This document shows positions 1 through 64,000 of a DNA stretch of 64,000 nucleotides, piece by piece. Source of the DNA: Candidatus Poribacteria bacterium (GTDB taxonomy: Bacteria; Poribacteria; WGA-4E; PCPOR2b). The stretch lies in the NCBI GenBank assembly GCA_965116925.1, contig OZ220744.1:992001-1056000 (forward strand). The letters are read 5' to 3'. Every line of letters begins with the position of its first letter. Positions within the stretch are counted from its first letter, which is position 1. The translations under genes were made by a program, and so were the position numbers. The notes beneath the pieces were generated by a model. It ran no database searches and was not told the origin of the DNA. It saw nothing but the letters and a program-made list of their open reading frames with translations.

Positions 1-593
1 CTTGGACAATCAAAGGTGTGGTCTTTCGTCTGTACTTCAACGGATTTAACTCAATGTTTTCCTGGACGGTTTTTCTGTTGATTGGTATGTGGTTAGGACG
101 GCAGGAGGTGCACTATCCCAGAGTGCGTAGAGATGTGCTCTTCGGCGGAATCGGCGTTGCCTTGGTTATGGGCGGTGTTTTATGGATGCTGTCTTTCGAG
201 TTACCACGTAGCTTTCATCCAGCAAGCATTTCGGAGTGGTTGGGTATGGAAAATGCCACGATACTGGCCATATCACTTAGTCTCTTTGCTATGTGTGGAA
301 TTGCCAGCGCAATCACTGGAGGCAGCCTCATGCTAACCGAGAAATATCCAGATGCAAAATGGATAAAACCGTTCATAGCAACTGGCCAACTTGCCCTGAC
401 GCTCTATGTTGTCCATTTGGTTATCGGCAGGGGGCTGCTTGAAGTACTTGGGGTTGTTGGAAGTAAAGCACTCCCGTTTGCAATCGGAAGTGCCGCCATA
501 TTCTGTATCTGCGCGGTCATATTTTCTCATGTTTGGAGAAAACGATTTGAGCGAGGGCCTTTGGAGTGGGGAATGCGCCGAATCACAGGATAG
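1..593 (+). CDS. DUF418-family membrane protein, 5'-truncated by window edge
   Basis: Hydrophobic ORF ending GQLALTLYVVH...FERGPLEWGMRRITG, the DUF418 C-terminus; paralogous to the next gene. Confidence 0.8.
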   Translation, partial: WTIKGVVFRLYFNGFNSMFSWTVFLLIGMWLGRQEVHYPRVRRDVLFGGIGVALVMGGVLWMLSFELPRSFHPASISEWLGMENATILAISLSLFAMCGIASAITGGSLMLTEKYPDAKWIKPFIATGQLALTLYVVHLVIGRGLLEVLGVVGSKALPFAIGSAAIFCICAVIFSHVWRKRFERGPLEWGMRRITG

Positions 594-596
594 CTT

Positions 597-617
597 GGGG
601 CGGTTCTGAACCCCTAC
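597..617 (-). repeat. GTAG-type REP-like hairpin
   Basis: ggggcggttctgaacccctac just after the stop codon; same style as other GTAG palindromes in the window. Confidence 0.45.
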
Positions 618-660
618 TAATTTTGGAATTGACGGGGCGTGTTCAAGCGGGAAAAATCAG

Positions 661-1764
661 ATGAACAAGCGTATCGCCGGTTACGATTTTGCTCGATCAC
701 TCGCGTTGTTTGGATTGGTGGTTGCCAATTTTAGGGGAGAGGTTGAACAAACTGACTACGGGCTGTATCACCTTATCCAGTCACGATTACATTCTCTTAT
801 ACCAGGAGATGCTGGCACAATCTTCTTGGTGCTAGGTGGAGTCGGTATATCTCTCCTGACACAACAGGTCCGAATAACAAGCGATGCACATGGAATTACG
901 GATAACCGAAAGCGATTGATACAACGCGCTGCGTCCTTATTAGTGGTTGGTATCTGTTGTAACTTAATTTGGACCACAAATTTCCTAGGCTTCTACAGTA
1001 TTTGTATTATTATTGGTGCACTGTTGCTGACGGTTTCCAATCGCTGGTTATGGTTACTCGCCTTCATGTTCGTCCTCATCTCTGTTGTATTCATTGTTTT
1101 GGTTCACGGCTATTTTGACTATTATGAGTTCCTCCTGAATCGGGACGTGCTTCGGGATACCAACCCTTGGACGGTCGAAGGTATGGTCTTTCGTCTGTAC
1201 CTCTATGGTTTTAACTCGATACTTTCTTGGACAGCCTTTCTGCTGATTGGTATGTGGTTGGGACGGCAGGAGGTGCACCCTCCCAGATTGCGAAGGAATA
1301 TGTTGTTCGGCGGAATCGTCGTTACGCTAGTTGCGGAATGTGCTTTATGGCTGCTAATTTTCGGTGTTTTATGGCTACCGAGTGGCTTTTATCCAACAAG
1401 TATTTTAGAGGGGCGTATAGGCAATATGTTCATACTGATTAATTCGCTTGATCTCTTTGCTAAGTGCGGAACTACCGCTGTAATCATTGGGGGGAGCCTC
1501 ATGCTAACCGAGAAGTATCCAGATGCGAAGTGGACAAAGCCGTTTATAGCCACTGGCCGGCTTGCTCTGACGCTCTACGTCGCCCATCTGGCCATCGGTA
1601 TAGGACTGTCAAAGGTTCTTGAGGTTCTGGAAAATAATGCATATCCATTTGCAATCGGAAGTGCGATTATATTTTGTATATGCGCGGTCATATTCTCCCA
1701 TTTTTGGAGAAAACGATTTGAGCGTGGACCGCTGGAGTGGGGTATGCGGCGAATCACGGGATAG
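661..1764 (+). CDS. DUF418-family membrane protein (YeiB-like)
   Basis: N-terminal RIAGYDFARSLALFG, many TM segments, C-terminal RGPLEW. Confidence 0.85.
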   Translation: MNKRIAGYDFARSLALFGLVVANFRGEVEQTDYGLYHLIQSRLHSLIPGDAGTIFLVLGGVGISLLTQQVRITSDAHGITDNRKRLIQRAASLLVVGICCNLIWTTNFLGFYSICIIIGALLLTVSNRWLWLLAFMFVLISVVFIVLVHGYFDYYEFLLNRDVLRDTNPWTVEGMVFRLYLYGFNSILSWTAFLLIGMWLGRQEVHPPRLRRNMLFGGIVVTLVAECALWLLIFGVLWLPSGFYPTSILEGRIGNMFILINSLDLFAKCGTTAVIIGGSLMLTEKYPDAKWTKPFIATGRLALTLYVAHLAIGIGLSKVLEVLENNAYPFAIGSAIIFCICAVIFSHFWRKRFERGPLEWGMRRITG

Positions 1765-1831
1765 CTTGAACAAAAGATTACAGGAATTAAAGAGAATCCA
1801 AGCTGCCACCTATTTGTTAAAGCTGCAGCTC

Positions 1832-1916
1832 TGCCTTTCGCTCCAGCGGAGCGATATGTCTATAGAAACGGTGATAGATCTAATGCCTGCACTCCAGAGG
1901 AGTGCAATGTGGATAA
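1832..1916 (+). repeat. REP-like doublet (GCTCC-N3-GGAGC hairpins), copy 1
   Basis: tgcctttcgctccagcggagcgatatgtctatagaaa plus second unit tgcactccagaggagtgcaatgt; 36/37 identical to 10069-10105. Confidence 0.75.
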
Positions 1917-2027
1917 CAGAGATAACCGAGCAATCATTGATTGATATGTGTCAATGTTTTATCAAAGTTGTCACGAAATTTGCACGGGTATAAACTCAAT
2001 CCTATAAAATTGAGGAGGAAAGAGAGC

Positions 2028-2966
2028 TTGAAGAGACATATTTATGCACTTATCACCTTCGTCTGCATTGTTAGCTACTTCGGTTGTGCTGGTGATAAGA
2101 CACCGACGGGTTGGGGGCAAATCGAGGCGGGAACAGAGGCGCACCTGTACGGTGTACACTTTGTTGACGCCAAACGTGGCTGGGCAGTTGGCACAGGCGG
2201 TTTGGTGCTATTCACACAAGATGGCGGTTCGACATGGCTAGTTCGCTCGCCTCAAAGAGCGATTACTCCTAACGCACTCAATAAAGTGCATTTCTCTACT
2301 CCCAACAACGGTTGGTCGGTCAGTATCAGAGGACAGATCCACTATACGGGAAGCGGCGGCAAATCGTGGACGGCACAAAAAAGCAATACGGACAGTGGAT
2401 TGCTCGACATCTATTTTCTAGATGAAACAGAAGGTTGGGCGGTCGGTGGAGGTGGTATCATCCTTCACACGAATAACGGTGGCGGTTCGTGGAGTCGCCA
2501 AAATTCACCGTCGACACCACACCTGTGGGCTGTGCATTTTGCTGATACGAAGCACGGCTGGGTTGTTGGCAAGGAGGGGAAGATCCTTCACACAAATGAC
2601 GGCGGCGGGCTCTGGTATGAACAACAGAGCAAGACCGAGCGATCACTGCTCGGTGTCTATTTTGTCAACCCACAGACGGGTTGGGTCGTTGGAACGGGGG
2701 GATTGATCCTGCATACTACCGACGGGGGTGCGAACTGGCAGTCCCAGAAAAGTGCTACAACGAAAACCTTGCGTGGCGTTGCATTTCGGGATTCCAAGCG
2801 GGGTTGGGCGGTCGGTGAAGATGGACTAATCCTACATACCACCGATGCCGGGGCGACGTGGTTGCCTCAAGCGAGTGGATCGCCAGAGCATCTTCTGGAC
2901 ATCTGTCTGTATAAAGCACACGCTTGGATCGTTGGGTCAAAAGGCACCATTTTACGTCTCAGTTGA
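2028..2966 (+). CDS. YCF48-like/BNR-repeat beta-propeller lipoprotein
   Basis: Repeated GWAVG..G.ILHT.DGG..W units; TTG start at 2028 after GAGGAGG; signal ending YFGC. Confidence 0.88.
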   Translation: MKRHIYALITFVCIVSYFGCAGDKTPTGWGQIEAGTEAHLYGVHFVDAKRGWAVGTGGLVLFTQDGGSTWLVRSPQRAITPNALNKVHFSTPNNGWSVSIRGQIHYTGSGGKSWTAQKSNTDSGLLDIYFLDETEGWAVGGGGIILHTNNGGGSWSRQNSPSTPHLWAVHFADTKHGWVVGKEGKILHTNDGGGLWYEQQSKTERSLLGVYFVNPQTGWVVGTGGLILHTTDGGANWQSQKSATTKTLRGVAFRDSKRGWAVGEDGLILHTTDAGATWLPQASGSPEHLLDICLYKAHAWIVGSKGTILRLS

Positions 2967-3071
2967 AACTTTGCCCGATATGGTGCAATTTAGATATTCC
3001 AAACCTAACCGAATCGGGCTGCAGGTAGTTTTGACAGTACTATTTATTCCCTTGAATTTTGGGAGGCGTAT

Positions 3072-3623
3072 ATGTATTGGAAATTGTTTTGCTTGTTCAG
3101 CCTCATCCTCTGCTTGCTATCATTTTTCGGATGTTCAGACGATACAAGCGACAAAATGACAGATACCGGCGATGTAAATGAAGATTCATCGTTTCAACTT
3201 GCCCCTAATTTCACGCTGCTGAACACAGAGCTGGAAGAAGTTAGCCTCTCTGATTATCAGGGTAAAGTTGTTATTGTGGATTTCTGGGCGACATGGTGTA
3301 AACCTTGCGAGGAAGAAATTCCACGCTTCATTGAACTATACGCCGAATATCGAGCGCAAGGATTTGAGATGATCGGTATCTCAACGGATGATGTAGAAGG
3401 ACGTCTAAAAAGTATTGAACTTTTCTTTCAGGAACTCAGTAAAGAAGGCTTCGACATCAATTACCCGATTCTTCTAGCAGCGTCCGACGTTATTCAAAGC
3501 TATCAAGTGCCTGTACTACCGTCCGCATATCTTATCAATCGTGATGGAGAAATTGTAAAGGTGTTCAGCGGTGCACAAGAAGATAAAGCAACCTACGAAA
3601 GCGAGTTAAAAAAATGGTTATAA
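3072..3623 (+). CDS. TlpA-family thiol-disulfide oxidoreductase lipoprotein
   Basis: APNFTL...GKVVIVDFWATWCKPC; signal ending FFGC. Confidence 0.92.
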   Translation: MYWKLFCLFSLILCLLSFFGCSDDTSDKMTDTGDVNEDSSFQLAPNFTLLNTELEEVSLSDYQGKVVIVDFWATWCKPCEEEIPRFIELYAEYRAQGFEMIGISTDDVEGRLKSIELFFQELSKEGFDINYPILLAASDVIQSYQVPVLPSAYLINRDGEIVKVFSGAQEDKATYESELKKWL

Positions 3624-5047
3624 GAGATGGACTAAATAAAATTCAACTAATGATGGTTTTGGCGGCTGCTCTTATGTTGTGCCTTAGTTGCGGCAGCGAC
3701 GACGAATCTATCGTGGAACCGGATACCTCCGTGGAGCCAGACACATCAACCGGGGAGCCTGATCCTGTTGCTGCAACAGGCAGCCTAAAGGGAACGGTCG
3801 ACAAGATTGACGGTATCTCAGTGGCTATCCGCGTCCTACAAAATGGCAATGCCGTTGCCTCTGCTACAGCGGATGCCGATGGAAACTACCAAATTGATAA
3901 TATTGCACCGGGGACTTATACAGTCGAAATTGGCGCGAAGGGATATGAAACTGCCAAACAAACCGTTCAGGTTAGCGCGGATAAAGTTGCATCGCTGGAT
4001 AGAGCGGTGCTCAAGGAGTTAGAAATCCCCGTTGCCCATATCCAAGGCACCTTATCTGATCGACTAAAGGGAAGTCCCCTTAGCAACGTCCGCGTTCGAC
4101 TTGTTGATGCAGCGGGTAATTCCCGCGAGGTGTTGACGACGCAAACGGGTGCCTATCAATTTGAAAATGTCCCCACAGATCAGCGATTCACCGTCATCGT
4201 CCAGCTTGACGGGTTTGAAAAGGAGGAGTTTTCTGTTGATCCAATCGCAGCTGGCCAAACCACTATGTTGGACATCGCGCTTGATGCGTCTCTCCTTATT
4301 CGCGGGCTCGTACTAGATCAGGTCACGAAAAAACCTGTTGTCAATGTGCGTGTTCAATTAACCGATGGAGCAGGGGCTGTCTTGGAAACAGCAACAACGG
4401 GGTTGGGTGCCTTTGAGTTTGAAGGGGTTACACCGGATCCGCAACTTACGCTTACTATTGAGTCCAATGAACATGAGAAACTCGAATTGCCTGTTGGTTC
4501 CATTGGAGGCGGAACGGAACATTTCGATCTCCAGCTTATTCCGCTCAACCCGGAGCAACTTCCAGAAGGCGATGGTCTTGCTATTGGCTTGAAAGCGCCG
4601 GACTTCAACCTGCCTAATAGTGATGGGGAGATGGTAGCCCTTGCAGATTACGCAGGCGAGCAAAAGGTTGTGCTCGTCTTTGACCGCGGTGGATGGTGAG
4701 GTTCATGCATTGTGCAACTCGGAGAGTTGCAACAAGATTATGCAGCAATTCAGGCGGCGGGGGCTGAACTTCTCGCAATCAGCACAGATAACGCAGCACA
4801 GGCAAAGAAGGCGATTGCGGATGTTAAAAGGCGGGTTGGCGTTGAAATTGAATTTCCGCTGCTTGGAGACCCGGAATTGAAGGCAATTAATGCGTACAAC
4901 GCAAGGGATCCACTAAATCCTCGGATCGCACGTCCCATGACCTACATCATTGATGAGAGCGGGGTTATCCGCTGGAAATTCCTTGATGTGCGCGTTGGAA
5001 ACCGGCTGAAGGGCGATAGGATTGTGGCGGAGTTGAAAAGTTTGTAG
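3614..5047 (+). CDS. Predicted selenoprotein lipoprotein: three carboxypeptidase-regulatory-like domains plus AhpC/TSA (Prx-like) domain with UxxC; Sec UGA at 4697-4699
   Basis: ORFs 3614-4699 and 4712-5047 are in frame: APDFNL...VLVFDRGGW-TGA-GSCIVQLGELQ...RPMTYIIDESGVIRW; hairpin just downstream; signal ending CLSC. Confidence 0.85.
4710..4735 (+). promoter_or_regulatory. Putative bacterial SECIS element
   Basis: tgcaactc-gga-gagttgca perfect 8-bp stem (4713-4731), extended by ttg/caa; G-containing loop starts 22 nt after the UGA. Confidence 0.7.
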
Positions 5048-5108
5048 GTAGTCAAAGTTCAAATAGGATGAATGATTACTGTCGAGTTTTGAAGGTGAGG
5101 AGACAACA

Positions 5109-5342
5109 ATGTTAAACGTTCAATTTGAAAGTGTGTCTGAAAACCGTGTCTTAATACCTAAGGGGACTCTGGAAAAGCTAATCCAGTTAGCTAGCCAAGT
5201 TGATGAAATTGAAATCAATGAGATATGTGATAAGACGCAAGCAGAACGTGGTTCGCTGCAAGGGATTTGGAAGGGAAGTCAAGTCAGTGAGAAGGACCTA
5301 CTTGATGCTCGCCGTACTCTTTTTACCTATGAGGAGCCTTAA
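5109..5342 (+). CDS. Putative antitoxin of a type II PIN (VapBC-like) pair
   Basis: 77 aa; stop overlaps PIN start (TAATG); RGSLQGIWKG motif like small PIN partners. Confidence 0.65.
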   Translation: MLNVQFESVSENRVLIPKGTLEKLIQLASQVDEIEINEICDKTQAERGSLQGIWKGSQVSEKDLLDARRTLFTYEEP

Positions 5343-5640
5343 TGAATTATGTGACTGATACGCACGCAATCGTCTGGTATTTCGCAGACGATCCGAGGCT
5401 AAGTCCAAATGCGCGTCTAGCTTTTGAGCAAACAATAACAGTTGGTGTGATTATTATTCCTATCATTGTGTTGGCTGAGATAATGTACATCTCCCAGAAG
5501 GGAAGAATTTCTATGACCTTTGAAGAAACTCTTTCCCATATTGAGACGTATGAGAATTTTCGCATTGCCGCATTGGACCTTGATATTCTTGGGGTTGCGG
5601 CGAACGTTGGCGGCGATTTAGAAATGCACGATAAACTATA

Positions 5641-7005
5641 CTAAAGTTTAGACAATTTTAATGCAAAAAGGCAGAAAAGAGGTTATCCTTTCAGAAATCC
5701 ATCACAATTTTGAAAGGAGAAGTTATGTACCTCATATTCTGCCTGAATGCTATTTTAACCGATTTTCGTCCGTTATTCAAGTCTCAAAACTTTCATCTGT
5801 TTTGTGTCTTTGTTGTGGGACTTATCACACAGCGCGAAGGTGCGACGCTGACCGGCATTTATCAAGCGGTTCGTCCGAAAACGGGTTACCACTCGCTGGT
5901 GAAGTTCCTTTCGCGTGGCAAGTGGGACGCCGATAGAGTCGGTCACCATCTGCTGAAGTTGTTACAGAGGTGTTTCGATAACTGGGTCTACGTTTACGAT
6001 GAGACGCACGCACGAAAGACCGGCGAGACACAATTTGGACTTCATTTTTTCAGGAACCATCGCTATCACACACGCAACACGAATCAATCGAAGTTTCACC
6101 ATGGTCATCAGTTTGGTGCATTGGGATTACTTTGTAGCACCGTCCACGAGACGATACTTTTTCCGGTGTTTGTCAAGTTGATGTGTCCACAGACAAAGCG
6201 CGACACTAGTGAGTCAGTCCTCAAACGGATGTGCAGCCGCATCCCTGCGGGACTGATTATCTTTGACCGGGGATTCGCTCGACAGAAAGTGTTTGGCTGT
6301 GTCCTTAAAGCGGGACATCACCTGTTGTGTCGTGCCAAGTCGAATGCAGTGTTCTATCGGTTACCTACCGCTGCCAAGCAATCCAAACCCGGCAGACCTA
6401 AGAGATACGGCAAACGGATTCATCTGCCGTATCTGCGGTATAAAACGACTGACATTGACGACAAACAGTATGCCATAGCAAGTATAGTCGCCCGAACCAA
6501 AATGTGTCCACAACCCGTTCGGGTCGTGGTGATGCGAACGCGTGACAAAAGGCGTAAGCCGTTTCGATACTTCTGTGTCTTTACCACTGACTTAACTCTA
6601 GATTTACCGCAGATTGTTCGATACTACCAAAAGAGATGGTTGATTGAGACCGCCTTTCGGGACACCAAGCAACACTTCGGATTTGACACCTATCGGGTCA
6701 AGTGTCGAAAAAGTATCAATCGGTTTGTCCAACTCAGTTTCATAGCCAGTTGCATGACCCAACTGTTATTCGCTGTCACTTCCCATACTGACACGCCGGT
6801 AACCATCGAGCAGGTAACTCAGACATTGGGCATTGATTGGTATCGACCCGCTAAGTTGACACGCGGGTTGATGGTGCGGTATCTACGGACTTTAATGGAA
6901 AACCGATTAGTTTCTGCGATGTTCGGTAAAAACATCAATGCCGACGATATTCAACAAACCCTTGATACGGCTACATCAAGAAAATAAAAATTGTCTAAAC
7001 TTTAG
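5641..7005 (+). mobile_element. IS4/IS701-like insertion sequence
   Basis: Perfect 19-bp TIRs CTAAAGTTTAGACAATTTT (5641-5659, 6987-7005); 9-bp TSD TAAACTATA at 5632-5640 and 7006-7014. Confidence 0.93.
5725..6987 (+). CDS. DDE transposase (IS4/IS701-like)
   Basis: YVYDET, IFDRGF and YQKRWLIETAFRDTK (Y-2-R-3-E-6-K); ATG after AAGGAG. Confidence 0.92.
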   Translation: MYLIFCLNAILTDFRPLFKSQNFHLFCVFVVGLITQREGATLTGIYQAVRPKTGYHSLVKFLSRGKWDADRVGHHLLKLLQRCFDNWVYVYDETHARKTGETQFGLHFFRNHRYHTRNTNQSKFHHGHQFGALGLLCSTVHETILFPVFVKLMCPQTKRDTSESVLKRMCSRIPAGLIIFDRGFARQKVFGCVLKAGHHLLCRAKSNAVFYRLPTAAKQSKPGRPKRYGKRIHLPYLRYKTTDIDDKQYAIASIVARTKMCPQPVRVVVMRTRDKRRKPFRYFCVFTTDLTLDLPQIVRYYQKRWLIETAFRDTKQHFGFDTYRVKCRKSINRFVQLSFIASCMTQLLFAVTSHTDTPVTIEQVTQTLGIDWYRPAKLTRGLMVRYLRTLMENRLVSAMFGKNINADDIQQTLDTATSRK

Positions 7006-7012
7006 TAAACTA

Positions 7013-7114
7013 TAGTGAATTCAAAAAATAAACAGACACTTTCGCCCTCCACCTGGTAGGCGCTGTTTCCAACTGCGCCGATTTGGAGTGTCTCATTAAT
7101 TCTAAAATCTACTA
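7013..7114 (-). mobile_element. MITE family A (TA target duplication), copy 1
   Basis: Imperfect ~28-bp TIRs tagtgaattcaaaaaataaacagacact / agtgtctcattaattctaaaatctacta; TA on both sides; homologous to 18216-18319 and 20701-20861. Confidence 0.85.
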
Positions 7115-7215
7115 TAATTGTCGCAACTACGCTTTATTTCGATGCCCATTTGATTACCAAAGATGGGCAAATCACTCAAAGCGGAGTTGTAAATACTGTT
7201 TGGTAGACTTAGTGA

Positions 7216-8394
7216 ATGCATTCAATGACAGATAAAATACGACCCACATCCGATCCCATTGTTGCACAGATTCAAGTGGACTGCGACCAGATTTCACGTA
7301 CACAGGCTGCCATACCACAATCGGTGAGTCGCCGCCGATTTTTGCGTCAGGCGTCGAAAGGCGTGTTTGGGATGGGACTCGCGTTGGGAGGCGTAGCTTC
7401 AGCCACTAAAGGGGCTTTTGCTCAGTTGGGGCGTCAGTCCGGCGGTTCGCCGGGAGAGATAATCGAAGAAGAACTCACGCCGCTGGTCGAAGCGAGAAGT
7501 GAAAAAGTTTGGAATGGCGACATGCTTGACGAGGGGGTTGTCAGTGAGATGATTGATCGCGCAATGATGAAGCTGACCGGGCTTGATTCTGCGAAAGAGG
7601 CGTGGAAGGATTTTGTCCTTCCGACAGACATCGTTGGAATTAAAATCAATCCACTTGCCGGAGAGAAGTTGAGCACCCATCGCATAATCGTTGATAAGAT
7701 TATTGAAGGGTTGTATGGAGCGGGTATCCTCAGCAATCAGATCATCATCTGGGATCGGTTTGAATCTCACCTAATCAATGCGGGGTATGAGATCAATCAA
7801 AGCGATCGAGGGGTTCGGTGCTTCGCATCGGACAGCGAAGGTGTCGGTTACGACGATGAGGTTTTCTACGAAACTGAGAAGGATGTCGCGGTTCGCCGCG
7901 AGAATGAAAGTATCCTGTCCCGATACACAAAACTCCTCACTAAAGAGTTGACAGTGGTTATTAACGTCCCGGTGATGAAGCATCATGGGATTGCTGGTGT
8001 GAGTGGTTGTCTGAAAAACCTCGCCTTTGGGAGTGTGGATAACACCTCCCGTTTCCACTCAAATCCCATAAATTGTAACCCCGCTATCGCTGATATCTTC
8101 GCGCATACTGTCCTCAAAGATAAAGTTGTTTTGAACATCGTTGATGGGTTGCTTGCCGCGTTCGATGGGGGACCGACGTATGACCCCAACGGGGTTTGGC
8201 AGTATGGTGGTATCCTTGTGAGTCAGGATCCGGTTGCATTGGACCAAATTGTCTATCAAACGATTGAGGAAAAGCGGAAGGAGCTTGAGTTGCCGACCCT
8301 CTCGCGGATATCGAAATACATCCGTTCAGCATCAAGGATGGATTTGGGCACTAACGACCTTGATGATGTGGATTATCAAGAGGTAAAGATATAA
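7216..8394 (+). CDS. DUF362-domain protein with twin-arginine signal
   Basis: SRRRFLR plus hydrophobic stretch; VGIKINP, INVPVMKHH, SGCLKNL, DPVALD motifs. Confidence 0.85.
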   Translation: MHSMTDKIRPTSDPIVAQIQVDCDQISRTQAAIPQSVSRRRFLRQASKGVFGMGLALGGVASATKGAFAQLGRQSGGSPGEIIEEELTPLVEARSEKVWNGDMLDEGVVSEMIDRAMMKLTGLDSAKEAWKDFVLPTDIVGIKINPLAGEKLSTHRIIVDKIIEGLYGAGILSNQIIIWDRFESHLINAGYEINQSDRGVRCFASDSEGVGYDDEVFYETEKDVAVRRENESILSRYTKLLTKELTVVINVPVMKHHGIAGVSGCLKNLAFGSVDNTSRFHSNPINCNPAIADIFAHTVLKDKVVLNIVDGLLAAFDGGPTYDPNGVWQYGGILVSQDPVALDQIVYQTIEEKRKELELPTLSRISKYIRSASRMDLGTNDLDDVDYQEVKI

Positions 8395-8451
8395 TTGACT
8401 GAAGGGCGAGAAGAATCTGTTTCACATTTGAGACAAAAGGAGATAAACGCT

Positions 8452-8691
8452 ATGAAAAGTCTTTGGTTAGGTTGCACGGTTTTGGTTGTAGTTTTCGGAT
8501 TAATCGCTCTCTCCGGCTGCGTCACAACTTTCACCTCGAGCGGACAATTACAAGTTGGGTTGTCCCAATCGGCGAACGAAACGGTAGACATCCTTGCGGA
8601 TTTCGAAGCTAGCGAAGCGACTACGGTTGCCGGTGATGTGACGAAAAAAGCGGGTAGCATCTGTGCGGGCGGAGCTTGTATAATCTACTAA
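8452..8691 (+). CDS. Small lipoprotein with C-terminal CAGGACIIY tail
   Basis: ATG after AAGGAG; signal MKSLWLGCTVLVVVFGLIALSGC with LSGC lipobox; 79 aa. Confidence 0.75.
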   Translation: MKSLWLGCTVLVVVFGLIALSGCVTTFTSSGQLQVGLSQSANETVDILADFEASEATTVAGDVTKKAGSICAGGACIIY

Positions 8692-8779
8692 AAATTATCT
8701 GACTTTATTCATGGGGACAGGCCATCCTACGGAACAGCTTTGGGAGTAGTGCCCCTATTTTTTCGGGAGGAAACAGGAG

Positions 8780-9994
8780 TTGCGAAAACGGTTTCATCGC
8801 TCTTCATTTAAGCCAATTTACTATATATTCATGATAACGCTACTACTGGTTGAGGCTTCACTTGCGTCTGCTCAACTCCGACGCGAATACGGTCAGCAAC
8901 TGTTACAACAGAAGACGGAAGCACCCGTAGCCTTTGAATCTGATCTCACTATCGACTATGAGGTAAGCAATGTCTTTAACAATCACGTCGAATTTGGACT
9001 GAGCATCGATCCAAATACAAGTAGCCTTGCTAGACGTGAAGACCCACAACTCATAGGTGTAATCAACCGTGTTGGTGTCAATCTTCAGGGGACCTTACCG
9101 ATTGGGAAACGTTTTGGGCTCACGTTGCAATACTATCCACAATTGGAAAATTATATCGGTGAGAATGGAAAACTCAATGAGTTTGATGCGTTCACAGATC
9201 TCTTTTTGACCGAGCTCAGTTATCGTCCAACAGCGCAGCTGCCTATCTTGAGTGTATCACATCAGTTACAGCGATTGGATCGGAGAGACGATGCCTTTGA
9301 CAACCTGCAACGCCAAATCAGTTTCCGCTTCGGTAAGCTATTGGAATATAATCTTTACATCAACCGCTTTGACGACGAAATGACACGGCGTGCAGATTTC
9401 CTACTCGTTGGTTCGACAATGCATCAAGGGCGAGCAAGGATACAGTTGGGGATTCTCAAATCACTATTGGCGAAATTGGAGTATTCACTGGAGCAGGAAA
9501 GTTATGAAGGCAACCTAAATGACCTATTGTTGGGCATCGCTGGGATTGAAAAGGGAGATTCGCGAACAGATCTGCGAAACCTTGTGTCGGCGAAATTGAT
9601 TCAGATTCCAGCGGCGCGACTCCTCTTTCAGCAGGAGTTGAACCTACTTCTGAGTAACTCAAATGTCGGTTTCTACGATTTCTCTACAATTGAAGCAGCG
9701 GTTGGGGCGTTCTACAAAATCAACGACGGAAGTTGGGCGCGTCTACGATTATCGCGATTGGGTATTACCTTCGATGGCCGCCGGGTGCGGGGTGCGGATG
9801 GTTTTGTCGATGAGAACGCAGAGAAACGACGGGATAATCAATTCGGCGTAACCTTCCAGATTAATTGGCAGCTCCGCAATTCCCTGACGCTTCTTGCAGA
9901 TTACCAACTCACACTCAATGACACCAATGAAAACTTTGACTTCTTGAATTACACCCACAATGTTGCGTCTCTGACGCTTCAAGCAACCTATTAA
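8780..9994 (+). CDS. Putative outer-membrane beta-barrel protein
   Basis: Signal peptide ending ASLASA, alternating amphipathic strands, C-terminal SLTLQATY aromatic end. Confidence 0.72.
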   Translation: MRKRFHRSSFKPIYYIFMITLLLVEASLASAQLRREYGQQLLQQKTEAPVAFESDLTIDYEVSNVFNNHVEFGLSIDPNTSSLARREDPQLIGVINRVGVNLQGTLPIGKRFGLTLQYYPQLENYIGENGKLNEFDAFTDLFLTELSYRPTAQLPILSVSHQLQRLDRRDDAFDNLQRQISFRFGKLLEYNLYINRFDDEMTRRADFLLVGSTMHQGRARIQLGILKSLLAKLEYSLEQESYEGNLNDLLLGIAGIEKGDSRTDLRNLVSAKLIQIPAARLLFQQELNLLLSNSNVGFYDFSTIEAAVGAFYKINDGSWARLRLSRLGITFDGRRVRGADGFVDENAEKRRDNQFGVTFQINWQLRNSLTLLADYQLTLNDTNENFDFLNYTHNVASLTLQATY

Positions 9995-10068
9995 TAATGC
10001 AAGTTGCTAGTGGCTGAAAGTCCATCGGTTTTCTTGCAGGGGGATTCTCACCCGTCTAGTCAATCCTT

Positions 10069-10150
10069 TGCCTTTCGCTCCAGAGGAGCGATATGTCTAT
10101 AGAAAGTAATACTCCAATCCCCGCGCTCCAGAGGAGCACAATGTGTATAG
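10069..10150 (+). repeat. REP-like doublet, copy 2
   Basis: tgcctttcgctccagaggagcgatatgtctatagaaa plus gcgctccagaggagcacaatgtgtatag; matches 1832-1916. Confidence 0.75.
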
Positions 10151-10382
10151 CAAGAACTGTTGCACAAGAGCTTAGGCTGCTCTGGACAAAAGGTTAGCGT
10201 AAGTAGATTTAACCACTCCTTGTAGAATATCATAAAGTTGAAAAGTTCATCCGTGTTCAAGCAGCGGATGAAAAACCCTTGAAAGTTAATGAAACTGTAT
10301 TCGTGCAGGTTCGTTAAATCAGGTGTAAGCAGTTTCAACGACTCCTTGTTTAGTACTATAAAGTTGATGAAAATCACCCAGT

Positions 10383-10423
10383 GCCAAGCCGCATTGAATT
10401 ATTGATGTGGCTTGGCTTTTTTT
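10383..10423 (+). terminator. Rho-independent terminator
   Basis: gccaagccgcat...atgtggcttggc stem followed by T7. Confidence 0.75.
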
Positions 10424-10492
10424 GTTTCTGCCCCATGGTTAATCGGAAAAATTCGGTATCCGTGTAAAAAATTGGCTATCACAATGCCCCCG

Positions 10493-11599
10493 TCAATTTG
10501 CCTCTGACACGGTATTTAACCGATACTGATTAATAAAATTCTCGTTTAGCGTTAGCCCTAGCCCCGGTCGCTCGGTCATCGCAATGTATCCGTCAACCAC
10601 TTGGAAAGGCGGATCATACAGCTTCGACCAGATCTCATTGGGTTCGCAGGCAGGGTAGGCGGAAACGATTAAGCCGTTAGGCACCGCTGCAGCCAGATGA
10701 CAGTTGATGTCCGGAAACTGTGCGCCGTGCGGGGCAACGGGCAGGTGATATGCGTGGCACAACGCCGCGATGCGCATCAACCCGGTGAACCCGCCTCCTA
10801 TTAAGATGTCCGTTTGTATCAGTTCGAGAGCACCCTCTGTGATAAATTGCCTGATGCCGTAAAGGGTGCCTACACTCTCGCCGCCAGCAACAATGGCACT
10901 GGTCGCCTCTTGCACCATCCGCAAGTAAACCGCCTCATCATCGCCGCGCACCGGCTCCTCTATCCAGTAGAGATTGTAAGGCTCAAGTTGCCGAGCGATT
11001 TCTACTGCCGTTTTTCCATCCCATGCACGGTGCAGATCAACCATCAATTTCTTCTCCATGCCGATTAGGTCCCGCGCACACCGCACCCGTTCTACAATCT
11101 CCTCCGGACTTTTGGCTTCATACATATGTATCTTCATCGCATTATATCCGAGATCGGCGTGTTTCTTGACCAAAGCGGCTATCGCTCTGGGCGATTGGTC
11201 TGCCTCTGCAACGTACCCGGAGCCATCGGCATAGGCGAGGACTTTGTTTCGATATCCGCCCAAGAGTCGCCATACCGGCTGACCACAAGCCTTTCCGTGA
11301 ATATCCCACAGGGCAACATCGAGTGCCCCGATGGACGGCATTGCGGCGTGACCGGGACCGCCGAAACGCCACACTGTTTCGTACATCCGTTCCCAGAGCA
11401 GTGCCGTCTGTCGCGGATCTTGCCCGATGAGCACAGGTGCTAGTTCTTGGGAGATGACGTCGATGCTCCCACCACGTCCGATACCGGTTACGCCTGCGTC
11501 CGTATGGACAAGGACAAGTGTCCAGTCCCCGGTTGTAGTTCCTTCTCGCCCTCCGATTGGCACTCTCACAACAAAGGGATCTACACTAGTAATACGCAT
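10493..11599 (-). CDS. Mandelate racemase/muconate lactonizing enzyme family protein
   Basis: ALDVALWDIHGK, MKIH, LMVD, WIEEP, GGES, APH; start taken at MRITSV. Confidence 0.9.
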   Translation of the reverse strand: MRITSVDPFVVRVPIGGREGTTTGDWTLVLVHTDAGVTGIGRGGSIDVISQELAPVLIGQDPRQTALLWERMYETVWRFGGPGHAAMPSIGALDVALWDIHGKACGQPVWRLLGGYRNKVLAYADGSGYVAEADQSPRAIAALVKKHADLGYNAMKIHMYEAKSPEEIVERVRCARDLIGMEKKLMVDLHRAWDGKTAVEIARQLEPYNLYWIEEPVRGDDEAVYLRMVQEATSAIVAGGESVGTLYGIRQFITEGALELIQTDILIGGGFTGLMRIAALCHAYHLPVAPHGAQFPDINCHLAAAVPNGLIVSAYPACEPNEIWSKLYDPPFQVVDGYIAMTERPGLGLTLNENFINQYRLNTVSEAN

Positions 11600-11717
11600 A
11601 GTAAGTATAGGTATGACTCTCGCGAGTCTTTTCCCCCTTCCGAATCGTGCGATCAACTTTCACCGCACGCAGTTTTCTGAATCAAAGACAATGAAATGGT
11701 TTGATAATGCTAGTTGT

Positions 11718-11746
11718 TTGACAGTATATTGCAAATATGCTATAAT
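11718..11746 (+). promoter_or_regulatory. Consensus sigma70 promoter
   Basis: TTGACA-17 bp-TATAAT with TG extended -10. Confidence 0.85.
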
Positions 11747-11779
11747 CTCATTATGATGTAGTCTATGGAGGGAACAATC

Positions 11780-12121
11780 ATGAAAGATAACCTTGTTGCT
11801 TGGATTGCTATTGCGCTGCAAGTTGTAACTCTGGTCGGCGGTATTCTTTTTTACGTAATTTCGCTTGGTGCTGATCTTCGCACCATTAAAACCGAAATAT
11901 CTGGTCTTAACACTGAAATATCTGGTCTTAAAGCGGATATAAGAGATGTCCGTAACGAGATTAAAGATGTCCGTAACGAGATTAAAGATGTTCGTAACGA
12001 GATTAAAGATGTTCGTAACGAGATTAAAGATGTTCGTGATGAACTTAAAGAGGATATCAAGACCCTTAACCAGAATTACATAGATCATCTTGCTCATCAT
12101 ATCGGAAGTCCCAAACCATAG
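11780..12121 (+). CDS. Small membrane-anchored coiled-coil protein with heptad repeats
   Basis: ATG after GGAGG; N-terminal TM helix; (TEISGLN/K)x2 then (NEIKDVR)x4. Confidence 0.8.
   Translation: MKDNLVAWIAIALQVVTLVGGILFYVISLGADLRTIKTEISGLNTEISGLKADIRDVRNEIKDVRNEIKDVRNEIKDVRNEIKDVRDELKEDIKTLNQNYIDHLAHHIGSPKP
11891..12058 (+). repeat. 21-bp in-frame tandem repeat (VNTR)
   Basis: aacgagattaaagatgtYcgt x4 plus related units. Confidence 0.9.
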
Positions 12122-12892
12122 AATAGCGATTGTTTAGACTCTCAATGTCGTTTGCCATTTCTTTGATATAGAATATGTAGTATCTGTTACGCCTGCATTA
12201 TATTATATCTTGCGAGCGATCGTCAATCCTTTTGGTCCTACCTTTACCTTATCTCCTCTCCCATACTTTCTCAATGAAATGACTTAGGGGTTATTCTGCT
12301 CTCACGAGATGTACTTCCCGCACAGCTTAGGCTCTATCTATATCCCGAGAGACACCTGTACCACTCACTTTTGGCTCATGTCAAAAGAAAGCGTGAAACG
12401 TAAAGACGGTGAAATCCCGCAAGTCTCGTGAAGCGAGTCCCGTTCCAGTTCTGTTCCACCTGTCCCGATGTATCGGAGAGGATCCCGATCTATCGAGAGA
12501 TTCCGCTCTGTGGAACGAGGGCCCCTCAATAAATCGGGATCTGCGTTCCCTACAATCTGAAGCGCGTAAGTCCTGATGAAATTCCTGTTATTAGCCATAA
12601 CTTAGGAGGCACAACGGATGATAACTTATGTGAGGAGTTATGGTGAACACAACTTAAGACACCGATCCTGCATTCAGGTTCAACCGAATCTGGATGCAAC
12701 CATAATTTTCCTTCGATCTCCATTTTTTGATGTTGAGACAAGGGGACTTTATGATAAAATATGGCGCAGAGTTGAACAATATGTAATCGAAAAAATTAAA
12801 GTGATAATTGATTTCTTGTCAGCGTTGCATCGTGCAACGCTTTGAAATGGTCATGTTCAACGCCTGATCTTTTAGAATAGAGGTAATAACGG

Positions 12893-13846
12893 ATGAAAAT
12901 TGTACTGTCTGCCAAAGCGACTGAGCAGTTTATGAGCGAACTTCGCACCACTTTTCCGGACATAACCTTTCACCGAGCAGCGACCCCGGAGGAAGAGATG
13001 GAACTCATTCGGGATGCGGATGTATTTTGTGGCGATCCGTCGCGCGAGGTTTTCCTCGCCGCCCAAAAACTCCAGTGGATTCAGTGCCCCGGGACGGGTG
13101 TCGATAAGATTGTGTCGATACCTGAAATAAGAGATAGCGATGTTATTTTGACGAACGCGCGGGGACCTCACGCTAACCCGATGGCTGATCATGCGTTTGG
13201 TATGATATTAACCTTTGCCCACTGCTTACGTGAACAGTGGGAAGACCAGAAAGCACACCATTGGGATACCGCGAAATATGATGAGCGGGTTTTAGAGATC
13301 AGTGGAAGCACCCTAGGTATCCTTGCACTTGGTGGTATTGGAATGGCAGTTGCACGGCGGGGGCACGGCTTCGGCATGGAAGTCTACGCCGTTGATGGTC
13401 AGTCAATGCCAACGCCTCCGGAAGTAAAAGCAGTTTGGGGACTTGACAGACTGGATGAACTGCTTCAGATATCCGACTGGTTTGTCATCACCACACCGTT
13501 CACGCCAGAAACAGAGGGGTTGATTGATCGCCGGCGACTAGGGTTACTCAAACCGGGCGCGTATGTCATTGCGATTTCACGAGGAGGTATCTTGGACGAG
13601 GAAGCATTGATAGACGGGTTGTGCTCCGGACGAATCGCTGGTGCGGGACTGGATGTTATGGATGTAGAGCCTTTGCCTGCCGATAGTCCATTATGGGACA
13701 TGGAAAATGTCATCCTATCGCCTCACGCTTCAGCGTTGACCGCTGAAATGTGGGAAGGACGGAGGCAAATTTTCAAGGAGAACCTCCGACGTTTTCTCGC
13801 GGGCGAACCGTTCATCTACGTGTGCGACAAACAAGCAGGATTTTAG
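12893..13846 (+). CDS. D-2-hydroxyacid dehydrogenase
   Basis: LGILALGGIG, ISRGG, GAGLDV, EPLP, SPH motifs. Confidence 0.92.
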   Translation: MKIVLSAKATEQFMSELRTTFPDITFHRAATPEEEMELIRDADVFCGDPSREVFLAAQKLQWIQCPGTGVDKIVSIPEIRDSDVILTNARGPHANPMADHAFGMILTFAHCLREQWEDQKAHHWDTAKYDERVLEISGSTLGILALGGIGMAVARRGHGFGMEVYAVDGQSMPTPPEVKAVWGLDRLDELLQISDWFVITTPFTPETEGLIDRRRLGLLKPGAYVIAISRGGILDEEALIDGLCSGRIAGAGLDVMDVEPLPADSPLWDMENVILSPHASALTAEMWEGRRQIFKENLRRFLAGEPFIYVCDKQAGF

Positions 13847-13870
13847 TAGGGAACGCAGATCTGCGTTCCC
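13846..13870 (+). repeat. GTAG-type REP palindrome
   Basis: gtagggaacgcagatctgcgttccc; same core at 29410-29436 and half copy at 12538-12553. Confidence 0.75.
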
Positions 13871-13899
13871 CAAAGACCCACCGATATCAGGAGGGAGAT

Positions 13900-14829
13900 A
13901 TGGAAACGACAGATTTTGGCAAAACAGGTCTCAAAATCACGCGCCTCGGTCTGGGGCTTGCGGAGATTTCCCGGCAAGAGAGATCTAAGATTGTGGCGGA
14001 AGCAGACCGAGTGCTCAACGCCGCGCTCGATGGTGGCATCAATTTCCTCGACACCGCTGCCTGCTACGGCAGAACCGAGGAGATAATCGGTGCGACTGTT
14101 GCCCACCGGCGAGATGAATATATCTTGGCGACGAAGTGTGGCCATACTACCGATGACGGCGACAGGGGCATACCGTGGACGGAACACAAATCGTGGACTG
14201 GACCAGCGGTCTCCGAGAGTATTGACCGCAGTTTGCGTCGGCTACAAACAGATCACTTGGACATCGTCCAACTCCACTCCTGTGATGTGGGCGTCTTGGA
14301 AGACGGTGAGGTTATCGAAGCACTGGTTCAAGCGAGGGATGCCGGCAAAACCCGTTTTATCGGCTACAGCGGAGACAATGCGGCTGCCCGTTGGGCGGTA
14401 GACAGTGGACTGTTCGACACACTCCAAACTAGCTTTAATCTTGTGGAGCAACATGCCCGCACCAAGGGATTGTTTGAAGCAGCGGAGACACAGGGGATGG
14501 GGGTTATTATCAAGCGTCCCGTTGCCAATGGGGCGTGGGGCAAAGCGCGGAGCCCTTACTCGTATGCGGATGAATACTTTCGACGGGCACAGATTATGGA
14601 GGGAATGGGACCGCTGCCACAAGCACCTGAAAATCCTATCCTGCTGGCGTTAGGATTTGTCCTAGCCCAGCCTCAAGTCGATACAATCATCGTAGGAACC
14701 CACAATCCTTCGCATCTGTCATCAAACATCGAAATGGTGACGCGACAGCTACCGATTTCGGCGGAAACCGTTCGGGTGTTACACAGACGCTTTGAAGAGG
14801 TAGACGACGGATGGTTGCAACTGACATAG
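13900..14829 (+). CDS. Aldo/keto reductase
   Basis: FGKTGLKITRLGLG, FLDTAACYG, ATKCG, SLRRLQTDHLDIVQLH; ATG after GGAGGGAG. Confidence 0.92.
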   Translation: METTDFGKTGLKITRLGLGLAEISRQERSKIVAEADRVLNAALDGGINFLDTAACYGRTEEIIGATVAHRRDEYILATKCGHTTDDGDRGIPWTEHKSWTGPAVSESIDRSLRRLQTDHLDIVQLHSCDVGVLEDGEVIEALVQARDAGKTRFIGYSGDNAAARWAVDSGLFDTLQTSFNLVEQHARTKGLFEAAETQGMGVIIKRPVANGAWGKARSPYSYADEYFRRAQIMEGMGPLPQAPENPILLALGFVLAQPQVDTIIVGTHNPSHLSSNIEMVTRQLPISAETVRVLHRRFEEVDDGWLQLT

Positions 14830-14874
14830 CAAAACCAACGGATTAGAAAGATTCTATACAAGGAGAATTATCGA

Positions 14875-16041
14875 ATGAAAATCACAAGCGTTGAAGCGAT
14901 CCCTAGTGCTTCACCTGTATCTAATATGCGAGGTGCGCGAAGTAATTACGTCTATGTCAAAATTTCAACGGACGCGGGAATCGTTGGTTGGGGTGAGTCG
15001 ACATGTGGCCCCCTGTCTGTTGCAAACGTTGTCGAAGAGATTGGGGCGACGTTGATCGGTAAAGATCCATTTCGGATTGAAGAGCACTGGCAACGGCTCT
15101 ATCACCTCTATCACAATGTGCGGGGTGGTGTGATTCAGATGGCGGCGATCAGTGGGATAGAAATCGCCCTCTGGGACATCAAAGGCAAAGCGTTTGACGC
15201 ACCGGTCTGGCAGCTGCTAGGCGGACAGATGCGCGATCGAATCTGGACATACGGTCGCTTCGATGGACAGACTCCTGAGCTTGCCGTTGAGCATGCCCTG
15301 CGTCAGGTAGATACAGGTCTGACCGCATTAAAGGGCGATCCCTTCGGTCACCAAGGGTTGTTCATCAGTGCGGAAGCAGAGCGCGATGCGATCGCTAAGG
15401 TGAAAGCGGTGCGGGAGGCGGTTGGAGATGATGTCGAGTTATTGGTCGAGGTGCATGGGAGGTTATCGCCATCGTCGGCTATCCGAATCGGCCATGCGTT
15501 GGAAGAGTTTCGGCCATACGTCTATGAGGAGCCGGTGCCGCCCCAAAATGTTGACGCTATGGTGAAGGTCGCGGAAGCTGTGAATATCCCACTCGCAACG
15601 GGGGAAAGACTCTACACAAAATGGGGGTTTGTCGAACTGCTTGAGAAGCAGGTTGTGGCACTGATTCAACCGGATGTTTGTCATGCAGGTGGAATTTCGG
15701 AGTTGAAGAAAATCGCTGCGATGGCGGAGGCATACTATGTCGGTTTTCAACCCCACAATCCCTACGGTCCAGTCAACACAATGGCGGCGATACAGGTCGA
15801 TGTCTGCACGACGAACTTCATGATTCAAGAGGGCGGTCATGCACCATGGTTTGATCAGGTTGTCGTCGGTGAATTTCCTCGCCAGAAGGATGGATACTTT
15901 GATGTACCAACTACCCCCGGTATCGGCATTGAAATGAACGAAGAGGTGTTGCGAGAAAATCCGCCTGTAGTACGACGTGCAGGAGAGGGCTACAGCCGTC
16001 AAGCACCGTGGCGATCCAAGCAGGATACCGAATGGGTTTGA
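14875..16041 (+). CDS. Galactonate dehydratase-like enolase-superfamily enzyme
   Basis: AISGIEIALWDIKGK, VEVHGR, YEEP, TGERL, QPDVCHAGG, PHNP. Confidence 0.9.
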   Translation: MKITSVEAIPSASPVSNMRGARSNYVYVKISTDAGIVGWGESTCGPLSVANVVEEIGATLIGKDPFRIEEHWQRLYHLYHNVRGGVIQMAAISGIEIALWDIKGKAFDAPVWQLLGGQMRDRIWTYGRFDGQTPELAVEHALRQVDTGLTALKGDPFGHQGLFISAEAERDAIAKVKAVREAVGDDVELLVEVHGRLSPSSAIRIGHALEEFRPYVYEEPVPPQNVDAMVKVAEAVNIPLATGERLYTKWGFVELLEKQVVALIQPDVCHAGGISELKKIAAMAEAYYVGFQPHNPYGPVNTMAAIQVDVCTTNFMIQEGGHAPWFDQVVVGEFPRQKDGYFDVPTTPGIGIEMNEEVLRENPPVVRRAGEGYSRQAPWRSKQDTEWV

Positions 16042-16086
16042 AGCCACACAATATCCACATTCTTGTCGAGGGAAGGAGGTGCACAA

Positions 16087-16962
16087 ATGTCAATTTCAAT
16101 CCGAAAGGTGTCGCCTGCGGTGGGAGCAGTGGTAAAAGGTGTTGATCTCTCTATTCCCGTACCCCCGGATACCTTTGAAGTGCTTGAAGACGCGCTTGCT
16201 GAATATGGGGTGCTTGTCTTTCGCAATCAGCATCTGACGCCGGCGCAGCACGTTACATTCAGTCGACTGTTCGGTTCCCTTGAGACGCATGTCATCTCTG
16301 AGGCGTTGCTAGAAGGTTACCCGGAAATCTATGTAGTTTCCAATGTAGTTGAAGATGGGAAACCAAAGGGCAGAGCGTACGCCGGCACCTATTGGCATTC
16401 AGATCTCAGCTATAAGGCAGTACCGGCGATGGCATCAATGATGTACGCGCTGCAAATTCCTGAGATAGGCGGGGATACAATGTTCGCCAACATGTATCTA
16501 GCGTATGAGACGCTTTCAGCGGGATTGCAACGGATGCTAGAGCAGCTTTGGGCGGTTCACGATTTCGGTCATGCTGATAAGCGCTATTTCTCAAAGAGAG
16601 GGGCTGCGGCGCGACTCAATGAATCGGCGAAAAAAAAGACACCCCCTGTCGAGCATCCAGTAGTCCGCACCCATCCTATAACCGGTCGCAAGGCGTTATT
16701 CATCAATCCCGGCTTTACATCGCGTTTTGTCGATATGACGGAGGAGGAGAGCGAACCGCTGCTAGAATATCTCTTCCAGCACATCACTCAGCCTGCCTTC
16801 ATCTATCGTCACCAGTGGCAGGCGAACGATCTGGTCTTCTGGGACAACCGCTGCACAATTCATCATGCGATTCGGGACTATGGGGAAGACATACCGCGGC
16901 ACATGCACAGAACAACCATCTGTGGCGATAAACCGTTTCTGTCTGATTCTAACGTTGTTTGA
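16087..16962 (+). CDS. TauD/TfdA family Fe(II)/2-oxoglutarate dioxygenase
   Basis: WHSD, GGDT, HPVVRTHP, WDNRCTIH, R motifs. Confidence 0.93.
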   Translation: MSISIRKVSPAVGAVVKGVDLSIPVPPDTFEVLEDALAEYGVLVFRNQHLTPAQHVTFSRLFGSLETHVISEALLEGYPEIYVVSNVVEDGKPKGRAYAGTYWHSDLSYKAVPAMASMMYALQIPEIGGDTMFANMYLAYETLSAGLQRMLEQLWAVHDFGHADKRYFSKRGAAARLNESAKKKTPPVEHPVVRTHPITGRKALFINPGFTSRFVDMTEEESEPLLEYLFQHITQPAFIYRHQWQANDLVFWDNRCTIHHAIRDYGEDIPRHMHRTTICGDKPFLSDSNVV

Positions 16963-17015
16963 TGATAAGATTTTGTATGGAGGGAAATCCACGCTGTATC
17001 GGATGAGGAGGGATC

Positions 17016-18104
17016 ATGAAAGCTGCTGTTTTGTACGAATTAAACCAACCGGTTGTTGTCGAAGATATTGAAATGGAAGGTCCGAAGAAAGGTGAAGTCC
17101 TTGTCAAGGTCGCTGCAACAGGTGTCTGCCATAGCTGTTACCATGCAGTCACCGGCAAAATCCGCTATCCACTTCCAGCAGTATTAGGAGATGAGGGAGC
17201 GGGGGTTGTCGAGGAGGTCGGAGAAGGGGTCACTTTGGTGAAGCCGGGTGACCACGTAATTCTGTCGTGGGTGCCCTCTTGTGGATATTGCATCTACTGT
17301 ACACAAGGTTATTCCAATCTCTGCCTGAAAGCGAGGCAGAGTGAACGTGGCCGTCTCTTTGACGGCACAACACGGTACAAAAAGGCTGGGGAACCTATCC
17401 ACCATTTTGCGTGGGTCGCTTCGTTTGCCGAATATACCGTAATTCCCCAGGAGTCTGCTATACCGATTGACAAAGAGATTCCTTTAGACAAAGCTGCTCT
17501 CATCGGATGTAGTGTCACGACAGGGGTTTGCGCCGCAACCAATACCGCTGAGGTGCGTCCGGGGAGCAGCGTCGTGGTATTCGGCGCAGGCGGCATCGGC
17601 TTGAATGCTATTCAAGGGGCGGCAATAGCAGGTGCGGAAAAGGTTATTGCGGTAGACCTATTGGATGCAAAGCTGGAAATGGCGAGGCAGCTTGGTGCGA
17701 CCCACACCATCAACGCTAGCAACCGCGATCCGATTCCAGAGATCCAATCTCTGACGGATGGATTGGGAACAGATTTTGCCATTGAAGCGATTGGGGTAAA
17801 CGTGACATTCGAGCAGGCGATACGTGCCCTACGGCCTCGTGGGAAAGCGGTCTGGATCGGTGTTCCACCTCAAGAACCGCTGTCTTTGGAGCCTGGTATA
17901 CTTGGGGGTGAAAAAATGGTGATGACGAGTACCTACGGCTCTGCACGTCCCCGCGATGACATGCCCCGTCTGCTGGCACTTTGCCGCGCTGGTGTCCTCA
18001 AGTTGGATGAACTGATTAGCCGCACCTACCAATTGGAAGAGATCAACGAGGCGTTCGAGGATCTACTCAATGGGGAGGTCGCTCGCGGGGTGATTCAGTT
18101 TTGA
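17016..18104 (+). CDS. Zn-dependent alcohol dehydrogenase (class III-like MDR)
   Basis: CGYCIYC...C structural Zn site, GCSVTTG, GAGGIG; catalytic motif atypical (GDE). Confidence 0.9.
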   Translation: MKAAVLYELNQPVVVEDIEMEGPKKGEVLVKVAATGVCHSCYHAVTGKIRYPLPAVLGDEGAGVVEEVGEGVTLVKPGDHVILSWVPSCGYCIYCTQGYSNLCLKARQSERGRLFDGTTRYKKAGEPIHHFAWVASFAEYTVIPQESAIPIDKEIPLDKAALIGCSVTTGVCAATNTAEVRPGSSVVVFGAGGIGLNAIQGAAIAGAEKVIAVDLLDAKLEMARQLGATHTINASNRDPIPEIQSLTDGLGTDFAIEAIGVNVTFEQAIRALRPRGKAVWIGVPPQEPLSLEPGILGGEKMVMTSTYGSARPRDDMPRLLALCRAGVLKLDELISRTYQLEEINEAFEDLLNGEVARGVIQF

Positions 18105-18119
18105 TGTCGCAGATAAGTT

Positions 18120-18147
18120 GTAGGGAACAATGATTATTGTTCCCTAC
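18120..18147. repeat. GTAG-type REP palindrome
   Basis: gtagggaacaat-gatt-attgttccctac, 12-bp perfect stem. Confidence 0.7.
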
Positions 18148-18215
18148 GATAATCCTCACCGGGGCATAGAAGGAAGCCTAATTCTTAGGGAACGGAGTTC
18201 TCCGTTCTATTTATT

Positions 18216-18319
18216 CTGTAGATCTTAGAATTAATGAGACACTCCAAATCGGCGCAGTTGGAAACAGCGCCTACCAAACATGGGTGGCGAAAGTGTCTAT
18301 TTATGTTTAGAAGTCACCA
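18216..18319 (+). mobile_element. MITE family A, degenerate copy 2
   Basis: ttagaattaatgagacactccaaatcggcgcagttggaaacagcgcctacc...gcgaaagtgtct is the reverse complement of 7013-7114. Confidence 0.78.
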
Positions 18320-18336
18320 TAATTCCTATTTCTTTA

Positions 18337-19500
18337 TCATACAGCGACACTTTCCAGCCAATCCCTACTAACCTCAATTCCAAATCCCGGCGCATCGTTA
18401 GGTACAAGATGGCCGTCCTTGATCACAGCCGTTCCGGGGATAGCGACCATCTCTTCAGGCGGCACGCCCGGTGGCGAGACACCCTCGGAGCGTTCGCCCC
18501 ACGAGATGGCGGGCATTGCAAAGGCGAGATGTTGTCCGTAGGGATAGTTCATGCCGCCGTGGGTGATCACCGAGATGCCCGCGGCTTCGGCGAGGTGGCA
18601 AATCCGAACGCACGACGTGATTCCGCCCGCCCACAGCACATCCGGTTGGAAGATATCCACGAGGCGCTGACCGGCAGCCGTTGAAAAGGGTAATGGCATA
18701 TACCAATGTTCGCCGGTAGCGAGTGTCTGCCAAGGCAATCGCCGACGCACCTCAGCGAACCCTTCAAAATCTTCCGGTATCAGATAATCTTCTAGCCATT
18801 TGAGGCGGTACGGTCTCAGCAGTTCAGCGAGCCGGACAGTATACTCCACATCCAGGGACAGCCAGCAGTCCAACATTAGTTCGACATCATCCCCGATCAG
18901 TTCTCGCGTTCTGGCTACTTCTGCCTCATTTTTATTGAGCCCCTCCAACCCGTCGGCGGGTCCATAGGGCAGTGGGAGTTTGGTCGCCTTGAACCCCAAC
19001 TCCATGTACCACTCGGTCTCGAATCCTGTAGAGTAACAGAAGATGCTTTCCTTTTGAGGTCCGCCAAGAAGTTCATAGACCGGGCGGTTCAATAGCTTGC
19101 CCTTCAAATCCCATAGGGCAAGGTCAACAGCACTGATAGCATAGCTTGCGATTCCAGTGCTACCGTAAGGGGTAGCCATCCGGAACATCATGTCAAACAC
19201 CTTCTCCGTTGCCATGCAATTTTCGCCCACAAGGTGTCGAGCGAAATGGTCGTTGATGACTTTGACCACCGGTCCCCCGTTAATCGTGACGCCTACGCCA
19301 AAGGTGCCATCTTCCGCGGTGATTACGCAGCCCACTCGATTCCAGCTAGCTCCCGACGATGACCGTCGCGTTCTGTAAGCGGGATAACGCGCCATTGGAC
19401 TTGGTGAATCGGGGCGGTCTGGTGGCGGTAAACTCCGCGGCTTGGTTTTGGGTGTGGGAGTGATGTTGATCTCGGCTGCTTTGATTTCCTTAATTTTCAT
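18337..19500 (-). CDS. L-rhamnonate dehydratase-like enolase-superfamily enzyme
   Basis: SPMARYP, KATKLPLPYGP, LMLDCW, TGEH motifs typical of the RhmD group. Confidence 0.85.
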   Translation of the reverse strand: MKIKEIKAAEINITPTPKTKPRSLPPPDRPDSPSPMARYPAYRTRRSSSGASWNRVGCVITAEDGTFGVGVTINGGPVVKVINDHFARHLVGENCMATEKVFDMMFRMATPYGSTGIASYAISAVDLALWDLKGKLLNRPVYELLGGPQKESIFCYSTGFETEWYMELGFKATKLPLPYGPADGLEGLNKNEAEVARTRELIGDDVELMLDCWLSLDVEYTVRLAELLRPYRLKWLEDYLIPEDFEGFAEVRRRLPWQTLATGEHWYMPLPFSTAAGQRLVDIFQPDVLWAGGITSCVRICHLAEAAGISVITHGGMNYPYGQHLAFAMPAISWGERSEGVSPPGVPPEEMVAIPGTAVIKDGHLVPNDAPGFGIEVSRDWLESVAV

Positions 19501-19614
19501 CTGGTCGTTGCCTCCATTGATAACCTTTGGTGTAAGTCAGTGCGGATGTCATTTCTGCAGCCCTCAAGAGTCCAAGAATTCATTGGATCTGTGAAGCCAA
19601 ATTGTGTTCACGTT

Positions 19615-20673
19615 TCACTCATTACCCCAGGGATATGATTCAACGCGGAATGACCGGTCGGCGAGTGGCAAATCAACCCTAGCCCCGCCTCGCATTGAGG
19701 AACCGTGGATAGCGAAACCTATCTCCGTTGCACGGCGCGCGTGGTCAATGTCACAGGCAGTTCGTCCACCCGTTTGTACTGCCTGCACCAAGTCGTTCAC
19801 CATCGCTGTGCCAGCGGGCCACGGTTCGGTTTCCTCCGGGAGATCTAATGGACGTAATCCCGCTCCAGATGGATCGTCCGCTGCCCAGATGTAGCTCTCA
19901 TTGGCATCGTCAAGGAGAAATAGACGCCCGTTCTCGCCCGCGACTTCAAAGGTCAAGCCTGCGTTTTCGTGGCGACCATTTGGCGTGACGTAAAGCACCG
20001 CTCCATTTGCCAGACCGATCTGTGCATTGCCGACCGGATCCATACGTCGGCGCGAATCGGGCGGTTCCGCTGAAACGTCGTCCACCAAGCCACTGACCCA
20101 CACCGGCTCGGCATCACCCGCTAAACCCAAGATCGCATCGTAAGAATGGCATCCATGATTAATCAAATTAGACAGTGCATAGGCGGTGGCACTTGTGACC
20201 TCCCCGATTATCCCATCGGCAACGAGCTCGCGTAGCGCGCAATAACGGGGCATCCAGCGACGATCCAACGCTAGAAGCAGCGGCACCTCTTGGCATGCGG
20301 CAACGATACGATCCAGTTCCGATAGACTAGTAGCAAGGGGTTTGTCACAGAGGATACCGCGCACCCCGGCTTGGACAGCTAACTCAATCTGATCTGCGTG
20401 CATCGTTTGGCGTGTGGCAAGACACAGTAGGTCCGGTTGGATTTCTCCAAGCATCTGCCCGTAGTCGTGATAGGTCGGAACGTCGCCCCATACCTCCCGC
20501 CAACAATCTGCGAATTCTGTCCGGGTTTCTGCGCCGAGATCAAACACCGCTGCCACATCCGTCTCTAGCACAGCGTGAAACGCAGCCGCAAAGTTGTGAC
20601 TGCCTGGGGTCCGGTGCGTCATGCGATGGCATCCGGCAACTGCGACACGCAATTTCTCTTGGCTTTGTCCCAT
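19615..20673 (-). CDS. Gfo/Idh/MocA family oxidoreductase
   Basis: LRVAVAGC, ILCDKPLA, INHGCH. Confidence 0.85.
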   Translation of the reverse strand: MGQSQEKLRVAVAGCHRMTHRTPGSHNFAAAFHAVLETDVAAVFDLGAETRTEFADCWREVWGDVPTYHDYGQMLGEIQPDLLCLATRQTMHADQIELAVQAGVRGILCDKPLATSLSELDRIVAACQEVPLLLALDRRWMPRYCALRELVADGIIGEVTSATAYALSNLINHGCHSYDAILGLAGDAEPVWVSGLVDDVSAEPPDSRRRMDPVGNAQIGLANGAVLYVTPNGRHENAGLTFEVAGENGRLFLLDDANESYIWAADDPSGAGLRPLDLPEETEPWPAGTAMVNDLVQAVQTGGRTACDIDHARRATEIGFAIHGSSMRGGARVDLPLADRSFRVESYPWGNE

Positions 20674-20700
20674 TGTTTCTCTCCTCATTTTTAGCTATTA

Positions 20701-20861
20701 TAGTGGATTTTAGAATTAATGAGACACTCCAAACCGGTGCGGTTGCAAACCGCACCTACCGTTCTCCTGTTTGGTAGGCGCTGTTTCTAACTGCGCCGTT
20801 TCAACCCACACTACGGCACCTACCGGGGGTGAAAATGTCTATTTATTTTTAGAATTCACTA
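20701..20861 (+). mobile_element. MITE family A, copy 3 with expanded REP cargo
   Basis: tagtggattttagaattaatgagacact ... tgtctatttatttttagaattcacta; TA at 20699-20700 and 20862-20863; three internal REP-like units. Confidence 0.85.
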
Positions 20862-20880
20862 TAGTTGAGATTCATCTGTT

Positions 20881-21924
20881 CTACCACGAAAATCCAGCAC
20901 CTTCCGGCGCAAGGAAACAGCCGTCAACGAAATGGTCCCGTTCCTCATCGGTCAATAACCCCGTTTCCAGATACAGCGTATTGGGCAGGGCACACAGGAT
21001 ATTCAGGTTTATCAGGCCTCCACCATGCGTACAGCACGGTATGCCAAACGCCGCTGCCAACAGACCGGTGGCGACACATTCGGAGAAACCACCCAAGCGA
21101 GCGAGATCGACCTGTACAATGTCTATTCCCCGACGGACCAAGAGTTCCTTAAACTCTTCCTTCCCATAAAGGTTTTCGCCGGTAGCAATGGGCATGGCAA
21201 GCCCATGTGCGAGTTCGGCATAGTCATCATAGTTGTGGGCGGGCAGCGGTTCCTCAAGCCAGAAGACACCCATCTCTTGAAAAACCTGTCCGCGACGTAA
21301 CGCTTCATATACCGTGAGTGTCTGGTTGGCGTCCACCATAATCGTGACCTCCGAACCAATCTCCGCCCGAATCGTTTCTAGCCGTTGAATGTCCTCCTCC
21401 AGCGTCGGGGAACCGACCTTGACCTTCACAGCCTTAAATCCCTGTTCGGCGGATTTAGCGCAGACCTCCTTGAGTTCATCGAGATCTAAGTGCATCCAAC
21501 CGACCATCGTATAGGCGGGCACACGGTCTTTCGCTTGGCCCACAAGGCGGTGTGCAGGTTGTCCTGTCTCCTGTCCAAAAATGTCCCAGAGGGCGACATT
21601 CACGGCTGTGAGGGCATACATCGTCATACCGTGGATAGCGTGTTCTTCCAGTGCCCACTTCAGATCTTCGTGGATCAGTCGAATAGCGAGCGGATCCCGT
21701 CCCACAAGCAGCGGCGCGACCTCCTCATCAAGCATAGTCTGGAGCGTATGGTTAGCACCCCGAATCGAGGAAAAGCCAACCGATGAACTGCCGACGAGAC
21801 CTGTATCGGTGTGAACTTTGACATAAACACGTCCCGGATGTCTATTGGCACGGAGCGCGTCGGTGATTGGACGCTCCGGCGGTGGGGCGATATACAATTC
21901 GGTTTCAAGCTGATTGATTTTCAT
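20881..21924 (-). CDS. Mandelate racemase family enzyme
   Basis: VKVKVG, IMVDAN, WLEEP, TGEN. Confidence 0.9.
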   Translation of the reverse strand: MKINQLETELYIAPPPERPITDALRANRHPGRVYVKVHTDTGLVGSSSVGFSSIRGANHTLQTMLDEEVAPLLVGRDPLAIRLIHEDLKWALEEHAIHGMTMYALTAVNVALWDIFGQETGQPAHRLVGQAKDRVPAYTMVGWMHLDLDELKEVCAKSAEQGFKAVKVKVGSPTLEEDIQRLETIRAEIGSEVTIMVDANQTLTVYEALRRGQVFQEMGVFWLEEPLPAHNYDDYAELAHGLAMPIATGENLYGKEEFKELLVRRGIDIVQVDLARLGGFSECVATGLLAAAFGIPCCTHGGGLINLNILCALPNTLYLETGLLTDEERDHFVDGCFLAPEGAGFSW

Positions 21925-21996
21925 TTTTGTCCTCGTCGCGCGGCACTAGCAGGATTTGCGTCAAATTTTCAAATGAATCAATGTGCCAAAAAGGTT

Positions 21997-22788
21997 CTAC
22001 GCCAAAATATCGCTCACAAACTTCAACGTTGCTTTGGTGTTTCTGTTGATCTCATCCACTGTTGTTCCACCAACGCATTCGACATATAAGGGTCCCTCAA
22101 AACCACCACTGACAAGCCCATTAAGGACCGTCTCAAAATCCACTAGCCCTTCGCCCGGTGTGACCATCACATCCGGCACACCATCTTCGACGACACAATC
22201 CTTGATAATCGTTGTCGTCACTTTCGGTGCAGCAGTCGCCACGTCGGTTTCGGGGCGAAGATCGCCTTTGGTGTAATAGATGATATTGCCAGGATCGTAG
22301 CAGATCCCAAAAGCAGAATGATTTACTTTTTTATCAGCGTCAATGAGATCTTGGACTGTAAGGCTGATGCCACCGTGTGGTTTCATGGTAATGTTCACAC
22401 CCATTTCTCCTGCATGTGGCGCAGCCTGACGCATTAGTTCAAAGTAGTCGGTATAGTGTGCCTCGTTTCCCGTGCCACAATCTAGCAACCACTTCGTGCC
22501 GAGCGCAGCGGTATTATCGATGAGTCGTTTATAGTCATCAATGGCGGCTTCCAAACCGAGATTCAATTTCGTACTACCGATTAGCATTGAAGGGGTCAAG
22601 CCAGCAGCGGCTGCGGTTTTACGGGTTTCTGCGATTTCCGCATCCGTGCTATCCGCCTGAACAGGAATCTGACCGGCGTTCGCGAATACCGCAACATCGG
22701 TATACCCAGCAGCCGCGATATGCTCACACGCTTCGGCAAATGTGAGTGAGCCGTAAGGACGGGTCGTGCAGCCTATTGTATGTTTCAT
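21997..22788 (-). CDS. Sugar phosphate isomerase/epimerase (xylose isomerase-like TIM barrel)
   Basis: KPHGG, YDPGN, IKD, GEGLVDF, YVE. Confidence 0.82.
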   Translation of the reverse strand: MKHTIGCTTRPYGSLTFAEACEHIAAAGYTDVAVFANAGQIPVQADSTDAEIAETRKTAAAAGLTPSMLIGSTKLNLGLEAAIDDYKRLIDNTAALGTKWLLDCGTGNEAHYTDYFELMRQAAPHAGEMGVNITMKPHGGISLTVQDLIDADKKVNHSAFGICYDPGNIIYYTKGDLRPETDVATAAPKVTTTIIKDCVVEDGVPDVMVTPGEGLVDFETVLNGLVSGGFEGPLYVECVGGTTVDEINRNTKATLKFVSDILA

Positions 22789-22870
22789 AAGAGTTATCCT
22801 TTCAAACACTGAATATTTTTATATTTATCTGAGGATTTAACGGAGGTTTGGCAGAAGTTGCCCCAGTCAT

Positions 22871-25084
22871 TCAACCCTTCGAGGGAGGCGGTATGTTTGC
22901 GGAAGTAGGGGTAGGGTTCGAGTAAAGCTGTTGATAGATAATATAGCTGTCAATAACCTTTTTGATGTGACGGCGTGTTTGGTCTATCCCAATATCTTCG
23001 ATGAATTCATCTAGATCCGGGATCTGCTTTGCCTTTACCCATCGCCGCATCCGACCGGGACCGCCGTTGTACGCGCCTGCGACCAGTGCGTGATCGTTGT
23101 CAAACTGATTCATCAAACTTTTCATGTACCATGACCCCATCTGAATGTTAATATCAGGATCATACAGCATCTTTGTGTTGAATCGAGGAATTTTAAGACG
23201 GCTGGCAAACTCGGGGCCATTCGCGGGCATGATCTGCATCAGTCCTATCGCACCGGCGTAGGAAACAGCATCGGCGTTATACCTGCTTTCTTCGCGAATC
23301 ATAGCGGCGACAAACAACGGGTCAATTTCGTATTTTGTGGTATGTTTTTGAAGGAGGTCCGTGTAGTAAAGTGGATAGAGGAGTCGATAAAGTTCTACCG
23401 GTATAGCGTTGTTTTTACCACGCAGGGGTTGAAATCTTGATAACCTGTCTGCATATCCGTGCGCCTGTTGAAACTTCTTAAGTTTTTCAAGGCATAAAAT
23501 AAGGTTATAGTAGTTATCTCGAAGATTCGAGTTGTCGCGCTTGACGAGTCCTTTCAGTTCAATCAAGGCGTCCTCAAAAAGTTTGAGACGCATCAACTGT
23601 TGGACGCTAGCCGTTTTCTTAGATCCGATGTTTTTCCAGGCAGGGCTGTTCAAAGTAACATGGACCCGAGGGGGTGCCAGGATTTCCGGTTTGATGGGAG
23701 TATCAATTTTTGATTGGAGACGTTTAAGGTGTTCTTTTGCACGTCCGCTGTAATACCAGTGACCTGCCTTCACGATTTCGCTATATACTACCTCCGCTTC
23801 CTTTAACCGATTTTGACGTTCATAGGTTTTTGCTATCCAGAAGCGCGCCGCTTTAGCCCAACTATCGTGTGGAAACCCCTTTTGCAAAGTTGTGAAGGTT
23901 TCAATGCACTCTGTGTATCGTTCGTTCCTGAATTGGATCCAGCCGATCCGCCAGTATGCTCGCGGTAGCCAGCTGCTGTTGGTGTATTGGGTCGTCAAAC
24001 GACGGTAGGAAGCGAGGGCTTTGTCATACTGTTTCTCGTTTTCCTGCACCCACCCGAGATCATATAACGCATCGTCCGCTAATGCACTCCAGTTGTATTT
24101 TTCAATGAAGGCAATCAAATGCTTTTCAGCCAGTTGTGGTTGTCCCTTGCGCCGATAGCAAAGCGTCGACTGATAGAGTGCACGAGTGAGATAGCCACTC
24201 GCTGGGTAGAGAGCAACAACTTTGCCGTACTCCTTAAGTGCCAAATCATATTTGCGCTGGCGGTGGTATGCGCGACCGATATAGTAGGTGGCACGTGCGG
24301 TAATTTTGTCTTTATGGCCCGCAGCAGTTTTGCGAAGTGCCGAGCGTGCACTCGTCAACTGACCACGATTGAATCGCACCATGGCGTGGGTCATGCGTTG
24401 ATTACGGGTAATCTGGAGTTCTGGACGGCGTGCAACTAATTTTTGAAGGGCGTTTGCCGAACTTAGTGCGATAGTGTCTGCGTTGTTTGCATGAATAAGC
24501 TGTTGATAGGTGTCTTGGGCTTGCTTCCAGTTTCCTAACTTTTCATAAGTCTTTGCAGCCTCATAGGTCGCTCTTCTGGCATAACTGTTTTTTGCATCAG
24601 CGATAAGCCCTAAAAAGCCTTTGAGTGCCGTGGCGTAATTACCTGCGTCATACTGGGCTTTGGCGAGTTGGTATTTCGCGCCAGCAAAATGAAAGCTCTG
24701 CGGATGTTCATCGATCAACCGTTGATACCAGATGATAGCGTTCTGATTGTCTTTCATCTGTCCGTATGACTTTGCCAGATGGTGGATGACATAATCTGCC
24801 AAGGGATATGTTGCAGAAAGCGCGAACTTATAATGTTCAATAGCTCTTGTCCATTTCTTGCCCTTTTCGTAACAGTAAGCGAGCACATGATGGATTGCCT
24901 GTTTCTCTGGATGGGTTGGATGTGTTTTGAGTAACTTTTCTAAACTTCGAGCGGCTTGAGTATAGCTTCTCTGATCGACAAGGATAAGCACCTCCTCAAA
25001 AGAGGGCTCTGCAAACACCTGCGGAATCATACAAGCAGCAAGAGCAATAGGGAGTAAATAACAGTACACTGTTTTCTTGAACAT
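22871..25084 (-). CDS. TPR-repeat soluble lytic transglycosylase
   Basis: Signal peptide, many TPRs, C-terminal IREESRY...GAIGLMQIMP...AYNGGPG; alternative TTG start at 25117. Confidence 0.9.
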   Translation of the reverse strand: MFKKTVYCYLLPIALAACMIPQVFAEPSFEEVLILVDQRSYTQAARSLEKLLKTHPTHPEKQAIHHVLAYCYEKGKKWTRAIEHYKFALSATYPLADYVIHHLAKSYGQMKDNQNAIIWYQRLIDEHPQSFHFAGAKYQLAKAQYDAGNYATALKGFLGLIADAKNSYARRATYEAAKTYEKLGNWKQAQDTYQQLIHANNADTIALSSANALQKLVARRPELQITRNQRMTHAMVRFNRGQLTSARSALRKTAAGHKDKITARATYYIGRAYHRQRKYDLALKEYGKVVALYPASGYLTRALYQSTLCYRRKGQPQLAEKHLIAFIEKYNWSALADDALYDLGWVQENEKQYDKALASYRRLTTQYTNSSWLPRAYWRIGWIQFRNERYTECIETFTTLQKGFPHDSWAKAARFWIAKTYERQNRLKEAEVVYSEIVKAGHWYYSGRAKEHLKRLQSKIDTPIKPEILAPPRVHVTLNSPAWKNIGSKKTASVQQLMRLKLFEDALIELKGLVKRDNSNLRDNYYNLILCLEKLKKFQQAHGYADRLSRFQPLRGKNNAIPVELYRLLYPLYYTDLLQKHTTKYEIDPLFVAAMIREESRYNADAVSYAGAIGLMQIMPANGPEFASRLKIPRFNTKMLYDPDINIQMGSWYMKSLMNQFDNDHALVAGAYNGGPGRMRRWVKAKQIPDLDEFIEDIGIDQTRRHIKKVIDSYIIYQQLYSNPTPTSANIPPPSKG

Positions 25085-25152
25085 ATCGGGACGGCAGTCA
25101 GGAACGAGATCTATCAACTCATCCTTAAACCGAATTACCTCCTTTATATCTT

Positions 25153-25243
25153 AGCTCATATTAAGATTTAGTGCAAAGAAACCGAGTTTTTTCTTGAAAA
25201 CTCGGTTTCTCTTCGTGCTTTGCACTTTCTTTTTACATGAGCC
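25153..25243 (+). mobile_element. MITE family B (8-bp TSD), copy 1
   Basis: Ends agctcatattaagatttagtgcaaag / ctttgcactttctttttacatgagcc; TSD TATATCTT at 25145-25152 and 25244-25251. Confidence 0.85.
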
Positions 25244-25360
25244 TATATCTTTAAGCCATTTCTTTAATCCGACGGGTAGTTTCCTGAGGAACGCTGTTAC
25301 AACTAGAGTCGAGCGTGTTGCTGATAGAGGATTGACTCACTTTTTTGGGTATCGCTGTTT

Positions 25361-27082
25361 TTATCGGGTTGGCAATCCGCGATAAATCAAGCCGCCCGCG
25401 ATTAGCGCAATCAGCAAAAAAAGGACGCCAGAACCGTAAAATCCCAATAGCAATTTGCCGAATCCAAACAGTGTGCAATAGACGAATGCCGAACCTAACA
25501 CCCAATTGAGCAGTGCTGGCATACTGCTCTCTCCAATTGGTTGGACATTTGCAAGGCTAGGGATGCGTCCCCACCAGCCACCATTCGGTCGGACGCGTTG
25601 ATAGAACGCGATTAACCTCTCTTCTGAAACAGGGGAGGTTACTAGAGTTGCGACGAACCAAATAAGTGTCGAGGTCGGAACGATGATTAACATCTGATAC
25701 GCGAAGTTATCTTTTGTTTGAGGCAAGGTGAACACAATTGTTGACACAACTGCGGAGGTAACCATCGCAGCAATCTCCGACCACGCATTAATCCGCCACC
25801 AGTACCACCGCAAAATCTGCACGAGTCCAATTCCAGCGTTGAGGGCAATCAGGAATTTCCACGCTCCCGCGATTGAATCCATGAATAAGCTAGTCACCCC
25901 TGCAAGGAGCATAATCAGTACAACCGAGATCCGAGAAGCAACCACGTAATGACGGTCGTCAGCCTCTGGTTTGAAAAAGCGTTTGTAGAAATCGTTGACG
26001 AGATAAGAGGCTCCCCAATTTAGGTGAGTGTCAATCGTTGACATAAACGCTGCAAGAAACGCTGTCAGCATAAGACCAAGCAATCCGGTCGGCAGATACT
26101 CGAGCATCAACTTCGGATAACCCGCTTCCGGATCGCTAAGGTTTGGGTAAACAACCATTGACACAAGAGCAACCAGAATCCAGGGCCAAGGGCGCAACGT
26201 ATAGTGTGCGATATTGAACCATAGCGTAGCAAGCAATGTATTCCGTTCGTCTTTCGCTGCAAACATCCGTTGAGCGATATAGCCGCCGCCATCCACTCCG
26301 TTTGCCGCCCACCACTGAACGCCGAGGTAAACGCCGAAGGTCAATATCGCCATCTCGCCGGCACCAAAATCCGGAAAGAAGTGTAGAATCGAGTGGTCCG
26401 CCCCATGCATCTCCGACAGCTTGGTTTTCAGGGTCCCTATACCCCCAATCTTGACAACAGCGATAACTGCTAACGCAATCGATCCAATCATCGCCATGCC
26501 GAATTGGACCAAGTCCGTTATGACAACCCCCCAAAATCCTGACAGCGCACAGTAAATACCCGCAATTAACATGCACGCTAGGACGACAAGCACTTTCGAT
26601 GTTCCGGTGTCGGGCAGATTAAAGGTCAACACGATAATCTTCTGCATCGCCAAGATCACCCAGCCCATTGTGATACAATTAATTGGCAATCCAATGTAGA
26701 GGGCGCGAAAGCCACGCAACAAGCTAGCTGATCTGCCTGCATAACGTAATTCCGTTAATTCAACGTCGGTGATAACCTCCGCTCGTCGCCAGAGTCGGGA
26801 GAACAGGAACGTCGCTAACATTCCGCTCAAGACCATGTTCCACCATAGCCAATTTCCTGCAATGCCATCCTTAGCAACGAGCCCTGTGACTGCTAACGGT
26901 GTATCTGCGGCAAAAGTCGTTGCGACCATTGATGTGCCTGCGAGCCACCACGGTAAGTTTCTACCAGAAACGAAAAATTCGTTAATATCCCTCCCTGCCC
27001 GTTTAGAATAGTAGATACCGAGTCCAAGTGCAAAAACGATATAACTAATGATGATTACGCCGTCAATAGGTGAAAGTTTCAT
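25361..27082 (-). CDS. Sodium:solute symporter family protein
   Basis: GRNLPWWLAGTSMVATTFAADTP, QRMFAAKDE, AAFMST; many TMs. Confidence 0.93.
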   Translation of the reverse strand: MKLSPIDGVIIISYIVFALGLGIYYSKRAGRDINEFFVSGRNLPWWLAGTSMVATTFAADTPLAVTGLVAKDGIAGNWLWWNMVLSGMLATFLFSRLWRRAEVITDVELTELRYAGRSASLLRGFRALYIGLPINCITMGWVILAMQKIIVLTFNLPDTGTSKVLVVLACMLIAGIYCALSGFWGVVITDLVQFGMAMIGSIALAVIAVVKIGGIGTLKTKLSEMHGADHSILHFFPDFGAGEMAILTFGVYLGVQWWAANGVDGGGYIAQRMFAAKDERNTLLATLWFNIAHYTLRPWPWILVALVSMVVYPNLSDPEAGYPKLMLEYLPTGLLGLMLTAFLAAFMSTIDTHLNWGASYLVNDFYKRFFKPEADDRHYVVASRISVVLIMLLAGVTSLFMDSIAGAWKFLIALNAGIGLVQILRWYWWRINAWSEIAAMVTSAVVSTIVFTLPQTKDNFAYQMLIIVPTSTLIWFVATLVTSPVSEERLIAFYQRVRPNGGWWGRIPSLANVQPIGESSMPALLNWVLGSAFVYCTLFGFGKLLLGFYGSGVLFLLIALIAGGLIYRGLPTR

Positions 27083-27419
27083 CTAAACTCAATCTCCTTA
27101 TTGTGTTTGTACGCTGAGGGTATACTTGTACGATTGATTCAGTATTTTGAAAGCTGTATATCTTAGGGAAGATTGGAAATCGCAGGAGAGCTCGGTTATC
27201 TTATCATGGAGCATATCCCAAATCAAGCGAAATGAGAGGCAAATTTTTGCTGCAAATAAAAAAAATAAAAGGCGAGGAAATTTGCCTCTTGGGGATCTCG
27301 GTTTTGCTTGCCACCCATCTGCAAATCTGCTAAAATGAATTTCTAAACCGTCGGATTTTGAAGGCTATTTCTGACACTCTCAAGCATTTATACTTGGGAG
27401 TATGTCACGGGAGATTCGT

Positions 27420-28415
27420 ATGAGAGATGAACCGTTAAGGTCTATTCACGTCGGTACGGGTGGCAGAGGTACTTGGCCCATTGATGTTGTGACAATCGAT
27501 CCAAATTGGGAGCCTGTTGCCTTGGTAGATGTTGATGAGACTGCCCTCCAAACCGTACGCGAGAAAACGGGACTGGGAAAATCCGCTTGTTTCTCAAGTC
27601 TTGAAGCAGCAGCCAAAGCCGTTGATGCTGATGCTGCGTTAATTTGCACCCCAACCGCGACGCACGCCCCTTTTGCACGGATGGGGTTTGAAGCCGGCTT
27701 GCATGTCCTCGTCGAAAAGGGAATGACAACTGACCTCGCTTTAGCAAAGCAATTGGTCAGGGAGGGGGAGGCGAGCGGCGTCAGATTCTGTGTGGCGCAA
27801 AATTATCGCTATCAACCGCTGCAACAGACAATAAAGGGGATCCTTGATGAAGGGATCCGCGGCACCCCCGCGATTGTTGACCTTATCCACCACCGCTATC
27901 GCCCGGATCCGCGCACACTGAACTATCTCAATGCGATGATCTGGGACATGAGCTGCCACCACTTTGATAACCTCAACTTCTGGTTTGGTCCTGTTCAAAC
28001 AATGATTGCGCGGACGTTCAACACACCTTGGAGTCGCTATCCCTACGACTCAGGGGTTTATGCGATCCTTGAGTACGAAAACGGGATGGTATGCAATTAC
28101 GGCATAACGCACTGCGCCCAAAACAGTTCATATCACCTGCGTATGCAGATGGATGGGGGTTCACTCCGGGCATATGACGTGGAAGGAATCGAATTTCAAC
28201 CGACGGGTGGCGGTGAGCCTGAAACGATTGAACCGCTGTCTTTACCGCGCAGTGAGCAGCTCGTACTTGATGCGTTAAGGGAGTATATCTGCGACGGGGT
28301 TGAACCGGGTATCTCAGGTAGGAATAATCTTCAAACGCTTGCCCTCTGTCAAGCAACGTGCGACGCTGCAAATACCGGTACAGTTGTCAGAGTCGCGGAT
28401 CTACTTGAAGAATAG
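27420..28415 (+). CDS. Gfo/Idh/MocA family oxidoreductase
   Basis: HVGTGGRG, HVLVEKG, AQNYRY, DMSCHHFD. Confidence 0.88.
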   Translation: MRDEPLRSIHVGTGGRGTWPIDVVTIDPNWEPVALVDVDETALQTVREKTGLGKSACFSSLEAAAKAVDADAALICTPTATHAPFARMGFEAGLHVLVEKGMTTDLALAKQLVREGEASGVRFCVAQNYRYQPLQQTIKGILDEGIRGTPAIVDLIHHRYRPDPRTLNYLNAMIWDMSCHHFDNLNFWFGPVQTMIARTFNTPWSRYPYDSGVYAILEYENGMVCNYGITHCAQNSSYHLRMQMDGGSLRAYDVEGIEFQPTGGGEPETIEPLSLPRSEQLVLDALREYICDGVEPGISGRNNLQTLALCQATCDAANTGTVVRVADLLEE

Positions 28416-28473
28416 GGACAATGAACGTTGGCAATCAATCTGTTGATTGTTGCCAATTTTTGAAAGGATCACA

Positions 28474-29382
28474 ATGTCGGCTAGCCCCCAACATTCACAC
28501 CAAGACTTTGTACTAATCACCAACCCAATTTCGGGAAAAGGCAAGGCGGCTGCGGTCGCTGAGCAATCACTCCAGCGTCTCACCGCTGAAGGCTACACGG
28601 GTCGGCTGGAGTTGACCACTCAGTCCGGTGACGCGAACCGAATCGCACAGGAAGCTATTGAAAACGGTTTGCACTGGATTATCGCATGTGGTGGTGATGG
28701 TACAATTCACGAAGTGGTCAACGCGATTGGGGAGAAGCCGGACGTGATACTTGGTGTTCTGCCGTGTGGGAAGGGAAATGATTTCGCAGAAGCGTTGAAG
28801 ATTCCTACAAAACCGATAGAGGCCATCAAGGTGCTGCTGGCGGGAGCTACGCGGCAGGTCGATCTGGGCAAAATTGGAGATTACTATTTCGATACGATTG
28901 TCACGTGTGGGTATGATGCTGAGGTGAGTCGGCGCGTTACAGAGGAGGGCACGCCTTTTTCTGGGACAGCTGCTTATGTGTATACGGCAATCACGACGCT
29001 TTTTCGCTATCGATCCCCCACGGTTCGCCTTGAAGGGGACTTCGGCTCCTATGAAGGTAAAATTCTACTGACTGCCACCGGCATCACGTCTAGCTATGGC
29101 GGTGGGATGAAAATCGTGCCGGAGGCAGTTATAGATGACGGGTTGTTTAATGTATGTATTATCGAGCCCGTTCCCCATCGAACCGTTTTACGCTTGCTTT
29201 TCACCCTTTTCTGGGGAGGACATGCCGGACATCCTGCTGTCCAGATGCACCGCACAAAGTCGCTGACCATCGAAACAGATCCGCCGATACTCCTTTATGC
29301 GGACGGCGAACGAATCTGCTACACCCCTGCAACCGTTGAAATAGTTGAACACGGTCTGACTGTTATTGCGCCCCCGGAGTGA
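28474..29382 (+). CDS. Diacylglycerol kinase family (YegS/DAGK) lipid kinase
   Basis: NPISG, GGDGT, GKGNDF, YGGG, ADGE. Confidence 0.93.
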   Translation: MSASPQHSHQDFVLITNPISGKGKAAAVAEQSLQRLTAEGYTGRLELTTQSGDANRIAQEAIENGLHWIIACGGDGTIHEVVNAIGEKPDVILGVLPCGKGNDFAEALKIPTKPIEAIKVLLAGATRQVDLGKIGDYYFDTIVTCGYDAEVSRRVTEEGTPFSGTAAYVYTAITTLFRYRSPTVRLEGDFGSYEGKILLTATGITSSYGGGMKIVPEAVIDDGLFNVCIIEPVPHRTVLRLLFTLFWGGHAGHPAVQMHRTKSLTIETDPPILLYADGERICYTPATVEIVEHGLTVIAPPE

Positions 29383-29409
29383 TATTGACTCAAGTTCCGA
29401 GAAACCGCA

Positions 29410-29436
29410 TAGGGAACGCAGATCTGCGTTCCCTAC
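29410..29436. repeat. GTAG-type REP palindrome between convergent genes
   Basis: tagggaacgcagatctgcgttccctac. Confidence 0.75.
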
Positions 29437-29448
29437 AATCTGATTGAT

Positions 29449-30555
29449 TTACCACAGTCGTTGTGCAGCGAGCCGTTCTTCATCCAGTTCTACGCCTAAT
29501 CCAGGTCCGTCTGGAACGATGATATGTCCCTCCTCGTAACGCACCCGTTCCTTGACGACCTGTTCGTAGTAAACTAATGGTCCTGCGGGATAGCACGGAA
29601 AATCGAGATTAGGCATCGCCGCAGCAAAATGCGCCCGTGCTGCGGTGCCGATAGAGAGTTCCACGGTGCTGCCCATTAACGTCTTAATGCCGAAAAGTTC
29701 AGCCAATCCAAACACCTTTTGACAAGCAGTCATCCCCGAATAACCCACGCCGAGATTGAAAACATCTACTGCTTCGTGCCGTGCTAGCCGGACAGCTACG
29801 GGGGCTTCCGACGAATGCTCGCTGATCGGCACGTCTACCGCTTGCTTCACCGCGATAAAATCTTTGACCGGAGCATTCTGACGCCCTTTAATGGGGGATT
29901 CAACAAGATTTGGCTTGAAGGCTGCAAAGCGACCGATGACGTCAATCGCCGTTTCTACATCAAACCGTCCGCTCGCATCTAGGGCGTTAATCTCGACCCC
30001 GTTCCCCCAACGCCGCCGGAGTTCCGAAAGAAACCGTTCGTCTAGCGTCAGATCGGCACCGAAATAGTAGCGGATTGTTGGATGGCCTTGGTCTTGCAAT
30101 TTTTCGATGCGCTGCAGGTTCGATTCGACATCCGCTTCGATCTGGCACGGAGCGAGAGGATAGGCGAAAGGAATTCGTTCCCGGTATCTGCCACCAAACA
30201 GTTGGCAGATTGGTACGTCCAATGCTTTACCAATGGCATCGTGTAGCGCGATGTCAATTCCAGCGAGTACCTGATGCTCCCATTCCTGTTGTTCCAGATC
30301 CACTTGGATTGCAGTCAGGTCAAGCGGGCTGCGTCCAACAAGTAACGGTTCTAACCGAGCTGTTAATCCGTTGACCGTCTCCGGGGTGAGATCAAAGTTG
30401 ACATCTGACATCTCTCCTAAGCCTGTAATATCGGCATCGGTTTGCAGACGAACGATAATGTGGTGGGAGATTGCTTTCTCCGAATCGGAAGGGCAGGTTT
30501 GCCCCATTTCGCGGGTTGAGTAGATTGGAATCAGTTCAATAGCTGTAATCTGCAT
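29449..30555 (-). CDS. Divergent enolase-superfamily (muconate cycloisomerase-like) protein
   Basis: GIDIALHDAIGK, LFGG, PDGPGLGVELDE; usual catalytic lysines not evident. Confidence 0.82.
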   Translation of the reverse strand: MQITAIELIPIYSTREMGQTCPSDSEKAISHHIIVRLQTDADITGLGEMSDVNFDLTPETVNGLTARLEPLLVGRSPLDLTAIQVDLEQQEWEHQVLAGIDIALHDAIGKALDVPICQLFGGRYRERIPFAYPLAPCQIEADVESNLQRIEKLQDQGHPTIRYYFGADLTLDERFLSELRRRWGNGVEINALDASGRFDVETAIDVIGRFAAFKPNLVESPIKGRQNAPVKDFIAVKQAVDVPISEHSSEAPVAVRLARHEAVDVFNLGVGYSGMTACQKVFGLAELFGIKTLMGSTVELSIGTAARAHFAAAMPNLDFPCYPAGPLVYYEQVVKERVRYEEGHIIVPDGPGLGVELDEERLAAQRLW

Positions 30556-30726
30556 GTTTGCTCCTAGTTACGTGATGCGTGAAACGTGATGCGTGAGTTG
30601 GTACATAATGGGTTTCCGAATTAACGAACCAGTGAACTACTGAACAAATGAACTCTTGAACTCAATATCCTCACCAATTCGCAGCAAAGATTTTATACTC
30701 TTGGGTACTCACAGAGGAAATAATTG

Positions 30727-32121
30727 ATGAAAACGAAATTGATACACTGTGTTTGTCCAGCATTTGTCTTGATGTTAGCTATGGTTAGTTTTTACAGCGT
30801 GCAAGGGGCTGAGACAGAAGCTCAGCCACCAGATCTCCGCACCCGCAAATCCGGCAGCGATTGGGGCGGCTTCTTGGGTCCGACAGGAGATGGCAAATCC
30901 TCTGAAACATCGCTCCTTACCTCGTGGTCCCCGACAGGACCGCCCGTCGTTTGGGAAAAGGAAATCGGAACCAGCTACGGTGCGCCAACCGTTTCTCAAG
31001 GACGGTTGTTTATGTTCGATCGCCACGATGGATCGGCTCGCCTAACCTGCATGAAAAGCGAAACCGGCGAAGAACTGTGGCGATTTGAGTATCCGACAGA
31101 CTATGAGGACCTATATGGCTACAATAATGGTCCCCGAACCTGTCCGGTCGTTGATGGGAGCCGTGTCTATATTTTCGGTCCCGAGGGTATGTTGCACTGT
31201 GTGACTGTTTCAGACGGAAAACCGTTGTGGAGTATAGATACCGCCGCGAAATTTCATGTCGTCCAAAACTTTTTCGGTGTCGGATCCGCCCCGGTGATCG
31301 AGGGTGAATTGTTAATTGTTCAGATTGGAGGCTCACCGCCGGGGCACCCCAAGAATCTACTCGCCGCCCGCAACCCCGTTCAAGGAAACGGCAGCGGCAT
31401 CGTTGCTTTTAACAAGTGGACCGGCGAAGTTGTGTATCAAATCACCGATGAACTGGCAAGCTATACAACCCCAACGCTTGCGACAATCAATGACCGCCGA
31501 TGGTGTTTCGCCTTTGCTCGCGGCGGTTTAGTCGGTTTTGAACCCCGCACTGGAACGGTGGACTTCCACTATCCATGGCGTTCCAAAAAGTTTGAATCCG
31601 TCAACGCTTCCAATCCCGTCGTGGCAGGAGATCTGGTATTTATCAGCGAGACGTACGGTCTAGGCAGCTCGCTGCTGAAAGTCCGTCCGGGCGGATACAA
31701 GGTGGTATGGAAAGATTCCGAACGGCGTCGCAACAAAGCGATGCAGCTGCATTGGAACACGGCTATCCATCACGAAGGTTATCTCTACGGCTATAGTGGA
31801 CGGCATTCCGGAGGATGCGAACTACGTTGTGTTGAGTTGCGAACGGGAAAGGTGATCTGGTCACATCGTGTTAATGAACGCGGATCACTGCTCTACGCTG
31901 ACGGACACTTCATAAGTTTGGGTGAATACGGCACATTGTCCCTGATTCGTCCCACCCCTGAGAAATTGGACCTTGTCTCGAAGGTTTTGCTAATCAACGA
32001 ACATGGTGAAGAACGGATCAGATATCCGGCTTGGGCGGCACCTGTTCTCTCAAATGGATTTCTCTACCTCCGTGGAAAAGATCGACTAATCTGCTTCGAT
32101 CTGATGCCTCAAGACGAGTAA
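30727..32121 (+). CDS. Secreted PQQ-binding-like beta-propeller protein
   Basis: Signal peptide, DWGGFLGP, GPRTCP, repeated W motifs, WAAPVLSNG.LYLR. Confidence 0.85.
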   Translation: MKTKLIHCVCPAFVLMLAMVSFYSVQGAETEAQPPDLRTRKSGSDWGGFLGPTGDGKSSETSLLTSWSPTGPPVVWEKEIGTSYGAPTVSQGRLFMFDRHDGSARLTCMKSETGEELWRFEYPTDYEDLYGYNNGPRTCPVVDGSRVYIFGPEGMLHCVTVSDGKPLWSIDTAAKFHVVQNFFGVGSAPVIEGELLIVQIGGSPPGHPKNLLAARNPVQGNGSGIVAFNKWTGEVVYQITDELASYTTPTLATINDRRWCFAFARGGLVGFEPRTGTVDFHYPWRSKKFESVNASNPVVAGDLVFISETYGLGSSLLKVRPGGYKVVWKDSERRRNKAMQLHWNTAIHHEGYLYGYSGRHSGGCELRCVELRTGKVIWSHRVNERGSLLYADGHFISLGEYGTLSLIRPTPEKLDLVSKVLLINEHGEERIRYPAWAAPVLSNGFLYLRGKDRLICFDLMPQDE

Positions 32122-32144
32122 TGAGTAGCTGAAGCAGTATATCA

Positions 32145-33719
32145 TTAATCAATTCGCTCACCCGCTTTCCCATTCACCAACAAACGGATAGAACGTCCAA
32201 ACGTATGGACGAACAACTCCCCTTTCTCTTGAAGATGCCATCTTTCCAACAGACAGTCGTCAAACGATCGTACATCAATTTCAATCGCGTCATCAAAAAT
32301 CCTCACTTTCAGATCTTCAACAATTGATTTGTGCTGATGGTCTAAGGCATCAGCAATCCGCAGAATGGCAGCCAGCCGGGTTACCTGTTCCTTTTCAGTA
32401 TACGAAAGTCGCTGAAAGTGAAAATGGGAGGATTTGTTTGGGTCAGGAAATGCTTTGCGATGATAGCGGGCGATGTTGGCAACTAGTTCGAGCTGCTTTT
32501 CATTGAGTCCAACGATCTCCGAATTCCGTATCAGGTAGTAGGAATGCTTGTGATGCGACAACGGGTTGACATACCCACCAATTTCATGGAGTGCTGTCGC
32601 TACACTCAGGAGCAGCCGCGACTCTGAAGACAGATGATGTATCGGTTGTAGTTGATCAAACAACAGCTCTGCCAAGTAGCGAACCTGTTTGGCGTGTCCC
32701 ATGTGGAAGTGATACTTGTTGCCAAGTGCCATCGCTGCTTTTATAATCTCTGCTTCTTCTGATGTCACGTCCCATGAGTTTCGGTGGCGATCCGCCATCT
32801 CGGCAAGTAACCCGTCCTTGAGTCCAACATTTGCGGCATAAATCCCCCTTGCCCCAATCACATTGCTCACCACCTCCGTGAGAACGAGACCTGCGGGCAA
32901 AATAACGTCCGCACGGTCCGGTGCCATGTCGTATCGCTCCATCCGTTCCTGCACACTGAGTCTCGAAATCTCTCTGACAAAACGTTGGAAATCTCGCAGT
33001 GGAATAAAACGAACATCTCTGGGAAACTCGTTGTTATCTGGATCTAGAACACCAAGCTGCTGCCCAAACTCTTCGACATTTCCGCCGGTGCCAAGCACTA
33101 TATCAATTTCGTATTGGTTGATGGCATCTAGCGTCGTTTCGAGCAGCTGTTCCATGTATGCCCTGAGCAACAGGATCTGTAGATCTGAGATAGTATCCGT
33201 CCGGAGGAAGGTCTCTTGTAGTCGCACAGTTCCTAAGCGAAGACTGTTAGAGTAAATGATTGAGCCGTGATCAATGACATCAAATTCAACACTTCCTCCA
33301 CCGATGTCGATAACTAAGGCAACCCTATTCTGGATATCGACTTTACGGGTCACGGCAAGTTGGACGAGACGTGCTTCTTCGCCACCTGAGATGCGTTCCA
33401 ATTGCACACCGGAGCTATTATAGATGCGATTTACAAGGTTATCGCCGTTGACGGCTTCGCGGGTTGCACTGGTTGCAATGGCGCGTGTGGTGTGGACCTT
33501 CATCTCCTCAATGACTTGGCGAAACTCATCAAACGCCTTGATTGCCCGTTCAATTGCTTCATCGTTTAAAAACCCAGTCAAGAAAACTTCGTGCCCCAAA
33601 CGGACGGGTGCCCGATGCTGATATATCTCCTCAATAGTTCCATCAGCTTTTACCTCAACAATTTTTAGCCGAATCGCGTTCGATCCGGCATCGATTGCGG
33701 CCAGTGTAGCACTTTCCAT
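32145..33719 (-). CDS. ppx: Ppx/GppA phosphatase
   Basis: AAIDAGSNAIRL, ATSATRE, DIGGGS, C-terminal HD-like region (HHKHSYYLI). Confidence 0.92.
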   Translation of the reverse strand: MESATLAAIDAGSNAIRLKIVEVKADGTIEEIYQHRAPVRLGHEVFLTGFLNDEAIERAIKAFDEFRQVIEEMKVHTTRAIATSATREAVNGDNLVNRIYNSSGVQLERISGGEEARLVQLAVTRKVDIQNRVALVIDIGGGSVEFDVIDHGSIIYSNSLRLGTVRLQETFLRTDTISDLQILLLRAYMEQLLETTLDAINQYEIDIVLGTGGNVEEFGQQLGVLDPDNNEFPRDVRFIPLRDFQRFVREISRLSVQERMERYDMAPDRADVILPAGLVLTEVVSNVIGARGIYAANVGLKDGLLAEMADRHRNSWDVTSEEAEIIKAAMALGNKYHFHMGHAKQVRYLAELLFDQLQPIHHLSSESRLLLSVATALHEIGGYVNPLSHHKHSYYLIRNSEIVGLNEKQLELVANIARYHRKAFPDPNKSSHFHFQRLSYTEKEQVTRLAAILRIADALDHQHKSIVEDLKVRIFDDAIEIDVRSFDDCLLERWHLQEKGELFVHTFGRSIRLLVNGKAGERID

Positions 33720-33930
33720 ATCTTCTCCTTATGTCTGTATATGGCAAAATAGTAGGTTATTCCATAGCTGATTGTCAAGGTAAGAATTGCTTGGGTTTTC
33801 CCTCCAAGCTGTGCTAAAATAGCCAGAATTGTAGTAGTAGGCATATTGCTTTGAATTCCAAATATGATACCTAAAGCATGATACATAAGGAAAAAATTAC
33901 GCATTACGTATTATTTTTTTAGGCACAAAC

Positions 33931-36255
33931 ATGACCTTCAAATTTCTTTCTTATTGGTGTTGGTTCGTTGCGTTGACGTTCTTAGCGTTAATTCTCGCAA
34001 ATACCCCCCTGCTTAATCTGCTCGCGTTTGAATTTTGTGCGGTCCTGGCTTTCGGAATTTCATTTGCAGGGACGCATACTGCTATAACGGGTGTTGCCAA
34101 CCTTAGACAGCGCACACAATCGTTGAGAGGCACCGCTGCTCAAATGGTTATGTCGACTTTCTGGCGGGCGTTTGGGATCAACCTGACATTACTGGTCACG
34201 CCGTTAATCATCATTTTACTGAATGCCTTCCGCGTTAAAAATTGCGATTTTTTGGAAGGGTTCGCCTTCTTTCTCCTTCTGCCCGTCGTCAGTTGTGCGT
34301 ATGCCACTGCTTTGGGTATATTCTTCGGGTTATGGTTAAAACGACGTTGGCTGGCGTATCTCGCTTATCTTGCTTACATCTTTGTTACGCTCCTTGCCCT
34401 TGCCTACAACCTCATCTTTCACCCGCCTATCTTCGGTTACCACTCAACCTTCGGCTACTTCCCGGGCCCCATCTACGACGAGCGTATCGTAATATCCGGG
34501 ACCCTACTAATCGCGCGGGGTACAACGCTGCTGTTGGCATGGATTTTCCTATCGCTTGCGATTAACACATTGGAAATTGGCAGGCATACCCGATTGGAGC
34601 CAACCCTCTATTGGCGAAAACTGTACCGATTCAAGCCGCAGTTTGAAGACCTAAACCACCGAATTCGCCTCATCGTGCTGATAATCCTGTTTGGGCTAAT
34701 CTACCTGTTTCGCGGAGAGTTGGGATTGCGTCCTACGCGAGGATACATCGAAAACAAATTAGGCGGACTGGAAGAGACGGCGCATTTCAAAATTTACTAC
34801 GAGAAGGGATCGAGGGTTGAAAAGGAGATCGAGTGGATTGCACAAGATCACGAGTTTCGCTATGCACAGTTGATCCGTTACTTTCAGATACACCCCACCA
34901 AGAAGGTTCAGTCCTATATCTACACTTCACCTGAACAGAAGAAGCGACTCATGGGAGCGCGAGGCACATCGGTTGAAGATCCACTTGGGTATGGTTTTCA
35001 TATCAACTACGAGGATTTCCCCCATCCGGTCATGAAGCATGAGTTAGCGCACGTTTTGACAGCGGACTGGCATCCGGTTTTGAAGGTGAGCATCAAAATT
35101 GGACTGCATGAAGGCATCGCTGTTGCCGCGGATTGGGATGAAGGGAAGTTGACAGCACATCAGTGGAGTCAGGCGATGCATCGGTTAGACATCGCCCCGA
35201 AAATGAGCCAGATTATGGGTATCGGTTTTTGGACGCAAGCCTCTTCGCAGAGTTATACGTTGGCGGGTTCTTTTGTCCGATTTCTCGTTGAAAAATATGG
35301 GGTCGAAAAAGCCAAACGAGTTTTTCCAACGGGGAATTTTGAGGAGGTCTACAATAAATCGTTAGCCAAACTCGAACAGGAGTGGATGGACTTTCTGAAA
35401 ACGGTTCCGCTGACGGAGGCGGATCTGGCTATCGCAGAACATCGCTTCAACCGTTCAAGTGTCTTCCAGAAACCGTGCGCCCATGAAATCGCTCAGCTCT
35501 CTTCCGAGGCGTGGCGAGCGTATTACCGAACGGATATGAGCACAGCGATTCGCCTGTTCGAGCAGATCTACCGATTTGATCCAGAGAATCCGCGCCATTT
35601 ACGCGGACTCATGTATGCACACTATCAAGCCGAAGATTACCCTTCAACCTTGGAGTGGACATCGAGAATCATTGCACATCCCGGGGCGAGTATGAGCCGG
35701 GTTGCAGAGGCGAAAAATGTGGAAGGGAACGTCTATTGGCAGCGAGGGGAACGTGAGGATGCCCTTGCACAATATCAAGAGGTTTTTGCACTGCACACTT
35801 CTGATGCTCTTAATCGAGAGGCACAAGCCAAGCTCGCAACACTTGTCCTCGACTCGCCTGATGTGGAGGATAAAATCAGGCAGGTACTTGTCGGGCAACC
35901 ATCAAACCGACTCAAGATGACACTGCTCCACGAGGTGATCGATGCGCTGCCGGAGTGGGGATTGGGTCACTATTTGATAGGGCGACAACTCTATTTTGAT
36001 CAGGAGTATGCTGCATCAAACCAATATCTGTTGACGGCTGCTGATTTGGGGCTACCACACCAGAAATTAGCCGTTGAAAACATAAGGCTTATCGGCGTGA
36101 ACTCGTATCGGCTTGGACAATATGATGACGCTATAGAGCAGTTTAGCCGGATTGCTACCGACAACACACAACCCCTTGGAGTCATTCACCGTGCGGAAGA
36201 TTGGATTGAACGGTGCGAATGGGCAACAGAGCAACTGAGCCAATCAGCGAATTAA
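33931..36255 (+). CDS. Membrane protein with HExxH peptidase-like domain and TPRs
   Basis: About six N-terminal TMs, KHELAH...LHEGIA, C-terminal TPRs. Confidence 0.75.
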   Translation: MTFKFLSYWCWFVALTFLALILANTPLLNLLAFEFCAVLAFGISFAGTHTAITGVANLRQRTQSLRGTAAQMVMSTFWRAFGINLTLLVTPLIIILLNAFRVKNCDFLEGFAFFLLLPVVSCAYATALGIFFGLWLKRRWLAYLAYLAYIFVTLLALAYNLIFHPPIFGYHSTFGYFPGPIYDERIVISGTLLIARGTTLLLAWIFLSLAINTLEIGRHTRLEPTLYWRKLYRFKPQFEDLNHRIRLIVLIILFGLIYLFRGELGLRPTRGYIENKLGGLEETAHFKIYYEKGSRVEKEIEWIAQDHEFRYAQLIRYFQIHPTKKVQSYIYTSPEQKKRLMGARGTSVEDPLGYGFHINYEDFPHPVMKHELAHVLTADWHPVLKVSIKIGLHEGIAVAADWDEGKLTAHQWSQAMHRLDIAPKMSQIMGIGFWTQASSQSYTLAGSFVRFLVEKYGVEKAKRVFPTGNFEEVYNKSLAKLEQEWMDFLKTVPLTEADLAIAEHRFNRSSVFQKPCAHEIAQLSSEAWRAYYRTDMSTAIRLFEQIYRFDPENPRHLRGLMYAHYQAEDYPSTLEWTSRIIAHPGASMSRVAEAKNVEGNVYWQRGEREDALAQYQEVFALHTSDALNREAQAKLATLVLDSPDVEDKIRQVLVGQPSNRLKMTLLHEVIDALPEWGLGHYLIGRQLYFDQEYAASNQYLLTAADLGLPHQKLAVENIRLIGVNSYRLGQYDDAIEQFSRIATDNTQPLGVIHRAEDWIERCEWATEQLSQSAN

Positions 36256-36374
36256 CTAGTACACTGTCAGGCAAATTATGATTGTCTATATGGATTGAGA
36301 CTCATAATACTTCGTAGGGGTCGGGTCACCCGACCCCCTTGTTGATATGCAAAACTTATATGACTGAGTACTAG
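36256..36374. mobile_element. MITE-like element C with CTAG ends and GTAG REP cargo
   Basis: ctagtacactgtca ... tgactgagtactag (12/14 inverted) around gtaggggtcgggtcacccgacccc. Confidence 0.6.
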
Positions 36375-36408
36375 GTTCTGTTAATTTTCACGTTTCACGG
36401 TTTTATGT

Positions 36409-37629
36409 CTACCAGCTATCAATGAAATCCTCCACATCGAAATCGGCGGGCATGTCAGTTAGCAATAACCGGTCTGGTCGAAACTCTAGGTTAGGAACAG
36501 ACCGGTCTATCTCCTCCTGCATTTTATCATAAAGCGTCCGAAACCGATTCCAAAGTAGGTCAGCCTCTTCTGCCGAGAAGCGGCGCGAAAAGCCCTCGAA
36601 CAGATAGAAATTGAGCCGGTGTTCTGAAATTGCATCTACACGTGCCTCAAACGGCAGGTTAGCAACATCCGGCTGTTTCAATGTGCGGGTCTTTTCCACC
36701 AACTTGGATAGATAGACCACACATACCATCCGCCACGCTTCGCCGGGATGGAGCATTGCAAGTCCATTGCGGAATGCCGCCGCATTTTTAGTGAGGATGG
36801 CGCGAAACGTAGATTCAATCACATCGCACTGCTGTTCGTGCAGGTGGTAGAAATGCTCAAACTGTTCTCGCGTCTCTTGGGGCATACGCTTCGTGAAATC
36901 TGGATGCCAATAGAAGTGGTTGACCAAAGGATAAATAGGACCGCCGAAAGAGCGGTAACCGAGATGCACCGTCCGCCGTAATTTCGCGCTGTAGTTACTC
37001 CCCCAATGCAACATCATGTGGATATAAACGATACCGTCACCGGCGTTAAGTTCCACCGGCATCCCGCCCGGTATTGGCTCCCGCCCCTTCGTGGCCAGGT
37101 GTTGATTTTCCACTTCTGTGTTGGGGCGTTTGTGACTTTTCGGCACGACCCAAAATACGCTGTCATCATAGAGAGGGATGTTCCATTGAACGTAAGCCGG
37201 TGCATTGTCAATCACATCCATCTGCATACCTCGTAGCGGTGCCTGCCCAACGGGATCGATGTCGCGATGCCAGCTAGCCGGACCGTGATCTCGCACCGGG
37301 CTGCACATAAGTGCCATCAGCGTTGGGGAAGCCTCCGGTGCCTGCATCAGTTGACGGCTAACGCCCAAAGTATTTTCGTGCAAGCAAAGCTCCACCGCTT
37401 TAGCGGTTGTCTCATCAGCGACACCATCAAAGAATACACGCGGTTGCGCCGCGGTTTCCCAATAGCCTCCCGGTGGATCGTCAGGTTGGCGTTCCTCCGC
37501 CCAGATGACCTTCTGTCGTTCAACTAGCGTCTCGAAACAGTCGCGCAGTTCTTCTAGCTGCCCCGGCGGAATGACCTCGCGCAGGATGATATAGCCATCG
37601 TCAAGCAGCTGTTGTGGATTGACTTGCAT
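36409..37629 (-). CDS. Phytanoyl-CoA dioxygenase (PhyH) family protein
   Basis: DDGYIIL, WHRD, VVPKSH, LNAGD, LHWG, R. Confidence 0.85.
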   Translation of the reverse strand: MQVNPQQLLDDGYIILREVIPPGQLEELRDCFETLVERQKVIWAEERQPDDPPGGYWETAAQPRVFFDGVADETTAKAVELCLHENTLGVSRQLMQAPEASPTLMALMCSPVRDHGPASWHRDIDPVGQAPLRGMQMDVIDNAPAYVQWNIPLYDDSVFWVVPKSHKRPNTEVENQHLATKGREPIPGGMPVELNAGDGIVYIHMMLHWGSNYSAKLRRTVHLGYRSFGGPIYPLVNHFYWHPDFTKRMPQETREQFEHFYHLHEQQCDVIESTFRAILTKNAAAFRNGLAMLHPGEAWRMVCVVYLSKLVEKTRTLKQPDVANLPFEARVDAISEHRLNFYLFEGFSRRFSAEEADLLWNRFRTLYDKMQEEIDRSVPNLEFRPDRLLLTDMPADFDVEDFIDSW

Positions 37630-37667
37630 AGTTCGTTTTCCTTTCGTTTCAGAGGTGACGAATTTAA

Positions 37668-38075
37668 CTACACCTTCGACTCTAGAATCTGCATCACCTC
37701 AAAGACAAGACCGTTAGGCGATCTGTAAAAGGAGATTCGGCGTGACCCAAAATCGGTGCTAATCTCCACCGGTTCTATGAGCACTTCTGTGCCTAACGCT
37801 ATAAGCTGTTGGTATGCCTCGTCCAAGTTATCAACCTCAAACACTGCATGGGTCAGTCCCGGCATAAGCGGATGGTTAAGTGCCTCCTGAAAGACCGGTT
37901 TCGGTGTCAGAAAGAGACGGGTCCCACCGAACTCTAGCAACGCATGGGGATGGTCCCCATCCTCTCTAATGCGTGAACCACGACTGAGCAGTTTGGCACC
38001 CAATTCCTCAAAAAAACTGATTTCCGTCTCCAGATCTTCAACCTTGATGCCGATATTCCAAAGGCTTGCCTCCAT
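37668..38075 (-). CDS. VOC (glyoxalase) family protein
   Basis: IGIKVEDLE, HAVFEVDNL, FYRSPNGLVFEV. Confidence 0.85.
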   Translation of the reverse strand: MEASLWNIGIKVEDLETEISFFEELGAKLLSRGSRIREDGDHPHALLEFGGTRLFLTPKPVFQEALNHPLMPGLTHAVFEVDNLDEAYQQLIALGTEVLIEPVEISTDFGSRRISFYRSPNGLVFEVMQILESKV

Positions 38076-38087
38076 TGTTGGTTCTCC

Positions 38088-39170
38088 TTATCGATATACA
38101 GACGACCGGGTGATATACGCCTTGGTGATGTCAATGATGAGTGCAATGTCGTCACGTGCATCTACGATTGAAGAACGTGAGGGAGTGCCTTGCGTGATAC
38201 ACTGGCGGAAGTGCCGCAGCTCACGGGTGAACCCACTTTCCCACGGAATTGCTGGCTCCTTGTAAAAGCTGTTCCCATCTGTATCGATCCCCTGCACCAC
38301 TAACTTTGTAAGCACTCGACGCGAAAAGCCGGTTGGGTAGGAAAGGATAACTCGCTTTTCTTCGCTGTATATCTCAAGGGTCTGCTTGAAATCCCATAAC
38401 TTGTTGAGATCGACTCGACTGACGACGCAACGCGCTCCGTTGGGATATTCCAAGATAGTCGTTATTGCTCGGCGATCATTCCAGATCTCTGTGCTGATGA
38501 CGGCGCTCGGTACACCTAGCATAGTTCGTAGGCTGTAAAGGTCGTGAATGAGACCGTAGGCGATGCCGCAAGATTCAGCCTTCTCAAAGAGATCTCCGAA
38601 CGCTTCACGCCGGGCGGCTCTAGATGCTTCCTGCCGTTCCATCATGACAGCGGGTGGCAGATCATTGAACCGCTTGACCTTAAAATGGCTTAGGTGGAGC
38701 TCATTGCTCGGATGCAGATGATTTGTCTGCACAAATTTGATATCGTCCATGGTATCGACTTCGTGTTTCGCCATTTCAAAGGCGGGTTCGTATACCTTCA
38801 TGTATCCTGCTTGCCCCACCTTTCCCGATTTTCGCATTGCATCAATCATGGCATCGGCTTCCTGCAAAGAGGTGCAGATCGGTTTTTCAATGAAGACATG
38901 CTTTCCCGCTTCAAAGGCTTCCACGGCTGCCTCAGTCTTGGGATCCGTGTGGCAGAGCAGAACCGCGTCGATATCCGCCGCTAGCATATCCCGAATATCT
39001 GTCGCATATTTAGAAATTTTGAACCGTCGGGCTACATATTCTGCCTGTCCCGGTGATACGTCGCAGACGATGGGCACTTCAAATTCGTCGTCAAGTTCAA
39101 GCAAGTTGGGAAGGTGCTGAACTTGAGCAATTGCACCGCATCCAACAACGCCAATTCGTACTGTTGACAT
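38088..39170 (-). CDS. Gfo/Idh/MocA family oxidoreductase
   Basis: IGVVGCGAIA, HVFIEKP, IHD. Confidence 0.9.
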   Translation of the reverse strand: MSTVRIGVVGCGAIAQVQHLPNLLELDDEFEVPIVCDVSPGQAEYVARRFKISKYATDIRDMLAADIDAVLLCHTDPKTEAAVEAFEAGKHVFIEKPICTSLQEADAMIDAMRKSGKVGQAGYMKVYEPAFEMAKHEVDTMDDIKFVQTNHLHPSNELHLSHFKVKRFNDLPPAVMMERQEASRAARREAFGDLFEKAESCGIAYGLIHDLYSLRTMLGVPSAVISTEIWNDRRAITTILEYPNGARCVVSRVDLNKLWDFKQTLEIYSEEKRVILSYPTGFSRRVLTKLVVQGIDTDGNSFYKEPAIPWESGFTRELRHFRQCITQGTPSRSSIVDARDDIALIIDITKAYITRSSVYR

Positions 39171-39202
39171 ACTGTTTTCCTCCATTTTGCAGGCTACGGA
39201 TT

Positions 39203-39856
39203 TCAACGATAAGTGCGAAGTGTTCCCGCTCGTGGGGTGAGCGTGTTCCATTCTGCGGCCATTTCATTGACCTTTTTGAAAGTCTCTAACAGAGGTTCCC
39301 ACATGACATCTCGTATCTCGGCAGCAGCTTTCTCGTCTCCCGCTGCCAATGCCTGTTTGAGGGCGGCCGCCATCTGCTCTTGGATCTGGGCACTGTTCTG
39401 CGCCATGTCTGCCACTGATCGCGCTGTATTAACATGATGGTCAATAAGCGCGTCAATCGGCGTGGTGGAATCTGTCTCCGTGTCATAGTCGCTGGACGGT
39501 CTGAACTGGGGTGGGAGACGTTCTCCATTGTCAGAATACTGGGTGTGGGTCGGTTGAATATGAGGTGTCACCGAGAGATACATATACACCGGTTCATTCC
39601 CAAGAACGCGCACCGAATGAGGTTCGTCCGCGAGGGCATAGCACATTTGTCCCGGGCCTAGCTCTTTGGTTTCGCCGTTAATCCTGAATTCTACCCGTCC
39701 CGCCAGAATGATAAAGATCTCATGGCCCAAATCGTGGGTGTGATACTTATCAAGCGAGCCCGGCCCCGGCTCCATGCGACAAAAGCGAGCTCGTATCTGT
39801 GGGGTCACTAGGATATTGCGGATGTCTTTGCGACAGTCATAGACCGTGAAACCCAT
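39203..39856 (-). CDS. Cupin domain protein
   Basis: HTHDLGHE...GRVEF...PH; helical C-terminal extension. Confidence 0.85.
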   Translation of the reverse strand: MGFTVYDCRKDIRNILVTPQIRARFCRMEPGPGSLDKYHTHDLGHEIFIILAGRVEFRINGETKELGPGQMCYALADEPHSVRVLGNEPVYMYLSVTPHIQPTHTQYSDNGERLPPQFRPSSDYDTETDSTTPIDALIDHHVNTARSVADMAQNSAQIQEQMAAALKQALAAGDEKAAAEIRDVMWEPLLETFKKVNEMAAEWNTLTPRAGTLRTYR

Positions 39857-39896
39857 GGTTCTCTCCTCCTTGAAATAGTTAGTTGATCAAAAATTT

Positions 39897-41174
39897 CTAG
39901 CTCACGGACACATCAAGACCGAGAGCAACATCAATGTCCACCTGATACTCCCGAACTTCGCCGGACAATACGCTTTCCATACTCACAGAGCGTTCAGCCA
40001 AAGCGGATTCGTATGCTCCAACTATTGCTGCAACCGCCTTCATGCCGCCTTCACCGTCTACTTCGGAGCTTGTTCCGTTACGAATTGCCTCGCCGAAATC
40101 GTGATATTCAATGGCTAAATGTTTGGCGTCAACCGCGATACCGGGGTCAGGCGCGTCTGCTGGAGGTTCGTATTCAACGCCCCCTTTGCCAAAAAAACGC
40201 TCGGTTATTTCGTTGAGTTCAAATTGAGGCAGAAGCGACAGGATCTCTTTTCCTTTTAGTTCCCGTCCTTCTAGACGTAGCACGACTGGTCTGCCGTTGC
40301 GGTCTCCGGGGGCGTATACGGCTCCCCAACGACCATGGACACTCCGTTCCCAACCTTGACTGCCGCGCCCACCACCGACATACGAGAGTTGAACAATAGC
40401 CCCTGATGCCATTGTGTACAACGCAATGACGGAATCCTCACCGGTCGCTTCGACGGTTTCCGGGTAAGTTTTGACACGTTCTCGGTAGGAAATTAGTGGA
40501 TGATCGGCGTGATCTGGCTTGCGGCGCACAGGCTCAACGATAAGCCCTCGACCAAAGATCTGGCTATATTCACCCATGTAGTAGCGGATAATGTCGGCGT
40601 AGTGAACCCCCATATCCAGGCCGATCGCACCTTTCTCCTTGAGGTGTCGCCAAGGGGTGATAGCCATCGTATCACCGCCACCGAGAGATGTCTGAATCAT
40701 GAGGTAAGGGTCACCCAACAGCCCGTGATCGATAATCGATTGCACCAGTCGGTTGGGCGTGTCCCTGCGATAGTTTTCCGCCGTTGCGAGTACTGCACCA
40801 CTGTGCTGGGCGGCATCAATCATCGCCTGACAGGCACGTATCGTAATTCCCAACGGCTTCTCAACCATCGTATGCTTCCCCGCCTCCAGTGCCGGCACGC
40901 CAACCTCGTGGTGGGTTGAACCGTCGGTGACGACATCCACAGCCGCGATATTGGGATGGGTGAGGACCTGATCTAAATCGGTGAAAACCATTGGCTTCCT
41001 GCCAAGTAGACGCTCTGCCTCGTTTGCTACTAATTCCGCGTTCTCCTGCCGAATATCACAGACAGCTACCAAATCGAGGTTGCCGATACCGCTATCCTTT
41101 AGTTCTTTATAACCCATGACATGTCGATGTCCCATGCCACCGCAACCCACTAGGCAGATTGGAACCTTTTCCAT
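39897..41174 (-). CDS. Gfo/Idh/MocA family oxidoreductase
   Basis: VGCGGMG, VEKPLG, AENYRR, DMGVH. Confidence 0.9.
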   Translation of the reverse strand: MEKVPICLVGCGGMGHRHVMGYKELKDSGIGNLDLVAVCDIRQENAELVANEAERLLGRKPMVFTDLDQVLTHPNIAAVDVVTDGSTHHEVGVPALEAGKHTMVEKPLGITIRACQAMIDAAQHSGAVLATAENYRRDTPNRLVQSIIDHGLLGDPYLMIQTSLGGGDTMAITPWRHLKEKGAIGLDMGVHYADIIRYYMGEYSQIFGRGLIVEPVRRKPDHADHPLISYRERVKTYPETVEATGEDSVIALYTMASGAIVQLSYVGGGRGSQGWERSVHGRWGAVYAPGDRNGRPVVLRLEGRELKGKEILSLLPQFELNEITERFFGKGGVEYEPPADAPDPGIAVDAKHLAIEYHDFGEAIRNGTSSEVDGEGGMKAVAAIVGAYESALAERSVSMESVLSGEVREYQVDIDVALGLDVSVS

Positions 41175-41435
41175 TTTGATCTCCTTGCTATAGTTTTTCT
41201 CTGATCTGAAGTATCTGCATTTGAAGGGTCAGCGTGCTAAAAACATAAGCTCGGGTGCGATGAGCTGAACAATCAGGGAGAGAACAATGGTGAGTAAAAA
41301 ACTGACAGGAGAAGGTGATGAGAGAAACACAAAGGGAATCTGTGCACGCTTCACGTCTGGGTTAAAACGGAGCTCGTAATACCATCGCTGAAAGCATCAA
41401 GATGGCACGCCCGATAGACACTCTTTGTGTGCTGT

Positions 41436-41927
41436 CTATCGGGCAGTTGGTGCTTCTTCCAATTGAGCGTACTGTCCACTATAGAAGATAAGTGGCTCGC
41501 CATTGTGAGTTTCACCTGCAAGGGGTTCGCCAATGAACATATCGTGGTCGCCGGCGGGAGCGACTTCAACAACCCGGCAGTCTATATAAGCGAGCGCATC
41601 AACGAAAATAGGAGCCCCGGTTTCCGCTTCAGTCAGCTCTAAGTCCGAGAAATCCTTGGGTCCCGGCTTCGCAAACCGACGGGAAAGCTCTTCTTGGTCG
41701 TGCTTAAGCACATTTATCGCATAACACTGACCTTGCGTCAAGTGTCCGTGCATATTGCTCTGACGGTCTACGGAAACCACGACTAGCGGCGGATCAAGCG
41801 ATAGAGACATGACAGCGTTTGCCGTCATGCCCGAAATCTGTTCTCCATACCGTGTTGTTACAACCGTGACCCCTGTTGCAAAACGGCCCATAATCTGCCT
41901 TTGAAGCATCGGATCAAACGCCATCAT
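41436..41927 (-). CDS. Flavin reductase family protein
   Basis: FATGVTVVT, SLSLDPP, GDH. Confidence 0.93.
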   Translation of the reverse strand: MMAFDPMLQRQIMGRFATGVTVVTTRYGEQISGMTANAVMSLSLDPPLVVVSVDRQSNMHGHLTQGQCYAINVLKHDQEELSRRFAKPGPKDFSDLELTEAETGAPIFVDALAYIDCRVVEVAPAGDHDMFIGEPLAGETHNGEPLIFYSGQYAQLEEAPTAR

Positions 41928-41945
41928 TTTTCTCCTTGTCTGTTC

Positions 41946-43022
41946 TTAGATGGTTGGCATCGCAGGAACGACCTCGTTTGCTAGCAACTCTTGGGAACGC
42001 TTCCATGTGGCTCTGTCGTCCCAGTCATGTGTAATCATTAGCAGTGTGCCAAATCCACCGGACTGTTCCCACACCTCTTCAAGGCGACGGATACACTCCG
42101 CCACATCACCGATGATACAGATTTTCTTAAGCACATATTCTGGCGTTATGTCCTCATCGGGGAAGTCCGGATCATCTTTCAGAATATTGAGCATATTTGC
42201 TTTTGTAAGAACAGTGATCAGGTAGTCATAGGCACCTATGAAACTCCCATTGATTGCGTGCTCCCATGCTTCTTCAGTCGATTCACCAACAAAGATGCTG
42301 CGCGAGATGCGCCAGTCGGCGCGATTAGGTGCGGGCAGCCCAGCATCTTCAGCACCAGCGCAATAAGTCTCCCAATGATTTTCAAGGGTTATGCCCGGTA
42401 CAAGGTTCGTGCTTATCGGTATAAAGCCACGCTGTCCCGCTGTCCGTGCTGCCATCGAGTTTCCTCGGACAATGCTCATGGCGACCGGCGGATGGGGTTT
42501 CTGGTAAGGTTGGAGCAGTACCCCAATTCCACGTTCATGATCGAGGGTTTCAAGTTTTATGTTCCAGTAATCCCCGTTGAACTCGAAAGGTGGATCGGTT
42601 TGCCACAACTTGAGGATGGTGTCGATTGCTTCTATGGTCATCAACCCTTGGGTCTTTGGGTCAGGCAAGTCAAATAGTCCCCAATCGGTTGCTACTCCGC
42701 CTTGCCCAAAGCCGCAGTTGATACGGCCACGAGAGAGGTGATCAAGAAATGCAAGGCGGATTGCGGTATTGACCGGATGGTGCTGCGGGATAATCGATAC
42801 ACCGGTGCCGAGGCGGATGTTTTTTGTGCGTGGCAGCACATTGCCAATGAACACATCGTTGGACGGGATGGGTTCCCATGCGACCGTGTGGTGTTGACCA
42901 ATCCATGCTTCGGTAAATCCCAACTCATCAGCGAGGACAATTAAATCAATGTCCTCTTCAAAACACTCCGTCCGGTTTTTCTCCGGGGGATGCAATGGCA
43001 TCATAAACACGCCTAGGTTCAT
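41946..43022 (-). CDS. LLM-class flavin-dependent monooxygenase
   Basis: ADELGFTEAWIGQHH, IRLGTG, LDHLSRGR, PYQKPHPP. Confidence 0.92.
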   Translation of the reverse strand: MNLGVFMMPLHPPEKNRTECFEEDIDLIVLADELGFTEAWIGQHHTVAWEPIPSNDVFIGNVLPRTKNIRLGTGVSIIPQHHPVNTAIRLAFLDHLSRGRINCGFGQGGVATDWGLFDLPDPKTQGLMTIEAIDTILKLWQTDPPFEFNGDYWNIKLETLDHERGIGVLLQPYQKPHPPVAMSIVRGNSMAARTAGQRGFIPISTNLVPGITLENHWETYCAGAEDAGLPAPNRADWRISRSIFVGESTEEAWEHAINGSFIGAYDYLITVLTKANMLNILKDDPDFPDEDITPEYVLKKICIIGDVAECIRRLEEVWEQSGGFGTLLMITHDWDDRATWKRSQELLANEVVPAMPTI

Positions 43023-43069
43023 TTTAAGACCTCCCATGTTTCTATCTGTTGAGGCTTTGTGAATGCAAA

Positions 43070-44026
43070 TTACGGTTCCTCAATTGGATTCGATCCGGCC
43101 AACTCACGAAAGCGATTGAGCGTCTTCAAAATCCCTTGCTCCATTGTGTATTCGGGTGTAAATCCAACCTCCTGAGCGATTGGTTCCGCATCATAATCCC
43201 ATGAAATTCCAAACACGCCCGGCTCAAGCGTTATCTGTGCACTCGGCACTAATTTCTTTAAGTAAGCGACACCTTCCCTAACCGTCCGAATTCCACCCTT
43301 GACGTTGAAAACACGCGTCTTTGTAGCCGGACAGGTGCAGGACATCACAATAGATCTGGACACATCTTCGACGTATTGCCAATCTATCGCATCGTCGCCA
43401 AATGGAGAAACGTAGGGTTTTCCATGTGCAACAGCTTCAATCATTTGTGTTGAGAATGAGCTCATCCCCCGGGTCCGTCCGACACCGTACACCGCGGTAA
43501 ATCGTAATCCTATCGTGTCCACATCGTAGTTGTCAAAATAGTGGGCCGCGTATCTTTCGTTCATAGATTTGCACGCCCCGTAGATGAATTTTGGATAATG
43601 CGGGGCATCGTTTGCAATCTGCTCGTGATTATAATCTTCCGGTGATCCGAAGACTGCGACACTACTCGCCCAAACAACCCGCTTGAGTCCGAAAATTCGC
43701 GCTGCTTCAAACATGTTGATTGTGCCCTCACATACAATCTTCAACGCCTGGGGTGGGTTGGCATTGCACGCTGGCACCTGCCACGATGCTAGATGGATAA
43801 TCCTATCGATTTCGTGTTCTTGGACAGTTCGCAACACATGTGGGAGATCGGTGATATCCCCCTGAACGAAAGTAAACTGCTCAAGCTGTTCCTCTGTCAG
43901 CACCATTTTGGGAATCGTAAAATCTGGAATAAAATCGTACACAATAATCTTTTCGCCGGCGTTCAGAAGGTCACGAATGACATAGGATCCAATGCACCCC
44001 ATTCCACCTGTTATCAAATATGCCAT
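43070..44026 (-). CDS. NAD-dependent epimerase/dehydratase
   Basis: LITGGMGCIG, SS, YGACK. Confidence 0.9.
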   Translation of the reverse strand: MAYLITGGMGCIGSYVIRDLLNAGEKIIVYDFIPDFTIPKMVLTEEQLEQFTFVQGDITDLPHVLRTVQEHEIDRIIHLASWQVPACNANPPQALKIVCEGTINMFEAARIFGLKRVVWASSVAVFGSPEDYNHEQIANDAPHYPKFIYGACKSMNERYAAHYFDNYDVDTIGLRFTAVYGVGRTRGMSSFSTQMIEAVAHGKPYVSPFGDDAIDWQYVEDVSRSIVMSCTCPATKTRVFNVKGGIRTVREGVAYLKKLVPSAQITLEPGVFGISWDYDAEPIAQEVGFTPEYTMEQGILKTLNRFRELAGSNPIEEP

Positions 44027-44168
44027 AGACTTCAACTCCTCTTAGGTCATTTCCTTTCTGTAATTGTTGAGAAAATCAGTTAGGCACAGAGATATTCTGA
44101 TGCCTAGCGCGTAAACACCGCTAGGTTGCTTTATATCCCTGTTTTGCTCGCTTATTGATGGGACTGGG

Positions 44169-45462
44169 GTCAGTTACCCCGCCCTAAAGGACGGGGCTTG
44201 TTTATCCGTCCAATGGGTCTTACCGAGTTCCGCGCTTCTGTCCCCGGACGGGGCGGTTCGGGGTCGTTGACTACCGACACACCTCCACGCAAGGCTACAG
44301 CAGCCTTTTTAATGTTTATCGCAGCGTTATAATCTCTATCCAATACCAACCCACAGTGTGGACAGGCATGGACACGATCTGATAACGATTTCGGTACAAC
44401 TGAATCACAACCTGAGCATTTCTGACTGGTATGCTTGGGATCAACTTGCGTCAACGTCAAGCCAGCGTTTGCAGCTTTGCTTTGAAGTCTTAATCGAAAG
44501 TTACCCCAGCCAGCATCAGATATGCTCTTAGATAGATGCTTATTCTTTACCATGTTCTTGATTTTCAGGTCTTCAACAGCGACTTCTTCGCATTGGGAGA
44601 ACAACCAATGAGCGGTCTTCCCCTGAAAATCACGACGTTGATTGCCGATATGTTCATGTATCTTGGCAACATGCTCCCGTTGTTTCTCATAGCGGACACT
44701 GCCTTTTTCACGACGGGACAATATCCGTTGCGCTTTACCAAGTCTCTTTTCTGACCGGCGGAAGTGTCGGGGGTTATCGACTTTATTACCATCTGAGGTG
44801 GTTAAAAACGACGCAAGCCCTACATCAATACCTATTGTCGTTTCAACGGGAATCTCAACAGGGTCTGCAATCTCAACGACTATGCACACATACCATCCAC
44901 TCGCTTTGCGCCGTACCGTCAACGTCTTAATTTTCCCATCGGGCAACGGCCGGTGGTAATGGATTTTAACATGACCGATTTTCGGCACAACGACTCGCGC
45001 TGTCCGCTTGCGAATATCGCGTATCAACCAGTTCGATAAGTGCTTAAACGTCATTGAACGATACCGACCGGCACCTTTGAAGCGTGGAAAGCCGGGTTTG
45101 TCTCCCTTCTTCCCACGGCGAAAAAACGCTTGGTAGGCTTTGTCTAATCGGTCAATCGTATCCTGCAAAACGTCAATATGAAGCGATGCGACTGGGGCAG
45201 ATTCTTGGCGAAACGGCGTTAAGGCTTTTTCTTGGGTTGATTTCTTAACCGACTGACCGGTCTGTTCGTAGGTCTCCTTACGCCATGCAAGAGCTTGATT
45301 ATACAAGTTGCGAAGGATTTCAAGCCATGCGACCAATTTATTGAATTGCTTGACTGTTGGATAGGCTCTGTATTCATAAGTCTTTTTCATAATCAATGCT
45401 TTGAATCTATCACAAAAGGAGACGTAGTTTCCTCTCCGCTCTAAAGGACGGGGCTTCCACTG
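44169..45462 (-). mobile_element. IS200/IS605-family (IS1341-like, TnpB-only) element
   Basis: Related subterminal hairpins aagccccgtcctttagRgcggRg at both ends on minus strand; right end ...ggggtaactgac; no tnpA; left boundary inferred. Confidence 0.85.
44170..45390 (-). CDS. tnpB: RNA-guided endonuclease TnpB
   Basis: YEYRAYPT N-terminus, GIDVG (RuvC-I), VEDL (RuvC-II), CSGC/CPHC zinc finger, DRDYNAAINI (RuvC-III). Confidence 0.95.
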   Translation of the reverse strand: MKKTYEYRAYPTVKQFNKLVAWLEILRNLYNQALAWRKETYEQTGQSVKKSTQEKALTPFRQESAPVASLHIDVLQDTIDRLDKAYQAFFRRGKKGDKPGFPRFKGAGRYRSMTFKHLSNWLIRDIRKRTARVVVPKIGHVKIHYHRPLPDGKIKTLTVRRKASGWYVCIVVEIADPVEIPVETTIGIDVGLASFLTTSDGNKVDNPRHFRRSEKRLGKAQRILSRREKGSVRYEKQREHVAKIHEHIGNQRRDFQGKTAHWLFSQCEEVAVEDLKIKNMVKNKHLSKSISDAGWGNFRLRLQSKAANAGLTLTQVDPKHTSQKCSGCDSVVPKSLSDRVHACPHCGLVLDRDYNAAINIKKAAVALRGGVSVVNDPEPPRPGTEARNSVRPIGRINKPRPLGRGN

Positions 45463-45783
45463 CTAAGATTTTGGTGAATTGACATCGACAAGAATATCGT
45501 TGCCCTCAATTTTCACAGGATACGTTGGGAGTTTCTCCTGCTCTGGCCAGAGGCATTTTCCTGTCTGCACATCAAACTCCCACATGTGGAGTGGACAAGT
45601 GACGACGTTATCATCAAAGAATCCGTAGGTCAAAACGCCACCAAGATGCGGGCAGATGTTATTCATCGCGTAATAGTTGCCATCGATGTTGTATATACCG
45701 ATGAAAACGCCTTCGACTTTAACACCGAGGCAATCACCGGGCTGGACCTCCGTTGTTTCGGCAGCTTTTACAAACTGAGACAT
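45463..45783 (-). CDS. Rieske 2Fe-2S ferredoxin subunit
   Basis: CPHLG...CPLH. Confidence 0.93.
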   Translation of the reverse strand: MSQFVKAAETTEVQPGDCLGVKVEGVFIGIYNIDGNYYAMNNICPHLGGVLTYGFFDDNVVTCPLHMWEFDVQTGKCLWPEQEKLPTYPVKIEGNDILVDVNSPKS

Positions 45784-46154
45784 TCACATTCCTTTCTCAT
45801 CTGTTTTTTTAGAGTTTACGCTTCATGTTCAACACCTTCATTGTATCACGTCTCTCAATATTCCTCAACCTAATTCCTTATGCTGAATTTCGGAGGAAGC
45901 AACGAGAAAATCACATGACCACATTGGTCAATTTTATCGTGTATGGAGGGGACAGGTGGGCAAGGCGATGAGAGACAAGTCTCAAATCTTTTGGAAAATA
46001 ACCTGCTGTTTGAGGATATTCGTAAACTCCTCAAACAGCAGCCCTAGGAAAATTGTTGGTCAGCGAACGCAGAAATCAATGAAACGATTTGCTAGGAAGT
46101 TGAATGCCGAAATATCATGTCTTACGTTTCACGTTTTATGCATCACGTCCCTAT

Positions 46155-47297
46155 CTAAATGTATCCAGTTGACCCATCTGGACGAATCGGGCAGGTGCGT
46201 TGCCAGTGGACGTATTCGTTATCTCCGATGACATCTTCATTTATCTCTACACCAAGCCCTGGTCGATCTCGTAATTCCAGATACCCATCTTTGGGCAGAT
46301 AAGGTTCATCCACCCACTCATTCCATTCGGTTCCTGTTGGCAGAATATATTCGAGGATCTTGAAGTTGGGTGTTGCTGCAGCAAAATGTACGTTCACCGC
46401 GGTCGCCAACGGTCCCATCGGATTGTGGGGGGCAATGGAGACATAATGCGCTTCGGCAATAGCAGCTATTTTGCGCATTTCGAGCAATCCGCCGCAGACG
46501 CAGATGTCCGGCTGGATGATGTCTGCCCCTTGTGCAGCCATCAGGTTGAGGAACTCAAATCGCGCGTAGAGGGATTCACCGGTTGCCAATGGCACCTGCA
46601 TCTGAGAACGCAAGCGTGCCCACGCTGGGATATGCTCAGGCCTGAGCGGTTCTTCGTAGAAATAGGGGTCATAAGGTGCTAGCGCATTGGACAATTGTAG
46701 TGCACGAATCGGCTCAAAGATCTTAGCGTGCGGGTCGAATGCAAATTCCCAGTCTTCCGGTGTGTGGTTACGGATTCCCTCGAAATAGTCGGCAGCGGCA
46801 GCACAAACTCGTCCCCAACGATTTGCGTCCGGCTCGATCGGATAAGGACTGGTTTTGAAAGCTGTAAATCCCCACTCTTCGTTTAATCGGTGTGCCGTTT
46901 CGCCGACTTCTTGGCCATCGCGACCGCCGATGCCGTGATAAACGCGAATTCGGTCCCGAGCTGCCCCACCGAGAAGCATATAAACCGGAAGATTCGCTGC
47001 TTTACCGCTGATGTCCCACAAGGCGTGGTCAATTGCAGAGGTAACTGCGAGCCCCACCCCACCAGCAGGGAAGCGTAGCTGCTGATGGATCTTCATCATG
47101 ATATATTCAATACGACGTGGGTCCTCACCTTTAATCATCTCGAAGATGTAATCCGCAATCGGTTCGGCGGCGAGGTTCGGTCCTACAGAGTAGGATTCGC
47201 CCCAACCGTGGATACCTTCATCAGTCTCAACTTTGATCAATCCTCTTGAGCGTCCGCCGAAGCGGGCCATATAGGTTTTGATATTCGTAATCTTCAT
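46155..47297 (-). CDS. Galactonate dehydratase-like enolase-superfamily enzyme
   Basis: SAIDHALWDISGK, FDPH, YEEP, TGES, QPD, APHNP. Confidence 0.9.
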   Translation of the reverse strand: MKITNIKTYMARFGGRSRGLIKVETDEGIHGWGESYSVGPNLAAEPIADYIFEMIKGEDPRRIEYIMMKIHQQLRFPAGGVGLAVTSAIDHALWDISGKAANLPVYMLLGGAARDRIRVYHGIGGRDGQEVGETAHRLNEEWGFTAFKTSPYPIEPDANRWGRVCAAAADYFEGIRNHTPEDWEFAFDPHAKIFEPIRALQLSNALAPYDPYFYEEPLRPEHIPAWARLRSQMQVPLATGESLYARFEFLNLMAAQGADIIQPDICVCGGLLEMRKIAAIAEAHYVSIAPHNPMGPLATAVNVHFAAATPNFKILEYILPTGTEWNEWVDEPYLPKDGYLELRDRPGLGVEINEDVIGDNEYVHWQRTCPIRPDGSTGYI

Positions 47298-47415
47298 TAA
47301 TATTCCGCCCTTTCTTTGCCAGAAACATGTTACATTCAGTCGCTATCTAAAAGACCATCTTAGGTTTGTCCCCATTTTAATCCCCCCCGGATTTTTTGTC
47401 AATTACTTTTTCCTG

Positions 47416-47444
47416 TTGACGGTGCCTACTGTCTGTGATATATT
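47416..47444 (+). promoter_or_regulatory. Putative sigma70 promoter for glpK
   Basis: TTGACG-17 bp-TATATT with TG extension. Confidence 0.55.
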
Positions 47445-47495
47445 GAAAACGCTCTGTAGATAACATAGATTGTTAGTACATTTGGTGAAAACAGA

Positions 47496-48983
47496 ATGGT
47501 ACATCCCCCGTATATTCTTTCGATCGATCAAGGTACAACCGGCTCAACAGTGCTACTCATTGATGCACATGGGGAGATTGTTGCACACGGTTACCGTGAA
47601 TTTACGCAGCACTATCCCCGTCCCGGCTGGGTTGAGCAAGATCCCATCGAGATCTGGCAGGTAACGCATCAAGTCATCGCGGATTTAATTAATGGGCATG
47701 GGGGCGCAGATGAGATTGCAGCAATTGGCGTAACAAATCAGCGGGAAACGACGGTGGTCTGGGAACGCAAGACCGGACGGCCGATTCATCCCGCAATCGT
47801 GTGGCAGTGCCGTCGCACCTCGGATATCTGTGCGGATCTGAAGGCACGCTCGCTGGAAGAGCGGGTACGGGCGAAAACAGGTTTGGTACTCGATCCATAC
47901 TTTTCGGCGACGAAGGTCGCATGGATCCTCGATCAGGTCGATGGTGCACGTGAGCAGGCTGAACGTGGTGAACTTGTTTTTGGAACTATTGACACATGGT
48001 TGCTGTGGTATCTAACAGGAGGTAAAGTTCACGTAACAGACTACACGAACGCGTCGCGGACGATGCTGTTTAATATCGACACGCTCGCGTGGGATGACGA
48101 ACTGTTGGAGGTACTGCGCGTGCCAAAGTCTGTTTTGCCAAACGTACAGACCTCCGGAAGCATTTTCGGGAGAACGAGGAATATTGTCTCGTTGCCGGAT
48201 GGCATCCCAATTGCCGGTATTGCCGGAGACCAACAATCAGCTCTGTTTGGACAGCTTTGTACACAAGCCGGCATGGCGAAGAACACCTACGGCACCGGAT
48301 GTTTCCTAATGCTTAATACAGGTGAGCAGCGGATCCACTCAAAATCCGGACTATTGACAACATTGGCTTGCGGTTTCGATGAAACACCGGTTTACGCGCT
48401 TGAAGGAAGCGTGTTTATCGCAGGGGCAGCGGTGCAATGGCTACGGGATGGGTTGAATCTTATCGACGCTGCCGCAGAGACGGAAGCGATTGCCGCTAGC
48501 GTTCCAGATTCGGGTGGTGTGTTTGTGGTTCCTGCCTTTACAGGTCTCGGTGCACCGCATTGGGACGCAGAAGCACAAGGTGCAATACTTGGCTTGACGC
48601 GGGGCTCAACACGTGCCCACATTGTCCGAGCAACACTGGAATCGATCGCACTTCAAACAGCGGATGTCGTCGCAGCTATGCACATTGATGCAGGAATTGA
48701 ACTGAATCGGCTGCGAGTTGACGGCGGTGCAGTTGCCAACAATTTCTTGATGCAATTTCAGGCGGATATACTGGGCATAGATGTGGAGCGTCCGACACGA
48801 ATCGAAACGACAGGACTTGGTGCGGGCTATCTAGCGGGGTTGACCGTCGGCGTGTGGAACGGGATTCACGACTTGGAATCTCATCGGAAAATTGATGCGG
48901 TTTTTTCACCACGAGTCGCCATCCATCAACGACAGGAAAAACTGGACGGTTGGAAGAATGCTATCCGAAAGGTCATGAGCTAA
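47496..48983 (+). CDS. glpK: Glycerol kinase
   Basis: IDQGTTG, TNQRETT, WQCRRT, YFSATK, GDQQ, KNTYGTG, DGG. Confidence 0.96.
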   Translation: MVHPPYILSIDQGTTGSTVLLIDAHGEIVAHGYREFTQHYPRPGWVEQDPIEIWQVTHQVIADLINGHGGADEIAAIGVTNQRETTVVWERKTGRPIHPAIVWQCRRTSDICADLKARSLEERVRAKTGLVLDPYFSATKVAWILDQVDGAREQAERGELVFGTIDTWLLWYLTGGKVHVTDYTNASRTMLFNIDTLAWDDELLEVLRVPKSVLPNVQTSGSIFGRTRNIVSLPDGIPIAGIAGDQQSALFGQLCTQAGMAKNTYGTGCFLMLNTGEQRIHSKSGLLTTLACGFDETPVYALEGSVFIAGAAVQWLRDGLNLIDAAAETEAIAASVPDSGGVFVVPAFTGLGAPHWDAEAQGAILGLTRGSTRAHIVRATLESIALQTADVVAAMHIDAGIELNRLRVDGGAVANNFLMQFQADILGIDVERPTRIETTGLGAGYLAGLTVGVWNGIHDLESHRKIDAVFSPRVAIHQRQEKLDGWKNAIRKVMS

Positions 48984-48984
48984 C

Positions 48985-50580
48985 ATGCGTTTACAGTGGA
49001 AGTACGCCCTCATTATCAATCTTTCTGTTCTGATCATTCTTGCTGCCTTCTACATGCTTCTCAATATTAAAGCTGTGGATGACCTTGGAGACCTTTACGA
49101 AAAGGGCATAACACGCGGCGCGATTTTCAAAGAAATTACAGAGAAAACCATTCGTCCGATCGTTGAAGAGAAGATGGCCTCCAAAGAAATTGCAGAGCAG
49201 ACAATTCCTCCGCTTGTCGAGGACAAGATTGAGGATAGGCAGACACTATACAGGGAAAAACTTGAACATGCCCTCCGACAATTAAAAAAGGACAAGCCTA
49301 ATGAGATGCGAGATGTTTTGGACATAAATGTGACCTTCGGCATTGATGCGAGAATCCAAGCCAGTTTAATTCCAAATAAGGAGGTAAACGACCATATAAA
49401 TTTAACTGAGGAAGGGGTGTTTGAAATAAGGAAGAAAGGCTTTGAACTCTACCGGACCCCTCAAATTAACGGCAGAGATGCGACAGCAGTTATCATACCC
49501 TATTCGGTTGAATTTGTCGGAGAAGAATTTGACACAGAGCCAATCGACGGATTTATTCAAGCGATTTTTACAGGACCCAATCTTGCCAACCATCTCTACC
49601 GTCTCCGTATCATGCTCCTGATTTCCATTCTCGTTGTGAGTGTGCTGCTGATCATCATTATTGATATGATGACGACTCGTTTGGTTCTGCGTCCCCTTCA
49701 AGGCATGATGGAAATTATCAGACGTGCAGAAGCGGGTGATTCCGAATCGCTGCCGCAGTCCTATGCCTCCGACGAGATTGGGCGTGTGACCTACAGTCTT
49801 GCACGGATGTTGAGGCAATTGACAGGGACCCACTCGAAGCGAATTGCTGCACTTCAGCAATTTGCTGCAGGTGTCGCTCACGAGATCCGTAACCCGCTGA
49901 ATACTATCGGTATGACAGCCCAACACCTGCGAGATCTCTTTGCACACGACAACATTAAACCCAAGGACATTGAAGAAGCTCGAGACCTGCTTAATATTGT
50001 CAACTTTGAAATCCAACAGTTGCAGCGGATTTCTGAACAGTTTGTGACCTTAAATCGTCCCAAAACGCTCGATCTGGAACCGACGGATCTCAATGTACTT
50101 ATTGACCAAGTCATTGCAGAATTTAAACTCATGAGCGAAAATGCCAAAGTCGAGATGATCACCAATTACACCCCCAATCCGCCACAACTGCAACTAGATC
50201 AAGGGTTGATTCGGCAGACGTTTTTTAACCTGATACAGAATAGCATTCAAGCTATGCCCAAGGGCGGAAGAATTTACATCACAACGCAGCCAACGCAAAC
50301 ACTCGCCGGCCGCGGAATCGACATTGAGATTCGTGATACGGGTGTTGGTATTCCCCGCGAGATTCAAGAGCGGATTTTTGATGCTTACTTCACGACAAAG
50401 GAGAGTGAAGGGGGAATGGGACTTGGGCTTGCGATCGCTCACCAAATTATTACAGCACACCAAGGAAGGATTGAGCTCAAAAGCCAAGTCGGAATGGGAA
50501 CCGCATTCCAGATCTACCTGCCTATTAAGAGTCCCATTAGCTCCTCAGCCAATAAACCCGTAAACCATAAGGAGGAATAG
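48985..50580 (+). CDS. HAMP-domain sensor histidine kinase
   Basis: Two TMs, AHEIRNPL H-box, N-box, DTGVG, GMGLGL. Confidence 0.93.
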   Translation: MRLQWKYALIINLSVLIILAAFYMLLNIKAVDDLGDLYEKGITRGAIFKEITEKTIRPIVEEKMASKEIAEQTIPPLVEDKIEDRQTLYREKLEHALRQLKKDKPNEMRDVLDINVTFGIDARIQASLIPNKEVNDHINLTEEGVFEIRKKGFELYRTPQINGRDATAVIIPYSVEFVGEEFDTEPIDGFIQAIFTGPNLANHLYRLRIMLLISILVVSVLLIIIIDMMTTRLVLRPLQGMMEIIRRAEAGDSESLPQSYASDEIGRVTYSLARMLRQLTGTHSKRIAALQQFAAGVAHEIRNPLNTIGMTAQHLRDLFAHDNIKPKDIEEARDLLNIVNFEIQQLQRISEQFVTLNRPKTLDLEPTDLNVLIDQVIAEFKLMSENAKVEMITNYTPNPPQLQLDQGLIRQTFFNLIQNSIQAMPKGGRIYITTQPTQTLAGRGIDIEIRDTGVGIPREIQERIFDAYFTTKESEGGMGLGLAIAHQIITAHQGRIELKSQVGMGTAFQIYLPIKSPISSSANKPVNHKEE

Positions 50581-50582
50581 GT

Positions 50583-51965
50583 ATGCCATCAATACTGATT
50601 GTTGATGATGACCAGGGGCAACGGACTGTTTTGCAGACCATATTGAAGCGCGAAGGCTACACTATAGAGACAGCTGAAAATGGCGTTGCTGCCCTCGAAA
50701 AAATTGAGGACAACCTATTTGATGTTATTGTCAGTGATATGCGGATGGCTCAGATGTCAGGGCGAGAATTGCTGCATGAAATTAAAAGCAGGGATCCAGA
50801 TCTACCTGTACTAATTGTCACAGCCTACGCTGAAGTGAATGACGCTGTGGATCTGGTGGCACGCGAAGGAGCATTCTATTACCTTGAAAAACCGATTCAG
50901 ATTGATACCCTCAAGAAGGAGATTAGACGCGCTATTGAGATGCGACATGGCATAACAGATGAAGGATCGAGTGACGAAACCAATGTTCAGGAGATTCATT
51001 TTGAAGGGATTATTGGCAAAAGTGACTCCGTACGTCAACTGTTCAAAACCATGTCTCGAATCATTCATCGCGGTGCCAATCAGGTGCTAATTACGGGTAG
51101 CACGGGTACAGGGAAAGGACTGGTTGCCAAAGCAATTCATGAGTACGGTAGACGTAAGGACAAGCCGTTCTTGCAAATTAACTGTGGTGCTGTGCCTGAA
51201 ACGCTGATTGAAAGCGAGCTCTTCGGGCATGAAAAAGGGGCGTTTACCGATGCCCATCGGCAGAAAGATGGTGTGTTTGAAGCAGCAAATGGCGGCACAG
51301 TTTTTCTGGATGAGATTGGCGATCTTTCTGTGCATACGCAGAGTAAACTCCTCCATGTCTTGCACGAAAGGGAAATCATGCGTGTCGGGGGCGTGAAACG
51401 GATTAAGGTTGATGTGTGTGTCCTTGCCGCGACCAATAAGGATTTGCAAACCGCTGTCGACGAGGGGCACTTCCGTGAAGATCTCTTTTTCCGGTTAAAC
51501 GTCATTCCGCTTCACATGCCCGACCTCCGGGAGCGAAGCGAGGACATAGGGCTTCTGGTCGATTTCTTCCTCCAGAAGTTTGGACGAGAATACCCCGGTG
51601 CTGAACCGAAGCGCATGACACCTAGAGCGATGTCTACACTTCGGCGGTACGATTGGCCCGGGAATGTGCGTCAACTTGAAAATTATCTACACAGAATCTT
51701 TGTGCTGTCGGAAAACGAGGTCATTGATCTTGAAGATCTTCCGCCGGAAATTTCGGATAGTTCATTGCCTCTAGGCGATTTTCCCGTAGAAATTCCCGCG
51801 GATGGGGTTGCGCTTGAAGAAATTGTAAAGGAATACATTCGGGTTGCTTTGACACAGACCGGCGGCAATCAAACCAAAGCTGCCGAACTTTTGGGAATTT
51901 CCCGCCGCAGACTTCAAAACCGAATGCAGAACTATGGGTTTAGTAGCAGGGATTTTAAGGATTAG
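50583..51965 (+). CDS. Sigma-54-dependent (NtrC-family) response regulator
   Basis: Receiver domain, GSTGTGK, ESELFGHEKGAFTDA, WPGNVR, Fis-type HTH. Confidence 0.94.
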   Translation: MPSILIVDDDQGQRTVLQTILKREGYTIETAENGVAALEKIEDNLFDVIVSDMRMAQMSGRELLHEIKSRDPDLPVLIVTAYAEVNDAVDLVAREGAFYYLEKPIQIDTLKKEIRRAIEMRHGITDEGSSDETNVQEIHFEGIIGKSDSVRQLFKTMSRIIHRGANQVLITGSTGTGKGLVAKAIHEYGRRKDKPFLQINCGAVPETLIESELFGHEKGAFTDAHRQKDGVFEAANGGTVFLDEIGDLSVHTQSKLLHVLHEREIMRVGGVKRIKVDVCVLAATNKDLQTAVDEGHFREDLFFRLNVIPLHMPDLRERSEDIGLLVDFFLQKFGREYPGAEPKRMTPRAMSTLRRYDWPGNVRQLENYLHRIFVLSENEVIDLEDLPPEISDSSLPLGDFPVEIPADGVALEEIVKEYIRVALTQTGGNQTKAAELLGISRRRLQNRMQNYGFSSRDFKD

Positions 51966-52117
51966 AATCGGCAGGACTTCTATCAATAGATGTCTGAACA
52001 ATTCAACCGTGCCCGTTGGGTGGTATTGTTCCGTATGATGAGTCTAATCTAGCCATTGTCCCCCATGATTACCCGCCAATTCGCATTTCTTGCCGAATAA
52101 CTTCCGCTTATCCAGTA

Positions 52118-52249
52118 CGCTCATGTTAAGATTTAGTGCAAAGAAACCGAATATTCGTAGGGGTTGGGTCCCCCAACCCTTACGGCGGACGGGGAGACCC
52201 CGCCCCTACGATTTCGCTTCGTGTTTTGCACTCTCTTTTTACATGAGCC
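52118..52249 (+). mobile_element. MITE family B, copy 2 with GTAG REP cargo
   Basis: cgctcatgttaagatttagtgcaaagaaaccga ... ttttgcactctctttttacatgagcc; TSD ATCCAGTA at 52110-52117 and 52250-52257. Confidence 0.87.
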
Positions 52250-52326
52250 ATCCAGTAATTGCGCTTCCGTACATATCACTTCGCCTGAATTATGCGGATT
52301 AAGTATCAAGCGATCTGTCCTCTCAA

Positions 52327-53991
52327 CTATTTAATCACCGGTAGGTTTAGACGTGATAGGTTTCGCTTGCCGTGATGAACCGTGTTGCGGGCAATAACCG
52401 GTTCAGTATTTGCCCACGGTGGGGCAAGGGTGTTTGGATGCGGAAAGATACGGGGAAAGTCACTACTAGTGATGAGCAGACAGATCCGCGAGCCAGTTGG
52501 AAATACATAGGCAGTCTGCCCCAACTGTAAGTGGATACGGGTAACATCGCCAGATGTGAGTGACTGAGGATCTGTCCAACTATCACGATAACGGCATCGC
52601 AGCGAACCAAGCGTCAGACAGGTCACGGCACCAGAGGGCTCTTCAACACAAAGTTTGGCAACAAAGTCAGTATCAAGGGCATCACTGGAAATGCAGAGAT
52701 CAAGCGAAACTTCGCCGACTACGGTCAGCGGCGATTCCAGTTTTGGACTTCGATAAAATAGCAGATCGGACCGATCCAGCAGTGGACGCTGATCAACTGG
52801 ACCGAGGTGCTCAAGTCCCCAGTAGACGGGACCTCCACGTGTCGGAACAGGCTCCCGTGGATTGTACACATAACTATCGTCAACACTTTTATCCGGGGGT
52901 TCTTGCGTTAGTACCCCATCGCCAGTCCGCATATTTGCACTACCATCTGATTTGAGATACCATGATTGGGTTGTTGCTTCTGGCGGGGGCCAATCTTGCA
53001 GAGAAATCCATCGGTTTTCTCCCATCAGAAACACTTTCGCAGGTGGTTGGCTTGTGTAACCGTTGTCTATGTCTTTTAAGTAAAAATCGAGAAACTGAAG
53101 TTCATGGGCAAGGACCGGCAGATCTGCTTCCGTTCCAAAATCCCAGTCACCATAGCGGCAATGCTCCGGACCTGTGTTTCCGATATTTCTATGCCCCCAC
53201 GGTCCGATGAGAAGGCGCTGCCCGTTTTGTGCTGATTCTGTCGCACCATTGTTGCGGATGTTTTGGTAAGCCTCAAACTGACCCCGCGTAAGATGGTCGA
53301 ACCACCCGCCAGCGTGAAATCCAGGCACCTTGATGTGCGGGTGCATCAAGCATTGATCGATTGATTCCCAGTAGTCGTCATAATGATCGTGAGCTGCCCA
53401 ATCCGGCAAAATAGGTGTTTCAAAGCCAACTTGATCGGCAATTGTTTTAGGATTGCTCAAGTAGTGGAGCTCGTCCCAAGAGAAATGCGCCATCGGTGGT
53501 TGATTGCGGCAGGAAGCGTGCGTCAGAGACCATCGGATAGTGTTGCCGAGTGCGAAGCAGCCATCGTAGCGAATCCAGTCACGGAAGAATGAACCGGGTG
53601 CGACAGAAGGGGCGATACAGCGCAAGGCTTCATGACCGCCGCTCGCTGCCGGCACTTGAACGATTCCAAGATAACTGCGTCCCCACAACCCTATCCGGCC
53701 GTTGCACCACCTCTGATTCGCTGCCCAATCTAGCGTTGCTTGTCCATCACGAGCCTCGTCAATCAGTGGAACGAAAACACCGTCGGAATCATACTTGCCA
53801 CGACAGTCTTGTGCAACAAACGCATAACCCCGGTCGGTGAATTGGTGTGCTGTACTTTGAAGTCCCACGCGATGGTAGGGAGTACGGACAATAACAGCGG
53901 GAAATGGCCCCGGACCATCAGGGAGATAGGCATCTGTGGCAAGGTTTACTCCATCTTCGGCAGGGACCTTTCGGCATAATAGCGTTTGCAT
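52327..53991 (-). CDS. CocE/NonD family hydrolase
   Basis: RTPY, QDCRG, GRSYLG nucleophile, GWFD, GPWGH. Confidence 0.93.
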   Translation of the reverse strand: MQTLLCRKVPAEDGVNLATDAYLPDGPGPFPAVIVRTPYHRVGLQSTAHQFTDRGYAFVAQDCRGKYDSDGVFVPLIDEARDGQATLDWAANQRWCNGRIGLWGRSYLGIVQVPAASGGHEALRCIAPSVAPGSFFRDWIRYDGCFALGNTIRWSLTHASCRNQPPMAHFSWDELHYLSNPKTIADQVGFETPILPDWAAHDHYDDYWESIDQCLMHPHIKVPGFHAGGWFDHLTRGQFEAYQNIRNNGATESAQNGQRLLIGPWGHRNIGNTGPEHCRYGDWDFGTEADLPVLAHELQFLDFYLKDIDNGYTSQPPAKVFLMGENRWISLQDWPPPEATTQSWYLKSDGSANMRTGDGVLTQEPPDKSVDDSYVYNPREPVPTRGGPVYWGLEHLGPVDQRPLLDRSDLLFYRSPKLESPLTVVGEVSLDLCISSDALDTDFVAKLCVEEPSGAVTCLTLGSLRCRYRDSWTDPQSLTSGDVTRIHLQLGQTAYVFPTGSRICLLITSSDFPRIFPHPNTLAPPWANTEPVIARNTVHHGKRNLSRLNLPVIK

Positions 53992-54092
53992 TAAGGGTTC
54001 TCCTAACTTTCATTCTCAATGTGATAGTAATAACAGATGAGGATAAAGACTTCTTAGTGGCTTCGTAAATTTCTTCTCAATTCATTTCACGA

Positions 54093-54121
54093 TTGACACG
54101 ATGAATGGTAAATGCTACAAT
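54093..54121 (+). promoter_or_regulatory. Putative sigma70 promoter
   Basis: TTGACA-17 bp-TACAAT with TG extension. Confidence 0.65.
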
Positions 54122-54181
54122 GAAACGCTAAATTTATCCAAACAAAAGGCACCCTGAACGGTTAAATGAAAGGAAAATCCA

Positions 54182-55192
54182 ATGTTGATGCTGTTGATAG
54201 CTATTGGAATTGTCTTGATTTCTTCTGCTATCTGTTCTGGATCTGAAGCGGCGTTGTTTTCGGTTCCGATAGTTAAAGTTCAACGATTGGCTCAGTCAAA
54301 TCGGCCCAGTGCACTAGCTCTGCTGTCTATCCGCGAGCAGATGAATCGCCCTATCGCAACCATTGTTATCCTCAACAATATTGCTAACATTGTTGGAACG
54401 AGTGTCGTGACTATTTTGGCTTCCGAGGTTTTGGGGAGTCAATGGTTGGGCTTAGTTTCAGGGATGCTTACCTTCTTGGTAATCCTTTTTTCGGAAATTA
54501 TCCCCAAAACGGTTGGTGAACGATATTCAGACCAGATTGCGTTGGTTATTGCTAGACCCGTCGCTGGATTGACCCGAATTTTAACCCCGTTGGTATGGTG
54601 CATCGAGAAAATTACCACCCCTTTAACGGCAGGTGGTAACAGCTTCACAACGGACGAAGCGGAGATAAAGTTACTCGCAAAGATGGGACAAGAGGCAGGA
54701 ACGATTGAAGATGATGAATTTGAAATGCTCCGAAAAATATTCGATTTGAATGATATGACAGCTGCCGATCTAATGACGCCGCGGGTCGTAATGACATACC
54801 TAAATGGTAACTTAACGCTCGCGGAGGCAAAAGAGGACATTCTGACTTCTCCACATAGTCGAATTATTGTCATTGGAGAAACGCTGGATCAGGTTACCGG
54901 AGTTGTTTTGAAGACCGACTTGTTGGCAGGGGTCATCGAAGGAAAATTAGATCAATTCATCTCACATTTTGCTTATGAGGTACATTTTGTGCTTGGACGG
55001 AAGCGTGCCAATCAGCTTCTGTCGATATTCCAGCAGACTCGTCAGCATTTAGCCGTTGTTGTTGATGAATATGGAGGTGTATCAGGAGTGGTAACGCTTG
55101 AAGACGTGCTAGAAGTCCTCACGGGTCAACTTGTTGATGAAACTGATACAGTGGTTGATTTGCAAGAGTTCGCTCGAAAAAATAGCAATTAG
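54182..55192 (+). CDS. CNNM/DUF21-CBS (hemolysin family) membrane protein
   Basis: SGSEAA, SEIIPK, MTPR, VDEYGGVSGVVTLEDVLE. Confidence 0.92.
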   Translation: MLMLLIAIGIVLISSAICSGSEAALFSVPIVKVQRLAQSNRPSALALLSIREQMNRPIATIVILNNIANIVGTSVVTILASEVLGSQWLGLVSGMLTFLVILFSEIIPKTVGERYSDQIALVIARPVAGLTRILTPLVWCIEKITTPLTAGGNSFTTDEAEIKLLAKMGQEAGTIEDDEFEMLRKIFDLNDMTAADLMTPRVVMTYLNGNLTLAEAKEDILTSPHSRIIVIGETLDQVTGVVLKTDLLAGVIEGKLDQFISHFAYEVHFVLGRKRANQLLSIFQQTRQHLAVVVDEYGGVSGVVTLEDVLEVLTGQLVDETDTVVDLQEFARKNSN

Positions 55193-55198
55193 CGACGT

Positions 55199-56296
55199 TC
55201 AATTCCACGGCAGGGGTTGCCTGACAGGAGTAGGTGCGGGGAATCGACTCACAACATCAACCGGCACCCCTTTGTCAGCGGATTCAAAGATGCGTTCGCA
55301 GATTTCTAGTACATGCCGGGCGTGTTTGCCTGAACACCGCACGGGGCGATTATTCCGAATTGCGTCCGCAAAGTCGGAGGGGCCCTTGCCCCAGTCTAAA
55401 CCCTCATACGCTCCTTCCGGGGAGGCTTCAATTTCCCAATCGCCTGCAAGGGTGCGTTTGCGAATTCCACGTCCATCGTCATGTGCCTGGATCGAGAAGA
55501 CCCCTTTTGTGCCATGAATCTCGTAGGGTGGGATTTCTGATCTGGCAGTCCAACTGTGGTAAAGTAGCCCGTAAGCACCGCTTTCAAATTCAAGTAGCCC
55601 GAAGCCGTGATCTTTCTCAGTGACTTGATAGTGCGTCCCTGCGCGTGGACCTGCATGTAACATCCTTTCCGGAACGGTAATGCGAGCCAAACCGTAGACC
55701 CGTTTAACAGGACCAATCATCGTCGTCATGGCAGTCAGCGGATAGGGTGCAACATCCTTGAAAGGTCCAACGCCTTTCTGCATAAAAGCATCGGCGGTCG
55801 GATGCCAATACTCGACCGGTCCACCAAAGTTTCCAATGGCGGAAACGACTTCGCCAATTTCTTTTTCGCGGATGCGTTTCCAGACGTTTTGCTGGACATG
55901 ACCGAGCATCGCCACCGGCGCACATGCAAATTTAACGCCCATTGCATCTGCGGTTTCGACCAACTGATCTGCTTCCTCAATGCGTAGGGCGACAGGTTTT
56001 TCAGAATAAACATGCTTTCCTGCTGCGAGCCCTACCAAAGACACCGGGTAATGTCCGGTATGAATTGTTAGATTAATGATTGCTTCAACATTAGAATCAT
56101 TCAGAACATCGTCGAAGGATTGATAAACTGTTCCACCACCATTTTGGGCGAGTTTTTCCGCACGAGAAACATCTTGGTCGTAATAGCCGACAAGCTCAAT
56201 TTTGTGCGAATAGGCTTGGCACCGCGGCTGATAACCTTTGCTCGCAATCATACCGCAGCCAACAATGACTGTCTTGACGGGTTTGAAATCGGACAT
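55199..56296 (-). CDS. Gfo/Idh/MocA family oxidoreductase
   Basis: IVGCGMIA, HVYSEKP. Confidence 0.9.
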   Translation of the reverse strand: MSDFKPVKTVIVGCGMIASKGYQPRCQAYSHKIELVGYYDQDVSRAEKLAQNGGGTVYQSFDDVLNDSNVEAIINLTIHTGHYPVSLVGLAAGKHVYSEKPVALRIEEADQLVETADAMGVKFACAPVAMLGHVQQNVWKRIREKEIGEVVSAIGNFGGPVEYWHPTADAFMQKGVGPFKDVAPYPLTAMTTMIGPVKRVYGLARITVPERMLHAGPRAGTHYQVTEKDHGFGLLEFESGAYGLLYHSWTARSEIPPYEIHGTKGVFSIQAHDDGRGIRKRTLAGDWEIEASPEGAYEGLDWGKGPSDFADAIRNNRPVRCSGKHARHVLEICERIFESADKGVPVDVVSRFPAPTPVRQPLPWN

Positions 56297-56426
56297 TCAT
56301 TCGTCTCCTTAAACTGAATTTTAAGTATTATAACAGATGGTCGTAGGTTGATCAAGGACGGAGAAAAGTGGCTGGGAATCCAGAGCAAGCGGGGGAAGCG
56401 TCTGTAAAAAGGAGGAGAAGTACAGT

Positions 56427-56984
56427 TTGGAAAGCATTAAGATCAAACTGCCGTTCCCGGAGATTGAGGTCGATCACATGCACGAAAGCGATCTGCCGGC
56501 AGTAATGGAGATTGAACGGAGTTCGTTTTCCGGTCCGTGGGAAGAAGCCGCATTTCGTGATGGGTTGAGACATAGGAACCATCATGTTTACTTTCTTGTC
56601 CTTCGCTACCACCAAAATCCGATTGCGTTTATTAATTTCTGGGTTGTAGAAGATGAGGCGCATATTGCAAACTTCGCGGTTTCTCCTGACTACCGCAATA
56701 AAGGTGTTGGTAAATATCTTTTTGCGGAGTCGCTTGTATATATCCGAAAGCTAGGAGGCGATCATGTGTCTTTGGAGGTGCGTGTGAGCAATATCCCGGC
56801 ACAGCACCTCTACAGACAATTTGGGTTTCGGATTGTGGACATTCGGAAGAAATATTATATGGACAATCGTGAAGATGCCTACGTTTTTCAACTTTCTAGC
56901 CTTGGGAAAATTGATTTGTGCATTGACCATGCACATCATACAAATTCCGAATCCAAAGCTTGCTTAACATCTTCGATAAATTGA
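56427..56984 (+). CDS. rimI: Ribosomal protein S18-alanine N-acetyltransferase
   Basis: IERSSFSGPW, HIANFAV, LEVRVSN..AQHLY, RKKYY...EDA. Confidence 0.88.
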   Translation: MESIKIKLPFPEIEVDHMHESDLPAVMEIERSSFSGPWEEAAFRDGLRHRNHHVYFLVLRYHQNPIAFINFWVVEDEAHIANFAVSPDYRNKGVGKYLFAESLVYIRKLGGDHVSLEVRVSNIPAQHLYRQFGFRIVDIRKKYYMDNREDAYVFQLSSLGKIDLCIDHAHHTNSESKACLTSSIN

Positions 56985-57012
56985 ATCGTTAATAAAAGGG
57001 AGTTTCGATACG

Positions 57013-57912
57013 ATGAAAAAATGCTTTTGCTACGGCGTCCGGCTGCTGGTTCTATTTCTGATTATTATCAGCTTGACGCCGCCTACAATGGGAGCACAGA
57101 CCAACGGTTTAGTCATCATGATAACCGATTTTGGTGTTAAGGATTTTTACGTTGGTGCAATGAAGGGGGCAATGTATAAGGTCTTCCCACAAGCGAAAAT
57201 TGACGAGATCTCTCACGGAGTCTCAAAGTTCGACATTAAGGAGGGAGCCTATACACTTGCTAAAGCTGCACCAGAATTTCCGACGGGGACTGTTTTTGTT
57301 GGCGTTATTGATCCGGGGGTTGGTACACAGCGCAAACCGATCGCAATGAAAACGAAGAATGGGAGTTATTTCATTGCGCCGGATAACGGACTCTTAACCC
57401 TAATCGGTGATTCAATGGGGGTTGCAGAGGTGCGGGAAATCACGAACCGCGATATCATGCGTCAGGAGGTCCAGTCAAGCACGTTTCACGGACGAGATAT
57501 TTTTGGCCCAGCTGCTGCACATCTTGCCAAAGGGTTTGCATTTGAAAAGATCGGACCCGTTTTGAAGGAGTATGTCCAGCTGCCGATTTCATTTGCAAAG
57601 ATAGTTGATGACGCAATTGTCGGGCAGATTGATGTGATCGACGAATATGGAAATGTCATCACGAATATACGTCCCGATCTGTTCAAGGAATTGGGCATAC
57701 AGGGTGGGCAGAGCATTGAGGTCGATTTTAGCCACCATAGGCGTGTCGTCTGCAAATATGTCAAGGCTTACGGGGACGCGCCGATCGGTTTTTTTGTTGG
57801 CTTGTTTGGGAGTGGTGGGGTTTTTGAGGTTGCTATCAACCAAGGGAATCTTGCCAAGGAGTTAAAACTGGAGACTACCGGGAAGTGCATTGTACGGAAG
57901 GGATCAGACTAA
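57013..57912 (+). CDS. DUF62 SAM hydroxide adenosyltransferase (chlorinase/fluorinase superfamily) with N-terminal signal-like segment
   Basis: ITDFG, IDPGVG..R, APDNG, STFHGRD, DEYGN. Confidence 0.88.
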   Translation: MKKCFCYGVRLLVLFLIIISLTPPTMGAQTNGLVIMITDFGVKDFYVGAMKGAMYKVFPQAKIDEISHGVSKFDIKEGAYTLAKAAPEFPTGTVFVGVIDPGVGTQRKPIAMKTKNGSYFIAPDNGLLTLIGDSMGVAEVREITNRDIMRQEVQSSTFHGRDIFGPAAAHLAKGFAFEKIGPVLKEYVQLPISFAKIVDDAIVGQIDVIDEYGNVITNIRPDLFKELGIQGGQSIEVDFSHHRRVVCKYVKAYGDAPIGFFVGLFGSGGVFEVAINQGNLAKELKLETTGKCIVRKGSD

Positions 57913-57929
57913 GATAGGAGCGAGTAAAA

Positions 57930-58763
57930 ATGAACAGTGTCGTAACAAGATTAGGCGTAAGCGTCATTCTAATTGTAGCCAGTTTGATATTGACGTCCGT
58001 AAGTCATGCTCGAATTCAGCCCGAAGACATCGTTGCAATGTGGCTTTTTGATGAGGTCGAGAAAGATATGACGAAGGACCTCTCTGGTAACCTACACCAT
58101 GCAAAGATGGTTGGCAACCCAGAGTTGGTGGAGGGAAAATTCGGCAAAGCATTTGCTTTTGGGAAGGGCAAATATTTGGAAGTGCCACACCACAGGAAGC
58201 TACAGATTAAGGAGGTCATCTCCATCTCTGTATGGATAAAAAGACCGCTCCGGCAGGATGCAAACGATATTGTTGCTGCACCCTTTTATATTATCGAAAA
58301 GGGTGGAAACTGGGGGTTTGGCCAGCAGGGGCAGGCGAATTATGGAATAGCACTTCACAAGATCCTCAAGAATATGTTCTTTTTCTTTTTTAGAGGTGGA
58401 TTCCGGGGAGTGGAGGGTATCCCTGATGATCAGTGGCATCATTATGTCGCTGTTGCCAAAGATAATGAGGCTGACCCTGTGATGTATATTGATGGCATTC
58501 CGCGGGAGATCGCGCTACGGGATGGCGAAAAGAGGATAGCACTGTTCCCGGATTCCAAGAGGAATCTACATATTGGTGCACTGCTCCCGGAGAGATTTGA
58601 TTCTTTCAGTGAAAGCGTGATCGATGAAGTAGTCATATTCAACACTGCCTTAGATGAGGCTGAGATTATACAGCTTAAGACGGGGATAGGAAATGTTTTA
58701 TTCGCCGTTTCCGCATCTGGCAAACTTGCTACAACTTGGGGGGACATTAAACGGGGTTGGTAG
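57930..58763 (+). CDS. Secreted LamG/concanavalin A-like domain protein
   Basis: Signal peptide, WLFDE, GKFGKA, WHH, IDEV.IFN.AL, C-terminal AVSASGKLATTWGDIK. Confidence 0.87.
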   Translation: MNSVVTRLGVSVILIVASLILTSVSHARIQPEDIVAMWLFDEVEKDMTKDLSGNLHHAKMVGNPELVEGKFGKAFAFGKGKYLEVPHHRKLQIKEVISISVWIKRPLRQDANDIVAAPFYIIEKGGNWGFGQQGQANYGIALHKILKNMFFFFFRGGFRGVEGIPDDQWHHYVAVAKDNEADPVMYIDGIPREIALRDGEKRIALFPDSKRNLHIGALLPERFDSFSESVIDEVVIFNTALDEAEIIQLKTGIGNVLFAVSASGKLATTWGDIKRGW

Positions 58764-58925
58764 GTTATCCCACGATTCAGCAGAGGTGGGGGTGTAGATC
58801 ACGCAGGTTTCCGATTGATTAACATCATGGAATTTGATATAATGAGCACTATTATTTGAGACTCGCCCCTTCAAACTTGAAACATTGAATGCAATCTGCC
58901 CCGGATTTTTAAGGAGATAAAATTT

Positions 58926-59975
58926 ATGGCTAAAACATATAGGGTTGGAATTATTGGTTGCGGCGGGATGGGAAGATCTCACGCTAACGCTTGGGCCACC
59001 ACCGGTCGCGCCGAAGTGGTAACTGCAACGGATATGAACCCCGAAGCCGCCGCTAAGCTAGCTGGAGAATTTTCGCTGCCAACACATTATACCGATGTCC
59101 GCGAAATGTTTGAAAAAGAGATGCTGGATGTTGTAAGCATCACAACATGGCAGAGTGTTCGTGCAGAACTCACGCTAATTGCTGCGGAAGCAGGGGTGTC
59201 AGGGATTCTCGGTGAAAAACCGATGAGTGCTTCTTACGGTGAAGCGCAGGACATGATGAACGCTTGTGAAAGGAGTGGCACCAAACTTGTCATCGGACAT
59301 CAACGGCGTTTTATGCCCCAGAACTGCGAGGCACGACGACTCATTCAGGAGGGGGCGATCGGTGAACCACAGGCGATGTTGCGCCGCGATGGATATGGTT
59401 TGCTTAATCGAGGGACGCACGAAATTGATGAAATGCGCTACATCCTTGGCGATCCGGAACCGTTGTGGTTAATTGGACAGGTCTCACGTCGGACAGATAA
59501 GTGGGAGCGCCGGGTACGTTGTGAGGACGTTTGCATGGGTGAAATTTGCTTTGAAGGCGGCATCCGCGGAATTTATGAGAGCGATCTGCCCGACCCGGGA
59601 CTGCGCGGCGACGCTGTTTACGGGAGCGATGGCCAACTTAGGCGTGGCGCAGATGGAACAATTGAGTTGCTCAATAGCAAGGTTGCGGGTTGGCAGACCA
59701 TCACACCCCGTCAGAGTGAACCGAATCAGTACGAAGAAATGATTGCATGGCTCGATGGGGAGATTGAGGAACATCGCAATGCAGGGAGACACGCCGCCAC
59801 CACTATGGCAATCCTGATGGCGATTTATGAATCTTTGCGGATTAAGGATGTTGTCAAGTTTCCGTTAACCACGCGCCCCAATCCACTAGATTTGATGGTC
59901 GAAGGTGGTATGTTGCCCGTATTTGTAGAGGGACGTTACGATATCCGTGCTCCGTTTCCAGAGCAACAGAATTAA
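58926..59975 (+). CDS. Gfo/Idh/MocA family oxidoreductase
   Basis: VGIIGCGGMG, GEKPM, GHQRRF. Confidence 0.9.
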   Translation: MAKTYRVGIIGCGGMGRSHANAWATTGRAEVVTATDMNPEAAAKLAGEFSLPTHYTDVREMFEKEMLDVVSITTWQSVRAELTLIAAEAGVSGILGEKPMSASYGEAQDMMNACERSGTKLVIGHQRRFMPQNCEARRLIQEGAIGEPQAMLRRDGYGLLNRGTHEIDEMRYILGDPEPLWLIGQVSRRTDKWERRVRCEDVCMGEICFEGGIRGIYESDLPDPGLRGDAVYGSDGQLRRGADGTIELLNSKVAGWQTITPRQSEPNQYEEMIAWLDGEIEEHRNAGRHAATTMAILMAIYESLRIKDVVKFPLTTRPNPLDLMVEGGMLPVFVEGRYDIRAPFPEQQN

Positions 59976-60065
59976 ACAGGGTGAGCGTTTACAGGATGCA
60001 GGAATCAAGCGGTGTATTGAGGCCCCGGTTTCTTGTATGCCCATAACGCATTATGTTTTGCATCT

Positions 60066-62591
60066 ATGACATGGATTAAACATTTTACAGAAATTGATGA
60101 TGCTGATCTACTGCTTGTCGGTGGAAAAGGGTTAAATCTTGGCAAGTTGACAGCAGCGGGATTTCTTGTGCCCCCCGGCTTTTGTGTTACGACTGATGCT
60201 TATCGTGCCACCGTTGGGACGGTTGATACACAGAATCGCGATGCTGTCCAAGCCGCTACACTATCGGAGTCACTTCAATCGGAGATTTTAGCAGCTTATA
60301 ACGAATTAGCTGCAGATTCGGTTGCGGTGCGTTCGTCTGCCACCGCAGAGGATCTCCCTGATGCCAGTTTTGCCGGACAACAGGACACATTCCTAAATGT
60401 ATCCGGGGCATCTGAACTTTTAGAGAAGATTCAGGCGTGCTGGGTGTCGTTGTGGTCGGATCGTGCCGTTGCCTATCGCCGTGAACACGGAATTGAGGAT
60501 GCACAGTTGGCAATGGCTGTTGTGGTACAGACAATGGTCGACGCTGAGGTCTCCGGCGTTATGTTTACTTGCAGCCCGACAGGAAGGGATGAACTCGTCA
60601 TCGAGTCAAACTGGGGGTTGGGTGAGTCCATTGTTTCCGGTGAGATTACCCCCGATCATTTTATGATTTCACGAGAAACCGGAAATCTCATCCGTGAGAC
60701 TGTAGTAAGCAAGCGGAAGATGGTCGCACGCGAGGGAGTGCAAGCAGTCCCAATCGGTCAGCGAGAGATTCCAAGTTTACAACGTGGACAGGTTGCTGAA
60801 CTCGGCAAGCTGGGTATGCAGGTGGATGCGTTCTATGGGACGCCCCAAGATGTCGAATGGGCACACGCCAAAGGGCAATTCTATCTGCTGCAGGCGCGTC
60901 CCATAACAACGCTCACAGACGCGGCAGAGATTGAGCTGCTACGCCGTCAGGAAATTGAAGCCCTCCAGAAAAAAGCCGATGAAGGTGGAACGGTGTGGAG
61001 TCGATACAATCTCTCCGAAGTGCTACCCGCGCCTCTCCCCATGACATGGACAATCATGCAGGAATTTATGTCAGGTCGAGGTGGATTTGGACTGGCCTGC
61101 CGTGAGTTGGGGTTCCTTCCTAGCCGCAGGTTTGATGAGGAGGGAGTGTTGGATCTAATCTGTGGGCGGCTTTACTTCAACTTGAACCGAGAGGTAGAAT
61201 TCAATTTCCATGGGTTTCTGTTTGAACACAATTTTCAGCAACTCAAACGTGACCCACATAAAGCAATCTATCCACAGCCAACCCCGAACATCAAGCGCAG
61301 TAACGTCCTGTTTTGGAGCAAGTTTCCCTACTATATCGTTAAGGCAATTACTGCCGAACTCAAACATAGCAAAATTCGTAAAGATCTGGACAGAATTCTA
61401 TCCGAAAAAATCTTTCCAACGTTTGAACAGTATGTTCAGACTCAAAAACAGGTTTCACTCGAAGAACTGTCAGATCAACAGGTGATTGACAAATTCCACG
61501 AATGGCGTGAGAAAACACTCAACGAATTTGCTAAGGACGCGCTCAAAGCAACGGTGTTTGCGAGTTTTTCTTATCAGCAGTTGGAAATCACGCTGCAAAA
61601 GTGTTTTGGTGAAGAGGAGGCAAAAGATCTCGCTAGACTGTTAATCACAGGGTTGGAAGGTGACCTAACCGTTGATGCCAATCTGAAAATGTGGGAGGTC
61701 GCACAGGACAAACTTACACTGGAAGATTTCTTGGAAAAACACGGACATCGGTCGGTTGGCGAATTTGAGTTAGCACAGCCCCGCTGGCGTGAGGACCCTT
61801 CCTACGTCGAACAGGTTATCGCATCGTTCCATACCAATCCCAATGCCAATCCGATGAAGCATCTTCAAACCCAAAGGGCGAATCGGGAAAAAGCAAAAAG
61901 GAGATTGGCACGGTTACCGGTAAGCAAAGCAGCCGCGTTTCGGAAGCGAATCAATGAAGTGCTTGCTCTCACACAACGGTATATGCCCTTCCGGGAAACC
62001 GCGAAGTTCTATCTCATGCTCGGCTACGAATTAATCCGAAAAGCCTTGCTGGTACTCGATCGACGCTATCAACTTGACGGTGGTATCTTTTATCTTGTGC
62101 CTGATGAGTTAGATCGGCTCATCGAGGGAGAAGACCTTCAATCGATTGTTGTGGAACGTAAAACAGCCCGATCACGATTATTGAAGATTGAGCTGCCGGA
62201 TGTCATATACAGCGATATCCTTAACCGTGTCGGTGAGCCTCAAGCAATTGAAGCAAAAAATGAGATCCAAGGAGTTGGGGTGTCGGTTGGCGTCGCTACC
62301 GGCGAGGCGTATGTTCTCCGAGATCCAGCCGATGCACAGATTGCTGGTAAAAATTATATCTTGGTCTGTCCCTCAACAGATCCGGGTTGGACCCCACTCT
62401 TTCTTCACGCCGCTGGGTTGGTGATGGAGTATGGCGGTATGCTGTCGCACGGTGCTATCGTTGCACGGGAATATGGCATTCCGGCGGTAGTCAATGTTGC
62501 CGCCGCAACACAACGCTTCCAATCCGGTCAACGGCTGCGCGTTGACGGTAGTCGAGGGATTATCTCAATTTTAGAGGACGAATCTGTGTAA
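60066..62591 (+). CDS. PEP-synthase-like/rifampin phosphotransferase-like enzyme
   Basis: VGGKG, VRSSATAED..ASFAGQ, QARPIT ATP-grasp; C-terminal TDPGWTP..LSHGAIVAREYG swivel domain. Confidence 0.88.
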   Translation: MTWIKHFTEIDDADLLLVGGKGLNLGKLTAAGFLVPPGFCVTTDAYRATVGTVDTQNRDAVQAATLSESLQSEILAAYNELAADSVAVRSSATAEDLPDASFAGQQDTFLNVSGASELLEKIQACWVSLWSDRAVAYRREHGIEDAQLAMAVVVQTMVDAEVSGVMFTCSPTGRDELVIESNWGLGESIVSGEITPDHFMISRETGNLIRETVVSKRKMVAREGVQAVPIGQREIPSLQRGQVAELGKLGMQVDAFYGTPQDVEWAHAKGQFYLLQARPITTLTDAAEIELLRRQEIEALQKKADEGGTVWSRYNLSEVLPAPLPMTWTIMQEFMSGRGGFGLACRELGFLPSRRFDEEGVLDLICGRLYFNLNREVEFNFHGFLFEHNFQQLKRDPHKAIYPQPTPNIKRSNVLFWSKFPYYIVKAITAELKHSKIRKDLDRILSEKIFPTFEQYVQTQKQVSLEELSDQQVIDKFHEWREKTLNEFAKDALKATVFASFSYQQLEITLQKCFGEEEAKDLARLLITGLEGDLTVDANLKMWEVAQDKLTLEDFLEKHGHRSVGEFELAQPRWREDPSYVEQVIASFHTNPNANPMKHLQTQRANREKAKRRLARLPVSKAAAFRKRINEVLALTQRYMPFRETAKFYLMLGYELIRKALLVLDRRYQLDGGIFYLVPDELDRLIEGEDLQSIVVERKTARSRLLKIELPDVIYSDILNRVGEPQAIEAKNEIQGVGVSVGVATGEAYVLRDPADAQIAGKNYILVCPSTDPGWTPLFLHAAGLVMEYGGMLSHGAIVAREYGIPAVVNVAAATQRFQSGQRLRVDGSRGIISILEDESV

Positions 62592-62675
62592 TGATTCGTT
62601 CATTCATACTCAATAGGTTTTCGGTCACATTAATCTGCTTCAGCAATAAATTTTAACGATTCATCGTAATCATAC

Positions 62676-62704
62676 TTGACAAAGATTCCTAATCAGGGTA
62701 AACT
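62676..62704 (+). promoter_or_regulatory. Putative sigma70 promoter for nadA
   Basis: TTGACA-17 bp-TAAACT. Confidence 0.55.
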
Positions 62705-62837
62705 CTAGGGCAATCCAACAAACAACAAAGATTTCCCCCATTTTTTTGCGGTATACCAAGCAGATCTTTAGAACTACGAAACTCAAATCAGAAATTCGAG
62801 GCGAAAAACGCCCTGACAAATTTAGGGGTGAGAAGAA

Positions 62838-63947
62838 ATGAATTCCCAACCAACAGTATCCCAACACAATATAGATAAATCAGTGCTCAGTGTTGAAAGT
62901 GTGAAAAAAGAGCTTTATAAGCGGAACCATCCCAGCTTAACACCTATTGACATTGAAGCGCACGCAGAAACAGTGTATCAAATATTGAGACTGAAGGAAA
63001 AGCACAATGTAGTGATACTCGGCCATAATTACATGGAGCCTCTCGTATTTGGTTTGTCGACAAAGAGTGAGCAAGGTGATTCACTTGGGTTGAGCATGTA
63101 CGCTGCAAAGACCGATGCACCATACATCCTCTTTAACGGTGTGCCGTTCATGGCGGAAACTGCGAAAATCCTCAATCCTTCAAAAACGGTTCTCGCTGCA
63201 GATAAGACAGCGGGCTGCTCCTTAGCGGATAATTTTGGGGCTAAAGAGGTCAGGAAGCTAAAGGCATTCTATCCAGGGGTTCCTGTCATGATTTACATCA
63301 ATAGCTACGCCGATGCAAAGGCGGAGTCGGACATCTGTTGTACGTCCGCAAATGCCGCCCAAATCGCCCGAGAAATGCCGGGTAATGAGATTCTTTTTGT
63401 GCCTGACATTTACTTCGCGGAGAATTTAGAGGAGGAACTGAAGGGAACGAAAACAGTCTTCTACCCCGGTAAAGGGAACCAAGAAAGAGGAGCCGTATGT
63501 GAGGTGCATGAAAAATTCCTGCTTTCAGACCTGTTAGCGATACGTAATTCATTTGACATCCCCAAAGGTCATCCCACGAGAATACTTTATGCACACTGGG
63601 AATGTCGTCCTGAGGTGCTTCAGGAAGCCGATTTTTACGGCAGTACCAGCCAGATAGGGCAGGACATTGCAAAGCGGGTAGAGGAGAATCGGTTGGAACG
63701 TGCTTTTGTTGCTTCCGAGTGCGAACTGACCTCCAACTTGGCGCAAGAATTCCCGACCGTACAATTTTCGACCGCATGTTCTGTACGGTGTTCCCACATG
63801 GCGAAGGTCACACTCAATAAAGTGCTTAATGTCCTACAGGCACTTGATAAAGGCGACGATTTGAGTCCGCACGAAGTTACACTTATGCCGGAGGTCATCG
63901 AACGGGCAAGAACACCAATTGAGCGGATGCTTGAGTTAAGCGCGTGA
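62838..63947 (+). CDS. nadA: Quinolinate synthase
   Basis: GHNY, GDSL, FMAETAKILNP, GCSLA, YINS, CTS, CEVH, HWEC, CSHM. Confidence 0.94.
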   Translation: MNSQPTVSQHNIDKSVLSVESVKKELYKRNHPSLTPIDIEAHAETVYQILRLKEKHNVVILGHNYMEPLVFGLSTKSEQGDSLGLSMYAAKTDAPYILFNGVPFMAETAKILNPSKTVLAADKTAGCSLADNFGAKEVRKLKAFYPGVPVMIYINSYADAKAESDICCTSANAAQIAREMPGNEILFVPDIYFAENLEEELKGTKTVFYPGKGNQERGAVCEVHEKFLLSDLLAIRNSFDIPKGHPTRILYAHWECRPEVLQEADFYGSTSQIGQDIAKRVEENRLERAFVASECELTSNLAQEFPTVQFSTACSVRCSHMAKVTLNKVLNVLQALDKGDDLSPHEVTLMPEVIERARTPIERMLELSA

Positions 63948-64000
63948 AACACCAAAATATCTGAAAATGATACCAACAAAAAAGGCTCCCATAAACTTGG

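Follow-up and report, generated by a model that had tools for sequence, protein, structure and literature searches.

Outer-membrane electron routes rely, to our knowledge, on multiheme cytochromes or on flavins. In the MtrAB porin-cytochrome conduit, a barrel houses the redox carrier, and in the LptD-LptE/LptM complex a barrel holds a lipoprotein. DUF3570, which we take to be a barrel, is encoded in clusters with DsbD, a thioredoxin-like protein, DUF4266 and ApbE. These clusters have been proposed to draw electrons from DsbD, in a paper whose main text uses neither the word "porin" nor the word "barrel" (Meheust et al. 2021, PMC8238504). In class Ia ribonucleotide reductase (RNR), a C-terminal CX4C is an established shuttle linking a redoxin with a buried disulfide (PMC11067019). 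Here, we analysed a gene cluster in a window of 64,000 nucleotides from contig OZ220744.1 of a Poribacteria genome. The phylum Poribacteria, known mainly for symbionts of sponges, has not been cultured. A literature search, largely of open-access main texts, found no description of the cluster.

Genes of the locus

The initial annotation had described six co-directional genes, and all six open reading frames (ORFs) are present at the positions it gave, within 2028..9994 of the window. The features are as follows.

2028..2966, + strand: YCF48/BNR beta-propeller lipoprotein (PF14870, 5e-50); accessory
3072..3623, + strand: TlpA/ResA-like thioredoxin-fold lipoprotein with WCKPC (PF00578, 1.5e-26); core partner except in family f2
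3614..5047, + strand: selenoprotein lipoprotein (Sec), 477 aa; three CarboxypepD_reg repeats and an AhpC-TSA domain with WUGSC
4697..4699, + strand: in-frame TGA, putatively read as selenocysteine
4715..4729, + strand: hairpin of the bacterial SECIS type, 21 nt beyond the UGA, with a 6-bp stem and a GGA loop
5109..5342, + strand: 77-aa ORF whose position suggests an antitoxin; inserted, outside the system
5342..5640, + strand: 5' piece of a PIN-domain gene (PF01850, 4.6e-5)
5641..7005, + strand: insertion sequence (IS); DDE transposase 5710/5725-6987, terminal inverted repeats
7011..7116, strand not assigned: short MITE-like repeat element, present in multiple copies and nested at the IS site
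7117..7206, + strand: 3' piece of the PIN-domain gene, matched to the uninterrupted ORF of genome G005
7225..8394, + strand (ORF from 7216): DUF362 protein (2.6e-21); twin-arginine-type leader; accessory
8452..8691, + strand: prolipoprotein (lipopeptide), 79 aa, 57 aa mature from the Cys at 8518; core
8780..9994, + strand: single-copy outer-membrane beta-barrel of 16 predicted strands, lacking a plug domain; core

All 19 relatives within the genus (19 of 19) have the six genes in this order, so the arrangement is not a product of chance, and the half of the cluster with DUF362 and the barrel does occur together with the TlpA half. Export signals, noticed at the outset on all six genes, were recognised by eye (lipoboxes FGC, FGC, LSC and LSGC, the motif SRRRFL and a signal-peptidase-I-type leader), but the NCBIfam Tat model reached only 10.4 bits, below its cut-off of 16.7. 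Lipoboxes followed by an acidic motif are frequent here (47 of 112 lipobox-like ORFs), and the motif was rejected as a clue to surface export. The toxin-antitoxin pair and insertions reported in the middle of the cluster are confirmed as far as the PIN gene, the IS and the repeat element go, but the 77-aa ORF has no significant family match. The PIN gene, uninterrupted in G005, is split by the IS, which is flanked by a 9-nt direct repeat (5632-5640 and 7006-7014). At the edges of the repeat element, 7011/7117, the mapping of metatranscriptome contigs shows a depth spike and many loose ends. These contigs span both halves of the cluster, but they also include the IS and repeats, and thus demonstrate neither transcription nor co-transcription. 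Scans for promoters (14 against 11.9 expected) and terminators (8 against 7.8 expected) remained at chance level.

The ATG of the selenoprotein gene overlaps tlpA by 10 nt, and the protein is split into two pieces when read with translation table 11. UxxC is found in 30 of 30 ortholog loci, and selA and tRNA-Sec are found in the genome. In the alignment of the SECIS hairpin, all 174 cells across 29 sequences are paired, with compensatory change in 2 of the 6 pairs, a conservation that is partly owed to codon constraint. The hairpin lies within the range of 16-37 nt downstream and has a G in the loop, as bacterial SECIS elements do. From these features we infer that the TGA is a selenocysteine-type codon, at which selenium would be incorporated. 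The CarboxypepD_reg repeats, which are Ig-like, likely form a stalk.

The DUF362 relatives are 389 aa long, so the start Met at 7225 is favoured over 7216. Their invariant residues are K61, K173, C183, K185 and H199 (alignment A2 numbering). The top five structure matches of the DUF362 model (pLDDT 66) belong to the LarA family (Z 7.1-8.9), the best having Z 8.9 and an rmsd of 4.4 over 184 aligned residues. LarA/DUF2088-DUF362 form clan CL0471, a nickel-cofactor superfamily (PMC11770544). As to the NPN cofactor of LarA-type nickel-pincer enzymes, the genome contains larC, which another ORF, LarA-like by eye, could account for.

The lipopeptide ends in CAGGACIIY*; the CAGGAC first noticed is thus present, but three further residues (IIY) stand behind it. 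The tail motif is C-x-[GN]-G-x-C-x-[IV]-[YF], with Cys codons at 8662-8664 and 8677-8679, and both Cys (C-x4-C) are invariant in 65 of 65 lipopeptides. No Pfam or NCBIfam family scored above its cut-off for the lipopeptide or the barrel, and PDB sequence searches with profiles of these two and of DUF362 gave nothing significant. An Atlas search with the lipopeptide gave only scores <0.9, and no longer or fused forms were found, which carries little weight. A search of a 1.84-billion library returned 22 matches, 4 of which, long repeat proteins, were set aside; the named cluster members are Poribacteria.

Distribution and gene order in Poribacteria

Lipopeptide and barrel are both present in 158 of 176 Poribacteria genomes and both missing from 13, which represent few independent events, related genomes not being independent; the 5 discordant genomes are 73-86% complete. 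This count excludes a lipopeptide match with a stop in G078 and, in G061, weak matches to the lipopeptide (E 0.005, gone with a wider profile) and to part of the barrel (E 0.003 and 4e-4). As a single-copy and near-universal pair, the two proteins would belong to the core envelope biology of the phylum. In G030 and G056 (95% complete; G056 a single contig), both partners were lost while DUF362 and DsbD were kept, and the families of these genomes encode the barrel at a locus apart from the lipopeptide.

TlpA, lipopeptide and barrel are contiguous in 7 of 7 loci of family f4 and in 6 of 7 of family f8, where two of the six have a second TlpA-like gene in between. In the second Poribacteria order, and in the family at the base of the order studied here, this trio is the smallest set of genes that stays contiguous, so the likeness first seen to clusters of TlpA, a small Cys-tailed lipoprotein and a barrel is well supported. 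The lipopeptide gene follows DUF362 in f1, f2 and f3; in f2 and f3 it lies beside DUF362 and not beside the barrel, and in f4 DUF362 and lipopeptide are unlinked. Reshuffling has changed the cluster from family to family, and it is a hot spot for insertions. The barrel and DUF362 trees agree on (f4,(f2,(f1,f3))), so the adjacency in f1 looks regained.

That all six genes act as one system, as initially proposed, is not supported. DUF362 orthologs occur without the lipopeptide in G030, G056 and 5 genomes of f5-f9; the pair occurs without a close DUF362 in G034 (96% complete), and f8 has only distant matches. In one genus the cluster lacks the Sec gene, and none was detected at the loci of f8. 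Within family f4, YCF48 accompanies DUF362 in some members. We therefore class DUF362, YCF48 and Sec as accessory. No TlpA ortholog was found in the 27 genomes of family f2 (best 108-124 bits, against 218-229), whose operon carries UxxC selenoproteins, and every lipopeptide-bearing family has a thioredoxin-fold lipoprotein, TlpA and/or Sec, in the same operon. The cassette thus varies in composition; its core is the lipopeptide, the barrel and the adjacent thioredoxin-fold lipoprotein. The cluster lacks dsbD, and a DsbD of 619 aa with WCAAC is encoded elsewhere in the genome.

Predicted barrel-lipopeptide complex and proposed role of the Cys tail

The barrel is predicted to be a 16-strand outer-membrane barrel without a plug; its model has about 20 low-confidence N-terminal residues and no periplasmic TPR or POTRA domain. 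Cys is absent from the mature protein and from 61 of 65 aligned rows, and invariant His, Asp, Glu and Arg are located in long, presumably extracellular loops. Fold searches matched only generic barrels (Foldseek; VIA, with top rows tied at Z 18-20), and no specific barrel family was therefore assigned. Among homologs, the best 120 of 412 are all close relatives, and the clusters of Atlas look-alikes include Verrucomicrobiota.

The barrel-lipopeptide complex model, suggested earlier as a check, scored 0.65 against 0.00 for the best control and so passes a mark that solved complexes reach in 116 of 157 cases and mismatched pairs in 2 of 215, a calibration that is only approximate for user alignments. 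Contact agreement between runs was at least 62%, and the partner had a pLDDT of 59 or more. Only lipopeptide residues 5-35 have confident contacts, the Cys tail being unplaced, and Phe29 touches conserved hydrophobic barrel residues in lumen-facing register (F265, 95%; W273, 94%). The model thus predicts that the N-terminal half of the lipopeptide docks in the periplasmic mouth of the barrel.

By analogy with the RNR tail, the C-x4-C tail may be a tethered dithiol arm that is re-reduced by TlpA or Sec via DsbD, to which we give an even chance. The docked lipopeptide would leave this tail free to cycle between dithiol and disulfide, and electrons from DsbD would reach it through the neighbouring TlpA or selenocysteine thioredoxin. 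With 20 residues between Phe29 and Cys49, the tail could extend through the lumen and reduce a disulfide, a metal or another oxidant at or near the cell surface; DUF362 and YCF48, co-regulated with it, would likely be clients or passengers of this reducing pathway in the periplasm. The barrel lacks Cys in those 61 rows and has no [S/T]GA[S/T] flavinylation motif, either in the 65 aligned rows, which omit the first 10-15 mature residues, or in the full barrel sequence of the window, so no downstream carrier was identified. An electron-relay function, as suggested initially, may be envisaged. Its fullest form, a heme- and flavin-free outer-membrane conduit in which a porin-seated peptide swings a dithiol arm from thioredoxin or selenothioredoxin donors to the surface, is tentative, and our judgement leans against it. 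If it were true, Poribacteria would reduce extracellular disulfides, metals or host oxidants, and the dithiol arm tethered in a porin would add a third chemistry to the heme and flavin routes, small enough for reconstitution from three proteins.

The same complex could instead be a solute channel with a Cys tail that serves as ligand for a soft metal (Cu, Ni, Hg) or as a gate of the pore, TlpA/Sec having only to keep this tail reduced. The plug-less barrel with its invariant loop residues, the lipopeptide predicted in its mouth and the tentative LarA-like fold of DUF362 would suit such a role, but no metal-transport or TonB gene appeared among the recurrent neighbours, nor in a scan of 22 neighbours, the tail supplies two Cys ligands only and the pair is found also without DUF362; we regard this as unlikely. 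Still less probable is that the tail re-reduces, as in RNR, the conserved Cys of a periplasmic DUF362 enzyme, the barrel providing an anchor and an inlet for the substrate. C183 is invariant (51 of 51), C205 is present in 46 of 51, and 76 of 80 DUF362-centred loci contain the lipopeptide, which follows DUF362 in three families; however, each gene is kept without the other in the genomes named above, and the two are unlinked in f4.

About as improbable, the barrel could be a Slam-like exporter that brings lipoproteins, for example the stalked selenoprotein, to the surface, or the lipopeptide could be a barrel-assembly factor or an RcsF-like sensor with a purely structural disulfide hairpin. C-x-[GN]-G-x-C is also frequent as such a hairpin, and Slam (SlipAM) combines an N-terminal TPR domain with a 14-strand barrel. 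In favour are low-scoring matches to SlipAM and BBP2_2, Atlas look-alikes whose clusters consist to 32-41% of SlipAM or BBP2_2 members, top fold matches tied at Z ~19 to the polypeptide and polymer translocators CdiB, PelB, FhaC and PgaA, and the RcsF precedent for a lipoprotein in a barrel (10.1101/823146). Against Slam itself, PF04575 gave 16.2 bits where the cut-off is 22, 1 of 65 members matched at E<=0.05, and the model has 16 strands and neither TPR nor POTRA; a structural disulfide, in turn, leaves the constant linkage to reductase-type CxxC/UxxC proteins unexplained. That unrelated envelope genes are chance neighbours held by gene-order inertia would agree with the reshuffling and the insertion hot spot and may apply to YCF48 and DUF362, but for the cluster it is very improbable given the joint loss at separate loci, the f1 adjacency that looks regained and a complex model that passes its mark. 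Even under these rival readings, the barrel and the lipopeptide would be a new dedicated barrel-lipoprotein pair.

Comparison with known systems

Judged by sequence, the Poribacteria cluster resembles the TlpA/DUF4266/DUF3570 system and is not a member of it. No lipopeptide (0 of 65) matched PF14086 (DUF4266) at E<=1 and no barrel (0 of 65) matched DUF3570 at E<=0.05; a genome search for DUF3570 was blank, its control also matching nowhere. ApbE was not found in the 99%-complete genome (control found in 8 of 14), and its replacement by the selenoprotein and DUF362 is not supported, since DUF362 and the pair occur apart and the Sec gene is not always in the cluster. Both systems have a thioredoxin-like protein in the cluster, but here DsbD is encoded elsewhere, selenoproteins are optional reductants and the motif is C-x4-C, where DUF4266 has CXC (PMC8238504). 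Like the Prx-like UxxC selenoproteins (PF00578; PMC13188914), the selenoprotein combines UxxC in an AhpC-TSA domain with a SECIS fitting the bacterial consensus, but it is lipid-anchored, has Ig-like stalk repeats of varying number and is linked to an envelope cluster. Compared with LarA (PMC11770544), DUF362 has a Tat-type leader and an invariant Cys, and its LarA-like fold is tentative.

With the tails of class Ia/II RNR (PMC11067019), the lipopeptide shares a CX4C within the last 8-9 residues of a flexible tail. It is, however, a free-standing exported ORF of 79 aa, predicted to sit on a barrel and not fused to an RNR subunit; no homology is claimed, and disulfide exchange with a redoxin is putative. 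The predicted position of a small lipoprotein in the periplasmic mouth of a barrel recalls RcsF-OMP/BamA (10.1101/823146), but the sequences are unrelated and the Poribacteria pair is dedicated and single-copy, with a free dithiol tail. A barrel with a redox carrier would be common to MtrAB only if the complex were an outer-membrane conduit, and then with a smaller barrel, thiol chemistry and no heme motif, CxxCH being absent from the lipopeptide and barrel sequences. For the analogous DUF4266/DUF3570 clusters, the predicted complex would offer a testable structural hypothesis.

A conserved barrel-lipopeptide pair and its cassette

The barrel and the lipopeptide form a real pair that is conserved across the phylum Poribacteria and has thiol/selenol reductase partners. 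The host genome (G000; G-numbers denote Poribacteria genomes) is a single contig, C1, of 6.47 Mb and 99% completeness, in which the window corresponds to C1:992001-1056000. It encodes Omp85 proteins, and the host is therefore a diderm. The six co-directional open reading frames proposed in the initial annotation were all found:

2028-2966, + strand, YCF48 gene
3072-3623, + strand, TlpA gene
3614-5047, + strand, selenoprotein lipoprotein (Sec gene)
7225-8394, + strand, DUF362 gene
8452-8691, + strand, lipopeptide
8780-9994, + strand, barrel

The insertion in the middle of the cassette is composed of a PIN gene (window 5342-7206) and a small ORF. The PIN gene, which is intact in G005, is cut by a nested IS with 9-nt direct repeats and by a short, multi-copy repeat element of about 106 nt. 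The distance between the Sec gene and DUF362 is below 350 nt in 14 of 19 genus relatives. This junction is an insertion hot spot, with inserts of 0.5-2 kb, some carrying the same TA-type genes, in 5/19 relatives (genomes and fetched loci: G005 L035, G007 L036, G008 L039, G012 L051, G016 L043). Copies of a 40-nt repeat family, 95% identical as a pair, lie on both flanks of the cassette (window 1829-1919 and 10066-10153), and raised read depth at both suggests a genome-wide repeat. Upstream are tandem DUF418 membrane-protein paralogs (window 18-593 and 661-1764), of which genus relatives have 0 to 3 copies. A 118-aa ORF at window 11765-12121 is open on both strands and encodes a transmembrane segment together with tandem repeats of seven residues (DVRNEIK).

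The frame of the Sec gene (477 aa) continues through the TGA at 4697-4699, giving WUGSC, and the UxxC motif is present in all 30 best-matching loci. Both selA and tRNA-Sec are encoded in G000. A hairpin located 21 nt 3' of the UGA has a 6-bp stem and a G-first loop, in agreement with the bacterial SECIS consensus as quoted in PMC13188914. Over 29 sequences, 174/174 cells are paired, with compensatory change in 2 of the 6 pairs, a pattern to which codon constraint contributes. By its sequence, the predicted product adds a new member to the Prx-like UxxC selenoproteins, a known class. The stalk length is highly variable among orthologs (loci L005-L034, open frames of 304-487 aa), consistent with gain and loss of Ig-like repeats. 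At the redox position, five further AhpC-TSA paralogs have a TGA in frame (UxxS, UxxC, UxxD-type and two TGGU; G000:C1 1526717, 2097947, 4720870, 4745411, 4745864), pointing to an expanded selenoproteome.

Gene order across Poribacteria families

Conservation of the neighbourhood, a check named in the initial annotation, was borne out within the genus: the order YCF48-TlpA-Sec-DUF362-lipopeptide-barrel is present in 19/19 relatives, the Sec gene being broken in G017. It is also present in G022 and G024, and beyond these genomes the cassette splits up. In genus g5, the cluster lacks the Sec gene in 4/4 cases. The order TlpA-Sec-DUF362-(one gene)-lipopeptide occurs in 6/7 of the loci fetched for family f3. 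The intervening gene (L067:9907-10449), found in all six lipopeptide-bearing f3 loci, encodes a conserved protein of about 180 aa that hits no Pfam family at E<=1e-5. Of the loci from family f2, 8/9 combine DUF362 and the lipopeptide with one to three Sec genes. In f2 and f3 the barrel is found at a separate site, directly 3' of a thiG-like gene identified by eye (7/7 and 10/11 loci, respectively; L095-L112); in G000, thiG lies some 800 kb away (C1:1805164-1805922). Family f4 has TlpA-lipopeptide-barrel in 7/7 loci, a stalked UxxC gene ahead of them in 6/7, and DUF362 elsewhere. In f8, which belongs to another order, the lipopeptide adjoins the barrel in 7/8 genomes, with TlpA immediately upstream in 6 of those 7; a search of these loci found no Sec gene. 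Two tandem TlpA-like genes precede the lipopeptide and barrel in G074 (L212) and G073 (L213).

No TlpA ortholog was found in 27 f2 genomes. UxxC selenoproteins stand in its place in the f2 operon, so that a thioredoxin-fold lipoprotein (CxxC or UxxC) lies beside the lipopeptide in every lipopeptide-bearing family. Among 16 metagenome loci, the lipopeptide follows DUF362 in 7 and precedes the barrel in 9, with TlpA upstream in 8 of the latter. P0022, a 137-aa protein seen on a single contig, has the lipopeptide tail linked to a CarboxypepD-like fragment, which may reflect a chimeric assembly or a fusion by deletion.

Across 176 genomes of the phylum, with weak matches in G061 left out, the lipopeptide and barrel are both present in 158, both absent from 13 (joint absences that represent few independent events) and found singly in 5 (G087, G093, G125, G078 and G124, 73-86% complete). 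Both G030 and G056 (95% complete; G056 is one contig) retain DUF362 and DsbD and are without a lipopeptide, barrel or TlpA ortholog. Since they belong to families with the pair at separate sites, two losses are needed in each. The barrel and DUF362 trees, built with FastTree without a clade test and rooted on f8 and at the midpoint, respectively, agree on (f4,(f2,(f1,f3))). Both trees suggest that the barrel may have left the operon and later come back next to the lipopeptide in family f1.

Structure of the pair

The mature lipopeptide (57 aa) has an invariant lipidated Cys, Cys49, Gly52 and Cys54 over 65 sequences, down to 25% identity, while Phe29 and Ile56 are almost invariant. It has no significant Pfam match, and no other ORF in G000 ends in C-x-[GNSDE]-G-x-C-x(1-4). 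The barrel was modelled with 16 strands and without a plug (pLDDT 84, pTM 0.80). In fold searches it matches generic 16-strand channels best, the top ones tied at Z 18-20, and look-alikes in the Atlas (scores 0.97-0.98) are unnamed clusters, most often from Verrucomicrobiota. A sequence search for solved homologs of either protein found none. The barrel is Cys-free in 61/65 rows, and its conservation is highest in the long loops, extracellular by the usual topology.

The complex model of barrel and lipopeptide, also proposed in the initial annotation, scored 0.65 versus 0.00 for the best of three controls, passing a mark reached by 116/157 solved complexes and 2/215 mismatched pairs. The runs had at least 62% of contacts in common, with a partner pLDDT of at least 59. 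The model thus supports, though it does not show, binding of the two proteins; that gene order alone links them is highly improbable. Confident contacts join lipopeptide residues 5-35 to the barrel where strands 4-15 end in short turns. From strand order and alternation, we read this site as the probable periplasmic mouth of the barrel, where I228, L236, F265 and W273 would point into the lumen around Phe29. The Cys tail is absent from the confident contacts.

Possible function and related systems

A DsbD of 619 aa is encoded elsewhere in G000. On the model of established DsbD-TlpA chemistry, electrons would pass from DsbD to TlpA or the Sec domain and from there to the lipopeptide tail. The docked Phe29 is 20 residues from Cys49, and 20 extended residues reach up to ~65-70 Å, sufficient to span a barrel; the arm could therefore get to a lumenal or surface acceptor. 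A redox-cycled Cys tail within the barrel complex has about an even chance of being correct, and outward delivery of electrons by the tail is doubtful. A comparable tail is described for class Ia ribonucleotide reductase, where a CX4C motif in the last eight residues exchanges with a redoxin and re-reduces a buried disulfide, as excerpted from PMC11067019.

Alternatively, the lipopeptide or its tail could be a redox-gated or metal-binding plug of the plugless barrel, which we consider unlikely. That the tail serves DUF362 is decidedly improbable: 5 f5-f9 genomes in which the pair is missing have DUF362 orthologs (380-434 bits), and searches of G034 and f8 found no close one. The DUF362 model is weak (pLDDT 66) and matched LarA-family structures (Z 8.9, rmsd 4.4, 184 residues aligned), in agreement with its clan as given in PMC11770544. 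A role in export, assembly or sensing, with a structural tail disulfide, is very unlikely.

Literature searches aimed at the Poribacteria cluster found no description of it within the library covered, and the pair is apparently undescribed so far. The likeness to TlpA/DUF4266/DUF3570 clusters, raised in the initial annotation, extends to layout and not to membership: DUF4266, DUF3570, flavinylation motifs ([S/T]GA[S/T] was found in none of 65 barrel rows) and ApbE all fail. The closest known system, as outlined in PMC8238504, is the DsbD/thioredoxin-like/DUF4266/DUF3570/ApbE cluster, which the Poribacteria cassette resembles in layout.

Follow-up and report, generated by a model that had tools for sequence, protein, structure and literature searches.

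Positions 3614–5047 of the window, a 64,000-nucleotide stretch of Candidatus Poribacteria DNA, hold a gene that almost certainly encodes one selenoprotein of 477 aa, with an in-frame UGA read as selenocysteine (Sec). The best explanation of its features, to which a probability of about 0.55 is assigned, is a probably lipid-anchored, exported, thioredoxin-fold selenoenzyme that would reduce oxidized envelope-protein thiols at the tip of a β-sandwich stalk. All features of the window described below lie on the forward (+) strand and are numbered from its first letter.

Gene Frame and U-x-x-C Motif

The frame contains a single internal stop, the TGA at 4697–4699 (residue 362), and its full-length orthologues likewise carry one TGA. 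The codon sits in the motif F-D-R-G-G-W-U-G-S-C, in which Sec362 is the first and Cys365 (4706–4708) the second residue of the U-x-x-C pair; Cys365 is the only cysteine of the mature protein after Cys26. The earlier note had placed the TGA at the first-Cys site of an RGGW-CxxC motif, and alignment bears this out, as the TGA column is occupied in P0179, a homologue with Cys (31% identity), by the first Cys of its R-G-A-W-C-P-I-C. The claim that the frame runs on through the TGA, giving 477 aa with Sec at 362, is upheld by a Pfam AhpC-TSA match (PF00578) at residues 324–454 that crosses the codon (E 2.1e-27, 95.9 bits vs a cut-off of 26). The x-x dipeptide differs among homologues (GS, PT, PS, PF, PH, and IF).

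Read with translation table 11, the same stretch yields two frames, one of 361 aa and one of 111 aa that starts at GTG 4712, with a Shine-Dalgarno-like GAGGT that overlaps the TGA 9 nt before that GTG. The split by standard annotation foreseen in the earlier note is what the protein collections searched contain: they hold the selenoprotein as two halves only. Of their matches to the redoxin domain, 105 of 106 span at most 69% of it, and none of the 75 matches to the whole protein, from a search that scored 8000 candidates of 262–835 aa, spans more than 76% of its length or is a full-length Cys form of the stalk and redoxin fusion. A full-length search of cluster representatives was dominated by giant repeat proteins, and in none of its best 150 matches did the strongest stretch lie in the redoxin part after the TGA.

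The Redoxin Domain

Positions 4577–5044 encode an AhpC/TSA-type thioredoxin-fold redoxin domain, recognized by PF00578 and by Foldseek superposition at an rmsd of about 2 Å on AhpE and Bcp. Judged by its defining features, namely this fold and UxxC in place of TxxU (here U-G-S-C, with Cys at +3 in 56/56 homologous genes), the protein belongs to the Prx-like UxxC family. The label Prx-like given in the earlier note thus suits the family, but calling the domain a true peroxiredoxin would be wrong because it has no Thr and carries Pro where peroxiredoxins have Arg. The peroxiredoxin motif P-x-x-x-T-x-x-C/U is absent: its Pro is replaced by Arg or Ile and its Thr by U. In the alignment, the peroxidatic Cys of Bcp (PDB 2cx3) has Cys365 as its counterpart, and the active-site helix of the AlphaFold model starts at residue 363. 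Alignment to the same Bcp structure puts the proline of Arg440-Pro441 (4931–4936) at the thioredoxin cis-proline position, which is occupied by Pro in 52 and by Arg in none of 54 pattern-matched genes; Arg directly precedes it in 46 of them.

According to the accessible part of PMC2757866, the choice between cis-Pro and Arg sets peroxiredoxins apart from thioredoxins and cytochrome-maturation proteins. The thioredoxin-type Pro at the peroxiredoxin Arg position therefore makes a thiol-disulfide reductase more likely than a peroxiredoxin, and a disulfide-reductase role is modestly favored on the basis of sequence. The NCBIfam models for ResA, TlpA, SelL-related, WAxxUGC, PrxU, and deiodinase-related proteins all stay far below their cut-offs (for instance, ResA at 44 of 170 bits and TlpA at 20 of 230 bits).

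The same selenoprotein could instead be an extracytoplasmic peroxidase whose selenolate would directly reduce H2O2 or lipid peroxides, with the neighboring TlpA protein recycling it, a possible but rather doubtful role. Sec reacts fast with peroxide even without the peroxiredoxin triad, the solved domains nearest in both sequence and fold are the Bcp and AhpE peroxiredoxins, and the conserved Arg440 adjoins the active-site loop; however, the P-x-x-x-T-x-x-C motif and the peroxiredoxin Arg are missing, all peroxiredoxin NCBIfam models score far under their cut-offs, and another protein of the genome, an exported T-x-x-U peroxiredoxin, passes the cut-off of the Bcp model.

It is improbable that the enzyme is a disulfide oxidase or isomerase for the folding of exported Cys proteins, for example client proteins of the co-encoded β-propeller. 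An exported U-x-x-C with a cis-Pro would suit any thioredoxin-fold dithiol enzyme, and both the variable x-x dipeptide and the conserved gene cluster agree with such a role. Yet NCBIfam and Pfam profile searches returned no DsbA- or DsbC-type match, and the domain belongs to the AhpC-TSA/redoxin group, in which the exported proteins ResA, TlpA, and CcmG are described as reductants in the accessible part of PMC2757866.

Probable Lipoprotein Anchor, Tether, and Stalk

The thiol-reducing selenoenzyme proposed here would reach the envelope by way of an N-terminal signal peptide (3614–3691), a helix at residues 2–24 of the AlphaFold model, that ends in a lipobox-like C-L-S-C with Cys26 (3689–3691) as the putative lipidated residue. 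The lipobox is atypical, with Cys at −3, and fits a relaxed pattern only; this pattern is found in 48 of the 56 genes, and seven of the other eight have the redoxin at the N-terminus. Cys26 is nearly invariant among homologues. Given the hydrophobic signal, the lipobox Cys, and the Lgt and LspA genes in the genome, lipoprotein export of the selenoredoxin is very probable.

Beyond Cys26 lies a predicted flexible tether of 29 aa (3692–3778), acidic and rich in Pro, Thr, and Ser, as judged from linker lengths and from pLDDT values below 50 at residues 22–52. The stalk proper (3779–4543) consists of three tandem CarboxypepD_reg domains with a prealbumin-like β-sandwich fold (PF13620, three Pfam stretches, E 2.7e-35) at about residues 56–135, 141–224, and 227–310, the second and third of which share 38% identity. 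The AlphaFold model, computed from a 22-row alignment (mean pLDDT 85.7, pTM 0.55), runs from signal helix through disordered tether and three β-sandwiches to thioredoxin fold; its stalk is all-β with pLDDT about 90, and because of the pTM of 0.55 it supports no extended overall shape.

The combination of a lipid anchor with three spacer domains, pointed out in the earlier note, is supported in this gene, but the number three is not fixed, as relatives have zero to three such domains or Ig stalks. Among the 56 genes, three CarboxypepD_reg domains occur in 13, two in 12, one in 17, and none in 14. The forms without them are (i) stalk-less lipoproteins (including L076 and L077), (ii) lipoproteins with Big_5-type Ig repeats, which reach 834–842 aa, and (iii) N-terminal redoxins on other domains. 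Within the genus, tethers measure 39–65 aa in one-domain forms (8/8) and 19–29 aa in three-domain forms (11/11), a contrast that fits the stalk as a spacer. It may reflect one event because an AU test on the last domain plus redoxin leaves a single origin of the stalk-length difference unrejected (p 0.19). A repeated change of stalk number in the genus, suggested by a redoxin-only tree, is unsupported by this test.

TIE proteins carry a reactive head on a stalk, and a TIE adhesin and an ancillary pilin (PDB 6fwv and 4oq1), which share the tandem β-sandwich stalk, take the top Foldseek ranks for the stalk. There is a bolder but distinctly unlikely proposal, namely that Poribacteria display selenoenzymes on exchangeable, adhesin-like surface stalks, with the Sec head acting on thiols, disulfides, or halogenated aromatics of the sponge host and the stalk length setting the distance. 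The Ig-repeat stalks of relatives, the origin of several runs holding the stretch from sponge metagenomes, and a faint match to the deiodinase family would all suit it. Against this, the stalk matches superpose poorly as a whole (global rmsd 18–22 Å) and represent a generic repeat fold, and stalk-less forms exist. TIE proteins and pilins also differ from the protein described here, with its redoxin head, in having a sortase anchor vs a lipid anchor. The deiodinase match covers residues 321–376 only (E 6e-4, 19 bits vs a cut-off of 250), and membership in that family was rejected. Were the surface reading true, it would amount to a selenium-based host-interaction module across most of a symbiont class, invisible in current annotation.

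Gene Neighborhood

Two genes precede the selenogene. The first of the cluster (1941–2966, true start probably somewhat downstream of 1941) encodes a Ycf48/BNR-repeat β-propeller with a lipoprotein-like signal (Pfam PSII_BNR, five stretches, E 6e-50). The second (3072–3623) encodes a TlpA/ResA-like Cys thioredoxin lipoprotein with the motif W-C-K-P-C, a candidate redox partner on the grounds of profile matches and gene order, and overlaps the selenogene start by 10 nt. Both stand upstream of the selenogene in 14/14 genus-level loci as well as in L078, L087, and L088, and the TlpA gene adjoins it upstream in 8/8 loci of family f3. In family f2, selenogenes are arrayed three in a row (L076, L077, and L079); the TlpA gene was not found beside these arrays or beside the paralogues L089 and L090.

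RNA-library contigs of runs X6 and X7, both from one study, span the three genes at about 95% identity; since strand and transcript unity are invisible in contigs, they do not prove transcription. A promoter and terminator scan gave no excess over shuffles (4 vs 4.1; 4 vs 3.7). The genome contains a complete DsbD and eight Omp85 matches, and since it has Omp85-family genes, a periplasmic or outer-membrane position of the head is probable.

Conservation of the TGA

The homologue set comprises 56 genes from 47 loci in 40 Poribacteria genomes and was collected only from matches with a stop near the motif; L039 (frameshifted, still with TGA at the site), L040 (the same genes as L078), and L095 were left out. 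The stop is TGA in 56/56 genes, with Cys at +3 in every one. An unfiltered search found TGA in all 30 best loci, and its stop-free matches were TlpA-type proteins only. The column check proposed in the earlier note thus came out as hoped, with TGA kept in close homologues and Cys in the distant P0179. With the redoxin domain as the query, 143 of 151 genomes of a phylum sample match, often with 2–5 copies, and among the matches listed (185 more stand outside the list) each holds exactly one TGA, counted anywhere inside the match irrespective of its position there. The dN/dS ratio after the hairpin described below is 0.04–0.23, which marks the half after the TGA as being under purifying selection.

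It is very unlikely that this codon is a true stop, be it in a pseudogene, through a sequencing error, or between two separate genes for a 361-aa stalk protein and a GTG 4712-initiated protein of 111 aa. Gene callers do split the gene there, the GAGGT could serve GTG 4712, and one congener, G017, has a frameshifted copy; but the TGA is conserved throughout the order, the sequence before and after it is under purifying selection, only 6/56 genes have a start codon at +5, and the two products would be broken pieces of one fold. Moreover, contigs of four runs from three studies (X2, X3, X6, and X7) span the TGA unchanged. Those of X6 and X7 have three third-position differences just 5′ of it, and among the differences listed, none falls at 4691–4824.

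The SECIS-Like Hairpin

An in-frame SECIS-like hairpin occupies 4713–4731, immediately after the UGA and with G in a small apical loop. Its coordinates agree with the structure drawn in the earlier note (8 bp, GGA loop starting 22 nt downstream): eight Watson-Crick pairs join 4713–4720 to 4724–4731, and the loop GGA lies at 4721–4723, its first base 22 nt after the TGA. The conserved core is CAACTC-GNN-GAGTTG, and the loop starts with G in 55/56 genes. A comparable stem, defined as at least eight Watson-Crick pairs with a G-starting loop of 3–5 nt at nt 18–25, stands behind 25 of the 12,619 genome stops that end frames of at least 100 codons (7/4806 TGA, 16/4205 TAA, and 2/3608 TAG). The TGA of the window ranks first among the 114 TGA sites of the genome that are flanked on either side by coding-like sequence. 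Scanning the genome for hairpins only is unspecific, since 940 of 13,256 TGA junctions pass a loose rule. Folding z-scores vary with the stretch taken (−1.2 for 64 nt, −2.4 for 46 nt, and −3.2 for 34 nt), and the hairpin is missing from the lowest-energy fold of a 94-nt stretch.

Across the family, only six pairs are conserved, the outer G-C pair being present in 32 of 50 distinct rows. Pairing is kept in 94.6% of 350 cells, seven of them with two-sided changes (0/500 shuffles; slid controls 15–49%), and such compensatory changes occur at three of seven stem pairs; because the 56 genes are non-independent relatives and the stem was defined on the window sequence itself, these counts are support and not a probability. 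Codon choice in the stem is narrow: Leu+7 is CTC in 49/54 genes (19.6% elsewhere in these genes), Glu+9 is GAG in 51/52 (35.2% elsewhere), and Leu+10 is TTG in 54/56 (18.4% elsewhere), while CAA is used in 52/56 vs 57.1% elsewhere. Over codons +6 to +11, dS is 0 in 10/10 comparisons with the window gene; in the same comparisons, it is 0.23–0.79 after these codons and 0.50–0.77 in the stalk.

Selenocysteine Machinery and Code Usage

The search for Sec machinery suggested in the earlier note located selA, selB, selC, and selD in the genome, with scores over curated cut-offs. The first two cluster with the tRNA-Sec gene, whose anticodon is TCA, at C1:2373929–2377461, and selD lies at C1:6018631 and carries an in-frame TGA of its own. 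TGA is otherwise an ordinary stop in this genome, ending 4806 frames of at least 100 codons, and coding-like continuation is no commoner after it than after other stops (TGA 114, TAA 109, and TAG 104). A genome-wide reassignment of UGA to Trp or Gly, or read-through as another residue, is negligible in view of these counts, the alignment of the site with Cys, and the dedicated tRNA-Sec. Taken jointly, a true stop and a code change are highly improbable.

Poribacteria carry many selenoprotein candidates. In this genome, TGA lies inside 6/20 AhpC-TSA matches, and 13/15 further hand-picked candidate TGA sites match or belong to a family when read through; the census candidates at C1:4957004 and C1:3893558 have no family match and were rejected. 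Two family-f6 genomes without a selB match are also without a redoxin match, which agrees with the Sec reading, but n=2, four selB-positive genomes are likewise without one, and genome G040 (80% complete) has TGA copies and no selB found.

Proposed Mechanism

With the Sec machinery present and the signal conserved, SelB carrying Sec-tRNA would recognize the in-frame hairpin and decode the UGA as Sec. Export from the cytoplasm would depend on the signal peptide, and anchoring via Cys26 on Lgt and LspA. At the start of the active-site helix, the selenolate may attack a substrate disulfide or sulfenic acid, after which Cys365 would resolve the intermediate as a selenenylsulfide, in line with the chemistry of thioredoxin, TlpA, and ResA, as the U-x-x-C and the cis-Pro suggest. 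From gene content and order, DsbD is the presumed source of re-reduction, either directly or via the adjacent TlpA lipoprotein. The stalk, being variable in make-up, may act as a spacer that sets the reach of the head.

Relation to Known Systems

As an enzyme type, it falls in a selenoprotein family that had been predicted before, in agreement with the statement of the earlier note that Prx-like UxxC selenoproteins are known in bacteria; only the stalk arrangement seems new. In the accessible text of PMC1088965, Prx-like U-x-x-C proteins were counted among known selenoprotein families in 2005, and a thioredoxin-like UxxC rather than TxxU defines the family. The available part of PMC2398784 describes Prx-like selenoproteins as abundant and includes a "Prx-like 1", and Table 1 of PMC13188914 has a Prx-like thiol:disulfide oxidoreductase "predicted with high confidence". 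The protein described here resembles Prx-like PF00578 UxxC/UxxU selenoproteins in its PF00578 domain, UxxC for TxxU, in-frame hairpin with G in a small apical loop, and marine bacterial host, but differs in carrying that domain at its C-terminus, behind a lipoprotein signal, a tether, and three CarboxypepD_reg domains. The fusions of Prx and Prx-like selenoproteins named in the accessible part of PMC2398784 are to PP2C-like, Secretin_N-like, and unknown domains; the word "carboxypeptidase" is absent from the main text of PMC13188914 and PMC12013277.

ResA, TlpA, and CcmG share with it a membrane-tethered thioredoxin fold with a redoxin extension, a dithiol-type motif, and a cis-Pro; in contrast, it has Sec for the first Cys, R-G-x-W-U-x-x-C vs their W-A-x-W-C, and a long stalk, and it scores below the cut-offs of their models. 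Bcp/PrxQ and AhpE (PDB 2cx3, 1xvw, and 3hjp) are the closest solved folds, with an rmsd of about 2 Å over about 160 columns, but the selenoredoxin lacks the Pro, Thr/Ser, and catalytic Arg of the peroxiredoxin site. There is precedent for exported selenoproteins in SaoB, SaoX, and SaoC, which are reported in the available part of bioRxiv 10.1101/2022.07.06.499078 as signal-peptide-bearing families with selenoprotein members, the proteins of the SaoX and SaoC families being mostly lipoproteins; their folds and gene context are unrelated to those seen here. Poribacteria are unmentioned in the main text of PMC13326102 and PMC12013277. Full-text literature searches turned up no paper on Poribacteria selenoproteins by title, and searches covering literature outside subscription papers turned up none on the stalk and redoxin fusion.

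Biological Significance

One more UxxC redoxin is no surprise to a selenoprotein specialist. What seems new is the combination of a lipoprotein anchor, a variable stalk (zero to three CarboxypepD_reg domains or Ig repeats), and a conserved cluster of β-propeller, TlpA, and selenoredoxin lipoproteins. Because the enzyme family is predicted rather than characterized, any biochemistry would be new. For the phylum, the result corrects the annotation of a gene family with matches in 143 of the 151 genomes sampled, and the stalk variation together with the conserved three-lipoprotein cluster presents a testable envelope redox system.

Genomic neighbourhood of the selenogene

The selenogene, which is predicted to encode a redoxin lipoprotein on a stalk, is followed by a PIN-domain frame (window 5342–5644) that looks truncated at 100 aa and then by a DDE transposase (window 5710–6987). 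In 3 of the 14 genus-level loci, and in the homologous locus L087, the selenogene likewise has a PIN gene downstream. The homologous locus L064 has the beta-propeller gene separated from the selenogene by three tandem copies of tlpA. The short palindromic intergenic repeat at window 1826–1870 is REP-like; approximately 100 sequences across the genome match it, and 96 of these matches span at least 25 nt.

Gene arrays and copies in relatives

Two or three selenoredoxin genes with unlike stalks occur in tandem in the homologous loci L076, L077, and L079 (all of family f2), L078, and L091. L091 reads as a single frame in which two Sec redoxin domains precede a C-terminal domain, a type of domain for which the relatives L083, L084, and L093 gave no Pfam match. 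A congener's copy of the selenogene (L039; G017:C2:3547872–3549215) carries a frameshift, attributable either to pseudogenization or to misassembly.

Other candidate selenoproteins

Further selenoprotein candidates on contig C1 of genome G000 include FdhA (TGA at 2541663), SelD (6018658), a PrdB-like protein (671329), UGSC (1886420), a DUF3179 lipoprotein (150426), an exported Trx-TPR protein (3775202), an exported Trx encoded immediately upstream of dsbD (5526204), a tandem Prx with two Sec residues (4745540 and 4745993), and three additional Prx-like proteins (1526837, 2098070, and 4721121). Internal in-frame TGAs, each with a short hairpin, are also found in a DUF5069 protein (C1:4898682, L103), as Y-P-U-P, and in a Uma2-type protein (C1:985341, L100); judged from this genome's sequence, both are putative Sec sites, and the Uma2-type gene may be a pseudogene. 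Neither family appears in Table 1 of PMC13188914, which lists selenoprotein families.

A methionine-synthase-like candidate

A short cobalamin-independent methionine-synthase-like gene (PF01717; C1:6017161–6018270, + strand; L099:262–1371) contains an in-frame TGA within H-L-U-R-G-N. Orthologues occur at L113–L124. The TGA and a hairpin are both retained in 13/13 orthologues, and for 10 of the 13 the retrieved locus also contains selD. All seven distant homologues have Cys at the TGA position, where folding is weak. This Cys serves as a Zn ligand. This family is likewise absent from Table 1 of PMC13188914, and the TGA-containing PF01717 gene is more novel than that of the stalked selenoredoxin lipoprotein.
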